From a virus, in the IMG/VR virus record IMGVR_UViG_3300050343_000285, positions 64,001 through 128,000 of that record: 64,000 nucleotides of DNA; one strand, written 5' to 3'. A program made the translations under genes and the position numbers. Of the stretch, positions 1 to 64,000 are shown in pieces (within the stretch, counting starts at the first letter, position 1; each line of letters opens with the position of its first letter). Under the pieces are notes generated by a model. That model was not told the origin of the DNA and searched no databases. It saw nothing but the letters and a program-made list of their open reading frames with translations.

Positions 1-95
1 ATAAAGCAGAAACTAATGGTCCAGATTGTTTACTGTGGGAGGATATAGTAGAATGTTTTACTCCACCTCCAAATTTTTATGAAAATCAAAATTAA
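1..95 (+). CDS. 3' end of a gene truncated by the window edge (..KAETNGPDCLLWEDIVECFTPPPNFYENQN*)
   Basis: Open frame from base 3 to TAA at 93-95, 9 nt before the next ATG. Confidence 0.5.
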   Translation, partial: KAETNGPDCLLWEDIVECFTPPPNFYENQN

Positions 96-104
96 GTTTT
101 AAAA

Positions 105-692
105 ATGGAAACTTTCTTTTATCAAAATAAGGAATATTTTTTTCTTCATATACCTAAAACTGGGGGCAGTATGTGGAGGCATATGTTTGCTGATGTTATA
201 CCCGTAACAAAGAAGAAGCACGAATTTTTACAAGAAAAACTGAACGCTTATACCTTTACTATAATTAGAAATCCTTTAGATAGATTGGTTAGCGCCTTCT
301 TTTATTTAAAAGTAGGAGGAAAAAACAAATATGACAATCAAGCTTGTATAAAATATCATTTGCGCAATATTTCTTTTAATGAATTTGTAGAGGCTTTATA
401 TTTAGATACAGAGCATTATTCTTACATTCATTTTATACCTATGGTAAATAGGATTGGTGATATAAAGTTTTTTGATCGTATATGCTTATATGATAATTTA
501 GAAAAAGAAACTAAAGAAATGTATAAAATATTTCATAATAAAGAATTAGAAGGAAATATACCAATAATACTTAAAAGTAATCATAATAGATTTAATCTGT
601 ATTATGATAAAAAAACAAGGAAAATGACAGAGTCTATATATGAAGAAGATATATGTTTATATGAAACTATAAAAAAAAGACAACAGAATTAA
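105..692 (+). CDS. Sulfotransferase family 2 (HNK-1/carbohydrate sulfotransferase-like)
   Basis: 5'-PAPS motif FLHIPKTGGS and 3'-PAPS motif FTIIRNPLDRLVSAF. Confidence 0.85.
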   Translation: METFFYQNKEYFFLHIPKTGGSMWRHMFADVIPVTKKKHEFLQEKLNAYTFTIIRNPLDRLVSAFFYLKVGGKNKYDNQACIKYHLRNISFNEFVEALYLDTEHYSYIHFIPMVNRIGDIKFFDRICLYDNLEKETKEMYKIFHNKELEGNIPIILKSNHNRFNLYYDKKTRKMTESIYEEDICLYETIKKRQQN

Positions 693-732
693 CTGCTGTC
701 TTTAAATATATTATCATTTGCTTATAATAATA

Positions 733-1053
733 TTATGTTTTAGGCTGCCATTTATACCAGCCATTATTCTTCATGTAATTACCTTCAGCATCTTTTCTTT
801 TTGGAAAGAGAGTTCCACCTTTTTTATGTTGACCAAAGGAAAGAATTGCTCCACAGTCCATACAGCGTAATTCATAATATTCGTTGTCCTCGACAACTCT
901 AACCACAAACTTAATGTTTTCAGACCCACATACGCCACACTTAGCTTCTCCAAAAATTTCTTGTATATTTGCTATTTCTTTGAAAAGCTCTTTTTGACCA
1001 GCTCCATCTAATTCAAATTCAAGCTTATCCCCTACTTTGTACTTTGCTTTCAT
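733..1053 (-). CDS. Small zinc-finger protein of unknown function
   Basis: CGVC...CMDC pairs; ATGA overlap with the upstream gene. Confidence 0.6.
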   Translation of the reverse strand: MKAKYKVGDKLEFELDGAGQKELFKEIANIQEIFGEAKCGVCGSENIKFVVRVVEDNEYYELRCMDCGAILSFGQHKKGGTLFPKRKDAEGNYMKNNGWYKWQPKT

Positions 1054-1772
1054 AATAAACTCCAGTTGTTAACGTAACCCTTTATATTTTCTGGTATATC
1101 ATCCACCTTTTGTTGATATGATGATAACTCTCTTATAACCCTTAAAGCATCTTCATGCAAGATATTTTTAACATTATCCTGATTTATTCCAAGATTTTTA
1201 ATAATAGCTAAAACATCAATATCTAATCTTTTAGCTATTACATCTATAAAATTAATTTGATTGTTAGTTATTTTTGTGACATTATCTGCTCCAATATCGT
1301 CTTCTGTTGATTCTACAACTTCTTCAGCAGCTAGTACTTTTCTTAGCCTTAAAGCTCTTCTTAAAGATCTACCCTCAGCTCTAGTTTCTGCGACTGCCAC
1401 AGGATGGTTACGGAATACTTTATCGCAATTACCCCAGTATACATCCGCAGCTCCATTTACGGTTCGAATCTTTAAGGCATCATCTAAAGAGCTATCATTT
1501 ATATAATAACTTAAGGAGTGAATAACAGTGGCTCTTTTTTCATTGCTTGGTTGTGGAGATTGAACAACATCGGACGTAGACTCTATTATTGTGCAGTTCA
1601 TAGCTTTTTCAAACACTCGCCTCAAACCATCTGTTGTAGGATTTCCTTGAATTTTTTCATCTTCTGATAATAAAGATAGAACATGATCTGTCCATTCAAT
1701 ATCCCAAATAGAACATTTATCTTGTGTAGTTTTGGTTTCTGTTTTGGTTTCTGTTTTTTTAGCTCTAGGCAT
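1050..1772 (-). CDS. Putative single-strand annealing protein (Rad52/Sak/Erf-like)
   Basis: AVAETRAEGRSLRRAL resembles the A-E-T-x-A-x-G-R-A-L helix of SSAPs; short C-terminal helical domain after a linker. Confidence 0.5.
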   Translation of the reverse strand: MPRAKKTETKTETKTTQDKCSIWDIEWTDHVLSLLSEDEKIQGNPTTDGLRRVFEKAMNCTIIESTSDVVQSPQPSNEKRATVIHSLSYYINDSSLDDALKIRTVNGAADVYWGNCDKVFRNHPVAVAETRAEGRSLRRALRLRKVLAAEEVVESTEDDIGADNVTKITNNQINFIDVIAKRLDIDVLAIIKNLGINQDNVKNILHEDALRVIRELSSYQQKVDDIPENIKGYVNNWSLL

Positions 1773-2556
1773 TGTTATCCTCTATTTCTATAACTTTACT
1801 TACGGTATCGTTGATGTTATAAATAGTTTGTAATAGCTTATCACAAACAATCTTAGCTCTTGTCTTAGAGAAATCTTTCTTTTGCTTTACTCTAATCAGC
1901 TTATATCCTTTACCTATAATTAGACCAGTCTTCTTAGCATCATAGGTTATGTTTCTTTGTAAAACCTCTTCGCCCCACACAGACTCAAAATGTGAAGGAC
2001 CATCTACTTCGATAGCTATATTCATAGTAGGTAGGAATAAATCAATCTGCAACTTTGTATTAACTAAGAATTGTTCTTTATGGAAATCTACTTTAATGCT
2101 ATTATTTACTAAAAAGTTGAGTATAAAATGTTCCATCTTAGAACCCTTTTTACTACTTTCTCTCACAGCATAATTAGCTTTTTGTAGCATTTCATTTTTT
2201 TGTTGATCTGTTTTTTTATCCCATAATTTTTTTGACTGCTTCTTCTTTTTATCTATTGTCTTCTGATCTGCTTTTGACCAAGAATGTAAAACTCCTAGAC
2301 CTATTTTATCCTTTTCTTCTTGAGTTCTAGACCTTCCCTTGGTAGGATGTCGGTGTGAACCATTTTTAAGAGCATTTTTTTGAGCTTGTGATTTGTCACG
2401 AATCGGTATTTTAAACTTTTTAGCATCTCTTAAAATTTTATTAGGATAAGTATTATACTCTTTTGCTATATACTGAAAGCTTTGATCTTCTCCGACATAA
2501 ATATCTTGTATTAATTTTTGTTTTGCCGTTTCGTTAAGTGAATTATAATTTTTCAT
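1765..2556 (-). CDS. Vsr/DUF559-like endonuclease with basic NUMOD-like DNA-binding repeats (homing endonuclease-like)
   Basis: C-terminal QIDLFLP..IAIEVDGPSHF; N-terminal HTH plus KGRSRTQEEKDKI / RESSKKGSKME repeats. Confidence 0.7.
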   Translation of the reverse strand: MKNYNSLNETAKQKLIQDIYVGEDQSFQYIAKEYNTYPNKILRDAKKFKIPIRDKSQAQKNALKNGSHRHPTKGRSRTQEEKDKIGLGVLHSWSKADQKTIDKKKKQSKKLWDKKTDQQKNEMLQKANYAVRESSKKGSKMEHFILNFLVNNSIKVDFHKEQFLVNTKLQIDLFLPTMNIAIEVDGPSHFESVWGEEVLQRNITYDAKKTGLIIGKGYKLIRVKQKKDFSKTRAKIVCDKLLQTIYNINDTVSKVIEIEDNNA

Positions 2557-2890
2557 TATTTAATATTTCCCCTATTTGATACTTTATGTCTATTAATGTT
2601 TCTTGAGAATTTATATAATTTACATGATTGTCTATATTTTGCTTATCAAGTAATACGATATATTGTTTATTATAATCAAGATCTACTAATGTTTTAAAAT
2701 CTTTATGATTTATTACTAAAATATATTCGTTAACCATTTGTCCTATAAAAAAAGAATGGAAACAACTAATATTCATATCAATATAATTAAAATGATCAGC
2801 AATTATGCAAGCTTGGCCATTTTCTATTCCTTTATAGGTATTTATTATATCTTGATCTTCTGGATTAATAGATTCTTTATAGAGGAACAT
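2543..2890 (-). CDS. Hypothetical protein
   Basis: 115-aa ORF overlapping both neighbours. Confidence 0.55.
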   Translation of the reverse strand: MFLYKESINPEDQDIINTYKGIENGQACIIADHFNYIDMNISCFHSFFIGQMVNEYILVINHKDFKTLVDLDYNKQYIVLLDKQNIDNHVNYINSQETLIDIKYQIGEILNNEKL

Positions 2891-3551
2891 TGAGTCTAGT
2901 CCTTTTGATACAGTTTCTTATTTTACTAAGATCTTTTATTTCATATAAGTGACATATATTTTTATTAATTTTATATGGTTTAATTTCTATGTCGTGTTCT
3001 ATTAATGTGTTTATAATTTCAAATAAATACATATTATTGGATACATAATTCTGAACAATATTCTTACACTTATCAAAACTTTTTTGATTTATGTATATGA
3101 ATTCACAAGCTTTATTTTCTAAATCATAAAAAACAAATTTAACCCTATCATTGTTTATTGTGCAGCCTATTTTAGATTTAAAATTACTATTATTATTAAC
3201 TATTATAGAGTTATTCTTAATCTTAGTTTTACCCAGTATTTCCGTATCAAAAAACATTTCTACATTCATTATAGCTAAAGAAGAAGAGTTGACCATTTGA
3301 ATAGCTTTTTTAATAGCCGTTCCTATATTTGATGTTTGATTAGAATTATAATTAAGATATTTAACCCTAGAGCTAATAATACTATCTAAATATTCCCAAG
3401 ATCCTACTACAATAATTTTAGATCTTTTATAGGAGTTTAATATATTTTTGATTTGAAAATCTAAATATTTTTGTTTATATATTTTTTGCATATATAGACT
3501 ATGTTCTGATACAGAACCGATAGAAATGATAAAATTAGTATTTTGATTCAT
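2877..3551 (-). CDS. Divergent sugar-nucleotidyltransferase / GT-A-like protein
   Basis: KIIVVGS, YNSNQTSNIGTAIKKAI and AIMNVEMFF resemble NTP_transferase strands, but the GxGxR loop is absent. Confidence 0.4.
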   Translation of the reverse strand: MNQNTNFIISIGSVSEHSLYMQKIYKQKYLDFQIKNILNSYKRSKIIVVGSWEYLDSIISSRVKYLNYNSNQTSNIGTAIKKAIQMVNSSSLAIMNVEMFFDTEILGKTKIKNNSIIVNNNSNFKSKIGCTINNDRVKFVFYDLENKACEFIYINQKSFDKCKNIVQNYVSNNMYLFEIINTLIEHDIEIKPYKINKNICHLYEIKDLSKIRNCIKRTRLNVPL

Positions 3552-3973
3552 TGCTTTATAGCTTCTATATAATATTCAAATATATTAATATATTTTTTTA
3601 TAGTAATTTTCATACCCTGATCTTTAAGATATTGCAAAATGTCTCCCATGTTATGGATAGATTTTTTATCTGGATATATAACTTTCTTAATAGTTTCTGT
3701 TGGCATCATATCAAAAGTTACCGCAATACAAAGCTGTTTTAGATCTAAGCTTTGTATATATAAAACACCGCTTTTTTTAATTTTTGAGCATATTTTACTC
3801 AATAGAACAGGAACGTCTTCTGCTATAAAATAATCACAGGTATCTTGCAATATTACCGATTCTAATGATTCTGATTCATAATTATTAAGATTGTCGATAT
3901 TTTCATACGAACTATTCGACGGCTGCAATTCTTGTTCAGTTACGTGAAAAAAAATAGATTTTTTATTATTCAT
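3548..3973 (-). CDS. Short class I SAM-methyltransferase-like protein
   Basis: ESLESVILQDTCDY..VLLSKICSKIKKSGVLYIQSLD resembles the Methyltransf_11 C-terminal motifs; glycine loop not evident. Confidence 0.45.
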   Translation of the reverse strand: MNNKKSIFFHVTEQELQPSNSSYENIDNLNNYESESLESVILQDTCDYFIAEDVPVLLSKICSKIKKSGVLYIQSLDLKQLCIAVTFDMMPTETIKKVIYPDKKSIHNMGDILQYLKDQGMKITIKKYINIFEYYIEAIKQ

Positions 3974-4424
3974 AGTATTGAAAAAGTTTCTTATAAGTTT
4001 TAAAGATTATTTCTGACCATATATCAATATTATTACCTTGGTCTTTTTCTAATATTTTATGATAGGGTTCAGACCACGAGGTAGCAATTTTTTCATTTAA
4101 TGCCACTTTATATGTACAAGGAAGTGAGTATGCTTGTGTTTCTGTGATATTTTTAGGTTTTATATCATGTTCAATTAAAAGTATAGGTATATGAAATTGT
4201 ATAGAAATATTTTTACATTTTTCATGAAATAAAATTTTATTATTACATATAATCAAATGTGGAGAGTCTTTACCAAAATATAGTTGATCAAAATTTAATA
4301 AATTATGTCCAAGCTTTTTAATATTTTGCTTAAAGATCGATTGGTCTATTTCTGTCCATATAATATTAATATGATTATTCTTGTCCAGATGTTCTCTGGA
4401 TAATATACCACTTATTGAATTCAT
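3966..4424 (-). CDS. Hypothetical protein, possibly a glycosyltransferase N-terminal-like domain
   Basis: 152-aa ORF coupled to the GT4 gene; PHLIICNN..IPILLIEH. Confidence 0.45.
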   Translation of the reverse strand: MNSISGILSREHLDKNNHINIIWTEIDQSIFKQNIKKLGHNLLNFDQLYFGKDSPHLIICNNKILFHEKCKNISIQFHIPILLIEHDIKPKNITETQAYSLPCTYKVALNEKIATSWSEPYHKILEKDQGNNIDIWSEIIFKTYKKLFQYYE

Positions 4425-5527
4425 TTTAGTAAGCCTTCCACAAAAGCTTTTTCAGAAAACATTTCTCTATCAAAATTATTAATCTTATTGCTTTTTTCTG
4501 TATTTTTTGTTTCGTACGCCAGTCTCATTTGCTGTTGTATAGAATTTAAAAATGGTTCTCTCCATTTTTCATATACAGTAAAAGTATTTTCTATATAAAA
4601 GTCTTTACTGTACACATTAGTTAATAGGCTGTCTATTACAAACCCATTTTTATTATTAATGTATGTATTTGGACCAGTATCTTTGTTAACTATCGTTAGA
4701 TTTTTAAATAACATTGACTCAATAGCTGAAGCACCAAAAGCTTCTGCTTTACACACATCTACATAACAGTCACATTGGTTATGTAATCTCATTATATATT
4801 CTTGTTCATAATATCCAATTATAATTTTTGGTATTTGTATATTTTTTTCCTGAATCCTTAATGCTTTTTCTACTTGCTGTATATCATAAGCTACTATATG
4901 TTCTGCTTCTTGATTATCAAATCCATCAATATCTGTTTTAATAACTAATTTAACATCATCGTGTTTTTTGAACTCCAAAAAAAATGCTGCTAGCAAAGCT
5001 TTTAAATTATTTTTATCTTGATGTTTAGCAATATAATAAAAAACAAAGTCATTATTTTTATCATTAAATATAGGGTCGTAATCTTGATCGAATTTACTTA
5101 AATCAAATGGTTCTGGTAAAATATTAATTTTAGTTTCACAACCAGCATCTATCATAGACGATCTAGACCATACAGACGGAGTAATAACTTTATCCATCAT
5201 ATTTAATCTTTCCACCCATCCTGTATGACCTATTCCATATGTATCTATTTCCGCTATTGCTACATTTTCTCCAAAATCGTAACGGTACTCAAAACAATTA
5301 GGATATCCATGTTGGATAACCATATCATAAGATTTACTGCTATTTTCTTCAAATTCATTATAATCTTTACCTGCTTCATTACCATAGTCCAAGTAGGGAG
5401 TAAAATAGATAGGACGAATAGATAGGTTAATATCAAAATTATAACCTAAAGCATCAACATATCTTCTGGCGGATCTACCTAGACCAGTGTTCTCTTTATA
5501 CGGACCTATGTACAGTATGTTTTTCAT
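4421..5527 (-). CDS. GT-B (GT4-like) glycosyltransferase
   Basis: NILYIGP..GLGRSAR; KNNLKALL; CDCYVDVCKAEAFGASAIESM (E-x7-E). Confidence 0.85.
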   Translation of the reverse strand: MKNILYIGPYKENTGLGRSARRYVDALGYNFDINLSIRPIYFTPYLDYGNEAGKDYNEFEENSSKSYDMVIQHGYPNCFEYRYDFGENVAIAEIDTYGIGHTGWVERLNMMDKVITPSVWSRSSMIDAGCETKINILPEPFDLSKFDQDYDPIFNDKNNDFVFYYIAKHQDKNNLKALLAAFFLEFKKHDDVKLVIKTDIDGFDNQEAEHIVAYDIQQVEKALRIQEKNIQIPKIIIGYYEQEYIMRLHNQCDCYVDVCKAEAFGASAIESMLFKNLTIVNKDTGPNTYINNKNGFVIDSLLTNVYSKDFYIENTFTVYEKWREPFLNSIQQQMRLAYETKNTEKSNKINNFDREMFSEKAFVEGLLK

Positions 5528-5528
5528 G

Positions 5529-7148
5529 TTAACGATAATCCAAGAAATCTCTGTTTGTTAATATCGAAATATCCTCTAGCACTTTATTTAAATTTATTTT
5601 ATTATTAAACCACATTTGTAGAATATTTACGGCCTGTTGTCTACCGAACTTAACAACCTCACTATCATTCATTATATAGCCAGTATTTAAAGAGCGTATA
5701 ATTTGTTGAATAAAAAATTGTTTCTTAAGGTGGGGCTCTTCTAAAACATTATCTATTACATAATAAACAAAGTCTCTATTAGAAGCAAGGTCTGGCATGT
5801 CCTTATTTAAAGAGTCAAAATATTCTTTACTAATAGGTGTCCATTTTATTTTACTTTTGGGAATACTATCAAAGATATTTTGAAAATTATTTGCTGTAAT
5901 ATCCCAAGAGTGTTTTTCAATAACATTTTTTCTAATTTTTGTTTTTAATTCTCGCCTTTGTATTAAATCCATGTCAATATAATTCTGTAAGATATCCAGA
6001 CAATGTTTGTCGTCAGGATATACTCTATCCGCACCACTTTCTTGTTCAGTAAAGTCACATTTAATATCTACTCCAAAACCATCAAGATCGTTTATTAAGT
6101 CTAACATAGCTCCATGTTTTACAGAAATAAAGGGTGTACCGCAAGATGCTGCTTCTAGTGGGGGTATACCAAAACCTTCACATATAGAATATTGTAAATA
6201 AATATCCATAGCATTATAAATCTTATGCATATCTGAATCTAACAATCCATTATTTACATTACATATGGTAAGCTTTTTTTGTTTACAATAAGGACATACA
6301 CATACCTCTCCATGCCATAACATAGGAGACCATTTAGAACAGCTCTTACATTTATAAGAGAATAATACATTATTAAAAACTTTATATCTTAATAATAATT
6401 CTGGAATATCCCACCCCTTACCTTCTGGATAGCTTGTGTGTAGATATAACAATATTTTTTTATTAGGATTTTGTTTTTGTAGTTTCGATATAAGTTTTAA
6501 AGTATTGGGTATTAATTTTCTTTTCGCATTTCTCATTACGCTACCAACCACAAAAGTATCAAGCTCTATAGATAGTTGTTGTCTGCAAGAGGTTTGGTTT
6601 TTTGGTTTAAAAATATTTGTATCTACAGAATCTTTAACCACACCCTTAATATCTAAATCATATTGTTGAGAAAGTTCTTTTTTAGCCCAGTCTGTATGTG
6701 TTAGTAATGTGTCGCAATGCTGCATGGCAGATAGCCACTCTTGCTTGAGAGGTAAAGAATCTATAGTTGGGGCTAAAATCCAGTGAAATTTATTTCTAAA
6801 AACAGAAGCTTCTTGATATATAGACATAAAGATATCTCTAAAGTCTACGACTACATCAGGTTTAAAATCAGCTAAAACTATATCAAAACGCCATTGACCA
6901 AATTGGTTAGTAAAATTAGCTTGATAGGATTCATGTCTTTCATCTGTTTTAGTAACTGCATTAGGATATATTTTCCATTTTTCTTCTTTAGGAATGTCGC
7001 AACTTCTGTAGCAAGATAGCTCGGCTATTTTATATTTATTAGAATCATAAAGCCTAGAAAGTAAAGACCTTGTGTAGTTACCATATCCAGAATTAATATG
7101 GCCAGATTCAGTACAGAATAATACTTTGAGTTTTTTATTATTAGGCAT
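5529..7148 (-). CDS. GT4 glycosyltransferase with an internal zinc-ribbon insertion
   Basis: SGYGNY, GSVMRNAKRKLIP, YNAMDIYLQYSICEGFGIPPLEAASCG. Start placed at ATG 7148 because the longer track start lies inside the ssb terminator. Confidence 0.85.
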   Translation of the reverse strand: MPNNKKLKVLFCTESGHINSGYGNYTRSLLSRLYDSNKYKIAELSCYRSCDIPKEEKWKIYPNAVTKTDERHESYQANFTNQFGQWRFDIVLADFKPDVVVDFRDIFMSIYQEASVFRNKFHWILAPTIDSLPLKQEWLSAMQHCDTLLTHTDWAKKELSQQYDLDIKGVVKDSVDTNIFKPKNQTSCRQQLSIELDTFVVGSVMRNAKRKLIPNTLKLISKLQKQNPNKKILLYLHTSYPEGKGWDIPELLLRYKVFNNVLFSYKCKSCSKWSPMLWHGEVCVCPYCKQKKLTICNVNNGLLDSDMHKIYNAMDIYLQYSICEGFGIPPLEAASCGTPFISVKHGAMLDLINDLDGFGVDIKCDFTEQESGADRVYPDDKHCLDILQNYIDMDLIQRRELKTKIRKNVIEKHSWDITANNFQNIFDSIPKSKIKWTPISKEYFDSLNKDMPDLASNRDFVYYVIDNVLEEPHLKKQFFIQQIIRSLNTGYIMNDSEVVKFGRQQAVNILQMWFNNKINLNKVLEDISILTNRDFLDYR

Positions 7149-7164
7149 AAATAAATTAGTCTCT

Positions 7165-7207
7165 ATAAAAAAAATGTGCGGAAGCCCCCACAACAAGACT
7201 TCCGCAC
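7165..7207 (-). terminator. Rho-independent terminator after ssb
   Basis: Minus strand GTGCGGAAGTC-loop-GGCTTCCGCAC stem followed by ATTTTTTTT. Confidence 0.8.
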
Positions 7208-7225
7208 TCACCACAGCAACCTATA

Positions 7226-7633
7226 TTAGAAAGCTACGGCAGGTTCTCCACTACTGTCCTGACTAGTCTCCTGACTATCTTTTTTGTTAGCGCCAGAAGA
7301 CTTAGAAATCTTCTGAATTCTAGCAAAATTATTTACCCTAACTTTCATTGTGGATCTTTTGATACCATCTTTTTCCCAGGAATCATTTCTTAATGATCCT
7401 TCGATCATGACTAAATCTCCCTTTCGGAAAGAATTGCCAATAGCTTCAGCGCCAGTGTCCCAAGCTTCGCAATTAACAAAGGTCGTAACCTTATCCTGCT
7501 CTCCATTATTCTTAGTAAATTCTCGTGAAACCGCTACGGTAAAATTAATCACAGCAGTTTCCCTGCCAGAAGTATTAACATATCTAAGTTCAGGGTCTCT
7601 AGCTATGTTACCTCTCAAAATTACTAAATTCAT
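7226..7633 (-). CDS. ssb: Single-stranded DNA-binding protein
   Basis: MNLVILRGNIARDPELR..FVNCEAW..GDLVMIEGSLR..W; acidic tail ending AVAF; AGGAG SD before ATG 7633. Confidence 0.95.
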   Translation of the reverse strand: MNLVILRGNIARDPELRYVNTSGRETAVINFTVAVSREFTKNNGEQDKVTTFVNCEAWDTGAEAIGNSFRKGDLVMIEGSLRNDSWEKDGIKRSTMKVRVNNFARIQKISKSSGANKKDSQETSQDSSGEPAVAF

Positions 7634-7687
7634 AACAACTCCTATTTTTATAAAACAATGTAAAAGTCTCAATTGACAACATATGTT

Positions 7688-7715
7688 ATTATAAGCTTTT
7701 CTAAGGTTGAGTCAA
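7688..7715 (-). promoter_or_regulatory. Sigma70-type promoter for ssb
   Basis: TTGACT-N16-TATAAT on the minus strand, overlapping the end of dnaE-C. Confidence 0.65.
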
Positions 7716-7717
7716 GC

Positions 7718-9328
7718 CTATACTTGCCAGCATTTCTTCACTATAAAAGAATCCTTATCCTTGGACCTATCTAATTTTAATATTAAAGTATTACCTTCCA
7801 TTAATAAATCTTTATATTTTGTATATTCTTCTGGAAACACAACAAGATCAGAAACTCCAGTAGAGTCTTCAGCTTTAACAAAAGCCATTTCCTGACCTGG
7901 ATTTAAACCCCTTTTGGTTTTGATAACATTTATATCTACAATTTCTGCTCCTAAAATAGGCTGTTTAGGGCAGTTGTTTTTTAATAGATCTTTACATTCT
8001 GCATTAGCCGTATATATATCACAACCATCAATTTTATGACAGGTTAGAGATATACCTAAATAGAATCTTTCATTACTAGCTAACCATTCTGGACTATCTT
8101 CTAAGTTGTAAGGCGGCTTATTTATACTATTGATGATAGATAATACTACATTCTTTCTCTTAGCTATCAGCTTTTTTTCTGTATTATCTATTAAGATAGC
8201 CAATGCTTTATCTATATCAATTTCTTTATCAAAAATTTTATTTAGTACAGACAGCTCTCTGTCGGTAAGACTATTTAAGTTTTCGTAGTAAAATAACATT
8301 TTATTTCTAGATATAGACAAAGTATCTATAGCTCCAACAGATATAATAGCTTTTGCTGCTGTAGAGTTGATATGTTGTAAAAATTCGCAATATAACTTAC
8401 CGAATCCCATATTTTTTAAATTAATATTATTTAATATTTCTGTAATTTTTTCATAAACTGAATCACCAACACCTTTAATATCAGTAAGACCAAAATAGAT
8501 ATTATTATCGTCTTGATCTATAAAAAATTCTTTTGATGGTTTTCGAATGCTAGGTTTATAAACATCTATACCCATTTGGTTAGCATTATTGACTAATTCT
8601 TGAATTTCTTTTAAGGGATCTATTTTATCTTTAGCAAATTTCATATATGCTGCAAAAAAATGTTTAGGAAAATGAGCTTTTATATAAGCAGACAAGTATG
8701 CATTATAAGCATAACTAACAGCATGACTTTTATTAAAACTATATCTTTGACTTTTTTCAATCCATCCAAACACCTGCTCAGCTTCTTCTTTTGATAATAT
8801 TTTAGCGGATGCTGTTTTTTTGATAAAAATCTTTTTAATCTTTTTCATTTCTTCTGGTTGTTTCTTACCGATAGCTTTTCTTAATTTATCAGCTTCGGTG
8901 AGATCGAAATTAGCAACACACTGACATATTTGCATAGCTTGTTCTTGATAAACCATTTCTCCATAGGTGGTTTTCAATATAGGTTCTAATGACTCATGGA
9001 AAAAGTCTACTTCTTCTTCTTGATTTTTTTTATCTATATAATGATTGCTAACAGACTTACCATCACGATAAGCTTCTAGACATCCCGGCCTCATGATACT
9101 TATCAAGGCAGAAAGCTGCTCTATATTGTTAGGTTTTAATTTCTTAGACATCATCTGACCTAGTCTAGATTCTAACTGAAAGCAACCCTTAGTATTCCCT
9201 TCAGATATTAAATTCCATGTTCTATTACAGCTTAGGCAAATATTTTCTAAACTAATATCTAAGTCAACGCTTCCGTCTTTTCCGACAGGAAACTCGCAAG
9301 CACAATCTGCAAATGTTATCGTTTTCAT
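7718..9328 (-). CDS. dnaE: DNA polymerase III alpha, C-terminal chain (fingers, HhH, OB)
   Basis: GCFQLES, MRPG, VYQEQ, ADKLRKAIGKK, YSFNKSHAVSY, YFGLTDIKGVG, OB-fold AFVKAEDSTG..VVFP. Confidence 0.95.
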   Translation of the reverse strand: MKTITFADCACEFPVGKDGSVDLDISLENICLSCNRTWNLISEGNTKGCFQLESRLGQMMSKKLKPNNIEQLSALISIMRPGCLEAYRDGKSVSNHYIDKKNQEEEVDFFHESLEPILKTTYGEMVYQEQAMQICQCVANFDLTEADKLRKAIGKKQPEEMKKIKKIFIKKTASAKILSKEEAEQVFGWIEKSQRYSFNKSHAVSYAYNAYLSAYIKAHFPKHFFAAYMKFAKDKIDPLKEIQELVNNANQMGIDVYKPSIRKPSKEFFIDQDDNNIYFGLTDIKGVGDSVYEKITEILNNINLKNMGFGKLYCEFLQHINSTAAKAIISVGAIDTLSISRNKMLFYYENLNSLTDRELSVLNKIFDKEIDIDKALAILIDNTEKKLIAKRKNVVLSIINSINKPPYNLEDSPEWLASNERFYLGISLTCHKIDGCDIYTANAECKDLLKNNCPKQPILGAEIVDINVIKTKRGLNPGQEMAFVKAEDSTGVSDLVVFPEEYTKYKDLLMEGNTLILKLDRSKDKDSFIVKKCWQV

Positions 9329-10023
9329 GAACTAAAAGCGCCTTTAAATTGTATCTTACTGCTTAAATTTTTATGCAGTCTTAAGAATCTAATTAATATT
9401 TTTGCACAATCCTCAACATCTTTAATTGCATCATGAGCATTATCTTTGCTTAATCCTAGATAATCTCTCATATTATCTAAAGATAAAGATCTAACTTCGG
9501 AAACATAACTCATCCACAAGAACATAACATGCATTAAATCTATCTTGTCTCTAGGGTGAAATAAACACGTACTTTTTTCTTTATTAACATTATCATATTT
9601 TACACTTAATCTATCTACAATTGGCATATCAAATCTTAATATATTATACCCACAAGCAATAGGTGCTGTAAATTGAGATTTTTTACCCCCATTAGCTTTT
9701 GAGTGATATTTATCTAAATACGATACGAATTGAGACCAAGCATGTTTCTGATTAGGGTATTGCTTCCAATCAGATAATACCTGTTGAGCCGAGATAGCTT
9801 TCACCTTACCGTGCCATTCTAAAATATCCGAGTCGGTATAAGGATTATCGCAAGACTCATCTTCCAATTTTTCAGGTTTAAGCATCACATTAAACTGTGA
9901 ATTTTTAACAATATCTAGCTTTATAGGATCAACAATTACCGCAGATAACTGAACCGGACTACAAACAGAAGGGTTTATCCCATCTGTTTCAAAATCAAAA
10001 ACACAAATTTTATTCCTAATCAT
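9325..10023 (-). CDS. dnaQ: DEDDh 3'-5' exonuclease (DnaQ/epsilon-like)
   Basis: ExoI VFDFETDG, ExoII GYNILRFD, ExoIII AHDAIKD. Confidence 0.9.
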   Translation of the reverse strand: MIRNKICVFDFETDGINPSVCSPVQLSAVIVDPIKLDIVKNSQFNVMLKPEKLEDESCDNPYTDSDILEWHGKVKAISAQQVLSDWKQYPNQKHAWSQFVSYLDKYHSKANGGKKSQFTAPIACGYNILRFDMPIVDRLSVKYDNVNKEKSTCLFHPRDKIDLMHVMFLWMSYVSEVRSLSLDNMRDYLGLSKDNAHDAIKDVEDCAKILIRFLRLHKNLSSKIQFKGAFSS

Positions 10024-10192
10024 TTATTACCTCCACCTTTGCTTTGTATTCAAAAAGTATTTTGTTGTTATCCTGTAATTTTAACGCATTACATTCAATT
10101 TGGCAACAGTTCTTTTTTATTTCAGTAATTTTTAAATATTCTAATTTATTGTAAATAAATCTTTGACCCACTTTTACATTCTGGAATTCCAT
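10016..10192 (-). CDS. 58-aa hypothetical protein ([58 protein letters not shown])
   Basis: Translated by hand; its ATG overlaps the dnaE-N stop (TAATG) and its end overlaps the exonuclease start. Confidence 0.65.
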   Translation of the reverse strand: MEFQNVKVGQRFIYNKLEYLKITEIKKNCCQIECNALKLQDNNKILFEYKAKVEVIND

Positions 10193-12083
10193 TATAAAGC
10201 CTTTATATTCAGTAAATTTTTAGCTAACATGATCTTATCCAATAGGGCTATGCCTAAAATATCGAATTTTATAACACCAATTGATTCTAAGTCGGACATT
10301 TCAAACCCTGCTATATTTTGATTTGTTTTTTTATCCCATATCATTGGACATATAGAGTTCAAAGAGTTATTGGCTATAGCTATACCAGCAGCATGTTTTG
10401 ATTGATTATATTTAGAGCCCTCTAACCGAATAGCTTGCTCAAATCTTTTTGCTAATGGGCCTTGTAGCTCACCATCATCATTTAAATGGCACCATTCTTT
10501 TAGTTTGTCTCCGTTATTTTCTAGAGCCCATCTAATTATGGATGCCCCACCATTCCCATCTTTCATTTGTTGCAATTCGTCAGCTATTTTTGCTTCATCT
10601 GGAATATTTTTTGTTATTTTATTCATTTCTTGGAAACTTATATGTTGCCGTAAACCCTTAATACTTCCTTCAAAGCTCCCCTGCCTTTTAGAGTATTAAA
10701 AGTAATCATTTGAGAAACTTTATCATCTCCATACTTTTCTCTAATATAATTAATAATAGCTTCTCTATGCTCTAATAGGTACGTCCACATCAATATCAGG
10801 CATTGATACTCTGTTTATCGGTGTTTCTCCCTGTATTATAAAATCTTTCAAAAATTAAATCATATTCAATAGGGTCTATAGAGGTAATACCTATAAGGTA
10901 CGACACTAGACAACCAGCAGCACTGCCTCTACCCGGTCCCGGCAAACAATCAATGAGATTTCACACGATCAACGATATCTTTTACAATCAAAAAATAGCT
11001 AGACAGATTTGCTCCTTCGCTAAAACATCAAGTTCTTGCTTGATTCTTTCTACATATATTTCATGCTCATCTTTAGGTACTTTGTTTTGCTATTTTGGAC
11101 TCGCCAGCCATTACGACATAACTCTCTAATATACTCTATCTGGCGTTTGTTTATCTAGGGCATTCAAAATCTGGTAATTGTGGAGCTTATGTAAAATATC
11201 ATAATCCTCACACATATTATCTATTAACTATAGTATTTTCAAGTTCTTCTTGAATCATGCAATTCATCCATTTCTTCAGGAGATAAGAATATAATATTTA
11301 TCAGAAGTAAAAAAGGTAGACAATGCCACTTCTTGATTATTTAAAATTTTATTTGATACATCGGGGAGTGTCGTCTTTAGAGAACTACATAGTAACACTC
11401 TTTGATCTACAGCGTCTAGAATATCGCAATAGTGTGCGTCTATAGTGGCAACTCTAGGAATATGCTTTGACTTAGAAAGATCTCTTAATGACTTTCCTAT
11501 AATCTGTTGATGCTCATTGCCTGCGTCCATTAATTGTATTTCAATAAAAAAATTATCTTTACCAAACACATCTTGTAGATTAGATATATGTTGCAAAGCT
11601 TTATTTTCCCAATCGTCAATCATGGCTGCCTTATCAAAACTATATATCTCATTAGCTAGCGTAGAACCGGGATGTCCCGAAATACAAATAAGGTCTTGAT
11701 TATTTATATACTTTTTTAATATATTTAAATCAATTCTAGGTTTATAGTAAAAATATTCTTCGCTATTAGATACAGAGACTATCTTAATAAGATCTTGCCA
11801 GCCATCATAATTTTTAGCAAGAACTACTAAGTGTGACAAAGATCTATTAGTTTTATCCTTAATGGTAGCGTCAGCACTAATATATAATTCGCAACCTAAT
11901 ATAGGCTTAATATTATTTTGCTTCATAGTTCTATAAAAAATCTATATTACCAGATATAGTGCCGTGATCAGTAATAGCGCAGGACTTGATATTAAGACTA
12001 GCGCATCTTTTAGCAATTTGCTCAGGTTTAGATATACCATCCAATAAGCTATAATGCGTATGTACATGTAATGGTGTGTACAT
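10192..12083 (-). CDS. dnaE: DNA polymerase III alpha, N-terminal chain (PHP, palm, thumb); several single-base indels
   Basis: [16 protein letters not shown] at ATG 12083, [46 protein letters not shown] (~10780-10803), SKHAAG, KFDILG; stop TAA at 10192. Confidence 0.9.
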
Positions 12084-12086
12084 TAA

Positions 12087-13151
12087 TTAAACCTCTCCTG
12101 GGGCTTTGTATGTGTCTACAGAATGTCCTGGGGCAGTGTATTTTTCTACTACATAATCCATACCATTCACATCATTGTCGTGTTTAATCTGTTCGCATTG
12201 TGTCATCAACTCATCCTTATGTGTAACTTGACGATCTCTATATTCTATCATAGGAGATACTGTCTCGTCTTGCAAAAAATTGTTCTTTCCAAAATGACAT
12301 AATTTAGTACATTTCCATGTTTTCTTTAAATGAGGACTCTTACTATTTTTTATTCTATTGAATTTTTCTCTAATCATATATTCGGCAACAACTGCGTTGT
12401 CATCATTATCAAAGCATATTGAGAAAGGACCACCATCATTCATAAAATTAATTGTCATAATAATATGTTTAAATTCTGGAAATAATCTATGTATAGCATA
12501 ATGATATATCCTTAACTGAGGATCTTGTTCTAACTTTTCTTGAGTTTTTTCTTCTCCAGTAGCCCAGTTTAATCTTTTACCAGTTTTCCAGTCAATAATT
12601 TCTAAGGTATCATCAGACACCTTAGTTATCAAGTCTACGGTGCCTTTAATAGATAGATGGCCTTCTAATTCACCCTCAACTGTATCATATTTATATTTAG
12701 CCCAAGGTTTATCTATAGATAGGTCGAAATGTTGTTCAGACCTAAAAACATCTCTTAATCTAGGATCAAATAATCTATTATTACCTGTTAATGTTTTCCT
12801 TACCCATTCTATACAATCTGTACGATCTTTTTGAAACCATTGATGGTTAGTAAATCTAGAGGTATAATAATCGTATACAGCATTACATAAATATAAGACA
12901 TATTTATTATCAAACATATCGCAAGTATTTAAATCTATAGCTCCTATAATTTCATCATCAATAGATACTTCCTTATCTTGTATACCTTTTTTCATAAGGG
13001 CTAATATTTCTAATACCTTATGGACAATTGTGCCCTTGTCTGCTTTTTTATTAGAGGAACCTCTTCTACCAAGAACATATTCAATAAAATATTGTTGCTC
13101 GCACATATTATGCGTACCATAAGAAGAACTTCTAAAGTATGTAATTATAAT
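12087..13151 (-). CDS. Cas4/RecB-like PD-(D/E)XK exonuclease with probable 4Fe-4S cysteines
   Basis: KGTIVHKVLE, IKGTVDLI..LEIIDWKTG, QLRIY; Cys in MCEQ plus CTKLC and QCEQ. Frame is open upstream to ATT at 13151. Confidence 0.8.
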   Translation of the reverse strand: MIITYFRSSSYGTHNMCEQQYFIEYVLGRRGSSNKKADKGTIVHKVLEILALMKKGIQDKEVSIDDEIIGAIDLNTCDMFDNKYVLYLCNAVYDYYTSRFTNHQWFQKDRTDCIEWVRKTLTGNNRLFDPRLRDVFRSEQHFDLSIDKPWAKYKYDTVEGELEGHLSIKGTVDLITKVSDDTLEIIDWKTGKRLNWATGEEKTQEKLEQDPQLRIYHYAIHRLFPEFKHIIMTINFMNDGGPFSICFDNDDNAVVAEYMIREKFNRIKNSKSPHLKKTWKCTKLCHFGKNNFLQDETVSPMIEYRDRQVTHKDELMTQCEQIKHDNDVNGMDYVVEKYTAPGHSVDTYKAPGEV

Positions 13152-13777
13152 GGTATTATCCTTTGTTTCTCTAGGTAGTTTTTAATTAATTGATGTGTTT
13201 CTACAATTGGTAGCTCTTGATTATTTATGCTAAAATCAAAGTTTGACTGATCATATTTATCCACATCTAACGCTATTTCGCTTTCGTGTTCAGAATGATA
13301 TAAATTCCGGTTGAGTTTGATAACTACACCTTGAGCATTCTGAACAGCTTCAACCTCGTTAGGAAAACGACAATCCGCGACTAATGCTAGGGGGAAATTT
13401 TCTTTTTTGATTTTTCTAATAGTAGCATCTGCCCACACATTGTGCTGCATTCTCCTAAAGACGTCTGTACCGATATACTGCAATACTTCTCTAGCCGTCA
13501 TTTTAGCGTCAAGTCCCGGCCATTTACAATCCACTATTTCGTTTTTATTTGCATCTGTTCCATAACATTGCCTATCTGTTAGACCGAATATATCTATACA
13601 TAGTTTTTTTAATGGGTCTGCAAAATTATATATTTTAAAGGGGACTCGGTTTTCACTTGCATCTAAAATATACCCATTTTTTTCCCAGTATTGTTTTTCA
13701 AATTCTTTACCAATATATTCACAAGAGGTAGTTTTCCCAGATTGTTTTCTACCAGCCATAGCTATAATTTTACACAT
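13145..13777 (-). CDS. Deoxynucleoside monophosphate kinase
   Basis: P-loop AGRKQSGKTT; FADPLKKLC; REVLQYIGTDVFR; DCRFPNE; HESE. Confidence 0.9.
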   Translation of the reverse strand: MCKIIAMAGRKQSGKTTSCEYIGKEFEKQYWEKNGYILDASENRVPFKIYNFADPLKKLCIDIFGLTDRQCYGTDANKNEIVDCKWPGLDAKMTAREVLQYIGTDVFRRMQHNVWADATIRKIKKENFPLALVADCRFPNEVEAVQNAQGVVIKLNRNLYHSEHESEIALDVDKYDQSNFDFSINNQELPIVETHQLIKNYLEKQRIIPL

Positions 13778-14933
13778 GGAGTTTTCCTATTTCTGGTTTT
13801 ATAATATTTTGAATATCTTTCACTTTCATTTCCCCAATATCTGTTTCTAAGCAATCAATAGTTTTAGTATTATATGTTCTAGAGCATTTTTCAGTAATTT
13901 TTTTACCACCTTCTAGGCCCGCTTCGTCTGGATCTAATGCTATAATAATAGACATAGCACCAGAACAATCTAAAAGCATTTTCTGCCTATCGCTCATAGA
14001 TGTTCCAAAAATAGCAACAGAATTATGAATACCGGCCTGCTCTAATTTCCAAACATTACCAGGACTTTCTACTATAATAGCTACGCCACTTTCTATTATA
14101 TGTTTTTTAGCAAACCATAGATTATATAGATGGTCTTTTGATTTAAAATCTTTATTATGTTTCCATTTAGAATATTTCCAAGCGTATTTACCAGTAACAC
14201 AATCTGATTTTGGGTTATGAAAGTAACCACACTTATCACATTTATTATAGATACTTCTACCTGTACAGCCAACCATATTTGTATAATCTTGATTGTATAT
14301 TGGGACAACAACCCTATTAAACATCTCTTTTTTAGGGTTAGAACATAGTCCTACATCATATTTGTCTAATATTTTGGAACTAAATCCTCTATCTAGGTAA
14401 TATTGAGATGGTATATTAAGAGTGTTACGAATAGTCACTCTAGTAATACTAGGGGCGTGTTTAATATCAGGTGTTGATATTGTATGAATATGTCGTGAAA
14501 AATTATTCTTTTCTTTATTTATATTAGAAACATTGATGTCTTTGAAATCTTTTTTAAGAATTTTTAAGGCAAGCTCTACAGTTTTAGAAAATGGATACAT
14601 TTCATCACCTGCTTTTTGCCAATTCATTTTACTAACAGATAAAATGCCTCTCATAAAACCTATAATAGAAGGCTGAAAAATCTTTTCGCAGTGATGTGTA
14701 CGACATACCCAATTACCAACACTATAATCATAGTTTCCATCAACACCATGATATAAATTTAGGGCAGAAGGATTATCTCCACCATGAATAGGACAGCTCA
14801 TTGTGATCATTTTACCATTATGAACACAGTCTAAGTCTAATGAGTCACAAAACTCTTCTATATTACTACAAAGGTCATCGCAGATATTCTTTATTTCTGT
14901 CTGACTATATGAACGGTATGTCTTCTTTTTCAT
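13770..14933 (-). CDS. dnaG: DNA primase (zinc finger plus TOPRIM)
   Basis: CPIHGGDNPSA..WVCRTHHC; YYLDRGF; RVVVPI; IIVESPGNVW; ALDPDEAG. Confidence 0.9.
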   Translation of the reverse strand: MKKKTYRSYSQTEIKNICDDLCSNIEEFCDSLDLDCVHNGKMITMSCPIHGGDNPSALNLYHGVDGNYDYSVGNWVCRTHHCEKIFQPSIIGFMRGILSVSKMNWQKAGDEMYPFSKTVELALKILKKDFKDINVSNINKEKNNFSRHIHTISTPDIKHAPSITRVTIRNTLNIPSQYYLDRGFSSKILDKYDVGLCSNPKKEMFNRVVVPIYNQDYTNMVGCTGRSIYNKCDKCGYFHNPKSDCVTGKYAWKYSKWKHNKDFKSKDHLYNLWFAKKHIIESGVAIIVESPGNVWKLEQAGIHNSVAIFGTSMSDRQKMLLDCSGAMSIIIALDPDEAGLEGGKKITEKCSRTYNTKTIDCLETDIGEMKVKDIQNIIKPEIGKLHV

Positions 14934-16368
14934 CAATTTCATTATTATTAATCTCAAAATCTTTATCTGGGTTATTTGCTAATTCTAATTTTGTTCTGCC
15001 TTCTGTAATTTGAGCACACCAGCCCTTCATATGACAATTGATATAATCATTATCATCTAGACCAGCACCATGTCTGCTCACAACTGGTAATAATTTTCTA
15101 TTACCTCCGGTAGGACCGTCTTCTGCAATTTCTTCATCACTCTTTCTTTTAAAAATACTAAAATTACTACATAGCCAAATAATTCTATCAGAACCAGAAG
15201 CTGTATCAGTACTTTCTTTTGTTATACCATCCCTATTTAATTGAACAAAGGCCACTATAGGTATTTTATACTTAGTTGCAAAATTATGTAGTTGGGTCAT
15301 CATAAAACCTAAAACTTGATATTCTTTCATATCTTGACTAATGCCCTGACTATCCATAAGTTTCAGATAATCATAGAAAATCACACAGTCCTTAGCTGTG
15401 CCGTCATCATTAAGTCCAACCTCTTTTATTAACCACCTTCGCATAATAGAAACTTGTTCTTCGAAAGGCTTACCCGCTATAGGTTTGTAATACAGTCTGG
15501 TATTCTTTAGTTTTTCTGTAGCTTCATAGATCTTTGCTTTTAAATCACTAGAATTTCTAAAACCGCCAGTTTCTATATTAGATATATCTATTTCTGTCAT
15601 CATAGCTAAAATTCTATTTATATGGTCCTCAGTTGTCATTTCTGTATCCATATTTAAAACAGGTATACCTTGGCTAGCTAAAGCAAAACCCATATTATCA
15701 GCCAGTAGTGTCTTGCCAGTTTTTGGTCTTGCTGCTATAACATTAACAGTACTTCTACGCAAACCTCCACCTATTGCTTTGTCATATATAGGGAATCCAG
15801 TAGAAAGACCAACTTGATCAATCGGATTTTCTTCTAGATTTTTAATATAATCTTCTATGTTTTTACCTATAGCATCAGGTTCATTATTCCCATCGCCTAA
15901 TAATTGACCCAAATCCAGAACTTTACTTTCTGCTATATTAAGTATATCATTAATAGACTCTGTGCCAGATATATTTTCTACATCTGTTTGTGCCAATTTT
16001 AATTGTTCTGCTATAGTTTTTGCAACTTCAAGTTTTTTAATTTTTACAGCAAATTTTCGAAGATTGCTTTCTTCTACGGGAAACATTAGGATTGCTTTAA
16101 TGTGTAGTGCTTCTTCTTTGGAAGATATAAATTCCGAACAGCCTAATTCTTGAGCAGCGGAATATATAGAAGCTAAATCTATACTAGAAGTATTATTTTG
16201 TTCATAAATATGCTTAATGCAATTATAAATTATTTGATTACTATCTATAGTAAAGGCATTGCTAGATAGAATATCAGCGATATCTAAGTAAGCGTTTTCG
16301 CCATATCTACACAGACCAGCTAGAACAGCTCTTTCTGCGGATGGGTCTGATAATATACTGTCTTTCAT
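14905..16368 (-). CDS. dnaB: Replicative DNA helicase
   Basis: AERAVLAG; GLSTGF; VIAARPKTGKT; IFYDYLKLM; PIVAFVQLNR; SGSDRI. Confidence 0.95.
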   Translation of the reverse strand: MKDSILSDPSAERAVLAGLCRYGENAYLDIADILSSNAFTIDSNQIIYNCIKHIYEQNNTSSIDLASIYSAAQELGCSEFISSKEEALHIKAILMFPVEESNLRKFAVKIKKLEVAKTIAEQLKLAQTDVENISGTESINDILNIAESKVLDLGQLLGDGNNEPDAIGKNIEDYIKNLEENPIDQVGLSTGFPIYDKAIGGGLRRSTVNVIAARPKTGKTLLADNMGFALASQGIPVLNMDTEMTTEDHINRILAMMTEIDISNIETGGFRNSSDLKAKIYEATEKLKNTRLYYKPIAGKPFEEQVSIMRRWLIKEVGLNDDGTAKDCVIFYDYLKLMDSQGISQDMKEYQVLGFMMTQLHNFATKYKIPIVAFVQLNRDGITKESTDTASGSDRIIWLCSNFSIFKRKSDEEIAEDGPTGGNRKLLPVVSRHGAGLDDNDYINCHMKGWCAQITEGRTKLELANNPDKDFEINNNEIDEKEDIPFI

Positions 16369-16382
16369 TTGATTACCAAAGT

Positions 16383-16814
16383 TTAACCTGAGTTAGAACA
16401 ACATTTGTTACATTTATATCTATCGACATCACCATGCAATAGGCTTGAAGGAATTTCTTCTTTTTTACCACAAATTCTACAAGTGACTGAAATTTTTCTT
16501 TGCTTAGGTCTTCTTTTCATGGGTGGTTGCTGATATAATTTTTTGGAAACCTTTGAACTTTCCTTAAACATTTGACTTTCTGGCATATCCACAAACTTAT
16601 TGACTCTTGTGCTTGTAGTTTTTTTTGCAGCACTTGCGACATTTTTACGGCTAGAAGTTGCTTTTGTCGTTTTCTTTTTTACTACTCTTTTTTTGCTGCT
16701 TGGTTGTGTTTTAGGTTCTTCATCTTCTTCTTTGGGTAATAGGCTACTTAAAATACCAATTAATTGTTTAATTTGATCAGGATCTTTTAGGATATCTTCA
16801 GGATTGTTTGACAT
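16383..16814 (-). CDS. Hypothetical protein with a basic linker and C-terminal zinc ribbon
   Basis: Lys/Thr-rich middle; CRIC..CNKC. Confidence 0.6.
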   Translation of the reverse strand: MSNNPEDILKDPDQIKQLIGILSSLLPKEEDEEPKTQPSSKKRVVKKKTTKATSSRKNVASAAKKTTSTRVNKFVDMPESQMFKESSKVSKKLYQQPPMKRRPKQRKISVTCRICGKKEEIPSSLLHGDVDRYKCNKCCSNSG

Positions 16815-17292
16815 TGTACACCTTGTTTTTTTGAATTGATATTAGTATATCTGATAAATTTTTTAAACCATTGGATAAATACGACAACCTATCCATCCTT
16901 TGCTTTGCATATTTTTGTATTTTATAAAGAGTACTGGCCTTATCATTATTTTTAACTGCTTGATAAAATTTTTCTATATAACCATAACCTTTATAGTTAT
17001 TTAATTCATCAGCAATAACCATTTTAGTTGTGTCTTCTGCCCAATTATGTCTTGCTATTTCTCTATTTAAAGTTCTTTGAATGTGAAAAGACATCTGCCC
17101 TAATCTGTAACAAATTTGAGCACAATCTTCTGGAGTAAGTCTTTCTATTACATCTCTAGACATAGTTAAATATTGATGTATTTCATCTGATGTCTCTGTA
17201 TTGCTTTGATGGGAGGGCATTCCAACAGATTGCTCATATTCATCTAAAATCTTATCCCAATATTCTAATTCTTCTTTGCTTGTTTTATGCAT
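16798..17292 (-). CDS. Helical protein, possibly UvsY-like recombination mediator
   Basis: Long amphipathic helices, size similar to UvsY, two genes downstream of recA; positional inference only. Confidence 0.4.
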   Translation of the reverse strand: MHKTSKEELEYWDKILDEYEQSVGMPSHQSNTETSDEIHQYLTMSRDVIERLTPEDCAQICYRLGQMSFHIQRTLNREIARHNWAEDTTKMVIADELNNYKGYGYIEKFYQAVKNNDKASTLYKIQKYAKQRMDRLSYLSNGLKNLSDILISIQKNKVYNVKQS

Positions 17293-17689
17293 TTGTAATA
17301 ATCTCCAACCACTCTGCTTCTTTATTATATGGTAGCTCAACATAAGCTAAATTATTAATGTGACACCACTCTTGTTTTTCCCTATCTCTTTTTTGCTGTT
17401 TAAAAAAATCTAATTTAGTTCTATGATAAAATGGAGTAAATTCATAATGTTGTTCTCCATGAACTTCTATACATTTTTTAGTTAAAGGAATAAAAAAATC
17501 CATATATAATGTTTCAGATTTACGTATTCGTATAGGAATTTCTTCTAATATTTGTAATGTTGGGTATATCTCTTTTAATATTTTCCGAGCTGTTAAATGA
17601 AAAGCAGATTTATTATTTAAACTACTTTTAGCAGTCAAAGTGGATAATGATATCTTACATTCATATCCATCAAGACCAACAGTATTCAT
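17285..17689 (-). CDS. Vsr/DUF559-like endonuclease
   Basis: LYMDFFIP..IEVHGEQHY..RDREKQEWC..YVELPY. Confidence 0.8.
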   Translation of the reverse strand: MNTVGLDGYECKISLSTLTAKSSLNNKSAFHLTARKILKEIYPTLQILEEIPIRIRKSETLYMDFFIPLTKKCIEVHGEQHYEFTPFYHRTKLDFFKQQKRDREKQEWCHINNLAYVELPYNKEAEWLEIITNA

Positions 17690-18693
17690 TTTATACCCAT
17701 AGTTTCTTTAGTTGTTTCTAGTATTGTATCATATGCATCTGGATTGTCAACAAAAAACTTACGAAGTTTTTCAGTTCCTTGAAATTTTTTCTTCTCTCCG
17801 TCTATATCAAAACTATACCAAGCACCACCTTTGGCAATTATTCCGATATCAATAGCAAGCATCATGATTTCTGTAATCTTATCTATACCATCCCCGTATC
17901 TAATATATGATGTTGTAGTACCTCCGGGAGGGCTTAAGGCAGAGCAAAGAACTTGCCATTCTACCGTTTGTCCTATTTGAGTATTATCCGTTAGCGTCCA
18001 AGGTTTAAATGTTTTAGCTCTCATTTTTATATCTGTTTGATAAGCTATAGCTTGACCGCTTTTTTCTTTAAATTCAGCTCCGTAGCCAGTGGGGTTACCC
18101 ATAAGATGCGTAATACCTATAACTACATTTTTATTTACAGGAATTACATTAGCAACTTTACGGCAAAATTTTGCTAATAACTTTGCACCATCAGCCCTTT
18201 GCATTTTATCCATATCGCTAGTGATTTCTGCGGCTGTGCATATCGCAGAATATGAATCGATAATTAAAATTGATCCAGGTTCCTCATTAATAATTCTTTC
18301 AGCTATTTGAAGATATTCCTCGCCATGTAAGATTTTGCCTTCTTGAGAACCTATAATATCAAACCTATCCATATCCAAGTCTTTGATACCCTGTAGATCT
18401 CTTTTTTTTAGTCTACCTTCTATATTTAGGTAATACACATGCCTTGGTTTTTTTAAAGATCCTTGATATTCGCTTTTCTGTGCTGTTGCTGCAAAATCCA
18501 AGGAGGTCGTTGTTTTCCCACACTTAGGTTGTCCAGTTAAGACACAAAAGCTACCTTCTGGAATTCCACCACCCAGTACCATATCTAAAGCTGGACTTAG
18601 AGGGATGACAACAGATTCTCTATCCATTAAGGCGCTAGCACTTTGTATAACTTCATTGCCAAAATTTTTCTTTACATCATCTTTAAGTGTCAT
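17686..18693 (-). CDS. recA: RecA/UvsX recombinase
   Basis: SPALDMVLGGGIPEG; GQPKCGKTT; LIIDSYSA; GGAWY; FQG. Confidence 0.95.
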   Translation of the reverse strand: MTLKDDVKKNFGNEVIQSASALMDRESVVIPLSPALDMVLGGGIPEGSFCVLTGQPKCGKTTTSLDFAATAQKSEYQGSLKKPRHVYYLNIEGRLKKRDLQGIKDLDMDRFDIIGSQEGKILHGEEYLQIAERIINEEPGSILIIDSYSAICTAAEITSDMDKMQRADGAKLLAKFCRKVANVIPVNKNVVIGITHLMGNPTGYGAEFKEKSGQAIAYQTDIKMRAKTFKPWTLTDNTQIGQTVEWQVLCSALSPPGGTTTSYIRYGDGIDKITEIMMLAIDIGIIAKGGAWYSFDIDGEKKKFQGTEKLRKFFVDNPDAYDTILETTKETMGIK

Positions 18694-18694
18694 T

Positions 18695-19123
18695 TTATTC
18701 TATCTCTCTAAGTTTAGATATTATAGATTTACTATTTGTATCTTTCTCTTTCCTAAATTCATTGTTTTGTATCTTGCGCGTTTCGCTGTAGTCTACATCC
18801 TTATGTACTTGCTGACCTAAAATATACTGCTGTTCTTCTATGATAGGTCTTAAATGCGGAGCTCGCAAAGAATAAATTTTACGAGCCCTATCATGTTTCA
18901 GAGCTTTAATAATAGCTTTTGCGTCAAAATCTTTAAGTAATTTATGTGCAGTAGCTATTTGACTTCTATAAAAATTAGACCATTCTCTGTTTGTCCAAAA
19001 TCTATAGTGTAAATCTTTTTTATCCTTAAATGCTTTATTCTCACAGATCATTTCTGTGATAAACTGAGCTGCGGACACAAACTTACCATTAGAGTACTTG
19101 GATGGAAATGTATTTTTAGACAT
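18695..19123 (-). CDS. Hypothetical protein
   Basis: 142-aa ORF in the operon. Confidence 0.6.
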   Translation of the reverse strand: MSKNTFPSKYSNGKFVSAAQFITEMICENKAFKDKKDLHYRFWTNREWSNFYRSQIATAHKLLKDFDAKAIIKALKHDRARKIYSLRAPHLRPIIEEQQYILGQQVHKDVDYSETRKIQNNEFRKEKDTNSKSIISKLREIE

Positions 19124-19134
19124 GTTGTGGTGAC

Positions 19135-19461
19135 TTATTCGTTTGGTTTATGTATATATTCTTGAGTATCTTTAACTTTAGTATGCTGTTTTTTCTTTAG
19201 CTCGTCATTTAGAGCAGAAGCCTCACCAGTCATAATGGCAACGCTCTTACTACCTTTGCTAGATGTTTTATTAATCATTAAATCTTTAGATTTACTACTC
19301 TTTTTTGTTTGTACGGGTTCTGAATTAATTCTAATGGCAGATTCCACTTTGTCAATAGGTATATTTAATTCATCTGCTATTTCTGAAGGTTTTGTGTTCT
19401 GTGAGTGTAGCCAAAGGATTGCATATTCTTGTTTTTTATTTCTTCTCATTTTTATCTCCAC
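19135..19461 (-). CDS. Hypothetical protein with N-terminal HTH-like segment
   Basis: TKPSEIADELNIPIDKVESAI. Confidence 0.55.
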   Translation of the reverse strand: MEIKMRRNKKQEYAILWLHSQNTKPSEIADELNIPIDKVESAIRINSEPVQTKKSSKSKDLMINKTSSKGSKSVAIMTGEASALNDELKKKQHTKVKDTQEYIHKPNE

Positions 19462-19793
19462 TTAAATTTTTGTTTAGGTTTTTTTATTCTAGACATACCA
19501 GTTGGCATAGGTTTCTTATCCACCTCATCTTTATATGAATTGTTTTTTTCGTATAAAGCTGATTTATGATCATCAGTCATTCTATCCCTATTTCTATTTG
19601 CTAAATCTCCTATGGTCTTTAATTCATCATCAGCCTTAATAACAGAGCCTGAAAGATTAGTAAAGTCATCTTGGTATGATCTTCTCATAGTAGCTTTGCA
19701 AGTACATTTAATAGTTTCTTTATAATTTGCAAGAGTAAAAAATAATTCTTTTTTTATTTTACACTTATCACAAATATAGGTATATGACGGCAA
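19452..19793 (-). CDS. FmdB-family zinc-ribbon protein
   Basis: (M)PSYTYICDKC..CTCKATMRR; TTG start. Confidence 0.75.
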   Translation of the reverse strand: MPSYTYICDKCKIKKELFFTLANYKETIKCTCKATMRRSYQDDFTNLSGSVIKADDELKTIGDLANRNRDRMTDDHKSALYEKNNSYKDEVDKKPMPTGMSRIKKPKQKFKWR

Positions 19794-19794
19794 C

Positions 19795-20211
19795 TTACTT
19801 TAAACTCCTATTAATATCTTTAAGTAATACTACACTTTCGTTTTTTAAAAAGGATAGATATTTATTAAAAATATTGTGATCCACTTCCTTAAATCGCCAC
19901 TCATCTTTACACACACTATCAATAAAATTATTAAGAGCTTTGTCTTTTAAGGGGGTGTGTAGCTGTCTTGGATCAAAAGCTTCTTGATTAGGATTACATT
20001 TTATATAATAGCTATAATTCTTTTTACGGTCTGTAATATGTTTAGTTTTTTTATTACAAGTTGCTCTGGCGTAAGCCTGTTCAACATCATCAGTTATAGG
20101 ATAGCCATCGCTATCGAACTCCTTTGCCTTAGCTAATGATGTGTATAGCTTGTCCTCTTTTGTTCCTATTTTATGATGTACTATATTAAACTGTTCTTTG
20201 TCTATTTTCAT
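19795..20211 (-). CDS. Hypothetical protein
   Basis: 138-aa ORF in the operon. Confidence 0.6.
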   Translation of the reverse strand: MKIDKEQFNIVHHKIGTKEDKLYTSLAKAKEFDSDGYPITDDVEQAYARATCNKKTKHITDRKKNYSYYIKCNPNQEAFDPRQLHTPLKDKALNNFIDSVCKDEWRFKEVDHNIFNKYLSFLKNESVVLLKDINRSLK

Positions 20212-20779
20212 TTTTACATTCCAAAGGTAAGAAGTCCGACCATTCAGATATATATCCTATATTAGTCATTGATTGGTACCAAGGCAAGAACCTATAATTA
20301 AAAGCTGGCTTTACAGGTTTAGATAATAGTTTCATATTTGCTTGCTCAGGAGTTTTATTACCCTTTTTTCTATTGCAAATATTACATGCTGTAACTATAT
20401 TTTCCCAAGAGGTTGCGGATTTATAACTATTCCATTTAGATTTTGGTATCACATGATCATATGTTAGATTCTGGGATAAAGATTTTTTACCACAATACTG
20501 ACATGTATTATTATCTCTTAAAAATAAATTTTTTCTAGTAAATTTTACACTGTTTTTATATGCTTTAATATATGAGTTTAATTTTATTATACTAGGTATT
20601 GAATAAAGTTTAGCACATCCTACGATTTTATCATTCTGATAATACTGAACAATATCAATCGCAGGATTTTTTTGTTGAAAAGTTTTAAAATACCAGTTAA
20701 TAGCCACTCTCCAATCTATGATTGAAACTGGACTATAATCTAAATTTAAAACTAAACAAGGCTTATGCTTTATTTTCAT
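20186..20779 (-). CDS. HNH endonuclease (McrA-like)
   Basis: CLVLNLDYSP; NLFLRDNNTCQYCG; TYDHVIPKS; WENIVTACNICNRKKG. Confidence 0.92.
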   Translation of the reverse strand: MKIKHKPCLVLNLDYSPVSIIDWRVAINWYFKTFQQKNPAIDIVQYYQNDKIVGCAKLYSIPSIIKLNSYIKAYKNSVKFTRKNLFLRDNNTCQYCGKKSLSQNLTYDHVIPKSKWNSYKSATSWENIVTACNICNRKKGNKTPEQANMKLLSKPVKPAFNYRFLPWYQSMTNIGYISEWSDFLPLECKNENRQRTV

Positions 20780-21496
20780 TTTTATTAATTTTATCTATAA
20801 TATTACCTATTATAGGATTTCGTAAAATGTCACTACATTCTAGAGACATTGTACCTACACCATCAACATCGGCTAAGATTTGAGATAGGTTGTAAAAACC
20901 TCCTCTTTGTTGAAACTGTAAATCAGATTGTGCTATATCCCCAGTAAAAACCATTTTACTATTCATACCTATCCTGGTTAATAGCATTTTAAGTTGGTCA
21001 TATGAAGCATTTTGACATTCATCTGCTACAATAAAAGAATTATGAAAACTTCTTCCTCTCATTAATCCTAGAGGAACAACTTCAATTTGTCTACTTACTT
21101 TTAAGTTTTGCATAACTATGCATTTGTAAAAAATAATTAATTTCATCAAAAATAGGTAGTAAATAAGGATGTAGTTTTTCTTCTGCTGTCCCGGCAAAAA
21201 ACCTAGTTTTTCTCCGGCTTCTACTACAGGTCTAGTTATAACAATTTTTTCTACTTTAAAATCAATGAAATATTCTAAAGCCATTCCTATAGCGATATGT
21301 GTGTTTTACCACTACCAGGAACACCTTGACAAAAGGTAACAGTATTTTCTGCTACAGTTCTTATATAGTCTTTTTGATTGATACTTCTTGGCTTTAACCT
21401 ATTTTTAAAACCAACAATATTTGATTCTTCATTAGGTGTTATGCTTATTTGTAGCATCTATACTTTTTCTTCTTGTTTACTTTTTCTTTTTCTCAA
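20763..21496 (-). CDS. phoH: PhoH-like ATPase (frameshifted in this sequence)
   Basis: KPRSINQKDYI, VTFCQGVPGSGK, KIVITRPVVEAGEKLGFLPG, VVPLGLMRGRSF, ADECQN, FTGDIAQSD; indels near 21120-21400. Confidence 0.85.
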
Positions 21497-21520
21497 AATG
21501 TATAACCTTTCAGGGTAAAG

Positions 21521-23726
21521 TTAAATTAGACATGCGCCACCAGCACAACTAATTTCCTCTATTCCTGTAGTATTGTCCTCTGTTTCTAGTAGTTGTGTAT
21601 AATCTACCTTACTAAAACTATTAAAAATCTGTATATATTTTCCAATTATATACATCTTTCATACAATAGGTAAGTCTTTTTATATCTTCGTTAAAGTATT
21701 TTTTTGCAAATCTCCTGCATTTTAATGCAAACAGTTTTTTATCATCATCCATCTTCATCTGATTCTTGATTTAGAGTCATATAGTCACAAGCAGCCCATA
21801 GATTATTATTAAATGCATTAAGACCTAATTCTATTAAACCTGAACACCATAAGCCAGCATCTCCATATTCTTTGACAATTTCTCTACTAGTGTAAACTGT
21901 GGTAAAAGGAGCTTGTGGATAATCTTTATCTCCACTTTGTGGGATAAGACTAATGCCAGCAAAAAACTTTCTGTTGTTGTAAATAAATTTTGTTACATCT
22001 TCCCATTCGTCTGGTTGTACTGTTACGGTATTACTTACATTATGACTAAAAAATCTTGAGTACACAAAGATCTATTTTTACCAGAATGTACCCAATTTGT
22101 TTGAGCATCTTTTACTACTCCCTAACATTTCTACTGCAGGTAATTGATTTTTTAATTTAGAGCCATCTGGAACCTCAATCGGAAATTTTACAACTTCATC
22201 AGTATCATTAGCAGACCAAGAAGATTTTTCACAAGCTTGTGGATTGTAACTTTTAAAATGTTGATATGGAGGTTCTAAAATATTTGCTTGTACATGTCTG
22301 ATATATCTTTTTGCATGATGAGGATGAATACCTGAACTAGTTCCTAGCATGCTACTGCTAGTACCTTCTGGCTTTAAACATGTAACTCTTGCTGCTTGAT
22401 TTATATCAATTTTTTTAGCAATTCTTTATTGTGTCTACAGCAATTTTAGCTCCTTTTTTAAGAACTTTTTCTGTTAAAACTAGGTCATGTTTTTCCATAA
22501 TTCCTGTTAAAGATACACCTAGTAAAGCTTCTCTTTCAAAGATAGAGTTAGTGATTTTACTCCTAGATATTCTAGATCAGTAAAACCAGCTTGTAAAGTA
22601 CCTATAATCGCAGCAGCTTTACATCTTTCATAAAAATCCTCTTCGTCTACTACAGATGAACAATTAATTGTAGATAAGATTACAACCTTGCCATCCAGAT
22701 TTGCCTGTTTTTTCATCTACAGGCCACATCCCTACTTCTACACACGGATTAAAAGTCATTTCTGTAGAATCGCTCCAGATAAAACCAGGCTCTCCAAACT
22801 CTTTAACGGATTCCATAAGAGTTTTGACAAAATCTTCATAAGTAGTATCATCCTTTAATAATAACGCAGAGTTATTACTTCTAGCTCTTTGTGGATTGTC
22901 TATATACCAATTACCTGTTTTTGCTTTCGCCATGTCTTCATCATTTGCGCTAAATAATGCTAACGACGCACTTCTACGAACACCACCAGATAATACAGCA
23001 TCGCTGCTGTGCATAATAATATCATAAGCATCGATTGGTCGTAAGTTTTTTTTGTTTGTTTTCAACGCAATTCTCCAATAATTCTCTAATTTTTTCTAAA
23101 CCTTTTTGCAGTGGTTCAAAACCTGGGGCTTTGCCAACTCCAGAAGATAATACTGCGCCCTTTTCTCTAATGTTTGAATAATCAAAAACAATATATTTAT
23201 CTTTATACTCTGAGAAATTTGATTCACTAGGTTTGTTAAAATATGAACTTAACAAAACACCCAAAGCATCTGCCCAGCCTTCAATACTATCTTCTATTTT
23301 ATATTTTACACCTTTTCTTTTGTCTTTTTTTTCTGTGACACAAGATTTGGTAGTTTTGCTACATGATGTTTTTGGACACTAAATCCAGTACCACTACCAC
23401 ACAACAATAAGCCAAAAACATTCTTGAAAAAATCTAAGTCTATCACAATATGAGCTGGTACAGTTGTAGATCTTAGCGTGACGCTTTAAAATTGGCTCTC
23501 CGCCAAACTGTAGCGCTCTTTGACTACCTAGTACTCTTTTTTTAAACATTAAGTCGTAGGCCCAGTCTATTTGATCAGAGATGCCTTTGTCGTGATATTG
23601 GGTATGCATCATGTTTTTAACACGGTCTACCGCTTCCTTCCAGGTTTCTCTACGATTTTCACTTTCTATCCAACGAGCATACTTACTAACAAATGTATAA
23701 TTTTGAAGCTCATTCAGTGCCGACAT
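21521..23726 (-). CDS. nrdJ: Class II (B12-dependent, monomeric RTPR-type) ribonucleotide reductase; several indels
   Basis: TFVSKYARW..RRETW, SQRALQFGG, IYNC, GGVRRSA, NPCVEV..QGCNL, TCLKPEGTSS, C-terminal SCAGGACLI; no small-subunit gene nearby. Confidence 0.88.
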
Positions 23727-23844
23727 GCTATCTCCTTAGAAATCTGAACCCTAAAAGAATTGAAATTAGTCCTAATAATATGATAACTCATAGTAGACAT
23801 AAATCAAGGGTTTTGGTTAAAGAATTGTTATTAATATTTTAGTA

Positions 23845-23851
23845 TACACCA
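23845..23851 (-). promoter_or_regulatory. TGGTGTA intergenic motif, copy 1
   Basis: TGGTGTATACTAAAAT just after the dcd stop, upstream of nrdJ. Confidence 0.4.
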
Positions 23852-23865
23852 CACAACTTAACGAA

Positions 23866-24327
23866 TCATATTTGAAAATTTTTGATCCAAGATAAATCCG
23901 CATCTACTCGAATAATTTTTATACCCGTTTGGTGTACGAATATATCAAAAAGTTTTTTCTGATTTTCGTCAAATAGTTTTGTTCCATGAGCGTTAGACAT
24001 AATTACTTTTGCAATACCAGCTTGCCATAAAGACATTATACAATCATTACAACACTGTCCTGTTACATAAGCTATTCCATCTGTAGGTTTGTGTGTGCAA
24101 TTAGATAGTGCATTTCTTTCAGCATGAATCATCCAGTGATATTTTTCTGGGCGAGATGTTGGTAGTATGTTATCATCCATACCTCTTGGAAATCCATTAT
24201 ATCCCGTACCTAAAATTAAATTGTCTTGATCTGTAATGATACAGCCATGTTGGGTATGAATATCATGGCTTCGTTGAGCAACAACTGTTGCTAATCCTAA
24301 AAAATAATTTGTCCAGCTAGGTCTCAT
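23866..24327 (-). CDS. dcd: dCMP deaminase
   Basis: HGCIIT..GTGYNGFPRG; IHAERNAL; CCNDC. Confidence 0.92.
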   Translation of the reverse strand: MRPSWTNYFLGLATVVAQRSHDIHTQHGCIITDQDNLILGTGYNGFPRGMDDNILPTSRPEKYHWMIHAERNALSNCTHKPTDGIAYVTGQCCNDCIMSLWQAGIAKVIMSNAHGTKLFDENQKKLFDIFVHQTGIKIIRVDADLSWIKNFQI

Positions 24328-24333
24328 GTATTT

Positions 24334-24362
24334 ATTATATAAGTGACTCGTTTATGTGTCAA
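24334..24362 (-). promoter_or_regulatory. Consensus sigma70 promoter, apparently giving a leaderless dcd mRNA
   Basis: TTGACA-N17-TATAAT followed by 6 nt and then ATG; no SD. Confidence 0.8.
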
Positions 24363-24364
24363 CT

Positions 24365-26101
24365 CTACTCTAAGAGCTTGCTATGTATAATACAGTATTT
24401 AAAATATTTTTTAAATTCTTCCAAGTGAATTTTTTCTGTATCGGGAGAGGTAAGATTATAAATTAATTTATTTGAGATGTAATTATGTTGTATAAAATTC
24501 CATATTTTAGAATTGTCAAGATCATTATTATAAAAATCTAGCAAAACACTATATAATAAATAATCGTATGGCATAGCTGATAATCTATGCTTTACATAGG
24601 TGGGTAACAACTGCTTACAAAAGTGTAACCATTGTTGTAAATTATTATTCCCCGTAGCATATAAACAAACTCCGCCATTTATATGTTGATTAGATAAATG
24701 ATGCATATTATATAAATTATTTTTATAGTTTTTAGAACCAGAAACCCAAAAATTACCAGAAAATAAACAATAGTTATATACATTAGTCAACCATTTTTGT
24801 CCAAAAAGAACATCACATTCTAACATTAGTGTAGTATTATAATTACATAATTTATGCATTGTTTCAAAAAAGCACCAATTTGGACCAGACATTCTGCCAT
24901 ATTCAGTAGACGGGCTCTCTGTTTTATAATGGTCATATTCTGGGGGTATATTTAGAGATAAAATATTTATTTTATTAAAGTATTGCTCCAGTATCGAGAT
25001 TTGTTTATCTGAAATCTGATATTGCGTAGCAATATTAAAGTCTAATAATTTAGCATATTCTTTGTCCTGATTATTTAGTGAGTCAGTCAGTCTATGTATA
25101 AAGATATCGAATCGACCATTTTCAATTTCTTTACCAGTTAATAATAGGGTTATATCTTCTAACTTATTGTCATATGGTTTTATATCATTTGTAGAGAGAT
25201 AATCTTGAATATTCAATAGTTTATAATCAATCATATCTTTTGAAAGGGGGTATTGCTGTCTTGACTTGATCTGTCTTTTATCTAAATGTATAGCGTTAAT
25301 ATTTTTATACAAATTAATGAAATTTAATCCACATTCTTTCTCAAGATAGTTTTTAAATAATCTATCACAGTTACCAATACCTAATTCAAAATTGATATAT
25401 TTAGGATCTATGACATCTATTTTGTCTTTAAAAATCCAACAATCTTGCGAATATATAGGGTTTGTTGGGTTGTTATAATCTTCGTACGTATCATGACTGT
25501 TTACGATATTCCCATTACTGTCAAGATCTTTACGAGTTATAGTATAAAATGTTTTTGGGGTAAAATATTTAGTAAATACATGCTCTAAAGTTTCATCAAA
25601 ATATATATCAGTATTAGATAATATTTTAATATATTCACTGTAGTGTTTTTGAGAATAAACCACCCAATCTGCATAGCTTAATCTTTTATCTATATAAGCC
25701 GTTTTTAACTTGGGGTGACCCATAAGATGGGACGGTATTATTGTGTCTTTACTCTCCATCATTAAACATATAGTTTCTATATATTGATTTTGAATATTAT
25801 TTTCCAGACATCGAATATTATTCAGCGTAGTTGTATTATCCTCTGGATTATACCAAGGAGTGAATAAAACGATCCTTTGTTCATCATTTTGTATCGAAAC
25901 AAGCTGATTATGAGATATTGTATTATTAATCATATCTCTATAAATCGGTTTATATTGACGATTTTCATTTTTTCCATACGAGACATAATGATTAATAGCG
26001 GCTTGTTCTGTTTTTAAGCCAGCTTGCATTAAGTCTGGATGGCTAGAAAGATAGAAACTCCAATCAAAATCTTTAGGTACATTAGAATTACTGACTTGCA
26101 T
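24365..26101 (-). CDS. Multidomain glycan-related protein (two GT-A-like domains)
   Basis: N-terminal FDWSFYL..HYVSYGKNENR module; ILSNTDIYFD and MLECDVLF DxD-like motifs; SQDCWIF. Confidence 0.55.
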   Translation of the reverse strand: MQVSNSNVPKDFDWSFYLSSHPDLMQAGLKTEQAAINHYVSYGKNENRQYKPIYRDMINNTISHNQLVSIQNDEQRIVLFTPWYNPEDNTTTLNNIRCLENNIQNQYIETICLMMESKDTIIPSHLMGHPKLKTAYIDKRLSYADWVVYSQKHYSEYIKILSNTDIYFDETLEHVFTKYFTPKTFYTITRKDLDSNGNIVNSHDTYEDYNNPTNPIYSQDCWIFKDKIDVIDPKYINFELGIGNCDRLFKNYLEKECGLNFINLYKNINAIHLDKRQIKSRQQYPLSKDMIDYKLLNIQDYLSTNDIKPYDNKLEDITLLLTGKEIENGRFDIFIHRLTDSLNNQDKEYAKLLDFNIATQYQISDKQISILEQYFNKINILSLNIPPEYDHYKTESPSTEYGRMSGPNWCFFETMHKLCNYNTTLMLECDVLFGQKWLTNVYNYCLFSGNFWVSGSKNYKNNLYNMHHLSNQHINGGVCLYATGNNNLQQWLHFCKQLLPTYVKHRLSAMPYDYLLYSVLLDFYNNDLDNSKIWNFIQHNYISNKLIYNLTSPDTEKIHLEEFKKYFKYCIIHSKLLE

Positions 26102-27056
26102 GTTCTATCATTTCGTTAATGAGTGTTTGCAGATTATATTCTTGAGTCCAACCCAGTTCTGTTTTAGCTGGTTCAGCAAAACCTCTGAGATAATTTAATT
26201 CTTCTGGCCTTTCATATCTAACATCTTTTTTAATATATTTGTTTGGGTCTAATGATAATTTTTCAAATACATATTCTAATATAAATTGTACAGAACAGGA
26301 CCTCCCCGTAGCTATAACGTAGTCTTTAGGAGCCTCCTGTTGTAGCATCAGATACATAGCTTTTACATAATCTTTAGCGTGTCCCCAATCTCTTTTGGCT
26401 TGCAAATTGCCTAGAGTTAAAGATTCAGATAATCCTTTTTTGATATTTACAGCACCTGTTACTATTTTGTTAGTCACAAAATTTACACCTCTTCTTGGAG
26501 ATTCATGATTAAATAAAATGCCAGAGCATATATACATATTATATGCATTTCTATAATTTTTACAAATATTGTATGCAAAAAGTTTTGAACATCCATATGG
26601 ACTCACAGGTTGCATTGGCGTTGTAATTCTTTGATAACCATCGCTATCTATTGAATTACCAAACATTTCTGAAGATGCAGCGTTATAAATCTTAGCGTTT
26701 GGAGCATTTTCTTTTGCTGATTCTAAAACATTAATTGTACCACCACAATTAACATCTGTGGTATATTTAGGTAAATCAAAAGATATTCTTACATGACTTT
26801 GTGCAGCTAAATGATATATTTCATTTGGTTGAGATATCTTAATAGCTCTATCTATAGAAGATCTATCTAAAAGATCTGCATATATAAGATTTATATTATT
26901 ATCTTGGTAAATTTTATTTATTCTGGTTGTTTGAGATTCGGGTACAGAATTCCGTCTTATTGTACCATATAACTCATAATTTAAACTATATAGGTATTCA
27001 ATTAAATATGATGCATCTTGACCATTAGCTCCAATTACAAGCGCTCTTTTTGACAT
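26088..27056 (-). CDS. gmd: GDP-mannose 4,6-dehydratase
   Basis: GANGQDASYL; LAAQSHVRISF; SPYGCSK; FNHESPRRG; RDWGHAKDYV. Confidence 0.97.
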   Translation of the reverse strand: MSKRALVIGANGQDASYLIEYLYSLNYELYGTIRRNSVPESQTTRINKIYQDNNINLIYADLLDRSSIDRAIKISQPNEIYHLAAQSHVRISFDLPKYTTDVNCGGTINVLESAKENAPNAKIYNAASSEMFGNSIDSDGYQRITTPMQPVSPYGCSKLFAYNICKNYRNAYNMYICSGILFNHESPRRGVNFVTNKIVTGAVNIKKGLSESLTLGNLQAKRDWGHAKDYVKAMYLMLQQEAPKDYVIATGRSCSVQFILEYVFEKLSLDPNKYIKKDVRYERPEELNYLRGFAEPAKTELGWTQEYNLQTLINEMIEHASQ

Positions 27057-27060
27057 ATAC

Positions 27061-28005
27061 CTATACTCTCTTATCCGCTTTAGCCGTTTTTTCAAACCAA
27101 TTAACCGTGTCCTGTAAACCTGTCAATAAATCTATTTTAGCTTTCCACCCTAAGCTGTTAATTTTTGACACATCTAAATATCGTTTGGGAGTACCGTTGG
27201 GATATTTTGTGTTCCATGTAATGTCTCCTTCATACCCAACTGATTGTTTAATATTTTCTGATAATGTTTTTATACTAGTCTCTATACCGCTACCCACATT
27301 AATAATATTAGGATTATTATAGTGATGCATTAGATAGAGGGCAGCATCTGCTAAATCGTCTACATGAAGAAATTCTCTAGTAGGACTTCCATCCCCATAA
27401 CATTCAACGGTAGGCATTTTATAATTTCTAGCATCTATAAATTTACGAATTAATGCTGGAATAACATGACATTCATCTAATTTAAAGTTGTCATAGTGCC
27501 CATATAAATTTGAAGGCATCAGGGATATAGTATTAAAACCATATTGCTCAGTGTACTTATGACACATTGTATAACCCGCTATTTTAGCTATAGCATATGC
27601 TATATTTGTTTCCTCAAGCTCTCCCGTAAGTAAGTCTGATTCTTTAATTGGTACTGAAGCTAGTTTGGGATAAATACATGCAGACCCAAGAAAGCATAAT
27701 TTAATAACACCAGTACTACAAGCTGTGTCTATTACGTTTGTTTGAATCAGAAGATTGTCTCTTATAAAATTTGCTGGGTGTTTTTTATTATGTGTAATAC
27801 CTCCTACTTTAGCAGCAGCTAAAAATACATATTCCGGATTATTTTTTTGGAAAAACTCTCTAACCTGACACTGATCAGTTAGATCTAACTCCTGTTTGGT
27901 TCTGACAATTATATTTTGATAGCCTTCTTGAGATAATTTTCTACAGATAGCTGAACCTACCATACCCTTATGTCCAGCGACATATATTTTACATTTTGTA
28001 TCCAT
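27061..28005 (-). CDS. fcl: GDP-L-fucose synthase
   Basis: VAGHKGMVGSAI; LAAAKVGGI; GSACIYP; YAIAKIAG; HVIPALI; REFLHVDD; GTPKR. Confidence 0.97.
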   Translation of the reverse strand: MDTKCKIYVAGHKGMVGSAICRKLSQEGYQNIIVRTKQELDLTDQCQVREFFQKNNPEYVFLAAAKVGGITHNKKHPANFIRDNLLIQTNVIDTACSTGVIKLCFLGSACIYPKLASVPIKESDLLTGELEETNIAYAIAKIAGYTMCHKYTEQYGFNTISLMPSNLYGHYDNFKLDECHVIPALIRKFIDARNYKMPTVECYGDGSPTREFLHVDDLADAALYLMHHYNNPNIINVGSGIETSIKTLSENIKQSVGYEGDITWNTKYPNGTPKRYLDVSKINSLGWKAKIDLLTGLQDTVNWFEKTAKADKRV

Positions 28006-28045
28006 AATATTTAAGCCATATCGTAAAAGTTTTTGCTACGGTTTT

Positions 28046-28074
28046 ATAATAGTTCTTAGCTTAATAATAAGCAA
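28046..28074 (-). promoter_or_regulatory. Sigma70-type promoter for fcl-gmd
   Basis: TTGCTT-N17-TATTAT on the minus strand. Confidence 0.55.
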
Positions 28075-28078
28075 TGTC

Positions 28079-29764
28079 TTATATATAAATTTTATCGCAT
28101 GTCAACTTATGAGGTATTAATCCTGATAAAATTCTTTCCCAAGTATGCGTTTTGGTGGCTCGGTGATTTTTGGTGTAGCCATATTCTAGACTTAGATGTT
28201 CTTCGGATAGATTAATTTTATATTTTTTAATAAAAGATTTAATAACACTAAGCTTATAGATAAACATTGTACCAGCAAAAAAATTAAAATTATAATTAGT
28301 ATTAATATTATAACGATTACAAAATTCATTCATTTTTGATTTATTAATATCATCCATTGGTACATTGTGGTCGATTAATCCTGCTATAGCTGAGTGACGT
28401 TGGTTTTCTAAAAGATAAAGAGAATAATCTAACTGATTTAATATTGAATCAAAACACATATGTCTAAATCCATGATGTGATTTTGAATGAAATTTTAAAA
28501 TATAATTATATTTATTGTTATCTAATATATATTTATCTAATATATATAAAAATGGGCCTATGTCTGCTCCAATATTTGGTATAACATATGAATCTATATT
28601 AGGTATAATATCTATAGAAGTTACAAATAAATCTATTCCTAATTTCTGAATTTTATCTATATATTTTTTAATATCATTTATGTAAACACCATTGAGGTTT
28701 CCGATATGTATATGGCAGGCTACTCCAGTATGCTTATCATTTTTGTACTGTAAGAATTTATCAATAATGCTACGACCAGTACAATTAACAATTTCTGGTT
28801 TTAAAACACAATGTTGAACATTCAGTCTTGATATTTTGTATAGCTTTTTGGATATTAGTGGAAATTCGTGTTTTTTAATAATATGTCTATAATCTAATAT
28901 ATCAAAAGAAAATAAATTTTGCCAAAATATTTCTTTATATAGATTAATATATAATAAACAGCTATAAGTTATATTATTCTCAAATAATAATTTGTTAATA
29001 TAAAAGCTTGTACGACTAGTGTTCTTAATTATACATTTTAATATTTTAAATGCTGTACGTCTTTTCATTATCATACAATCGGTATTAATACCATAATAGT
29101 ATTTATTATTATAAGTTATATTATATTTATCATGAATACTAAAAACATCAGCATTAGAATGCATTCCTTGTTTTATAAAATTCTGTAATGATGAGCATAT
29201 ACAATTATTATTATTTATATATAAGCAGTAATTATATTTTTTTATATATCTTATTAGATCATATGGTTTTGTTAGGGTCGTTATTTTATCTTTATATTTT
29301 TCATTTATAATCTTGCAAAAATTGATATGACCTAAAGTGATAATTTTAATATTCTCTGTATCGCTCAGAATATTATCAATAGAATTAATAGCTATAGCTA
29401 AGTCTACTTCACTATTTAAATATGCTACATATATACAGCACATATTATTAATATTTATTGAATGATTTAATAACTCGCAAGAAGTGTTTTTATCTTTAAA
29501 CCATTGATGATATGAGTTTTTACGCAATAGAAAGTATTGTATAGCCCTATATTCCGTATCAATACTAATATTATTCCAATTTAATTTACTAACAAATAGA
29601 CCATAGTCAAAATTATCATTAACTATACATCTATTGATAAACTTTCCTTCAAGCTTATTGTCTTCCCAAAAATTTTGAGACGTAGAAGAACAACCATAGT
29701 ATTGATTATAAAAATCTTGATCAAACACATTAAGGAATGTGTTGTGTATATCCTCTGAATCCAT
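28079..29764 (-). CDS. Glycan-synthesis protein with C-terminal RgpF (rhamnan synthesis F)-like domain
   Basis: CHIHIG..LFVT..NIGADIGPFL..ILKFHSKS..FFAGTMF..HTWERI. Confidence 0.75.
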   Translation of the reverse strand: MDSEDIHNTFLNVFDQDFYNQYYGCSSTSQNFWEDNKLEGKFINRCIVNDNFDYGLFVSKLNWNNISIDTEYRAIQYFLLRKNSYHQWFKDKNTSCELLNHSININNMCCIYVAYLNSEVDLAIAINSIDNILSDTENIKIITLGHINFCKIINEKYKDKITTLTKPYDLIRYIKKYNYCLYINNNNCICSSLQNFIKQGMHSNADVFSIHDKYNITYNNKYYYGINTDCMIMKRRTAFKILKCIIKNTSRTSFYINKLLFENNITYSCLLYINLYKEIFWQNLFSFDILDYRHIIKKHEFPLISKKLYKISRLNVQHCVLKPEIVNCTGRSIIDKFLQYKNDKHTGVACHIHIGNLNGVYINDIKKYIDKIQKLGIDLFVTSIDIIPNIDSYVIPNIGADIGPFLYILDKYILDNNKYNYILKFHSKSHHGFRHMCFDSILNQLDYSLYLLENQRHSAIAGLIDHNVPMDDINKSKMNEFCNRYNINTNYNFNFFAGTMFIYKLSVIKSFIKKYKINLSEEHLSLEYGYTKNHRATKTHTWERILSGLIPHKLTCDKIYI

Positions 29765-29773
29765 ATTATATTT

Positions 29774-29998
29774 TTATTTATTAACTAATTTATTATATAG
29801 CAATAAAGCTACACAAGAACCTCCTATGCCCATAAAAATGCCAGCTGGTTCAACAGCGGAATATGATCCTAACAAATAAAGTATAGCTCCACCCATATAG
29901 GAACCAGCAACACCTAGAGCGATTGTCCTAATAAAACCAAAATTTTCTTCCCCAGGTATAATTGCTTTAGCAATAGAACCTACGAAAATACCATACAC
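29774..29998 (-). CDS. GlsB/YeaQ/YmgE (transglycosylase-associated) membrane protein
   Basis: GIFVGSIAKAIIPG..GFIRTIALGVAGSYMGG..IGGSCVALLLY; N-terminus looks short. Confidence 0.85.
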   Translation of the reverse strand: MYGIFVGSIAKAIIPGEENFGFIRTIALGVAGSYMGGAILYLLGSYSAVEPAGIFMGIGGSCVALLLYNKLVNK

Positions 29999-30004
29999 TC
30001 ATAA

Positions 30005-30241
30005 TTATGGTTCACAGTATTGACAGTTGATTTTTGCTATTCCATCTCCGCTTAAATACCATCCCTTACCTTTACATACAGGACAGTCTTTTCTTTTATA
30101 TTTTTTTGTTACGTCTATTTTTTGACTAGCTGCTATTTTGGCTCCGATTAAAGTTACTACAGAAGTAGTACTATATTTTGAAACCGAAGCAAAGAGCATT
30201 GTACCGCCTAAAACAGTAGCAATTAATATTTTGCTGATCAT
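30005..30241 (-). CDS. Signal/TM-anchored small protein with DnaJ-type half zinc finger
   Basis: Hydrophobic N-terminus; CPVCKGKG..CQYC. Confidence 0.7.
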   Translation of the reverse strand: MISKILIATVLGGTMLFASVSKYSTTSVVTLIGAKIAASQKIDVTKKYKRKDCPVCKGKGWYLSGDGIAKINCQYCEP

Positions 30242-30396
30242 TTTTTAAATAACCTATCTATTAAGTCTTTAATTGGTCTTTTTGGTTTTGGTGCAGCCTT
30301 ATCATTGTTTGGTGCAAACATTTTTAAAATTGCTAGTATAAAATTAGTAATAGTTTTAATAAGGCTATTCAGTGCTATTTTATCTAATAATCTCAT
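30238..30396 (-). CDS. 52-aa amphipathic/basic peptide (MRLLDKIALNSLIKTITNFILAILKMFAPNNDKAAPKPKRPIKDLIDRLFKK)
   Basis: Translated by hand; ATGA overlaps at both ends. Confidence 0.7.
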   Translation of the reverse strand: MRLLDKIALNSLIKTITNFILAILKMFAPNNDKAAPKPKRPIKDLIDRLFKK

Positions 30397-31319
30397 AAGT
30401 AATCTACGAAGCCGTAGTCCGGAAGTTTTTGAGGAGGGAAACCATTAAAATCACTAAATGCGTATGCTCCATTCTGCCTAAGCATACCTTCTGCAATATC
30501 TGCGTGTATTAAAAAAGATCCATCCGGAATTGGTCCCCATTCTGGATGTCCTCCACTATTGAATTTACCCCAGCTATTTTGTATAAGAAATGCAGGTTCT
30601 TTACCTGTGTCGTCACAAGCTGTCCATGCCATTGCATGAGCCCATGATCCGCTTTTTCTTGCAAAACCCTTGCTATCTCTTTTGTTAGAAAATCCATAAC
30701 TACTACATACACTTAAACCATACCCATTAGCAAGTGCATCTCTAGCTTCTTCTACTGTTTTAATTAAAGATACTGTCTTAATTTGATGTTCATCAGCTTT
30801 ATCAATTACCTTATCTGGTAATCCCCTGCTACCCCATCTTGCGCCCATACTGCCATTATACTTACTAAAGTCTGCAACTCCAGGGTAATTTTTTCTGACA
30901 AGTACTCCACCAACTTGGCTAACAAATTTAGCAGCACGACTACAGCTCATACCTTGTCCGCCATGACCCCTACATCCATATATAGCTTCTGTAGCACCTC
31001 TTGCTATCCAGCTTTCTTTGTCTCCTTTAATATCTATTTCTACTGCTCTGGTTAAATCACAGCCGTTTCTGGTAGCGTGTGATACACAGTCTCCTGTGGT
31101 CTGTCTTTCTATATATGCATGCTTATCGAATTTTAGTACAGACATAAACGGAGTAGACAGTTTACCTTTACCGCTATTTTTAATTTTTTTAGAACCGTCT
31201 TTAAAATATGCATACCTAGACGTTTCCATCAGTTCATCATATACGTGCTGTTCCCAAAGGCAGCCACTATAACCCTTACGATATTCATTGTATAGTTGGT
31301 CTGGTGTTAATCTTGGCAT
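30393..31319 (-). CDS. Papain-like (C1) cysteine peptidase
   Basis: Q-x5-C oxyanion/nucleophile (QTTGDCVSH), WAHAMAW, IQNSWG. Confidence 0.88.
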   Translation of the reverse strand: MPRLTPDQLYNEYRKGYSGCLWEQHVYDELMETSRYAYFKDGSKKIKNSGKGKLSTPFMSVLKFDKHAYIERQTTGDCVSHATRNGCDLTRAVEIDIKGDKESWIARGATEAIYGCRGHGGQGMSCSRAAKFVSQVGGVLVRKNYPGVADFSKYNGSMGARWGSRGLPDKVIDKADEHQIKTVSLIKTVEEARDALANGYGLSVCSSYGFSNKRDSKGFARKSGSWAHAMAWTACDDTGKEPAFLIQNSWGKFNSGGHPEWGPIPDGSFLIHADIAEGMLRQNGAYAFSDFNGFPPQKLPDYGFVDYL

Positions 31320-31829
31320 TTATTGACTTCCTTGATAAAAGGCCCACGATAAAGCTCTGAATGCATCAACTGCTTTGTTTCTAGTTTCGTCATCTAACAC
31401 AACATCCTCTTCGCCTATAGCAGAAATAAGCAAATCTTTAGCTTTATCTGCTAATCCTTGATATTTATTTTTTACATCTAGTCTTAGCATTTTGCCAGAT
31501 AAACTATTAACTTCTCTAATAGAAGCTGTGTCAGATATAATTTTATCATCTCCGTCTATCTCTATTAAAGTAGCTATATCAGAATATAGTGCAGAAAGTT
31601 TTAAACTGTCAGATTTTCGTGTAGAATCATCTGATTGTTTTAAAATTTTTGAAACAGCTCTTGCTTTTTCTAACAGTTCTGTATCTGAAGGTGCGTCAAT
31701 AACATAATTTTCTAAATTACACGAAGGTTGATTCACGGGTAACCTAATATTAAAATTACTTAAATCAGGCTTCAGTATACCTATAACAATTAATATTCCG
31801 CCTAAAATTAACCATAATTTTTTAGACAT
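31320..31829 (-). CDS. N-terminally membrane-anchored hypothetical protein
   Basis: MSKKLWLILGGILIVIGILKP then a helical acidic domain. Confidence 0.65.
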   Translation of the reverse strand: MSKKLWLILGGILIVIGILKPDLSNFNIRLPVNQPSCNLENYVIDAPSDTELLEKARAVSKILKQSDDSTRKSDSLKLSALYSDIATLIEIDGDDKIISDTASIREVNSLSGKMLRLDVKNKYQGLADKAKDLLISAIGEEDVVLDDETRNKAVDAFRALSWAFYQGSQ

Positions 31830-32205
31830 CTGTTTCCTCCGAACAAATAGTAGGACTTAAATAAGGGAACATCTGATCCGCTACTTCTACGGCTTTGTTA
31901 CACCCACTACGCTCTGCTAAATCTCTTGTCTGCTTCCAAGATACAACCAAATCAAAAAATAGTTTTTGTTTATCTTCTGGTACAGTTTTAGCTACTTCAT
32001 CTAATCCTGGAATAGAAGGAGTAGGTAAGTCTATATCTCCTAATTTACTTTTGATTCCTTTTACTATTTTTAAAATAGCTTCTTGCACTGGACTTAATTT
32101 ATCTTTAAATAAAATCCATAAGACAATACCTGCACCAGCATATAAAGCCAAATCCGTTGGGCCTAAACCAGAACTAAATTCTTCGAAGGTTTGTGTAAAA
32201 TTCAT
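31822..32205 (-). CDS. Single-TM hypothetical protein
   Basis: LALYAGAGIVLWILF. Confidence 0.65.
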   Translation of the reverse strand: MNFTQTFEEFSSGLGPTDLALYAGAGIVLWILFKDKLSPVQEAILKIVKGIKSKLGDIDLPTPSIPGLDEVAKTVPEDKQKLFFDLVVSWKQTRDLAERSGCNKAVEVADQMFPYLSPTICSEETDV

Positions 32206-32675
32206 TATTTCCTCACTATGGTTTTAATGTCGTTTAAAAAATCTACCACAATTTTACGTTCTGTTCCAGTATTTGCTTGAGAATCTACAACTTCTTTAGG
32301 TTTAAATACACCTACTTGTCTAAATGTCGCTACCATAGCATCAATTCCTGAGCCTACTAATAACATTAAGAAACTCTTCACATGACTATGGATAATTGGT
32401 TCTAATACTGATGGAACCCAAGGTAAATCTACATGTACAAAAATCTTATCATAAAAGCTACTGATTAATTCAAGTGCTAATTTTTTCTTATCTGGACTAC
32501 TAAGATCATTACCTAAATTTTCAATTAATTGAATAACTACAGCAGTTAACAACTGTAATATTTTCCATACTTCGCTTACAGCAAATTTCTTAACATCTGA
32601 AACAGCTTTTTTAGTTTCATTAATTAAATTTTCTACTTCTTTTCTAATTAAATCTTTAGTAGTTGTATCGCTCAT
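32205..32675 (-). CDS. Helical hypothetical protein
   Basis: 156-aa ORF with amphipathic helices, coupled to its neighbours. Confidence 0.6.
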   Translation of the reverse strand: MSDTTTKDLIRKEVENLINETKKAVSDVKKFAVSEVWKILQLLTAVVIQLIENLGNDLSSPDKKKLALELISSFYDKIFVHVDLPWVPSVLEPIIHSHVKSFLMLLVGSGIDAMVATFRQVGVFKPKEVVDSQANTGTERKIVVDFLNDIKTIVRK

Positions 32676-32684
32676 AATTTCACC

Positions 32685-33143
32685 TCATGCAATTATATAT
32701 GGTTTTATCTCTTTAAAAAGTTGTTCGCCTACGCCATTAATGTTTATTAGTTGTTCTGGATTTGAAAATTTATGCTTATTTCTATAGTCTACAATTTTTT
32801 GTGCTGTTACTGGCCCTATATGAGGTAGTTGTATTAATTCTCCTATACTAGCAGTATTTATATTAATATTTTTATATTGTTTGTCTACCCCGACATAATC
32901 TTCAAGCTCTTTACTAACTTTATTTTCTTCTTTTTCTCTTGCTCTTCTTTCTGACAAATATCTAGAAAAAAAGGCAAACTGACCACCAATTAATATTATA
33001 CTTTCAACTACATGAGTCGATACACTTATTAAATCGTCTTTGGTATCTGCCTCTGTAATTACTCCGAATATAAACAATCCACTAATAAAAAAACTTACTA
33101 AAGTAAACCAAAATTCACTTTTTTTATATCCCGGAGTTTTCAT
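32685..33143 (-). CDS. Holin-like 2-TM protein fused to a ComEA-type helix-hairpin-helix domain
   Basis: PGYKKSEFWFTL plus two hydrophobic segments; ININTASIGELIQLPHIGPVTAQKIVDYR..F..EQLININGVG. Confidence 0.8.
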   Translation of the reverse strand: MKTPGYKKSEFWFTLVSFFISGLFIFGVITEADTKDDLISVSTHVVESIILIGGQFAFFSRYLSERRAREKEENKVSKELEDYVGVDKQYKNININTASIGELIQLPHIGPVTAQKIVDYRNKHKFSNPEQLININGVGEQLFKEIKPYIIA

Positions 33144-33145
33144 TA

Positions 33146-33361
33146 TTATACCGTATAATAAGAGGTATCGTCAAATCTGTTTTCGTATAAAGTTTCAATT
33201 GCGTCATCTGTTAGTCCAGACACCGCAGTAGGGTTACAGTTAGTACAATCGTTAGTAACATACGAGCCTGTATTTAGTGCTTGAGTTACAATTGTACCAT
33301 TTTTTACAGTGCCAGAGGGACTAACACTATCGCTAGATAAAGCAACATCTGATGTAGCCAT
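33146..33361 (-). CDS. Small acidic Ser/Thr-rich protein (possibly virion)
   Basis: 71-aa ORF with SD and an upstream TGGTGTA motif. Confidence 0.6.
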   Translation of the reverse strand: MATSDVALSSDSVSPSGTVKNGTIVTQALNTGSYVTNDCTNCNPTAVSGLTDDAIETLYENRFDDTSYYTV

Positions 33362-33412
33362 AAAAATACCTTCTATAAATACGTGTAAATATACAGAAAA
33401 CTATTATATAAT

Positions 33413-33419
33413 TACACCA
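33413..33419 (-). promoter_or_regulatory. TGGTGTA intergenic motif, copy 2
   Basis: TTGGTGTAATTATATAATAG..ATTTACAC between genes. Confidence 0.45.
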
Positions 33420-33420
33420 A

Positions 33421-33756
33421 TTAAGGCTTTTCTATTCTATGCTCTAAAGCTTCTAGCGTCTTGCCTAAAGTGGCTATCTGTACCTTTAATTCTGTCATTA
33501 CTTCAGTGTTTTTTTCTAATGCTCTAAATAATATACTAGTATCTTCCTTATGACTGTTTAATCTTTCCATAATAAACTGTCGATCTTTAGCATATTGACT
33601 AGCTTGTGATTGAGCAGCAAGCATTTCTTCCACTTCTTTTCTGTTAACTAAATTCCTGACAAACCCTGTCCAAAACCCTATAAGGGCTATAATCACACTT
33701 GCCATATGTGTTGTAAAATTTTCAAAAAAATGTCCTATTGTATTTGGATCTGCCAT
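33421..33756 (-). CDS. Single-TM plus coiled-coil protein (holin-like)
   Basis: MASVIIALIGFWTGFV then ALEKNTEVMTELKVQIATL coiled coil; start set at ATG 33756. Confidence 0.55.
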   Translation of the reverse strand: MADPNTIGHFFENFTTHMASVIIALIGFWTGFVRNLVNRKEVEEMLAAQSQASQYAKDRQFIMERLNSHKEDTSILFRALEKNTEVMTELKVQIATLGKTLEALEHRIEKP

Positions 33757-33790
33757 ATTTAATAAGCCTTTACAAATAAATGTTTTCTGT

Positions 33791-33822
33791 AAATAAAAAA
33801 GAGGCGTATATTGCAACGCCTC
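33791..33822 (-). terminator. Rho-independent terminator
   Basis: Minus strand GAGGCGT-TGCAATAT-ACGCCTC followed by TTTTTTATTT. Confidence 0.8.
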
Positions 33823-33836
33823 ATATCAATCAAATA

Positions 33837-34322
33837 TCAGCCTTTAGCTTCATAAGCTTTTGTTACTGTTGTATTACCAATTCTGTATACCAAGTTGCCT
33901 GGAACGTTAAATGATGCTCTAGCAGCATTATCATTGCCAAAAGAATCATTAGCTACAGTAACTGATGTGAATTTACCAGTAATAACATTATAATTGCCAG
34001 CTCTCATAGCAGTAGCTAATCTAGCTGTTCTAGCACTTTCTTTCTTATGAATAGAATCTAAATATTCGGGATAAATAGATGCATTTTTTAAAGATCCACT
34101 AATAGCAGATGCACTTCTTTGATTAATAGCTGTAAATGTAGAATTAGCAAAATCAACAGATGCTAATGATTTTTGACTATCAAGATCATCTGTAGGATAG
34201 TTACCAGCGTTGTAAATCTCATTGGTGGGATTCACTTTATTACCACCGGTTTTACCTGATGTGTAAGTAGCTGTTGTTCCACCAATATTTTGGGCAGAAC
34301 CCGAAACATAATGTATTGACAT
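33837..34322 (-). CDS. Small Ser/Thr/Asn/Gly-rich protein (possibly virion structural)
   Basis: Start MSIHYVSG at ATG 34322 with GAGGT SD; has its own upstream motif and terminator. Confidence 0.65.
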   Translation of the reverse strand: MSIHYVSGSAQNIGGTTATYTSGKTGGNKVNPTNEIYNAGNYPTDDLDSQKSLASVDFANSTFTAINQRSASAISGSLKNASIYPEYLDSIHKKESARTARLATAMRAGNYNVITGKFTSVTVANDSFGNDNAARASFNVPGNLVYRIGNTTVTKAYEAKG

Positions 34323-34371
34323 AATTAAAACCTCTAGGTCGTGTGTAAATGATATATCACTATATGAATAG

Positions 34372-34378
34372 TACACCA
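34372..34378 (-). promoter_or_regulatory. TGGTGTA intergenic motif, copy 3
   Basis: TTGGTGTACTATTCATATAG..ATTTACAC between genes. Confidence 0.45.
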
Positions 34379-34389
34379 ATAATAGCGTA

Positions 34390-35136
34390 TTAAGCAAAAA
34401 GTTTATACCAGTCAGAATATTCTTCTGGCACATTGTGCATATTTTTACAACTGGTGTCCATCTGTGTTCTAGAGACAAAATCAGTCCTTACATTAACTAT
34501 TTTTTTTGTAGAGCAAAAAAGGTTGAATTTGTCTATATTATCCGAGATACAACTATCTATTTGTTTATATAGCGGAAAAATTAAGTCTAAAAGCTTTTTA
34601 GAACCCGTCTGTGAGACTACATACCCATAAGTGCCTGTAATTAATCCTCTAGGTTTAGATATAATATTATTAATAATCTTTTTTTGAAAACCAGGAATTT
34701 CGTTACATCCCAAATATATAATGTCATATGAGCCTTGAGAGTCCTCTATTTGCCCTAATACAGAGCTGAGGTCGTAATCGAATCTATCATTTATTATAAT
34801 ATCATCTTCTAAAACAAGAAAGGGCTTATGAGCATCCCTACATTCTTTATAAATTAAATTATGAGATAATGCACAAGCTAATGATCCGTATGTTAAAGAT
34901 ACTCCGTACTGTTGTTGTTTTTGTTTAATAATATCATTTTTGGCTTTTGTCGTAACTATAGATTCAGGTATAAGTCTAATATCTAAGTACTTACCAATAA
35001 CTGCTTCATATCTTTTACAAGTTTTACTTAAAAATTTAGACTTTTTAATTTCTTGTTCGAAGTAAGTTTTTTTATTTTTGTCTTCGTCTAGATTAATGTA
35101 ATATATTTGTTCGAAATACGAGTATAGGTCTATCAT
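34390..35136 (-). CDS. GT25-family glycosyltransferase
   Basis: IYYINLD; YGSLACALSH; LVLEDD; YDIIYLG; GTYGYVVS; QID. Confidence 0.88.
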   Translation of the reverse strand: MIDLYSYFEQIYYINLDEDKNKKTYFEQEIKKSKFLSKTCKRYEAVIGKYLDIRLIPESIVTTKAKNDIIKQKQQQYGVSLTYGSLACALSHNLIYKECRDAHKPFLVLEDDIIINDRFDYDLSSVLGQIEDSQGSYDIIYLGCNEIPGFQKKIINNIISKPRGLITGTYGYVVSQTGSKKLLDLIFPLYKQIDSCISDNIDKFNLFCSTKKIVNVRTDFVSRTQMDTSCKNMHNVPEEYSDWYKLFA

Positions 35137-36062
35137 TGAATATATCTATATATTTTATTGTTATCTAATTTAAACGCTTCTTTTCCATAGTTTTCCCAAT
35201 TAATAGTAATAATTTTTTTATTTAAATCAAATTTACCATAGTGATTATTTTCTATATTAAATATTTTATGTCGTTTGGTATCTATAAAACAATAAGACTC
35301 CCAGCCATAATGAACAAAGTATGCGATATCAAATTCATCTTGACTAATATACATCTTACCTTCGCTATCAGGAATGAAGCAATGCTTGGAGGATATATTA
35401 TTTCCGTGTATGTTGTATATGGCATAATCGATATTATCTAAAACTTTGGATGTGATATTATTGTCTCTCCACTTTTTTCTCCATCCAGCATCTTCAAAAA
35501 TATGTATTTTACTCAATTCTGAGGACGTTGTGTTAAGTAAAACATTTAGTGCTTTTCTATTAAAAATATACGTGAAAGGCATACCAAACTGAACATTGCT
35601 TTTTAAATCCTCATGCCAATGTCCTCCAACGTTATCAAATTTACCCTTATATAATTTATTATTGTTTAGCTGGTATGTAATATAGCCAGACAGCACATCC
35701 TCCTGACATTTTTGATAATGATTTAACATATTCTCTATATATGTTTTTTTATATATATCATCATCATCTATTTTAATAAATATATCATATTTTTTATAAT
35801 CTGCTTTTTTGATTGGGTAAAGATAATTTTCATGTTGAGAGAAATTAGGATGAAAAAGTATTTTTAATCTTTTATCTTTTGAGTAATCAGATAGTAGATA
35901 TTCATATTCATACTGCTCTCTAGGTGTGTCTACAGATAGACCAATAGCGTAATCGAAAGAACTATGCGATTGGTTTAGGATACTATTAGTACAATGATAT
36001 AGATTATAAGGTCTTTTATAGGATGTTGTGAAGCATAAAATACTAGGATTTTTTCTGCGCAT
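35133..36062 (-). CDS. GT-A (GT2-like) glycosyltransferase with aromatic C-terminal domain
   Basis: CFTTSYKRP; FIKIDDDDIY; FEDAGW. Confidence 0.75.
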   Translation of the reverse strand: MRRKNPSILCFTTSYKRPYNLYHCTNSILNQSHSSFDYAIGLSVDTPREQYEYEYLLSDYSKDKRLKILFHPNFSQHENYLYPIKKADYKKYDIFIKIDDDDIYKKTYIENMLNHYQKCQEDVLSGYITYQLNNNKLYKGKFDNVGGHWHEDLKSNVQFGMPFTYIFNRKALNVLLNTTSSELSKIHIFEDAGWRKKWRDNNITSKVLDNIDYAIYNIHGNNISSKHCFIPDSEGKMYISQDEFDIAYFVHYGWESYCFIDTKRHKIFNIENNHYGKFDLNKKIITINWENYGKEAFKLDNNKIYRYIQ

Positions 36063-36064
36063 AT

Positions 36065-37108
36065 CTATTCATTAATACTGTAGAAATAATTATCGTTATC
36101 GTATTTTTTATAAAAAAATTTCATCGCCCCAAGTATCCCATGTAATATTTATAGTATCATTATCCTTTATTTCAAAAGCTCCATGGTCGTCATTATCTAT
36201 ATTATACATTCGGTTATTTCTTTTGTTAAGATAAACAAAGGATGACCAGTAATTGTGCTCAAAAACACATAAGGCAAAATTTTCGTTATCTATACTTTTG
36301 TAATAAGCGCCATCGGTATTGATATTAACATCCTGAGTTTCTTCTTTTTCAATAAGAAAAAGAGTGCTAATATGTCCTAATTCTCTTACTTTTATTTTAT
36401 GTTCAGCCCATACGTTCATCCATTCATTTTTAGATCTAACAGGTGAAGAAAAAATTATATCCATTGCTTTATTATTATATATAAAGTTATATTTCTTTTC
36501 ATATGATTTTTCCATATTGAAAGCGCTATCGATTATTTTATCGCAAGATACACACAGAACGTCACAAGGTTTGTCTTTATATATATCGACTAAGTTTTGG
36601 ATATGATTAGGGTTGTAATTAAAGTCTGGATTACAGTATATGAAAGTATTATATTTTTCCTTAGCTACATGTTCCAGCAAGTATAGATCGTCTGACGTTT
36701 GATCATTATATTTATTTTGAAAAACAATTTTGATAGAGTTTTTTGGAATATAATTAGATATAATTTCTCTATATATTCTATGTTCTGATTTAGATTCAGT
36801 GCGAATATTGAGTATAAAATCTATATTAGGATATGTTTGGCTATTAAATTCATTAAGATAAGTCAGTAAAGACTTTGGATCTTTATTGAAATTAGAAAAA
36901 ACATAAGATTCTTAAAATACTATCAGAATTAGCAGGCTTAGGTGTGGGGATTATTTTTTTCTTAGCTTTTTTAGCCACTTTTTTTAATTTGCGTTTTGGT
37001 CGGTTTTCGAATTGGCTTTTTAGTTGATATTTTATTTGTTGGTGTTTTTTTTGTTGGTGTTTTTTTTGTCGGGGATTTGGTTTTAGTACTGGATTTTGCT
37101 CTCGGCAT
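36065..37108 (-). CDS. Degenerate GT-A paralog with a histone H1-like Lys-rich N-terminus (indels)
   Basis: MPRAKSSTKTKSPTKKTPTKKTPT..KKVAKKAKKK from ATG 37108, then ILRILCF; frameshift in a T-run near 36900; C-terminus matches the downstream gene. Confidence 0.55.
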
Positions 37109-37133
37109 TGTATTTTCCTATTTAAAAATAAAC

Positions 37134-38448
37134 TTAAACATTGATAATGATTTTTTCACACCAATCCCCACCCTCTATATGAGGTATTATAACGCAGTGA
37201 TGCACATTTCCTTCACATGAAAATTTAGCGTGATGTGAGTTTCTTCTTTTACTAAAGCATTCTTCGTAATAAGCTTCCTCATGATTGAAATCTTTACGCC
37301 ATAGTAGTTTATTGTCTTTGTCTTCAAATCCAAAAAACCAAAAATCAAATTTAACATTATCAGGAATGTCGTCTCTGTTCCATTCTACATTATAATTATG
37401 GGTACCTAACATACCATTAGACCATTCTTCTTCTGACATAATATATGGCTCTGGTATTTCTGTAGAATCATGGATACGAGATGCATACTTATGCACTTTT
37501 CTGTTTTGGAAATCTAGACCACAATACAGTTCGTATTCGTGTAAACTTCTCTTATTACCAAACCCATAATGTCTAAAGTCTATATTAGAAATTTCCATAC
37601 CAAAAAGTTTTCTTTGTCTTTCTTTAGACCTAATATTTCTAGCTTCAGCTTCGATGTCAAAATCATTGGACTTTACATGATCCTCCCAATGTTTATGCTC
37701 TTTTTGTCTTAAATACTCATGCCATATAATAGAATATGTTGGATGAAACATATCATAGCCATGAGTATATGCTCTAGCGCTCAAAGTTACTTCTTCACCA
37801 CGAAAATATAAATTGGGGTCGTAAATACATTCTCTACAAAAATGACCAGAAGTGAAGATGAAGTGACCAGAAAGCAATCTAGCTTTAATTAAATTAATAC
37901 CTTTAGATTTCAAAAATTTATGATTATTAATGAGTTGTGGTCTAGATATTATATCACCATCATCGGTAAAAGTATCAAAAGTAACAATTCGATACGGCTC
38001 TTCTTTCAGTGGTTCTTTGTCTTCTTTATTCTGGCCAATAGGTTGTTCCATATGTACCAATAATTGGTTTAGATGAAGGAGCTTCCTGATATAGATTTTT
38101 TAAATATTCGTCCCCAGTGTTCTTTAAAAATCTATGATGAGAGTCTAGTTGCAAAATAATACTTCTTCATCTGTGATATAGATGTTTTTGTATAGTGTGC
38201 CTAGCCCAGCAAGCGCCCTTACTTTGTCTGCCAATCGCATTCATAAATTCTTAATGTTTTTATTATCTGTAAATTCTTGTATGGACTTTCGGATTCTTCT
38301 GTTTTTTGCCAACAAATGACCCACTCTAATGAGATCTGGGTGTTTAGCTTTTAATAAAAAGATCTCTTAGCGTCGGTAAAAGCTCAGGATCTCGATATGA
38401 GGCTATGCTTACAAATATCAGATTATTATTCTTTGTCGTTATGGACAT
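37134..38448 (-). CDS. GT60 (Gnt1/Skp1-HyPro and mucin-type polypeptide alpha-GlcNAc transferase)-like protein; N-terminal part frameshifted
   Basis: IFVSIASYRDPELLPTL, SKGACWARH, LQLDSHHRF, FTSGHF, YFRGEE, RAYTHGYDMFHP. Confidence 0.8.
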
Positions 38449-39170
38449 ATTCTCTTAATAAATTTAACGATTGGATATGTTTGTACACTAATATATTTAC
38501 ATTCAGATTTTATAATAAGATTAATGTGTTCATCAGTCCAGACATCTCCATTAAAAATGGTATTTATGCCTGATTTTTGTTCTAAATACTTAGATGCTAT
38601 AATATTATCATATATATTATCTAAAAAGAAATTACGTAGATGGATAAACAGTATCTATATTGTTTATACTCCATGTAGAATCGAACTAAAACTTAGCTAA
38701 TATATTATGATTATATTTTCTATAATCTAATAATATATCTGAATAGATGTATCTTCTGGAACGACTGTAGCTTTAATTCTGATAATCTCACTTCTAATTT
38801 TGTCGTATTTTCTATTAACTAAATAAGCACGACGGAGCCATGATAGAGATAATACCAGACTTCTTTGAGACTTCTTCTATCTTTTTTAATCATAGACAGA
38901 CGAATTACTGTACATTTAGTCCCTAGTGGATACGTCTATAGTGAATATTTATTTTGTTAGGATTGATTAAAAAAATTTTAGCTATTCTATATTGATGTTC
39001 ATTAATTAGTACAGAATTTAGATTTGTCGTACTGTCGTGGAGACTTTTTAAGAGTTTCTTTAGTTTCTTGGTCTGTTTAAGAATGAATCTATATAATATT
39101 CTACAAACATTTGATTTAATAATTATTTTTGTAGGTATTTAATAATATCGTCAACATAACTGATATTCAT
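38439..39170 (-). CDS. Hypothetical protein, heavily frameshifted
   Basis: Coding-like fragments from ATG 39170 to TAA overlapping the GT60 start; boundaries approximate. Confidence 0.4.
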
Positions 39171-39177
39171 GCAGATC

Positions 39178-39789
39178 CTAAAATACTGCATCAGCGAAAC
39201 CATAATAAATACACTGTTCTGGAGATAATATCCAATCGGCTTTATTATCTAATTGAGATAATATATGTTTCTTAGCATTGACTCTTCTCCATTTTTTTTC
39301 TTTAACCAAAGGGGAGTCCATCAGTTTGTCTGTAAAAATATCTACCATTTTAGCAGCCTCCTTTTGACTCCATTCTAAATTAGATACTGCTACCTTATGA
39401 TCTCCATCCACAAAAGAACTTCCATAATGTATTAATGTGTATGAACTTGGCATCATAATCCTTAAATCAGCAGCCTGTAAAATGATACTTCCTGAAGATT
39501 CTGCTCTAGAATAAACTATAATAGCAATTGGTGAAGGACTTAGTCTAATAGCATCATACATACTCATACAATCACACCACTCTCCACCTGGTATATGCAT
39601 ATGTATTATTATTGGATCAAAAGATAGTTGATTTAAATATCTTAAATTTTTATGCAATGAGACAGCAGATCTAAAGTCTACACCATTATCATCATCTCCA
39701 TAAGTAGCAGAATGTAGATATATTTCCCTACTTCTTGGATCTATATTATGATTATGTAAATATTCTATATCTGAATTTAAATTTCTCAT
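39178..39789 (-). CDS. clpP: ClpP-like serine protease
   Basis: IHMHIPGGEW; AESSGSIILQAAD (Ser); LIHYG (His); WILSPEQCIYYGFAD. Confidence 0.85.
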   Translation of the reverse strand: MRNLNSDIEYLHNHNIDPRSREIYLHSATYGDDDNGVDFRSAVSLHKNLRYLNQLSFDPIIIHMHIPGGEWCDCMSMYDAIRLSPSPIAIIVYSRAESSGSIILQAADLRIMMPSSYTLIHYGSSFVDGDHKVAVSNLEWSQKEAAKMVDIFTDKLMDSPLVKEKKWRRVNAKKHILSQLDNKADWILSPEQCIYYGFADAVF

Positions 39790-39790
39790 T

Positions 39791-40226
39791 TTATTTTTCG
39801 TATACTTTATTCTGTATGTTTTCCATAACAGACCTATCCTGAAAAGCCTTGCCTATACCGATTCTAAATCGATATCTTGTAAAAATATCTAATGTTTCTA
39901 CCCCTTCTGTTTTTTCTATTATATGTTGAATTTTTGAAGATATGCTAAAATTAGTATGACCAATCCAAAATTTAAAAGTTTTAGTACACGCTGTCCCCTT
40001 CATTAAATGGTATAACACCCATAGGGGTTATTATAGCCTTAGTATTCATTTTTGAAACATCTTCTTCTTTATTCTTTTCGTTTATTTCTTTTTGCTGCTC
40101 ATAATCTTCCCATTCAGCATACTCTGAAAAATCCTCAATACTGATATCGTCTAAAAATTCAGGATCTTTGTCTAAAGGTTCAAATGGATTAACCCATTTT
40201 TCCCATAATATTTGTTTATTATTCAT
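39791..40226 (-). CDS. Hypothetical protein (one gene split by an indel into two track ORFs)
   Basis: IITPMGVIPFNEG continues as TACTKTFKFWIGHTNF after a one-base shift near 39995. Confidence 0.6.
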
Positions 40227-40229
40227 AGT

Positions 40230-40589
40230 TTAAAGACATGCGTTGGTTTTAATTAATGGTTCTTCAGATATTTGTTCTATAGCCACCTCTTTTAATACAT
40301 TATTTTTTTTATCTAATAAATCTAATGCATTATTAATAATATGTTGATCTAAATCTTTTCCTTCATGATCTTTCAAAATACTGATAACCTCGTCTGCGAA
40401 CAATCCGTAATGTAAACCTATAATGAGATTTGCTAATTGATCAGGGCATTTTTCAAGATTATGATCCCATTTAATTTCGAAAGAATATTCATTATTCGTA
40501 CTTATACTAATCAGAACAGAGCAACCATCTTGATCTTTTGCTGATTGATCATCTTTCTTCTTATTAAATAGTTGTAGAAATGACATCAT
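40230..40589 (-). CDS. Hypothetical protein
   Basis: 119-aa ORF. Confidence 0.55.
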   Translation of the reverse strand: MMSFLQLFNKKKDDQSAKDQDGCSVLISISTNNEYSFEIKWDHNLEKCPDQLANLIIGLHYGLFADEVISILKDHEGKDLDQHIINNALDLLDKKNNVLKEVAIEQISEEPLIKTNACL

Positions 40590-40961
40590 TTATTAATTTT
40601 AATTCTAAAGATATACTTGTGTCGTATATGTCAAAGGTTTTCCAGAAAAATTGATTATTGATTTCTAACTTTGGGCATACGCATCCATATAAAAAATAGA
40701 GATTATCTTTAGTGTCAGGGAATAATTTACAGATAATTTCATCATTTATACTCATAAATTTAGGACTAATATAGCCATTTGCCATTTGCTTGTCAGTAAA
40801 TACATCTGCAATAATTTTATCCTTAATGGTATTTTTGTAAATTCCGATAGTCTTCTATTTCCCAGTAAGGTAATTTAATACTAGATTCTTGAAGAGAAAG
40901 AATGTACTTCTCCTCTTTGTAAAAATCTGTAGTTATCAAAGCCGGTACTGCCCCTAAACAT
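40564..40961 (-). CDS. Hypothetical protein (5' part frameshifted)
   Basis: Track ORF 40564-40785 extends upstream through indels to ATG ~40961. Confidence 0.4.
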
Positions 40962-41633
40962 TATACGATATGACCTTTCTTATTATATTATAGGCTTTAT
41001 TTAGATTTTGTCTAACAGCTTCTCTAGTGATGTTATGTGCTTTTCCAATATTTTCTAGTGTCATCTCTTCAAAGTAATACATTCTAAGATATTCGTGACT
41101 GTCTTTCTGATAATAAGTCACTGCTTAAGAGATTCTTGAATATCTTTCTTTAAGATTGTCTTTATCTTCATCTATCTATTACTTGTACTTAATATAGAAG
41201 GATATTATTTTCGCTAGATAATATGTTATTTAGATTTAACTCTTCATCGTCATAATTTTTATCTAGAGATAAGCTGTTTACTTCTGATGCTGATTTTTTT
41301 TACCATACTGTCTAGTGATATAGCTTTTGAATTGCCCAAATAGCGCACTGATTTCTATAAGAATATTTGGTTTTGGCTTTTACCTGAATTATAGCACCCT
41401 TACGATTGCTCATCCCATCTCCAATCAGCCATCATGATACCATTAGCGACATTAGCTATTGCATCTTCACTTGGATAGCATCCTTTTGGTGGCACCTTGG
41501 CAAATTTGATCAGCAAATTTTGCTATACTTTTTTGAGCCAAAGTTAAATAAAAGCTTAAACTTTCAAATGTGATCTTATCTTTATTATTATACTTAGTTT
41601 TTTGTACGTACCAATATCTACTATATCTATCAT
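40954..41633 (-). CDS. RNA polymerase sigma-70-family factor (indels)
   Basis: Region 2-like EDAIANVANGIMMADWRWD..SYRNQCAIWAIQ; region 4 HTH YLRMYYFEEMTLENIGKAHNITREAVRQNLNKA. Confidence 0.75.
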
Positions 41634-41679
41634 TTTAATTTCCTCTTAGTAATTTTCCAAAATCCCTATAGTTTAAATT

Positions 41680-42104
41680 TTATTTTTTATCTTCTTCAAC
41701 TTTTGCTGGAGCTGTATTTTTGTCCACCTTCTTGTTTGAGCTCTGCTTGTCTACTGGGAGGATTTTTAACTGGTTTCTTACGTTTACCACACCCGCAACC
41801 CGCACTACACTTTTATCGTCATCCACAGGAGCGATACTTTACAAAATCATGTATAGTTTTCATGTACTCTTCTGTTACAGCAATTTTACCCTGTAACCAG
41901 CTTGCTGTCAAATTCTTTTTTACAGATTGGATCAGATAATGAATCTAAAATAGATTTTGCATTAGTGGCAATAGATTTTAAAGAACCAATATTCATATCT
42001 AATAAAGTCTTCTTTATATTCTGTGAAGCTCTTTTACATCAGAAGTGCTTGTTTGAATATTTTGTTGGACTTCTGTTAATATTTATTTTATACCTCATTA
42101 TCAT
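41680..42104 (-). CDS. Hypothetical protein (indels)
   Basis: GGAG SD; fragment NAKSILDSLSDPSVKKNLTASWLQGKIAVTEEYMKTIHDFV; ends VEEDKK*. Confidence 0.5.
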
Positions 42105-42129
42105 CACTCCTTTTGCGTAAGGCTTCTGT

Positions 42130-42814
42130 AGTTTAAATTGATTGTCTATATTTTTAAATTTTGGATACAACTATAGCTACTAACAATTTCAGACAGCTGC
42201 TCGGTGATCAGATCTATAGTGAACTCCCTGTAAGCATTCTAGCATAACCGCTACTTGGTCTGCTAATAAAAATAAATCTCTCTTATGGTCAGGGATATAA
42301 CTCTGCACACACATGCTGCTAAAAGAGCAGCATACATCGTATGTCCACTGGGGTATGAGGCTGTATGATGTGTTTTAGTAATAATTCGATCAATATCAAT
42401 ATCTAATTTTTCTGCTAATTGAAAAGGTCTAGCTCTATTATAAAAAAGCTTTAAATGATTAATTATATGTAATACTGAAAATCTATATATATTATGAAAA
42501 AGATTTTCTGAAAAATTAATAGATAGATCCTCAGAGAGTTCTCTAAAAAGTATTAAAGGATCGGTATCTACTGTATAAATTAAATGTAAATCAGCTTGGG
42601 ATCTGTTATGAGTTGATGTAGAGATTGATTCTAATTCAGCTAGCGTATTCTTACTAGAATTAGCATAGGGTTTATCTACTATTTTAAATAAATCTATACT
42701 TCCTAATTCTGGAAATTTAATTTTAGCATAAGGAGATTTATCATAGTCAAATGGATCTCTGTATGTAATATTATCCAGTTGTAGATTTTTTTGTATATCA
42801 GATATAATACGCAT
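42130..42814 (-). CDS. PAP2-superfamily acid phosphatase (3' end frameshifted; end approximate)
   Basis: KLFYNRARP, SYPSGHT and, past the indel, R-x2-QGVHYRSD. Confidence 0.8.
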
Positions 42815-42815
42815 A

Positions 42816-43560
42816 TTACCAAGCCTTACAAGACCAGTACCTTGCCTTCCATTTTGGTCCAGGATTATCGCAATTATGTCTAGCTCTAAAACTTTTTCTT
42901 CTTTCTGGTATGTGTTTTTTAATTTTCATATTTGGATCACCAAACCTGACTATAACAACATTGCCTTTTTCGTTTTTTAGTATATACAGCAAATTTTTTA
43001 GGACCATCTGAAGTTCTGAATGGTTTATTCAGTTTTACTTTTCTACCTTTATACTCTGCTGCTCTAATGAGATATCTACCATTTTTTTTATAACTTCCGG
43101 GCCTGTCGTATACATATATTTCTCCGGTTTTAGGATCTTTATATTTGTATATCCTAGATTGGGCTTTTTTAATTTCTTCTGGACTTGGCCTATCTGGATC
43201 TCCAGGTTTGGCTGGTCTATATTTTTTTCCTTCTCTTTCTTTTTTCTTTCTGATATTTTCCCATAAGCCGGGTTTTGCTATAGATAAGTCTATTACTTCT
43301 TCTGTCTCTTCACAATGAATATAATCTTCAATATTTGGTTCTATATAATTGTGTTCATTTACAATCTCAGTATAACCATACATATCAAAATAATAATATT
43401 CTTGAGCACATGATAAAATATTATTTATAGATCCATTAGACATGCACATGCCTAATCTTTGTTTATTGTCTGGAAATTCTTTTTGAGACTTGGGATCAGA
43501 CATACATCTAGCAATAAATTTTTGCCTATCTTCGTCTTGTTCTCTTTTTGGTAAAGGCAT
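42816..43560 (-). CDS. Basic protein made of concatenated short phage micro-domains (one indel near 42975)
   Basis: PLPKREQDEDRQKFIARCM; KPGLWENIRKK..KPGDPDRP; KFAVY..NEKGNVVIVRFGDPNM..RRKSFRARHNC..YWSCKAW. Confidence 0.65.
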
Positions 43561-43599
43561 GGTAACTCCTTGGACTTACAATAATGTATATATAGATTA

Positions 43600-43606
43600 T
43601 ACACCA
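43600..43606 (-). promoter_or_regulatory. TGGTGTA intergenic motif, copy 4
   Basis: TTTGGTGTATAATCTATATATAC, then AAGGAG SD and ATG 43560. Confidence 0.5.
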
Positions 43607-43612
43607 AATGGG

Positions 43613-44614
43613 CTACAGGCCCTCAAGAACTAGCATTTCATCTTCATTAATTATTTTGTTGTAAATTTGACCATTTTTTTTATATGTAAGGTAAAGTCTT
43701 TTAGGGAAGCCAGGACTAGGATCTCCGAATAAACTATTATCAACTACAAAATGTTTTAAATCTGTATGTTGCTTTAAAAAATTTAAACTTGAGGTAACAT
43801 CATTTAATTGACCAAATAAAGCATGATTAATATCTTGTTTTTTAATTTTATTCATAAAATATCTCTCTAGTATTCTAATGTCTTTAATGGGGTGGAAAAT
43901 ACCTTTTAATGATTCCTGTTTTTGTGCCAGATCTATTATATGAGATAGGCAATCACGAGCATCGTAAGTTATATATTTTTCTATTTTTACATCTCCAGTA
44001 TCAAAACTATCAACTTGAAAATCTAAATACTTTAAAATTGTAGCAAATTTAGTCTCTACATATATTTTATTAACTAAAGGTATTTTTTTACATTCTTCTA
44101 CGACTCTATGAACAGCATTGTCTGAAATCATTGTGCCACACAAAGGAGAGCAGGCAACAAAATTGTTCCACCCATAATGTTTATCTATTAATGGCTGATA
44201 TCTCTGAGCTTCAAACCACCAATATGATTCTTCATGGTTCGAAGCAAAGATAGTATTTGCAGATATTATACCATCATGATTTTGTATGACATTATTATCA
44301 ATATGTAAAGTCTCTTTAATACTGTTTGTAACATAGCAGTCGTATTCTAGTATTAAATATTGTTTTGCTCTTTTATCAGGATTAGATAAAAACCAATATA
44401 AAAAAATATTATCAGAACCCCAATACCAAACATCTCGACCACTCCATTGGCTAATATGCCTATAATCTAAAAAATCATAAAAATTATTTGCAAAATCATT
44501 TTGATGTATAGCGTATACCTTAGCTCCATCGCTATATTTTTGTATGGACTGATAATTTATATCAGTAAGTGGACATTTATTAGTATATATAAATATTATA
44601 GCAAGATCATCCAT
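43613..44614 (-). CDS. GT-A-like protein with C-terminal SUEL-lectin-like domain
   Basis: YLILEYDCYV; C-terminal VDNSLFGDPSPGFPKRLYLTY. Confidence 0.55.
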   Translation of the reverse strand: MDDLAIIFIYTNKCPLTDINYQSIQKYSDGAKVYAIHQNDFANNFYDFLDYRHISQWSGRDVWYWGSDNIFLYWFLSNPDKRAKQYLILEYDCYVTNSIKETLHIDNNVIQNHDGIISANTIFASNHEESYWWFEAQRYQPLIDKHYGWNNFVACSPLCGTMISDNAVHRVVEECKKIPLVNKIYVETKFATILKYLDFQVDSFDTGDVKIEKYITYDARDCLSHIIDLAQKQESLKGIFHPIKDIRILERYFMNKIKKQDINHALFGQLNDVTSSLNFLKQHTDLKHFVVDNSLFGDPSPGFPKRLYLTYKKNGQIYNKIINEDEMLVLEGL

Positions 44615-45700
44615 ATAATGTCTCTATAATTTTATCAGTAGTTTTGGTCCAATTGAATTTTGAGGCTGTTTTCAAGCCAGCTTTATTTGTATTAATTTTA
44701 TTCGAATATACATATTTCATATAGTCTATGAAATTGTCTAAAAGGCCATCTAGAGAAGCCCATTGACCAGTACAATCGAAAAATTTACCATCGTCAGCTG
44801 ATTCTAAATTTTTAGCTTCTACGAGAAAACTATTAGATTTATCGCAGTACTCTGTATGCGCTGAATAGTTAGTCGTAATGACAGGTCTATCCATAGCCAT
44901 AGTTTCTATAACCTCGTTGTTCCAGCCTTCTGCTCTACTGGGATAGATACCACAATCAGACAGTTTGATAACTTTAGCAATATCTTTTTGAGTAGGTAGT
45001 CTAGGTAAAATTTTAATTTTATCTCCCAGCTTACTATTTTTATATAAATTATTCCACTGTTGATTTTCTTTACTGATAAAAATGGATTAGAATTTAACAT
45101 CCATAATTCAACATTATCTTTTTCGGTAAAAGCTTGATTGAACATATGTACCAGTAAGTCGTGTCCTTTTCTAATCTCCCATTTACCTATATTTAGAAAT
45201 ATATAAGTGCCTTCTTCTTTATCTTCTAATAAATCATTATATGAACTATAGTCAAAAACTTCAATATCCACACCAGCAGGAGCAACAATAATTTTATTAT
45301 GATCAATACCATTATCTATCAATATATTTTTTGCCCATTTAGATGGTACATAAATAATATCTAGTATATCATAACCCAATCTTTCTTGTTGTGTAATTTT
45401 ATCTATTTCGAAAAACGTATAACCAGCGTATAGATTTTTATTGTATGGCTTAATAATCATGTCATTAGCGTGCCATACTTTTAAGCAAGGTGATGTAATA
45501 TCATAATCAAGTTGATTTTTAATATCATCTACTAAACCCTTTTGATTCCAATGTTTTTCTATGGTTACTTCGTTTATAGGAAATAAAGTGGTAGATACGC
45601 TTTCTCTTAAATTTTTCCATAAGTTATAAGAACTAATACCATATCCTAAAGTGTTTATTGGTCCGTAAAAATTTAATTTTTTATTTATCATATTTTTCAT
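44607..45700 (-). CDS. GT4 glycosyltransferase (indels at ~44900-45070)
   Basis: GPINTLGYG; LNIGKWEIRKGHDLL; corrected frame gives SRAEGWNNE..EAMAMDRPVITTNYSAH. Confidence 0.82.
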
Positions 45701-46823
45701 AGATCCTGTTATGTGTATTATTCACTCTAATAAAAATAGTTTTTTTACTAAAATCTTTAATTGATTTGGCTCCAATATAGGTACAAGCACTTCTAATACC
45801 GCCTAATATATCTTGCATAATATTTTGGGTAGTTCCTTTATAAGGTATTCTTACGCATCTTCCTTCGCTAGTTCGATAATTTGCTACTCCTCCATCATGT
45901 TTAGACATAGCTTCTTTGCTGCTCATTCCATAAAATTTTAAATATACTTTCCTTTTTTCTGTTGGATACTGAGGATCAAAAGGCTGCCACCATTCTTTAT
46001 TACGGGTTTCATCCTCGCCTAAAGTTTTACATCTCCATTCATATTCCCATTCGCCATCACAACAATCTGTTCCAGCCAACATACCTCCCAGCATTACAAA
46101 ATCCGCATTCCCCCCAAAAGCTTTACAAATATCAGCTGGTATTACACATCCTCCGTCACTACATATATGACCTCCTAAACCATGAGCAGCATCTCCACAT
46201 TCCATAATTGCAGAAAGTTGAGGATATCCTATTCCTGTTTTAAGTCTTGTGGTACAAACACTACCTGAACCAATTCCTATCTTAACTATATCTACACCAC
46301 CACGCAATATAAGTTCTTCTGTCATCTCTGGAGTTACAACATTCCCTGCAATAATAATTATTTCTGGGTACATTTTACGTATAGTATATGCCTTATTGAC
46401 AAAATTTTCGCTATAACCATTAGCAATATCTATACAAATATTGGGTATATTTTTATTATTTTCTTTTAATTGATTATAAACATATTTTATTTTATCTATA
46501 TCTTTTTGTGAGGTGCCAATGGAACAAAAAACTAAATGCAAAATATTTTGATTATTTTCAAAAAAATTAATTAACTGGTTAGCTGTATAATGCTTATGCA
46601 GGCAGGTGATCGCTTGGAATTTAGATAAGCATTTGGCCATTTCGAATGATCCAGTAGTATCCATATTAGCAGCCATGATTGGAGAGCAAGAAAGTTTTCT
46701 GCTCGCATGAGGAAAGCTAAATTCTCTAATCGTATCAACTTCAGACCTGCTACTTAAGTTTGATCTTCTTGGTCTAATTAGAACATCGTTAAAATCTAAT
46801 TTGATATCATCTATAATTTTCAT
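45681..46823 (-). CDS. guaC: GMP reductase
   Basis: LDFNDVLIRPRRSNLSSRSEV; PIMAANMD; DIANGYSE; KIGIGSGSVCTTR; YGMSS; no CBS domains. Confidence 0.93.
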   Translation of the reverse strand: MKIIDDIKLDFNDVLIRPRRSNLSSRSEVDTIREFSFPHASRKLSCSPIMAANMDTTGSFEMAKCLSKFQAITCLHKHYTANQLINFFENNQNILHLVFCSIGTSQKDIDKIKYVYNQLKENNKNIPNICIDIANGYSENFVNKAYTIRKMYPEIIIIAGNVVTPEMTEELILRGGVDIVKIGIGSGSVCTTRLKTGIGYPQLSAIMECGDAAHGLGGHICSDGGCVIPADICKAFGGNADFVMLGGMLAGTDCCDGEWEYEWRCKTLGEDETRNKEWWQPFDPQYPTEKRKVYLKFYGMSSKEAMSKHDGGVANYRTSEGRCVRIPYKGTTQNIMQDILGGIRSACTYIGAKSIKDFSKKTIFIRVNNTHNRIYEKYDK

Positions 46824-47656
46824 TAATCAACCAACATTATTTGGCTAGGATTATAAAAAAGTTTAAAGTCATTATGTTTTTGTTTTAGTGCTTTATGAAG
46901 TGTTACATGTTCACAGTCTTCACCAGAATATAAAGGCTCATAAAATTTAGACCTATATATACATGAGCCGCCAAAGCCGCTGAAAGTAGAGATAGGGCAA
47001 GAGCCTATAGGTAATTGCCAAAACGGAAACCAGTATGAATTGTCTTGTGGGAGCCAATAATTTTGTCTAAAAGCGAAAGAATCATAATTGTGATAGCGAT
47101 CATATTGCTTATTGCTCACATTAATGTAAGAGTTTCCACAGATAGCGCCAATATTATTATTGGTTGACAACCATCCAAAAGAATTCATAATACCTTCTAT
47201 ACTGAAATCTAGAAAATCAATATCTATAACTAAGAAAAAATCTGTAGCATGCTTATTAGTAACCATAGAATAACATTTATTCCTAGCGTTAGCCATATTA
47301 GTTGTTCTAATTTGACTTGTAGACAAAGGCATACTTGGGGTACCAATTTTTTCTGATAAAATACTGAAATTTTCATAACCTGGTCTATCAATTATCTCAT
47401 TAATAACTTGCGGAGTTTGGTCTAAGGAATCATTCTCATAAATATAAATATGCGATTCTTCATTAAATTTTTCTTTAAGTAATCTTAATTTGCGTAAACT
47501 ATATTTAGTTTTATCTTGTATGTTTCTAGCTAAAGCAAGTATAGATATGTTTTGCTTTTTAGCAAAAGCTTGTCCGGACTGCAATAATTCTTGATATATA
47601 TCTAAGAATTCTACATCTACCGGGAATATCTCATTTATATCACGGATTATATTCAT
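46823..47656 (-). CDS. CAP59/GT69-like GT-A glycosyltransferase
   Basis: ILALARNI; IYENDSLDQT; MANARN; VIDIDF; FSGFGGSCIY; CEHVTLH. Confidence 0.65.
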   Translation of the reverse strand: MNIIRDINEIFPVDVEFLDIYQELLQSGQAFAKKQNISILALARNIQDKTKYSLRKLRLLKEKFNEESHIYIYENDSLDQTPQVINEIIDRPGYENFSILSEKIGTPSMPLSTSQIRTTNMANARNKCYSMVTNKHATDFFLVIDIDFLDFSIEGIMNSFGWLSTNNNIGAICGNSYINVSNKQYDRYHNYDSFAFRQNYWLPQDNSYWFPFWQLPIGSCPISTFSGFGGSCIYRSKFYEPLYSGEDCEHVTLHKALKQKHNDFKLFYNPSQIMLVD

Positions 47657-47658
47657 TT

Positions 47659-48198
47659 CTAAACCTTAAAAAAATACCATCTATTGTAAGTGTTAATGTT
47701 CTCAGAGCTATTAATGTGTTCTAAATATCCATAAATATCATTCCAATCTGAATATATCATTTGGTGTGGTACAGTTCCGAACAGCCAATCAGGAGTATGT
47801 TCTTTACCTTGTGCCATATGAATTATAATAGGCTTTTTTTGCCTATTAGCCCAAAAAATTTCTTCATAAGTACCACAAGGATGTATTCCTAAGTCTAAAT
47901 TAACTATTAAAAAATCACTAATATCAACAAGTCTTAAATCTACCGATCTAATAACTTTCATCATAGAGCTTAGCTCTTCGTATCTTTTTTTCTTTTTGAG
48001 TTTTGTTTTTACTAAGTGTGTATCATCATCCTCAAGACCAATTGCTGTAGGTTTAGTGATAGGATTAAATACTACTATACCTAAAGATTCTAAGAATGGA
48101 GTTATCTCTTGTCTCCATCCCCTGCCTCTGTCTATAACGCGATCCATTGCTCCTGCTAAATAACATCTTTGATTAAGTAATCTATTCGATTGATTCAT
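47659..48198 (-). CDS. Nucleoside 2-deoxyribosyltransferase-like / nucleotide N-hydrolase
   Basis: YLAGAMD; VFNP; DLRLVDISDFLIV; GTYEEIFWA. Confidence 0.8.
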   Translation of the reverse strand: MNQSNRLLNQRCYLAGAMDRVIDRGRGWRQEITPFLESLGIVVFNPITKPTAIGLEDDDTHLVKTKLKKKKRYEELSSMMKVIRSVDLRLVDISDFLIVNLDLGIHPCGTYEEIFWANRQKKPIIIHMAQGKEHTPDWLFGTVPHQMIYSDWNDIYGYLEHINSSENINTYNRWYFFKV

Positions 48199-48288
48199 AG
48201 TAAGCTCTTGATTTATTTTTATGAATTCCGTCTTGAATACCTATATATATAACATATAACAATAAAAATATTTGAATAATTGATAACA

Positions 48289-48807
48289 TTAAATAATTCC
48301 AAATTTGTGATTTTGATTAACGATAATACTAAAAATGTTTTCTATGTTATAATTAATGCAATTAGAGACTATGCAGTTCTGATCATCAGAAGACCACTCT
48401 TTGCTTATATATATCATATCATTGTGTCCTATATCTGCAATATATTTAGAAACATTATTATATGAAGAAGATATATAATTAGCTATAAAATTTTTAGACC
48501 AATCATCAGAAGATATACAGAAGGGAATTAACTGCAAAGGCAAATCTAAATATGCTGGTAAAATTAACTTAATGCCTGCCTGTATTTTATCTGCTATAAA
48601 AGATCTAATATTTGCAGTGGTAAAGTAGCAAAAATCATTAATTCCTATAATAAATTTAGAGTGCTCTAGTATAGAATTGAGGCTGTGAGTTCTGTTTGCA
48701 ATATATTCCATACTATTGCTTAAAGCCGCATAAGAATGATTAGATATACAAGCCTCCATAAAGCTTTCTATTCTAAAAAGATTTTTCATAGATATGGTTT
48801 CATTCAT
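48289..48807 (-). CDS. Hypothetical protein
   Basis: 172-aa ORF. Confidence 0.5.
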   Translation of the reverse strand: MNETISMKNLFRIESFMEACISNHSYAALSNSMEYIANRTHSLNSILEHSKFIIGINDFCYFTTANIRSFIADKIQAGIKLILPAYLDLPLQLIPFCISSDDWSKNFIANYISSSYNNVSKYIADIGHNDMIYISKEWSSDDQNCIVSNCINYNIENIFSIIVNQNHKFGII

Positions 48808-49189
48808 TAGGGATCTCTATAGTAAAATCTATATCTTTTAGAGTAGTTATTTTTTCTTTAGGGGTTTGCTGTATTTGAACAATAGAGCATAAAATATCTT
48901 GATATATATTATGAATGTCTAGTCTAATCTTATCTTTTTCTTCTTTTGTATAACCATAATTAAAATCAGTTTCTTTAGTGATTACATCCTCTTGAGTATC
49001 TGTAAAACCAAAATAATATTTAGAGAGTATATTGTCTAATTTGACTTCTTCTATATTCATATCTTTAATATCATTAAAAATATTTATTATTTCTTTAACA
49101 TTCGATATGCTTTGAGAAGATTCTGTCTCTTTATATTTAAATAAAAATCTATTTTTAAGCCATTCAATTTTTTCAATTATAAGATTCAT
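48800..49189 (-). CDS. Hypothetical protein
   Basis: 129-aa ORF with overlaps. Confidence 0.55.
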   Translation of the reverse strand: MNLIIEKIEWLKNRFLFKYKETESSQSISNVKEIINIFNDIKDMNIEEVKLDNILSKYYFGFTDTQEDVITKETDFNYGYTKEEKDKIRLDIHNIYQDILCSIVQIQQTPKEKITTLKDIDFTIEIPNE

Positions 49190-49727
49190 AAATATATGTA
49201 TGTTGGGGTTTTCTGATAGTATCCATTATTAATTCGTATACAAAAGACCAATTAGCACCGGTCACGTTTCCATGAAATTTAGGAGACATAATTTTGATTG
49301 ATAAATCATTCTCTGACATATATTGCTTAACATAACTTTGTACTTTAGCCAAGCATAATCCCAAAAAACAATAATTAATAGGTCTAGGATTTGTAGATGA
49401 CATTATACCTGTTTGGCATATCATATTAGCTACAATAATTTCATTTTTGTATTTTTTGTCTATAGCGACTTTGACAAACTGAGTATGCCCTAGCGATGTT
49501 CTTAATTTTGTTGAACCAATTAAATGATAATTCTCTTTTGCTATAGGAAAATGTTGCGAAATAACTTTATTAAAACCAGCTCCATAAGTATTCATATTGT
49601 TGCATATATTTAACACTAACACTGAATTGTTGGAGTTTAACAGAGTTTCTTTAGCATCACTTATTAAGTCATATTTTTTGTTAATAATCGATATATTGTG
49701 ATGTACTTTATCTTTAATTGCAGACAT
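49173..49727 (-). CDS. Macrodomain protein (Poa1p/TARG1/T4 Tk.4-like), divergent
   Basis: ICNNMNTYGAGF..ISQHFP; LGHTQFV; VANMICQ; MSPKF..GANWSFVYELI. Confidence 0.7.
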   Translation of the reverse strand: MSAIKDKVHHNISIINKKYDLISDAKETLLNSNNSVLVLNICNNMNTYGAGFNKVISQHFPIAKENYHLIGSTKLRTSLGHTQFVKVAIDKKYKNEIIVANMICQTGIMSSTNPRPINYCFLGLCLAKVQSYVKQYMSENDLSIKIMSPKFHGNVTGANWSFVYELIMDTIRKPQHTYIYESYN

Positions 49728-49756
49728 ATGTCAACTCCATATCTGTTGTTTTCTTT

Positions 49757-49785
49757 ATAATAACAGATAGAGAGCAATGAGTCAA
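49757..49785 (-). promoter_or_regulatory. Sigma70-type promoter for the macrodomain gene
   Basis: TTGACT-N17-TATTAT, then GGAG SD. Confidence 0.7.
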
Positions 49786-49789
49786 ATGA

Positions 49790-50044
49790 TTATTCTTTAG
49801 CTAGCCATTTTTTTAAAGGGCATTCTTGATCTGCCCAGGCTAATTTATTCATAAATTCTTTACGATTACTTAAATTGCAACCGCAAATATTACATATAGA
49901 TTTCTTTTTATTAAATTCTTCACAATTAGTGCAAGTGTTATACCTTTCTAAAATTTCTTCTGTATTACATGTAGGAAATCCCTCTATACAGTGCCAGAAA
50001 AAAGCGTAGAAAAACCTTAAAACTTTTTTAATCCATTTTATCAT
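49790..50044 (-). CDS. Small Cys-rich protein
   Basis: RYNTCTNC..CNICGC..ECPLKKW. Confidence 0.7.
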   Translation of the reverse strand: MIKWIKKVLRFFYAFFWHCIEGFPTCNTEEILERYNTCTNCEEFNKKKSICNICGCNLSNRKEFMNKLAWADQECPLKKWLAKE

Positions 50045-50980
50045 TTATGTCTTTCTCATAAGCTTATTATTCATAATTATATATTCTATTAATGGTTTAT
50101 CCTCAAGATGCAACCATTGAATTTTTAAATTATTTTGTTGATTATCTATAAGATTTCCGTATATGTTTAAATCTTCTTTTAAATAACAAAAATTATTATA
50201 CATAATTACTAGATGTAATCTTTTATATTGTTCATTAAAAATAGGTATAGTTTTGCAAATATTGCCATGTATTTTTAGATTTTCATTTTGTATTAGATAT
50301 CCGAAAATTCTTTCAAGAGAATGACAATAGGTACCTGTATTAGAATTACCATCATGTACTTTTCCAATCTCATTGCTGAGTAGTATATCTAGAGTATCTA
50401 TTTTATCATTAAAATATTTTTGAAATATTTTTGTTTTTGACATAAACATAGACCCAGCGCTGAATAAACCTTTTTTTGTTTTATCATAATCTATATTTAG
50501 TAAACTACATAAATAGTTTATTTTATTAGAATTATTACCTTCTTTATTTTTTAGTTTTAAAAAGCTGTGAGAAATCATTCCAATATGTTTATTTTTTAAA
50601 ATTTTTAAATTATTATCAAAATTAAAGAGACTGCCGATATAAGTGTCAATCAGCACACTCCCCCAATCAACATGGAAGCTACCTCCCCATTTAGATTCTT
50701 TAGAGTGTAATTTAATAAAATATGGATAATCTTCATGGTTTATTTTAGAAATTTGATGTATAAAAGGAGCTATATCTACTCCATAGTTTGGATGAAAATT
50801 TATATTTTTAATTCTATTAGAATATTGATTAATAAAATTTAGTAAAGATGTACTATTTCTATTATGTTCTCCTATAGATAAATCAACATCTAAATATTTT
50901 ATATGATTTAATAATTTAGATATTTCTTCTAATCTATTTAATGAGTATAGAGAAAGTAAAAGAATGCATTTATGTTTCAT
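50045..50980 (-). CDS. RgpF (rhamnan synthesis F)-like protein
   Basis: NYGVDIAPF; FIKLHSK; FSAGSMF; HSLERIFG. Confidence 0.8.
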   Translation of the reverse strand: MKHKCILLLSLYSLNRLEEISKLLNHIKYLDVDLSIGEHNRNSTSLLNFINQYSNRIKNINFHPNYGVDIAPFIHQISKINHEDYPYFIKLHSKESKWGGSFHVDWGSVLIDTYIGSLFNFDNNLKILKNKHIGMISHSFLKLKNKEGNNSNKINYLCSLLNIDYDKTKKGLFSAGSMFMSKTKIFQKYFNDKIDTLDILLSNEIGKVHDGNSNTGTYCHSLERIFGYLIQNENLKIHGNICKTIPIFNEQYKRLHLVIMYNNFCYLKEDLNIYGNLIDNQQNNLKIQWLHLEDKPLIEYIIMNNKLMRKT

Positions 50981-52061
50981 ATTTACTCATCGCAGAGCCT
51001 ATAATTTGATGCATATCATAATATTTATATTCTGCTAATCTACCACCAAATAGATATTTGGATGATAAGTTTTTAGTTTCATTTTTATACTTGTCATACA
51101 GGTCGTTGTTCACTTTATTATTTATAGGATAGTATTTTTCGGTTTTTTTATTAAAGTCTTGAGGATACTCTTTGGTGATTACAGTATCTTTTTGTTTACC
51201 AAAATTAAAATGTTTATGCTCTATAATTCTTGTGTACGGAACGTCATAATCTGTATAATTAATAATAGCGTTACCTTGATAATCAAGAGTGTCGGTTAAT
51301 ACTTCATGCTGAAATTTCAAACTTCTATAATCTAAAGTGCCATATTTTTGATTGAAAAAATCATCTATCGCACCTGTGTATACAATCTTTTTAGCTAAAC
51401 TATCCCAATAATCTCTTTTAGCAAAATAATCTGTATTCAATACAACTTCTGTTTTTTCTATCATATTAGACATCATGCTTGAATAACCATTTTCTGGAAT
51501 ACCTTGATATTTATCAAAATAATAATTATCATTAAAATTCAATCTTATAGGCAATCTTCTGATAATAAATGTTGGTAAATTTTTAGGCTCAGTACCCCAT
51601 TGCTTCTTTGTGTATCCATATATAAATGTATAATATATTTCTTCTCCTACTTGAGACAGAATCCACTCTTCTAAATTTGTAGGTTTAGTAATATTAAGTT
51701 TTTCTTTTTCTAATTTATCCGAAGCTTCTTTGGGCGTGTTAACTCCCCATAGCTGTTGTAATGTCATTAGGTTTATAGGAAAAGAATATAGAGTATCCCC
51801 ATAATTAACTTTAGGACTGTTTATATAACTATTAAATTCACTAAATTGATTTACGTATTTCCATATTTTATTAGAATTAGTGTGAAAAATATGTGGACCA
51901 TATTGATGAACATCTATTTCATGTTGTTTTTTTGTGTAACAATTACCAAAAGGATGTTCTCTTTTTTCTATAATTAAACATCTTTTATTATCTGCATTGG
52001 CTAAATTTGCAAAAGTAGAGCCGAATAAGCCAGACCCAACTATTAAGTAATCGTATCGCAT
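50970..52061 (-). CDS. glf: UDP-galactopyranose mutase
   Basis: YDYLIVGSGLFG; YGPHIFHT; YTKKQW; YQGIP; YYPIN; GRLAEYKYYDM. Confidence 0.96.
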   Translation of the reverse strand: MRYDYLIVGSGLFGSTFANLANADNKRCLIIEKREHPFGNCYTKKQHEIDVHQYGPHIFHTNSNKIWKYVNQFSEFNSYINSPKVNYGDTLYSFPINLMTLQQLWGVNTPKEASDKLEKEKLNITKPTNLEEWILSQVGEEIYYTFIYGYTKKQWGTEPKNLPTFIIRRLPIRLNFNDNYYFDKYQGIPENGYSSMMSNMIEKTEVVLNTDYFAKRDYWDSLAKKIVYTGAIDDFFNQKYGTLDYRSLKFQHEVLTDTLDYQGNAIINYTDYDVPYTRIIEHKHFNFGKQKDTVITKEYPQDFNKKTEKYYPINNKVNNDLYDKYKNETKNLSSKYLFGGRLAEYKYYDMHQIIGSAMSKYET

Positions 52062-52073
52062 AGTTTTAAGTCC

Positions 52074-55000
52074 CTACCCTCCTATAACAACAGTATCAAT
52101 ATCACCACAATTAATACATTTACCACCACCATCAATATCGGCTTTAAATGTTTCTGGAGGGCAAAGATATAAATCATTAGAATTTGTATCATAGTTAGGA
52201 CCACAATAAAATAATGCAGCATCAAATGTACAGGTTAAGAGTCCTGTGAGATTATCTAATTCTACTATTAATTTATCTATTTGGAAACCTGTTCTAAATG
52301 GAGATGTTCCATTTACACTAAGCACAGTAATGTCTGAATTGGAGGACAAGAGATTGTTGGTGGAAGAAGGAACTCTGATACGGCCGCCACTATAGGTATA
52401 AGAGTTTTTATTAGCTGAAGATGCTGCTGTTAGGGGTATTTTCAGTTTTATAGCAGATGGATTCTGAGCACCCTCCGAAGATAGTGGTAATATTACATGT
52501 CCGGGTTCAAAGCTTTCTCCGTCTCCACAGCCTGTTTTTGTGTCTAAGGTAGTACAACAGCTGTAACTACCTAAAGCAACACAGGTATCAACAGTACCCC
52601 TTTTGCATAAAGCATAGAAGCCTGCAGGATTAAAGCTACAATCGTCACAACCCTCGTCATTTTCGCATTTATCTTTTAAACAAGATCCTATCAGCTCAAA
52701 TACAGAACATTGTGTATTACCATCTAAGCTACCAAAAAATGGACATGTACCATCTTGTCCTGTACCTATTCTTCCTCTATTTCTGTCTGTATCAGTTATA
52801 CAACCGAGGAAGGCCCAAGGGTCTCCATTACCGTCACATTGATCGCATGGCGGACAGTACATTCTAGATAATGGCCAACATTGATCAGTTGCTCCTGTTT
52901 CATCATCAATACATCTGGCGTAATATCCAACATTATTTCCATAATGCTGTTCCTCTATAGCCCCTCCGCATATATCTATATAATAATCAGCTTCGCATTG
53001 TCTAATTGCCTCAAATTCTGAGCAGTAACTTTGATTTTCGAGACCTATGCTGTCAGAAATTTGACAATGAGTATAGTCATCAACAAAAACAGATTCTAAG
53101 TCGGTTTGATTAGCATCTGATGGTTGTTCTATACAGCCAGCAAAATAATTGGGGGGAATAGGTTCTTCATCAATAGCTTCGGGAGTAATAATGGTTGCGC
53201 AACATAGCAATGGTGTTGCTGTAAATGTCGGAAATATAATAGGCGTGGTTATGGCAATATCGCCAACGGTTGCTGTTGTTTCTGTAGTTATCCTAGCTGT
53301 CTCTTGAGTTCCTGTTGTGGGGGTTGTTGGGGTTGTTGGGGTTTTTGTAGTTGGTGTTGTTGTGGCAGTTGTAGTTGTAGTTGTTGGAGTAGTTGTTGTG
53401 GTTGTGGTTTCAATTACTGGAAATGTTGTTGTTGTTGTTGTTGTTGTTTGAGGGCAATGTTTTTGTAAACATACCCCTTCATCATAATGTTGAGCTTCTA
53501 CTATTAAGTTTTCAATAATTACATTAGTGCTAGGATCGAGGGTGTCTAATTGGTTTTTAGAGATGACATCATTTCTATACATAGCTACACATGAATTAGA
53601 GTCTATTGCATAGAAACCAACATAGTCATATAGATTTGAATAAGATGCTGATGGAGTAGTTGGATCATATAAAAGTATTGCAATATATTCACAAGCATTA
53701 ACGGTAACCGGTGTTGGCGATGTTGCATTTTCATTAGGATCTTTTAAGGTGATGTTTTCCACCCAGTAAGTTATTGGGTTCGGGGTAGGTGTAGGCTCCA
53801 CGCATGGTTGTAAATACATTCTATGATAACAAGGGTTCGGTCCTGGCGTTGGTGTCGTTGCGGTTGTCGTGACTGTCGTGGTGGTTGTCGTTTTTGTAGT
53901 GGTATCAGCAAAAAGTAGTGGTGTAGGTGTAGGTGTAGGTGTAGGTGTAGGTGTAGAAGTTAAGATTGTTGTGGTAGTTGTTGTAGGAGTTGGCGGACAT
54001 GTGCTAGAGTGTAACATATGATCTGTTAAACAGAACTCACAACTAACATATGAGTCTTGAGACGAACTACTATCTAAGGTAGCTTTATAATAAATTATAG
54101 CATCTGCTGGTAAGTCAGAAGCATCGACTAACCAAGCACGAGCGCAAAAATTTTGATCTTCATAACTACCACCATAGTTTTGAAACTGTTTAATATAAAT
54201 ATAATATTTTGGATCGTCTATGTAAGCTGTTGTATTATGCGTACTAAAAATTTCTTCAGTCCAATACTTAGCAGCATATTCATTATCAATATATTGAACA
54301 TATTTAATAGAATTTACTTCATTACAACATCCGTCTATTTCTTGTATTGCTAAATATATTACTTCAGGATATATTTGTGCTGATGATGTTTTTTGAGGAC
54401 CTATAGGATTTGGAGCGTTGTATGTTGTCACAGCCCTAAAGTTGTAAGTTGGATCTAATATAAACATCTCGTTTACTATATAGGTAATAGTTTGAGTATA
54501 AATATTTTGTCCATTTCTATATTCACCTACCAAACTAGCTACATCAAAATTTAGTAAGTTATTACTTCCTGGTAAATCATCCGAACTTTCCCAATCACTA
54601 CCAAAACTAGATTGCCATTGTAATTCAGCAAATTCTCCAGAATCACCAAGTATTGTAGTCCAATGATTTTCCAAAATGACACTTGATAAATTAATAATGG
54701 GTTCTGCAATTTGATAAATAATTTTTGTTCTTAATTGATTAGTCGCTGAACCTGAAGTTTTATAGGTTTCTGCTTTAAATTTAACACTATCTAATATGTG
54801 TGCTGTTGGAGACTGTTTAGTACTACTTAATCCTTTGGTGTCTCTAATAGTGCCTGAAGGATTATAGCTTTTATCATTAGAAAATCTTAAAGGATCTACT
54901 TGATTAATGGGTCCATCAGAATCATATATAGTTTGTTCATAAATATCTTTTTTGATACTACTATTGCCTTTATCACTAAATATTTTGACAATGTAGTTGC

Positions 55001-58000
55001 GTCCTGAAAAATCTTCTCCTGGGAATGTACAGCATGAACAATCTATAGGCGTTGTATATATTGGCGTTGGTGTTGCATTATCCGAATAAGAATAATTAGA
55101 ATTACTGCTGTGAGCACAATCTTTATCTACCAAAAGATTATTGACATGAGAAAGTTGATTATCTATAGTCCCAAAAAATCTTTCTAAATTAATAGTTACA
55201 ATAAAAAATCTCCAATCATTAGGTATATTACCTAAATCTGAACCAAATCCAGATAAAAACTTTCTATATCTAGAAGGAACATTTGAGGAGTCCACCTTCA
55301 AGATAGGAATATCATCCCAAGATTGAAAACCATGGGTAACAGACCAATTGTCTGCATCAACATAACAGCCTGTAGTGTCATTTCCTGTAAAACTATTGCC
55401 GTCAGGAGATAAATCAATACATTTTGTAACCATGTGTGCCATGCCATATACGTGATCAGAAGCTTGATTAGTTGCTATGGATATACCATATCTAGTAGCA
55501 TCGCATTTCCCTGGAGGGTCGTCATCATATAAAGCATTAAGACCAAAATCTGTTATAACTGATAAATCAACAGCCCATGCAATAGTAATACTATCATGAT
55601 CTTTAAATAGTCTAACGTAACGACTATCTTCTGAACAATTTTCAAATGGAGGTTCTGTTGCTGGTGTTGGTGTAGCAGGAGTAAGTTCTGTGGTGGCACA
55701 ACTTAATTGATATCGACTTAACAACGCATTCACATTAGTCTGTATTTCGTTAACATTTAATGCTTTGTCATATACTAAGAAAGGACCCAGTTCACCATCA
55801 TAAGCTCCGGCATAGTTAGTTGCTCGTCCTATATGTGATATAGTTAGGCTGTCTTCAAGTTCATTAGTTGTAGCTATAGCAGCATCTCTTCCATAGTCTG
55901 ATGTTTCTCCCAAAAGGAAACAATCTTTATAATGATAAGCTTTATTATTATCAAATACAATTGTGTAAACAGACCATTGATTACTATTAAAAGAAGTAGT
56001 AGGCCCGTTAAATGTATTTAGATTAACGTCTGTTTCACCTTTAACTTGATTACTATCTAATTGTATATATGATTTATTATGAGATCTTCCATATATGAAA
56101 TTACTAGGGTTAAAATTTCTAATAACAAAACTGATTGTGCTACCAGCTCTACTAAGCGTTAAATCATTTCCAGTTACAGTATTAATATCAAAATCTAAAC
56201 TTTGTGAAGATCCATTAAATGTTAAGTAACTAAAATCATTAGAGAATATAGGCCAGTTTATTAACTGTGCATCATATCTCTCACCAACAGCTTTACCGGG
56301 TGTTAGATCTAATAAATAATTACCATAAGCACTAGCGTTAGGATCATAAGATAGTGGATCTATAAAGCATTCTAAATCATCTGTTACTATACTAGGAAAA
56401 ATATATGGAGTTGGGGTTACTGTAGTGGGGGTTGTTGTTGTAGTTGGGGTTGTTGGTGTGACACAAGAATTAATATCTGGATATCGTCCTGTCTTCACAA
56501 TTTCATTATGGTTGTGTTTAATTTCAGCATCACTTAATGCTTTATCATACAGTAATATTGGACCAACCCTACCCTGAAAGCTGGTGCCTATCCGACTAAA
56601 GTAAAAATGACCTAATAGTTTATTAGCAACAGCATCAGAACCGGCTGCATTAATATTACATTCTGAATATCCATACCATGTTTCTTCACCTATAAATTCA
56701 CAATTTTTATAATATTTAACTATACCTTCTTTGCTTACAACAATAGTAATATTATACCATTTTTCTCTATCCATATCAAATTGTGGTTCATTAGTTACTC
56801 TACTACCATCATATAGATTCGTTGTGTAGAAAGCTGTTTGAAAATAATTTGGACTAAAAAGCAGACCCGATTGTGGATCTCTATAACTACAGCTGTCGTC
56901 ATAATCTTTACTTGACCCATCGGGATTAAATTTTCTTGCTATGTCATCGGTTGATCCTATCAAATAACCTCGTTTGTCACCAAAGAATCTAGATTCATAT
57001 TCTTGAACAGCAATTGAGCTATCATAGTTGGATGTGTCGAATAATATTCCACCATCATAAAATCTATAAACTACAAAATTTAATGTGCATCCACCAGCTG
57101 GATGGTAAATATCTCCGTGTATATTAACATCCGTAATCGGATTGTCTGCATACTCAGGTTGCTCACTTGGAAGTATAGATAAATCAATAGCTCTAGAAGA
57201 CTGTGGTATATCGATATGACCTCCCCATCCGGGTAGTTGAATATAACTATTATCTGAAGCATAGGAGGGTAGTGTCCAAGGAGGATCGTCATCACCTGTC
57301 GCAAAAGTGCTATCAAACTTACCATGATATCCATTACCACTCCAATCGTATATCTGATACTCAGATAGGTCTACACAATAATTTGTCTTAGTTCCTGTCG
57401 TATCAACAAGATCAAAACAATCTTCAAATGATGAAGTAGGGGTCGGAGTGGTAGTAGTATAATTTTCAAGGGGTCGGTTTCGCAAAGAATCAGGAGGTGG
57501 GTTTTGCGAAAGCTCAGGATCATAAAAAAGCGTAAGTCCATCTTTAATAGGATTAAATGAAACTGTGCTTTGATCAGTAGGGTTGGTAACTAAGTATAAT
57601 GAACTAAAACTACTAATATTAACAGATATCGTTTTATTTGCAAAGTTACGAACGTAATCTCCATGTTCGATAGTTGCATCTGTAATACCATACTCATCTT
57701 TGTGGAATATTTTAAGACTATCAAACTCTGATTTAGTTATATTGTTTTTTAAGTTAAATGTTACTATTACGCTACCTGAGAAATTTGCGGTAGCTGTAAG
57801 ATTTACAGCAGAGGCGCTGCCTATCAAATTGTATTCTGTGATTGGTTCAATGTCTGGCAAATCGTAATCGGTTTGTATTTCTAAGTCGCCAGAATTAGTA
57901 ATTTCATCAAAATTTAAGTCAATAGAATCAATGAAATAATCAGAATAAGAAAAATTAGCAGATACATCCGATCCTTTGTTTAATGTTGTATCTCTAGAAA

Positions 58001-59897
58001 TGCGTTGACTTACTATATAAAATAAACTAAATTCATCAACTTGTGCGGATATCTTTTTTGTTTCAAAATCACGAATATATGAACCACTATTAACTGTTAC
58101 GTCTGTAAGTTCTAAAGTATCTTCTTTTATACGAAATACTTTTAAGTTATTGAACTCTGCTTTGGTAATATTATTTTCTGTATCATCTATTGAGAAGTCT
58201 ATAATTGCATCTCCATCAAATGATATTGGTGTGTCAATGTCTATAGAATCAATAATGGCATCGTTAGCATAATCTGTAGCAAAATCTGTAGATGGTACAG
58301 TACTAACATCTAATAATGATAGTGATAATTCATTTAAGTCAATAATATTAGAGAAGGATAACCCCAAAGTAAGAAGCTTATTAGTTCCTATGCTAGGGGA
58401 TGTTGTAATTGAGAATGGAAATTGTGGATCAGGAGTCGCTGTAGTAACAATTTGATGAACAGTAGGTGTGGGTGGAGTTGGTGGAGTTGGTGGTGCTGGC
58501 GGAGTTGGTGGTGCTGGCGGAGTTGGTGGTGCTGGCGGAGTTGGTGGAGCTGGTGGTGCTGGTGGAGTTGGTGATGCTGGAGGTGTTGGTGCTGTTGGTG
58601 CTGTTGGTGTTGTTGGTGGAGTTGGAGGAGTTGGAGGAGTTGGAGGTGAAGGTGGTAGAGTTGGAGGTATTGGTGGCGTTGGAGGTGAAGGTGGTAGAGT
58701 TGGAGGTATTGGTGGCGTTGGTGGCGTTGGTGGCGTTGGAGGTGCTGGAGGAGTTGGCGGTGGTGGTGGTGGTGGTAGAGGTGGTGGTAGAGGCGGTGGT
58801 GGAGGCGGTGGAGTAGGAGTAATTTCTGGTTGAGTTTCTGGTTGAGTTTCTTGTGTTGATTGAGTTTCCGGTTGAGTTTCTTGTGTTGATTGAGTTTCCG
58901 GTTGAGTTTCTTGTGTTGATTGAGTTTGTGCTGGTGGTGTTGGGGGTGCTGGTGGTGGGGGTGGAGGCGGTGGTGGCGGCGGTGGAGTAGCTTCTTGGCA
59001 AGGAGGGAACGCTCCAGAGAAGCCAACTCTATACCTACAATTTTCTGTATCCCATAGTTCGGAAGTCTGATTATCTAATTTATGAATATTAGCTACTTCA
59101 TCAAAACACCATTCAAATATAGATTTACTTGCAGTACAAGAAGGTTGTTTATCTGGACCAATATTGTAATTACAATATTCATGACTACTAATCACAAAAG
59201 CATTATATGGACCAATCGTGGTCCAATTAAAATCATTAACATCTTCATCTTCTGCACAAGGGCAGCATATATCCTCTGGTGGTGGAGTAGTTGTTGCTGG
59301 TGGGGGTCCGGGTGGTGGTGGAGGCTGACTAGGGCACTCAGGTAGATATCTAACAAAAAATGGTACCCAATCACACTGTGATATACTAAAAGCGTACGAA
59401 GTAAGACCTAATTGTGATCCGTCAGGACACATACTAGGTTGACCTACAGGAGGCAAGCTTGTGGGCCCCATGCATTTTGGATCTATAGGTGATTGAGGAA
59501 TATTAGGTGGTGGAAAAGGAGGTAGGGGTGTAGGAGTGGTGCTTGTACTTTGAGCCTCAAAAACATCCTCCTTAGCAATTCTATAGTTAACTATATCTAT
59601 TTTATTTTTGGGCACTTCACCAAAAGCAGATTCAAAAATTAAATTTTCATTTGCGTATATTCTATAATAATTTTCATAAGGATAAAATCCCGTATTATTA
59701 TATAGTACAGTAAAGACTTCGTGATCAGAATCTACAGTAAAGTCATAAGATTTAGCATTAACACTACCTATAAAATCATCATGATTTAAAGAAATTTTAT
59801 CTAATAATTTCTCTTCTCCAGCAATAATAGTTAGGCTATTATTATTCCAACCATCACCTTTAGTATCATATATAATAATAGAATATTTATATTTCAT
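52074..59897 (-). CDS. 2607-aa multidomain surface/virion protein (Pro- and Thr-rich linkers, two LamG/ConA-like domains, two repeated beta-domains, Cys-rich ends)
   Basis: Uninterrupted 7.8-kb ORF; LamG-like GLTLFYDP..YDWSGNGYHG and YLTFNGSSQ..W..YTIV..LVYDKAL; tandem NNITKxEFxxLKxF..DxT..F.xKxIS..FS.xY domains. Confidence 0.8.
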   Translation of the reverse strand: MKYKYSIIIYDTKGDGWNNNSLTIIAGEEKLLDKISLNHDDFIGSVNAKSYDFTVDSDHEVFTVLYNNTGFYPYENYYRIYANENLIFESAFGEVPKNKIDIVNYRIAKEDVFEAQSTSTTPTPLPPFPPPNIPQSPIDPKCMGPTSLPPVGQPSMCPDGSQLGLTSYAFSISQCDWVPFFVRYLPECPSQPPPPPGPPPATTTPPPEDICCPCAEDEDVNDFNWTTIGPYNAFVISSHEYCNYNIGPDKQPSCTASKSIFEWCFDEVANIHKLDNQTSELWDTENCRYRVGFSGAFPPCQEATPPPPPPPPPPPPAPPTPPAQTQSTQETQPETQSTQETQPETQSTQETQPETQPEITPTPPPPPPPLPPPLPPPPPPPTPPAPPTPPTPPTPPIPPTLPPSPPTPPIPPTLPPSPPTPPTPPTPPTTPTAPTAPTPPASPTPPAPPAPPTPPAPPTPPAPPTPPAPPTPPTPPTPTVHQIVTTATPDPQFPFSITTSPSIGTNKLLTLGLSFSNIIDLNELSLSLLDVSTVPSTDFATDYANDAIIDSIDIDTPISFDGDAIIDFSIDDTENNITKAEFNNLKVFRIKEDTLELTDVTVNSGSYIRDFETKKISAQVDEFSLFYIVSQRISRDTTLNKGSDVSANFSYSDYFIDSIDLNFDEITNSGDLEIQTDYDLPDIEPITEYNLIGSASAVNLTATANFSGSVIVTFNLKNNITKSEFDSLKIFHKDEYGITDATIEHGDYVRNFANKTISVNISSFSSLYLVTNPTDQSTVSFNPIKDGLTLFYDPELSQNPPPDSLRNRPLENYTTTTPTPTSSFEDCFDLVDTTGTKTNYCVDLSEYQIYDWSGNGYHGKFDSTFATGDDDPPWTLPSYASDNSYIQLPGWGGHIDIPQSSRAIDLSILPSEQPEYADNPITDVNIHGDIYHPAGGCTLNFVVYRFYDGGILFDTSNYDSSIAVQEYESRFFGDKRGYLIGSTDDIARKFNPDGSSKDYDDSCSYRDPQSGLLFSPNYFQTAFYTTNLYDGSRVTNEPQFDMDREKWYNITIVVSKEGIVKYYKNCEFIGEETWYGYSECNINAAGSDAVANKLLGHFYFSRIGTSFQGRVGPILLYDKALSDAEIKHNHNEIVKTGRYPDINSCVTPTTPTTTTTPTTVTPTPYIFPSIVTDDLECFIDPLSYDPNASAYGNYLLDLTPGKAVGERYDAQLINWPIFSNDFSYLTFNGSSQSLDFDINTVTGNDLTLSRAGSTISFVIRNFNPSNFIYGRSHNKSYIQLDSNQVKGETDVNLNTFNGPTTSFNSNQWSVYTIVFDNNKAYHYKDCFLLGETSDYGRDAAIATTNELEDSLTISHIGRATNYAGAYDGELGPFLVYDKALNVNEIQTNVNALLSRYQLSCATTELTPATPTPATEPPFENCSEDSRYVRLFKDHDSITIAWAVDLSVITDFGLNALYDDDPPGKCDATRYGISIATNQASDHVYGMAHMVTKCIDLSPDGNSFTGNDTTGCYVDADNWSVTHGFQSWDDIPILKVDSSNVPSRYRKFLSGFGSDLGNIPNDWRFFIVTINLERFFGTIDNQLSHVNNLLVDKDCAHSSNSNYSYSDNATPTPIYTTPIDCSCCTFPGEDFSGRNYIVKIFSDKGNSSIKKDIYEQTIYDSDGPINQVDPLRFSNDKSYNPSGTIRDTKGLSSTKQSPTAHILDSVKFKAETYKTSGSATNQLRTKIIYQIAEPIINLSSVILENHWTTILGDSGEFAELQWQSSFGSDWESSDDLPGSNNLLNFDVASLVGEYRNGQNIYTQTITYIVNEMFILDPTYNFRAVTTYNAPNPIGPQKTSSAQIYPEVIYLAIQEIDGCCNEVNSIKYVQYIDNEYAAKYWTEEIFSTHNTTAYIDDPKYYIYIKQFQNYGGSYEDQNFCARAWLVDASDLPADAIIYYKATLDSSSSQDSYVSCEFCLTDHMLHSSTCPPTPTTTTTTILTSTPTPTPTPTPTPLLFADTTTKTTTTTTVTTTATTPTPGPNPCYHRMYLQPCVEPTPTPNPITYWVENITLKDPNENATSPTPVTVNACEYIAILLYDPTTPSASYSNLYDYVGFYAIDSNSCVAMYRNDVISKNQLDTLDPSTNVIIENLIVEAQHYDEGVCLQKHCPQTTTTTTTTFPVIETTTTTTTPTTTTTTATTTPTTKTPTTPTTPTTGTQETARITTETTATVGDIAITTPIIFPTFTATPLLCCATIITPEAIDEEPIPPNYFAGCIEQPSDANQTDLESVFVDDYTHCQISDSIGLENQSYCSEFEAIRQCEADYYIDICGGAIEEQHYGNNVGYYARCIDDETGATDQCWPLSRMYCPPCDQCDGNGDPWAFLGCITDTDRNRGRIGTGQDGTCPFFGSLDGNTQCSVFELIGSCLKDKCENDEGCDDCSFNPAGFYALCKRGTVDTCVALGSYSCCTTLDTKTGCGDGESFEPGHVILPLSSEGAQNPSAIKLKIPLTAASSANKNSYTYSGGRIRVPSSTNNLLSSNSDITVLSVNGTSPFRTGFQIDKLIVELDNLTGLLTCTFDAALFYCGPNYDTNSNDLYLCPPETFKADIDGGGKCINCGDIDTVVIGG
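53320..53995 (-). repeat. Thr-rich / (TP)n coding microsatellites
   Basis: (GTT)n runs and (GTAGGT)n at ~53921-53955 on plus strand, encoding poly-Thr and TPTPTP. Confidence 0.8.
58465..58990 (-). repeat. Pro-rich coding tandem repeats (18-nt PAPPTP units, 39-nt duplication, poly-Pro)
   Basis: GGCGGAGTTGGTGGTGCT-like units; two copies of the PTPPIPPTLPPSP unit. Confidence 0.9.
58831..58920 (-). repeat. Three 30-nt direct repeats encoding TQSTQETQPE
   Basis: TGAGTTTC(C/T)GGTTGAGTTTCTTGTGTTGAT x3 on plus strand. Confidence 0.95.
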
Positions 59898-60892
59898 TGT
59901 ATTGTTACTATCGTATTTTTTGGTGGGGTTTCATGTATTATTGAAGAAAAAATTAAATCATCACACTCATCGTAAAGCTCATAGTGGTTTTCATAAGATA
60001 ATTGATTATTTTTATAATAATTAATATTAAAATTTTTATCTACTTTATCTATTTCTAAATCTATAGATACAGGACCATACCCATGTGAAATAGAAAGTTT
60101 TTCAGTTAAAGGCTTATGGTTAGCGTCATTAATTACAATATAATTATCTCCCCAGCCATCACCAAAAGTGTCATATAATTTAAGAGTATATCGTTTTATA
60201 TCTGATTTCTTACAGATTCTTGAACTTATATAATTAGCATAATAATTCTGTGATACATAATAGTACTCACCCGATTTAGCATGCATTGGATGTCTATTGC
60301 TAGACCCCCCACTAATCAAAAATTCCTTATTCTCATTTTCTTGATCTATGATTGTAAAAAATTTAAAACCAGCATTAATTAAACCATAAGGAGAAAATGT
60401 ATTAACTGACTTTTCATTTGTTGCAGGCATGATATCAGAGCCATGAGGAAAGGCCCAGTATTTATTGTTTATATAATCAAAATAAGCAGATTTATACCAT
60501 TCGTTATACGTTGGTATCCAGTAGGTCAAATTGTCTTTATCTACCGATCCTGTATTTATATTATATGGAAACTCATCAATTGATTTTAAATTAAAATTAT
60601 TTAGATAATTGCAATAAATTTTAATATTTTCTAAATTAATATATCTTATTGGTGAATAAGGATCTACGCCATCTTTTAGAGTGTAAATAGTTTTATTTAA
60701 ATCAATAATTTTAGATATCTTTTTATTGTATAAGTTTAAATCTTTACATCTGATAGAAACTGCATTCAAAAAATTAACATAATCTTCACAAGAAATAAAA
60801 CTTTGACTCATAAGAAAATTGTAAGATACAGAGCCATAAGTATTTGTATCTTTTATATTATTTTTATATTTTATTAAGCAAAAATTATTCAT
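59894..60892 (-). CDS. Degenerate FGE-sulfatase (SUMF1)-like domain plus C-terminal GDGW beta-domain
   Basis: YVNFLNAV; WIPTYNEWYKSAY..YWAFP; SPYG; GGS; C-terminal LYDTFGDGWG. Confidence 0.65.
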   Translation of the reverse strand: MNNFCLIKYKNNIKDTNTYGSVSYNFLMSQSFISCEDYVNFLNAVSIRCKDLNLYNKKISKIIDLNKTIYTLKDGVDPYSPIRYINLENIKIYCNYLNNFNLKSIDEFPYNINTGSVDKDNLTYWIPTYNEWYKSAYFDYINNKYWAFPHGSDIMPATNEKSVNTFSPYGLINAGFKFFTIIDQENENKEFLISGGSSNRHPMHAKSGEYYYVSQNYYANYISSRICKKSDIKRYTLKLYDTFGDGWGDNYIVINDANHKPLTEKLSISHGYGPVSIDLEIDKVDKNFNINYYKNNQLSYENHYELYDECDDLIFSSIIHETPPKNTIVTIQ

Positions 60893-61601
60893 ATTTTGTA
60901 GTAATTTCTATTGAATGATTTGCTATATCTAAATTTAATGGATGTTGTAATATTTGTGTGTCTGTAAATTGTGGGCGGTGTTCTGAACAATCAATCCTAT
61001 TGAATTCATCGTGAGTTAATTTTTCATGATATGATGTAGACATAAAATCTAAATCAAATACATCATTATGCTCTATGTTTTTTTCAGTTATAGAAACCAT
61101 TAAGATTGTTTTATTACGCAAAAAATAAAGATAAGCATAAGCTGTATATTCGTCTGTAGTATTGCTAGAGCACCAAATTTGTGAAAACCCAGTCCATTTA
61201 TTAAATAAAAATTCTTTATCTTTAATTAAACATTTAATATTAGGTAATTTTGTTATATTAGTAAATTCTTGACATAAACTATTAACAGTAGTTATATCAG
61301 GATAATTATCTTGCAATTCTATGTCTTTTGATGGTGGTATTAATATATTTTTTATAAAGCTATCTTGTATTAAATAATCATGATCAATAGACCAATTAGT
61401 ATTGAAGCTTAATGGAGTGTGCTGGCTGTCTGTATATATTTTGAGAATATCTGAATTTTTATCCTGTGTAGTTAAAAAAACTATTTTATTATAGCGATTA
61501 TTACTAAGTTGATAGGAAAAATTTTTCTTACAGATATTTGATCTATTATCATGTTTGTATAAATATAAATTATTATTAGTATAGTTAATAGAAAAGTACA
61601 T
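60885..61601 (-). CDS. Hypothetical protein
   Basis: 238-aa ORF with overlaps. Confidence 0.6.
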   Translation of the reverse strand: MYFSINYTNNNLYLYKHDNRSNICKKNFSYQLSNNRYNKIVFLTTQDKNSDILKIYTDSQHTPLSFNTNWSIDHDYLIQDSFIKNILIPPSKDIELQDNYPDITTVNSLCQEFTNITKLPNIKCLIKDKEFLFNKWTGFSQIWCSSNTTDEYTAYAYLYFLRNKTILMVSITEKNIEHNDVFDLDFMSTSYHEKLTHDEFNRIDCSEHRPQFTDTQILQHPLNLDIANHSIEITTKYE

Positions 61602-61816
61602 TAAATTAATTTATCAATATATTTCAAGGAGCTGAAGTCTGTTATGTTTTTATATATAATTGGATTTCTAGAAGGATCGTATTGTATTATCTTATGATCT
61701 ATATTTATAATAATATTATTTTGATTGATGTCTATCGGATGCTGTACTTTATTATCATCTGAGTTAATATAAAAATTAATTTTATACATAATATCTAGAT
61801 TATCATTCGCATTCAT
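61601..61816 (-). CDS. Hypothetical protein
   Basis: 71-aa ORF with overlaps on both sides. Confidence 0.5.
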   Translation of the reverse strand: MNANDNLDIMYKINFYINSDDNKVQHPIDINQNNIIINIDHKIIQYDPSRNPIIYKNITDFSSLKYIDKLI

Positions 61817-64000
61817 TCTCTGTTTGTAACCATTCTAGGGCTTCGTATTCTGTATCAGCTATTTCTATAGTTAAACCAAATGGGTGTGGAGAACATTCTT
61901 CATCAGTAGGTGTTTCTAGTATATATTTAGGACTGCTAATATTAATATAGCAATATTTATCATATAGGCACCATTTATTTTCATTGTATATAGATTTTTC
62001 TTGTAAGCACGGTTCTATACTGCAGGTGTTATTGCAGCAATATCCGGGTCTTTTGATAACTTTGATGGTATATTGATGATAACAATCATTGTCTTTAGAG
62101 TACGGTACATTTTGATTTATATTAAATTGAGCTTCTTCTTCATCTGTATATGGACCATCTTCATAAATTTTATTATGGCACCCATCTGTATAGTTTATGT
62201 AATATATTTGACAATGTGAATTGTTATAGCAATATTGGTTTGAAAATTCTGTCTTTTGATTTTCAAAATTTTGTACAGCTCCGGTGGTAGCAGCGTCTGT
62301 GGTCACAGGAGTATCATCTGTGCCCGGAGTGTCAGTACTGCTTACTATTTTACATACGCCCTCTACACAGCCATATCCAGCTGGACAGCAGATGCCCTCA
62401 CAACAAACATGCCCTGCTTTGCAACAATTGCCTCCACAGCAATAGTAAGTCATATCTGGGCAGCAAACTCCATTGCAACAGTTTTTCTGATTATCGCAGC
62501 AAACACCCCCACAACAACGCTGCAAAGCATTACAGCATACATCATTACAGCAATCTTGTGGGTATGGACAACAAACATCATTAGGCTTAACGCCACAACA
62601 TCTACTATTAGTAGTGCCAGCACAACAAGATCCTGTTCCGTTTTGACAATCTCCACAATAATCATCAAATATATCTGAACAACAAACTGGAGCTCCCACA
62701 GGATTATAGCATACAAAATGGAATCCAATAGGGCATGGGTCTTGAGTTGGAGGAGGCGGTGGAGTCGGTGGAGGCGGTGGAGGTGGAGGCGGCGGAGGTG
62801 GAGGTGGTGGAGGTGGTGGAGGTGGTGGAGGTGGTGGAGGTGTTGGAGGTGGTGGTGGAGGTGGTGGAGGTGTTGGAGGCGCTGGAGGCGTTGGGGGTGC
62901 TGGAGGCGTTGGGGGTGCTGGTGGAGTTGGAGGTGCTGGTGGAGTTGGAGGTGCTGGTGGAGTTGGAGGTGCTGGTGGAGTTGGAGGTGCTGGTGGAGTT
63001 GGAGGTGCTGGAGGCGTTGGGGGTGCTGGAGGCGTTGGAGGTGCTGGTGGAGTTGGAGGTGCTGGTGGAGTTGGAGGTGCTGGTGGAGTTGGAGGTGCTG
63101 GTGGAGTTGGAGGTGGTGGCGGAGTTGGAGGTGGTGGAGGTGGTGGAGGTGGTGGAGGTGGTGGAGGTGCTGGTGGAGTTGGAGGTGCTGGTGGCGTTGG
63201 AGGTGCTGGTGGAGTTGGAGGTGGTGGCGGAGTTGGAGGTGGTGGAGGTGGTGGAGGTGGTGGAGGTGGTGGGGGTGGAGGTGGTGGCGGAGTTGGAGGT
63301 GGTGGCGGAGTTGGAGGAGGCGGTGGAGTCGGTGGAGGTGGTGGAGGTGGAGGCGGCGGAGGTGGTGGGGGTGGCGGCGGAGGTGCTGGTGGAGTTGGAG
63401 GTGCTGGTGGCGTTGGAGGTGCTGGTGGCGTTGGAGGTGCTGGTGGAGTTGGAGGTGCTGGTGGCGTTGGAGGTGCTGGTGGAGTTGGAGGTGCTGGTGG
63501 AGTTGGAGGTGCTGGTGGCGTTGGAGGTGCTGGTGGAGTTGGAGGTGCTGGAGGTGTTGGTGGTGGTGGAGGTGGTGGAGGTGGTGGAGGTGCTGGTGGT
63601 GTTGGAGGTGCTGGAGGTGTTGGTGGTGCTGGAGGTGTTGGTGGTGCTGGAGGAGTTGGTGGTGCTGGTGGAGTTGGAGGTGGTGGAGGTGGTGGAGGTG
63701 CTGGTGGCGTTGGAGGTGCTGGTGGCGTTGGAGGTGCTGGTGGCGTTGGAGGTGCTGGAGGTGTTGGTGGTGCTGGAGGAGTTGGTGGTGGTGGAGGTGG
63801 TGGAGGTGCTGGTGGCGTTGGAGGTGCTGGTGGCGTTGGAGTTGCTGGTGGCGTTGGAGGTGTTGGAGGTGTTGGTGGTGCTGGAGGTGTTGGTGGTGCT
63901 GGAGGTGTTGGTGGTGCTGGTGGAGTTGGAGGTGCTGGTGGCGTTGGAGGTGCTGGAGGAGTTGGAGTTGCTGGTGGAGTTGGAGGTGCTGGTGGTGTTG
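61803..64000 (-). CDS. Partial large Pro-rich protein with CC-repeat Cys-rich C-terminal region (start lies beyond the window)
   Basis: Frame of the track ORF 61803-62699 stays open upstream (..PPPTQDPCPIGFHFVCYNPVGAPVCC..) into about 1.25 kb of PAPPTP/poly-Pro codons. Confidence 0.8.
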   Translation of the reverse strand, partial: TPPAPPTPPATPTPPAPPTPPAPPTPPAPPTPPAPPTPPAPPTPPTPPTPPATPTPPAPPTPPAPPPPPPPPTPPAPPTPPAPPTPPAPPTPPAPPTPPAPPPPPPPPTPPAPPTPPAPPTPPAPPTPPAPPTPPAPPPPPPPPPPPTPPAPPTPPAPPTPPAPPTPPAPPTPPAPPTPPAPPTPPAPPTPPAPPTPPAPPTPPAPPPPPPPPPPPPPPPPPPTPPPPPTPPPPPTPPPPPPPPPPPPPPPPPPPTPPPPPTPPAPPTPPAPPTPPAPPPPPPPPPPPPPPTPPPPPTPPAPPTPPAPPTPPAPPTPPAPPTPPAPPTPPAPPTPPAPPTPPAPPTPPAPPTPPAPPTPPAPPTPPAPPTPPAPPTPPPPPPPPPTPPPPPPPPPPPPPPPPPPPPPPPPPTPPPPPTQDPCPIGFHFVCYNPVGAPVCCSDIFDDYCGDCQNGTGSCCAGTTNSRCCGVKPNDVCCPYPQDCCNDVCCNALQRCCGGVCCDNQKNCCNGVCCPDMTYYCCGGNCCKAGHVCCEGICCPAGYGCVEGVCKIVSSTDTPGTDDTPVTTDAATTGAVQNFENQKTEFSNQYCYNNSHCQIYYINYTDGCHNKIYEDGPYTDEEEAQFNINQNVPYSKDNDCYHQYTIKVIKRPGYCCNNTCSIEPCLQEKSIYNENKWCLYDKYCYINISSPKYILETPTDEECSPHPFGLTIEIADTEYEALEWLQTENECE
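62748..64000 (-). repeat. Long tandem array of 18-nt (GGTGGAGTTGGAGGTGCT-like) and (GGT/GGA)n repeats
   Basis: Visible periodicity through the window end; encodes PAPPTP and poly-Pro on the minus strand. Confidence 0.95.

Follow-up and report, generated by a model that had tools for sequence, protein, structure and literature searches.

A dnaE gene split into two intein-free genes around a proofreading exonuclease gene: a probable two-chain family C polymerase of uncultured marine phages

To our knowledge, the alpha subunit of DNA polymerase III (Pol III) is normally regarded as a single chain, and the natural splits known to us are mended by inteins. In cyanobacteria, the halves of the split DnaE are rejoined by split inteins, and the break site lies later in the protein than the palm/fingers cut described below. 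In PolC of Firmicutes, the PHP domain carries the exonuclease as an internal, fused domain. The fractured genes of marine metagenomes carry split inteins, with another gene between the pieces (Dassa et al., 2009; PMC2677866). Intein-free splits have been described in gp43A/43B of Aeromonas phages 25 and 44RR (Petrov et al., 2010; reviewed in PMC2988022), a family B polymerase that is split in a few phages only; its two cistrons are adjacent, with either a seg endonuclease gene or a spacer that is not translated inserted between them. In the case of Aeromonas phage 25, the two halves co-purify and have been found active (PMC2988022). In group 2.2 jumbo phages, a C-family catalytic module consists of two stand-alone, intein-free proteins whose genes are widely separated; it is a minimal core, devoid of PHP and the remaining domains, and occurs alongside a family B polymerase (Iyer et al., 2021; PMC7824862). 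A literature search for an intein-free palm/fingers split of DnaE retrieved papers on split inteins only, and no published description of such a split was found.

The locus analyzed here occupies positions 7718–12083 of a 64,000-nt stretch of viral DNA (the window; positions 64,001–128,000 of IMG/VR record IMGVR_UViG_3300050343_000285). ORF calls (genetic code table 11) and Pfam searches identified, in this order on the minus strand, a dnaE N-chain gene (PHP, palm, thumb; 10192–12083; 624 aa in its intact ortholog), a 58-aa ORF (10016–10192), a gene for a 232-aa DEDDh (DnaQ/RNase T-type) 3'-5' exonuclease (9325–10023), and a dnaE C-chain gene (fingers, HhH, OB; 7718–9328; 536 aa). The stop codon of each gene overlaps the start of the next, by TAATG at the N-chain/58-aa ORF junction, by 8 nt between the 58-aa ORF and the exonuclease gene, and by ATGA between the exonuclease and C-chain genes. 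These results agreed with a preliminary description, made from the sequence of the window, which had reported this gene order with overlapping stops and starts, as well as a C-chain with its own ATG. The N- and C-chain reading frames are 865 bp apart with two genes in the gap, as in all loci of the split clade, apart from the 58-aa ORF that two relatives lack. The four genes are translationally coupled, and this coupling may have a role in the split dnaE module. The upstream neighbor encodes a PD-(D/E)XK nuclease (12087–13106, minus strand; Pfam), which belongs to the same replication module by synteny with relatives and with a fused sister clade. Downstream, an SSB of 135 aa from its ATG (7226–7633, minus strand) was identified by Pfam and by gene calls in identical contigs.

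The locus does not encode the one continuous polypeptide that characterizes DnaE-type Pol III alpha subunits. It shares with bacterial DnaE (E. coli, Thermus aquaticus; 2hnh, 2hpi, 5fku) the domain order PHP, palm, thumb, fingers, HhH, OB, as well as the catalytic aspartates and finger motifs, but differs in consisting of two polypeptides, in lacking a tau-binding C-terminal domain, and in a new C-chain head with a CxC motif. As in cyanobacterial split-intein DnaE and the fractured genes, the polymerase gene is in two pieces. In contrast to those systems, however, no IntN follows the N-extein and no IntC precedes the C-extein, and the intervening genes encode a DEDDh proofreader and a small barrel protein (the 58-aa ORF) rather than a homing endonuclease. 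A DEDDh exonuclease within the polymerase coding region recalls PolC, but in the present locus the exonuclease has a gene of its own, placed where the polymerase is cut in two between palm and fingers. Among known systems, the split gp43 of the Aeromonas phages and the minimal, two-part Pol III of the jumbo phages come closest. The former, a family B rather than a family C enzyme, is likewise split without inteins into neighboring cistrons that flank an insert, and is the best functional precedent. The latter shares two stand-alone, intein-free C-family proteins, whereas the present locus encodes a full-length DnaE in adjacent genes as the sole polymerase.

Alignment of the C-chain to E. coli alpha (residues 577–895) and Taq alpha (623–948), together with Pfam matches to PF17657 (DNA_pol3_finger, 9.7e-44) and PF14579 (HHH_6, 36.5 bits), identified fingers with the motifs YQEQ, RKAIGKK, and FNKSH, and an HhH region that corresponds to the beta-binding domain. 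The OB fold was weak (21 bits, under the cut-off of 27). The break maps to approximately residues 623–640 of Taq alpha and 560–577 of E. coli alpha, at the palm/fingers boundary, and no residues are lost. The C-chain starts with a head of approximately 18 residues (F-x-x-C-x-C-x-F), which is conserved across the split clade and has no counterpart in fused relatives, while the N-chain tail after the palm motif comprises 13–19 residues. Fifteen independent contigs encode a C-chain protein that is 100% identical.

The exonuclease matched Pfam RNase_T (34.8 bits; cut-off 24) and PHROG 192, 'DNA polymerase exonuclease subunit' (3.8e-18), and its motifs FDFET (Exo I), NILRFD (Exo II), and HDAIKD (Exo III) align to those of solved DEDDh enzymes. 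It is the only RNase_T match in the genome. The 58-aa ORF, conserved but dispensable, is kept in seven relatives, with nine invariant residues that include a CC pair, and is missing from loci L005 and L006. An AF2 model predicted a small SH3-like beta-barrel (pLDDT 94.6). Searches of Pfam, PHROG, and Atlas, and Foldseek against the PDB, gave no significant lead to its function.

Since cyanobacterial DnaE halves are rejoined by split inteins, protein trans-splicing was weighed along with RNA splicing and translational bypass as ways in which the halves could become one chain. The split inteins and intervening gene of the marine fractured genes (PMC2677866), and the ability of the split-dnaE clade to host inteins, are in favor of such rejoining. 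However, as the preliminary description had noted for both chain ends, no intein is present: no intein or Hint family matched the N-chain, the C-chain, or the junction ends (Pfam, E ≤ 0.01), although the same library detected a PF14890 intein inside the C-chain of some relatives, which served as a positive control. The N-chain tail (13–19 residues) and the C-chain head (approximately 18 extra residues) are too short for intein halves. In addition, no Rfam group I or II intron family matched positions 7600–12200 (E ≤ 1), and the intervening exonuclease is an orthologue of a free-standing phage gene rather than a homing endonuclease. Rejoining of the halves is therefore extremely unlikely.

In the window, the N-chain is not the single whole ORF that the preliminary description had taken it to be. 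Between its start at 12083 and its stop at 10192, it is broken into at least five ORF fragments, among them those of 50, 216, 49, 51, and 144 aa in three frames (table 11). The motifs reported earlier had apparently been read across frames and the breaks overlooked. A stop shortly after KFDILG was confirmed, at 19 rather than approximately 17 residues past the motif. PF02811 (PHP) and PF07733 (DNA_pol3_alpha) both matched the fragments; in an intact ortholog, the former matched at 3.6e-43 and the latter was covered at profile positions 2–260 of 260. All three catalytic aspartates, located in PDIDVD and KFD, are present in alignment to Taq alpha.

A frameshift-aware alignment of the N-chain of the window involved 13–14 shifts, each of +1 or +2. 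In contigs from three independent samples (L024, L025, and L026; one from JGI, two from Logan) with a C-chain protein identical to that of the window, the N-chain gene is intact (1875 nt, at positions 3263–5137 of L024; 624 aa), with mutually identical DNA. Relative to independent assemblies, the N-chain of the window has 34 mismatches and an additional 17 nt spread over 14 small insertions. In comparison with L024, all of the mismatches and 13 of the insertions (16 nt) fall in a patch at 10637–11291, which has no deletions, and the single further difference is an extra T in a T-run at 11940. Identity to L024 is 99.75% over 13.6 kb and, apart from the patch and position 11940, 100% over approximately 13 kb. 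Because independent assemblies with an identical C-chain protein carry an intact N-chain, the frame breaks are most likely errors of the record rather than biology.

Similar damage occurs elsewhere in the record. A second patch of like kind (20946–23411) has flanks that are 100% identical, and 107 of the 130 substitutions inside its ORF are synonymous. Several other genes are also broken, and the damaged patches cross gene borders. At least 70 shift events were counted in this genome against genome G001, which has none in ORF interiors; since nucleotide identity to G001 is approximately 72% and raw indel counts were too noisy, a frameshift-aware protein-to-DNA alignment was used for this count. 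The mostly synonymous substitutions imply that the allele underlying the patches is under purifying selection. For the second patch, the pattern suggests that a divergent allele really exists and that indels were added to it; random read errors alone are insufficient, given the synonymous bias. A divergent allele and spurious 1–2-nt insertions would thus have entered the consensus in the patches. The cause may have been a consensus drawn from mixed strains, gap filling with long reads, or another process. The bounded error patches break several essential genes, and false pseudogenes will appear in any annotation of the record.

Two biological readings of the frame breaks were considered. That the N-chain is a real pseudogene, with biological frameshifts in a decaying or defective genome, agrees with the presence of the breaks in the deposited sequence and with the other broken genes. 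This reading is nevertheless very unlikely in view of the intact gene in three to four independent assemblies of the same phage, the confinement of damage to sharply bounded patches between 100% identical flanks, and the purifying selection that the mostly synonymous patch substitutions imply for the underlying allele. Moreover, 14 insertions against no deletions in 655 bp would be an unnatural spectrum of decay, and the N-chain belongs to the sole polymerase gene of a CheckV-complete genome. Decay specific to this gene was ruled out by the same damage in other patches that span gene borders. Programmed recoding, by +1/+2 ribosomal frameshifting, quadruplet decoding, or RNA editing, would fit the unidirectional shifts, all of +1 or +2, but the 14 sites have no common sequence context, homology stops upstream of the next stop codon instead of at the stop, and deletions are also present in another patch. 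The extra bases are absent from near-identical genomes, so that the independent assemblies in effect refute recoding, and its probability is close to nil. Stop-triggered frameshifting or quadruplet decoding was likewise rejected, with no common motif or in-frame stop at the shifts and homology ending before the stop.

Errors of the record affect the N-chain reading frame and not the split. Intact N-chain, exonuclease, and C-chain genes occur in 11 IMG/VR loci (54–87% identity), and the gene is split in every relative fetched. The search for the same breakpoint and gene order in related phages, which the preliminary description had proposed, thus found both, with the exonuclease gene between the chains in all 11 loci and the 58-aa ORF absent from L005 and L006. 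Among the 120 best-scoring protein clusters, all 120 were C-chain-only. The breakpoint is conserved, and the exonuclease/C-chain overlap measures 4–8 nt across split loci. The 15 sampled split forms constitute one clade (SH-aLRT 100), nested among fused phage DnaE lineages of 1052–1146 aa, and the split arose once. Its conservation also upheld the earlier argument against an indel artefact. Two relatives with a fused dnaE were examined; synteny is the same in both, and the exonuclease gene lies two genes downstream of dnaE. Their exonuclease is orthologous over its full length (37–39% identity). Because of this position of the orthologue, the exonuclease gene is concluded to have moved into dnaE. 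Among INPHARED phages, no DNA match was found, and a protein search gave only relatives below 30% identity, so that these searches detected no close cultured relative there. The clade with split dnaE is a large group of uncultured marine phages.

Taken together, dnaE is split here into two intein-free genes with a proofreader gene between them, and we consider it likely that their products form a two-chain polymerase and that the N-chain breaks are record errors. The split and the coupling of the preliminary description are thereby retained, with the correction that the N-chain is broken in the window by error patches which that description had missed. In this phage and its marine clade, the replicative C-family polymerase would thus consist of two polypeptides. 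Of these, the N-chain (624 aa) carries PHP, a palm with three catalytic aspartates, and thumb, and the C-chain (536 aa) fingers with dNTP-binding residues, HhH, and OB. In the proposed history, a single fission would have occurred at the palm/fingers boundary, the C-chain would have gained its head of approximately 18 residues, and the DEDDh proofreader gene would have entered dnaE, accompanied in most members by the 58-aa ORF. Domain logic and conservation suggest that the two chains associate non-covalently into one active site with polymerase activity, probably together with the exonuclease. Such heterodimeric assembly is a reasonable inference from sequence; that the exonuclease (epsilon) is built in co-translationally is speculation.

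Alternatively, the chains may no longer cooperate, with one function kept (a PHP nuclease in the N-chain, or a DNA or clamp binder in the C-chain) and a host polymerase replicating the phage. In support of this, no sliding clamp or clamp loader was recognized in the genome, the gp45 search having been run without a positive control. Against it, all catalytic and dNTP-binding motifs are kept in both chains throughout a deep clade in which identity falls to 54%, and the chains are always adjacent and coupled. The replication module also carries DnaB, a primase, SSB, and the proofreading exonuclease. Loss of cooperation is therefore unlikely, and a two-chain replicase is preferred. Neither PolA nor PolB, nor any other recognizable polymerase, was found in this genome, which was rated complete by CheckV.

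Whether the split is adaptive and not merely tolerated is a separate matter. An adaptive split is possible but doubtful. In that case, the position of the proofreader gene in the cut would tie the synthesis of a three- or four-subunit core (alpha-N, small barrel protein, epsilon, and alpha-C) to its assembly; the active site would lie across the chain interface, and the CxC head would serve for docking. If true, the C-family replicase of this clade would be heteromeric, natural, and widespread, and would differ from the alpha-epsilon-theta core of bacteria. The locus marks a position at which DnaE tolerates cutting, which may be of use for split-polymerase engineering, and offers a natural system for asking how two chains build one C-family active site. 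In these marine phages, a large and abundant clade, a single fission at the hinge between palm and fingers has been kept, with the proofreader gene moved into the break, and would provide a clear and datable case of gene fission by gene relocation.

On the minus strand, which carries every gene across 7.2-13.1 kb of the window, dnaE is divided between a C-chain gene (7718-9328, 536 aa; fingers, HhH, and a weak OB fold) and an N-chain gene that starts at 12083 and spans 10192-12083. A DEDDh exonuclease gene (9325-10023, 232 aa) and a 58-aa ORF (10016-10192) lie between them. All four were found where the preliminary description had placed them, and the overlapping junctions that it reported were borne out: the N-chain and 58-aa ORF meet at TAATG, the 58-aa ORF shares 8 nt with the exonuclease gene, and the exonuclease gene meets the C-chain at ATGA. 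The single N-chain gene that it described did not hold for the window itself, where 10192-12083 reads as several pieces in three frames; aligned, with frameshifts allowed, to its ortholog in the closest IMG/VR relative, the region required 13 shifts, each of +1 or +2.

When the exact C-chain protein was looked up in public assemblies, 15 contigs carried it, and seven places were inspected. An intact 624-aa N-chain was encoded by L024 (JGI 3300035228), L025 (SRR7617347), and L026 (SRR18278864), while contig L027 (SRR11625187) begins within the N-chain gene and contains its last 703 nt. N-chain DNA of these four contigs was identical in every overlap. Over 13.6 kb, the window was 99.75% identical to L024, with 34 mismatches, 14 insertions (17 nt), and no deletions. 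These differences were confined to 10637-11291 and a T-run at 11940, which has a single additional T; the remainder was 100% identical. Judged from these sequences, the N-chain frame breaks are most likely errors of the IMGVR_UViG_3300050343_000285 record.

Such damage is not specific to the N-chain gene. Against G001, a 113.8-kb relative, the window's genome needed at least 70 frame shifts, clustered at genome positions 29393-29744 and at 10.6-11.9, 21.1-23.4, and 38.0-43.0 kb of the window; the reverse test revealed none within ORF interiors of G001. Bounded patches were delineated at 20946-23411, 38028-39162, and 39998-42978 of the window and, before it, at genome positions 29393-29744; one patch crosses a gene border. 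Relative to two mutually identical independent contigs, patch 20946-23411 showed 200 mismatches, 25 inserted nt, and 10 deleted nt between flanks 100% identical to both, and 107 of 130 substitutions in its 732-aa ORF were synonymous. Because substitutions are rich in synonymous changes and the patches are bounded, with identical flanks, they resemble a real divergent allele to which spurious indels have been added. This pattern fits a strain-mixed or chimeric consensus as a candidate cause, and fits neither pseudogene decay nor recoding. Genes broken by the further patches (the 732-aa RNR-like gene, PhoH, a GT60 glycosyltransferase, a PAP2-like gene, and others) were intact in independent contigs, again with 100% identical patch flanks. 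Comparison with L016 likewise showed the breaks in the GT60 gene. Bordering patch 20946-23411, next to PhoH and the RNR-like gene, is a stand-alone gene for a 197-aa HNH endonuclease (20186-20779).

The N-chain comprises PHP followed by a full-length match to the palm/thumb family (PF07733, positions 2-260 of 260), including the PDIDVD and KFD motifs, and the C-chain contains finger motifs YQEQ, RKAIGKK, and FNKSH, an HhH domain, and an OB fold. Alignment of the N-chain to Taq alpha reached approximately residue 629, and that of the C-chain started at Taq 623 and E. coli 577; these alignment ends place the cut at the palm/fingers boundary, with nothing missing. At its N-terminus the C-chain is about 18 residues longer than the matching region of fused (one-piece) relatives, and this head carries a clade-wide F-x-x-C-x-C-x-F motif. 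Catalytic aspartates reside on the N-chain and dNTP-binding finger residues on the C-chain; by this distribution, neither chain alone should be able to be a polymerase. The genome yielded neither PolA nor PolB, nor another Pol III palm, and its only RNase_T-type exonuclease is the one in the gap.

The reported absence of intein motifs was upheld: neither chain matched any intein family, and the same library detected an HNH-bearing intein inside the C-chains of some relatives. That intein, a full one, occurs in split-clade C-chains, where it interrupts RPG|C after the first 82 residues, away from the split junction. Its site corresponds to residue 82/83 of the window's C-chain protein; carriers were P0024-P0030, P0057, and P0059, the last with an HNH_2 match. 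The N-chain tail and C-chain head are too short to be split-intein halves, and intron models gave no matches across the region. In the proposed mechanism, a single mRNA would support coupled translation of all four genes, and the N- and C-chains would then very likely associate non-covalently and rebuild the DnaE fold, probably joined by the exonuclease.

The exonuclease is orthologous, over its full length, to the 221-223-aa exonuclease of two fused loci (37-39% identity). Its C-terminus (9325-9390) finishes with KIQFKGAFSS, and fused-clade orthologs have similar F-x-x-x-F tails. Such a tail may serve to bind a clamp or polymerase, although the genome has no recognised clamp gene. For the 58-aa protein, which has an invariant CC pair and NA motif, AF2 confidently predicted a small SH3-like barrel (pLDDT 94.6), and this model had no significant structural match.

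A search of relatives for the same gene order, as advised in the preliminary description, identified the layout in 11 IMG/VR loci (C-chains 54-87% identical). Two of them, L005 and L006, lack the 58-aa ORF, which is thus dispensable for the split. The best 120 protein clusters (54-93% identity), many from Tara and other marine data, were all C-chain-only (120/120), followed by fused DnaE of 1052-1146 aa (39-44% identity). Two fused loci were syntenic with the window locus, in the order DnaB, nucleotide kinase, PD-(D/E)XK, fused dnaE, SSB, glycosyltransferase, 221-223-aa exonuclease, glycosyltransferase. A tree built from the C-chain region grouped the 15 split forms in one clade (SH-aLRT 100) inside a larger clade shared with fused phage enzymes. 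The simplest history suggested by this tree and gene order is a single fission, with the exonuclease gene moving into dnaE.

Literature searches found no published description of an intein-free palm/fingers dnaE split. In Aeromonas phages, the gp43A/43B polymerase shares an intein-free split with the window's dnaE, and its two halves co-purify and are active (PMC2988022); for dnaE, such association is proposed. Some jumbo phages encode a minimal split Pol III in distant genes alongside PolB (PMC7824862), whereas the genes adjoin here and no PolB was found. Split-intein DnaE and 'fractured genes' are a further near case (PMC2677866), but with an intein, while the halves studied here had no intein-family matches. 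A different, apparent split was seen in a single contig from a more distant phage (L015, 2729-7551). There a 253-aa protein consisting of PHP only is followed by a 223-aa DEDDh exonuclease, an ORF of 284 aa, and an 870-aa palm-to-OB protein; the cut would be at the PHP/palm boundary and again holds an exonuclease gene. Profile lengths and matched ranges of PHROG 7513, 13169, 12219, 11165, and 21652 point to other DnaE fragments (N-parts of about 460 aa ending right before PDIDxD, C-parts of about 780-820 aa), and therefore several break points may exist among phages. The split introduces no new principle; division of dnaE between palm and fingers is of interest for polymerase structure and for the evolution of gene fission.
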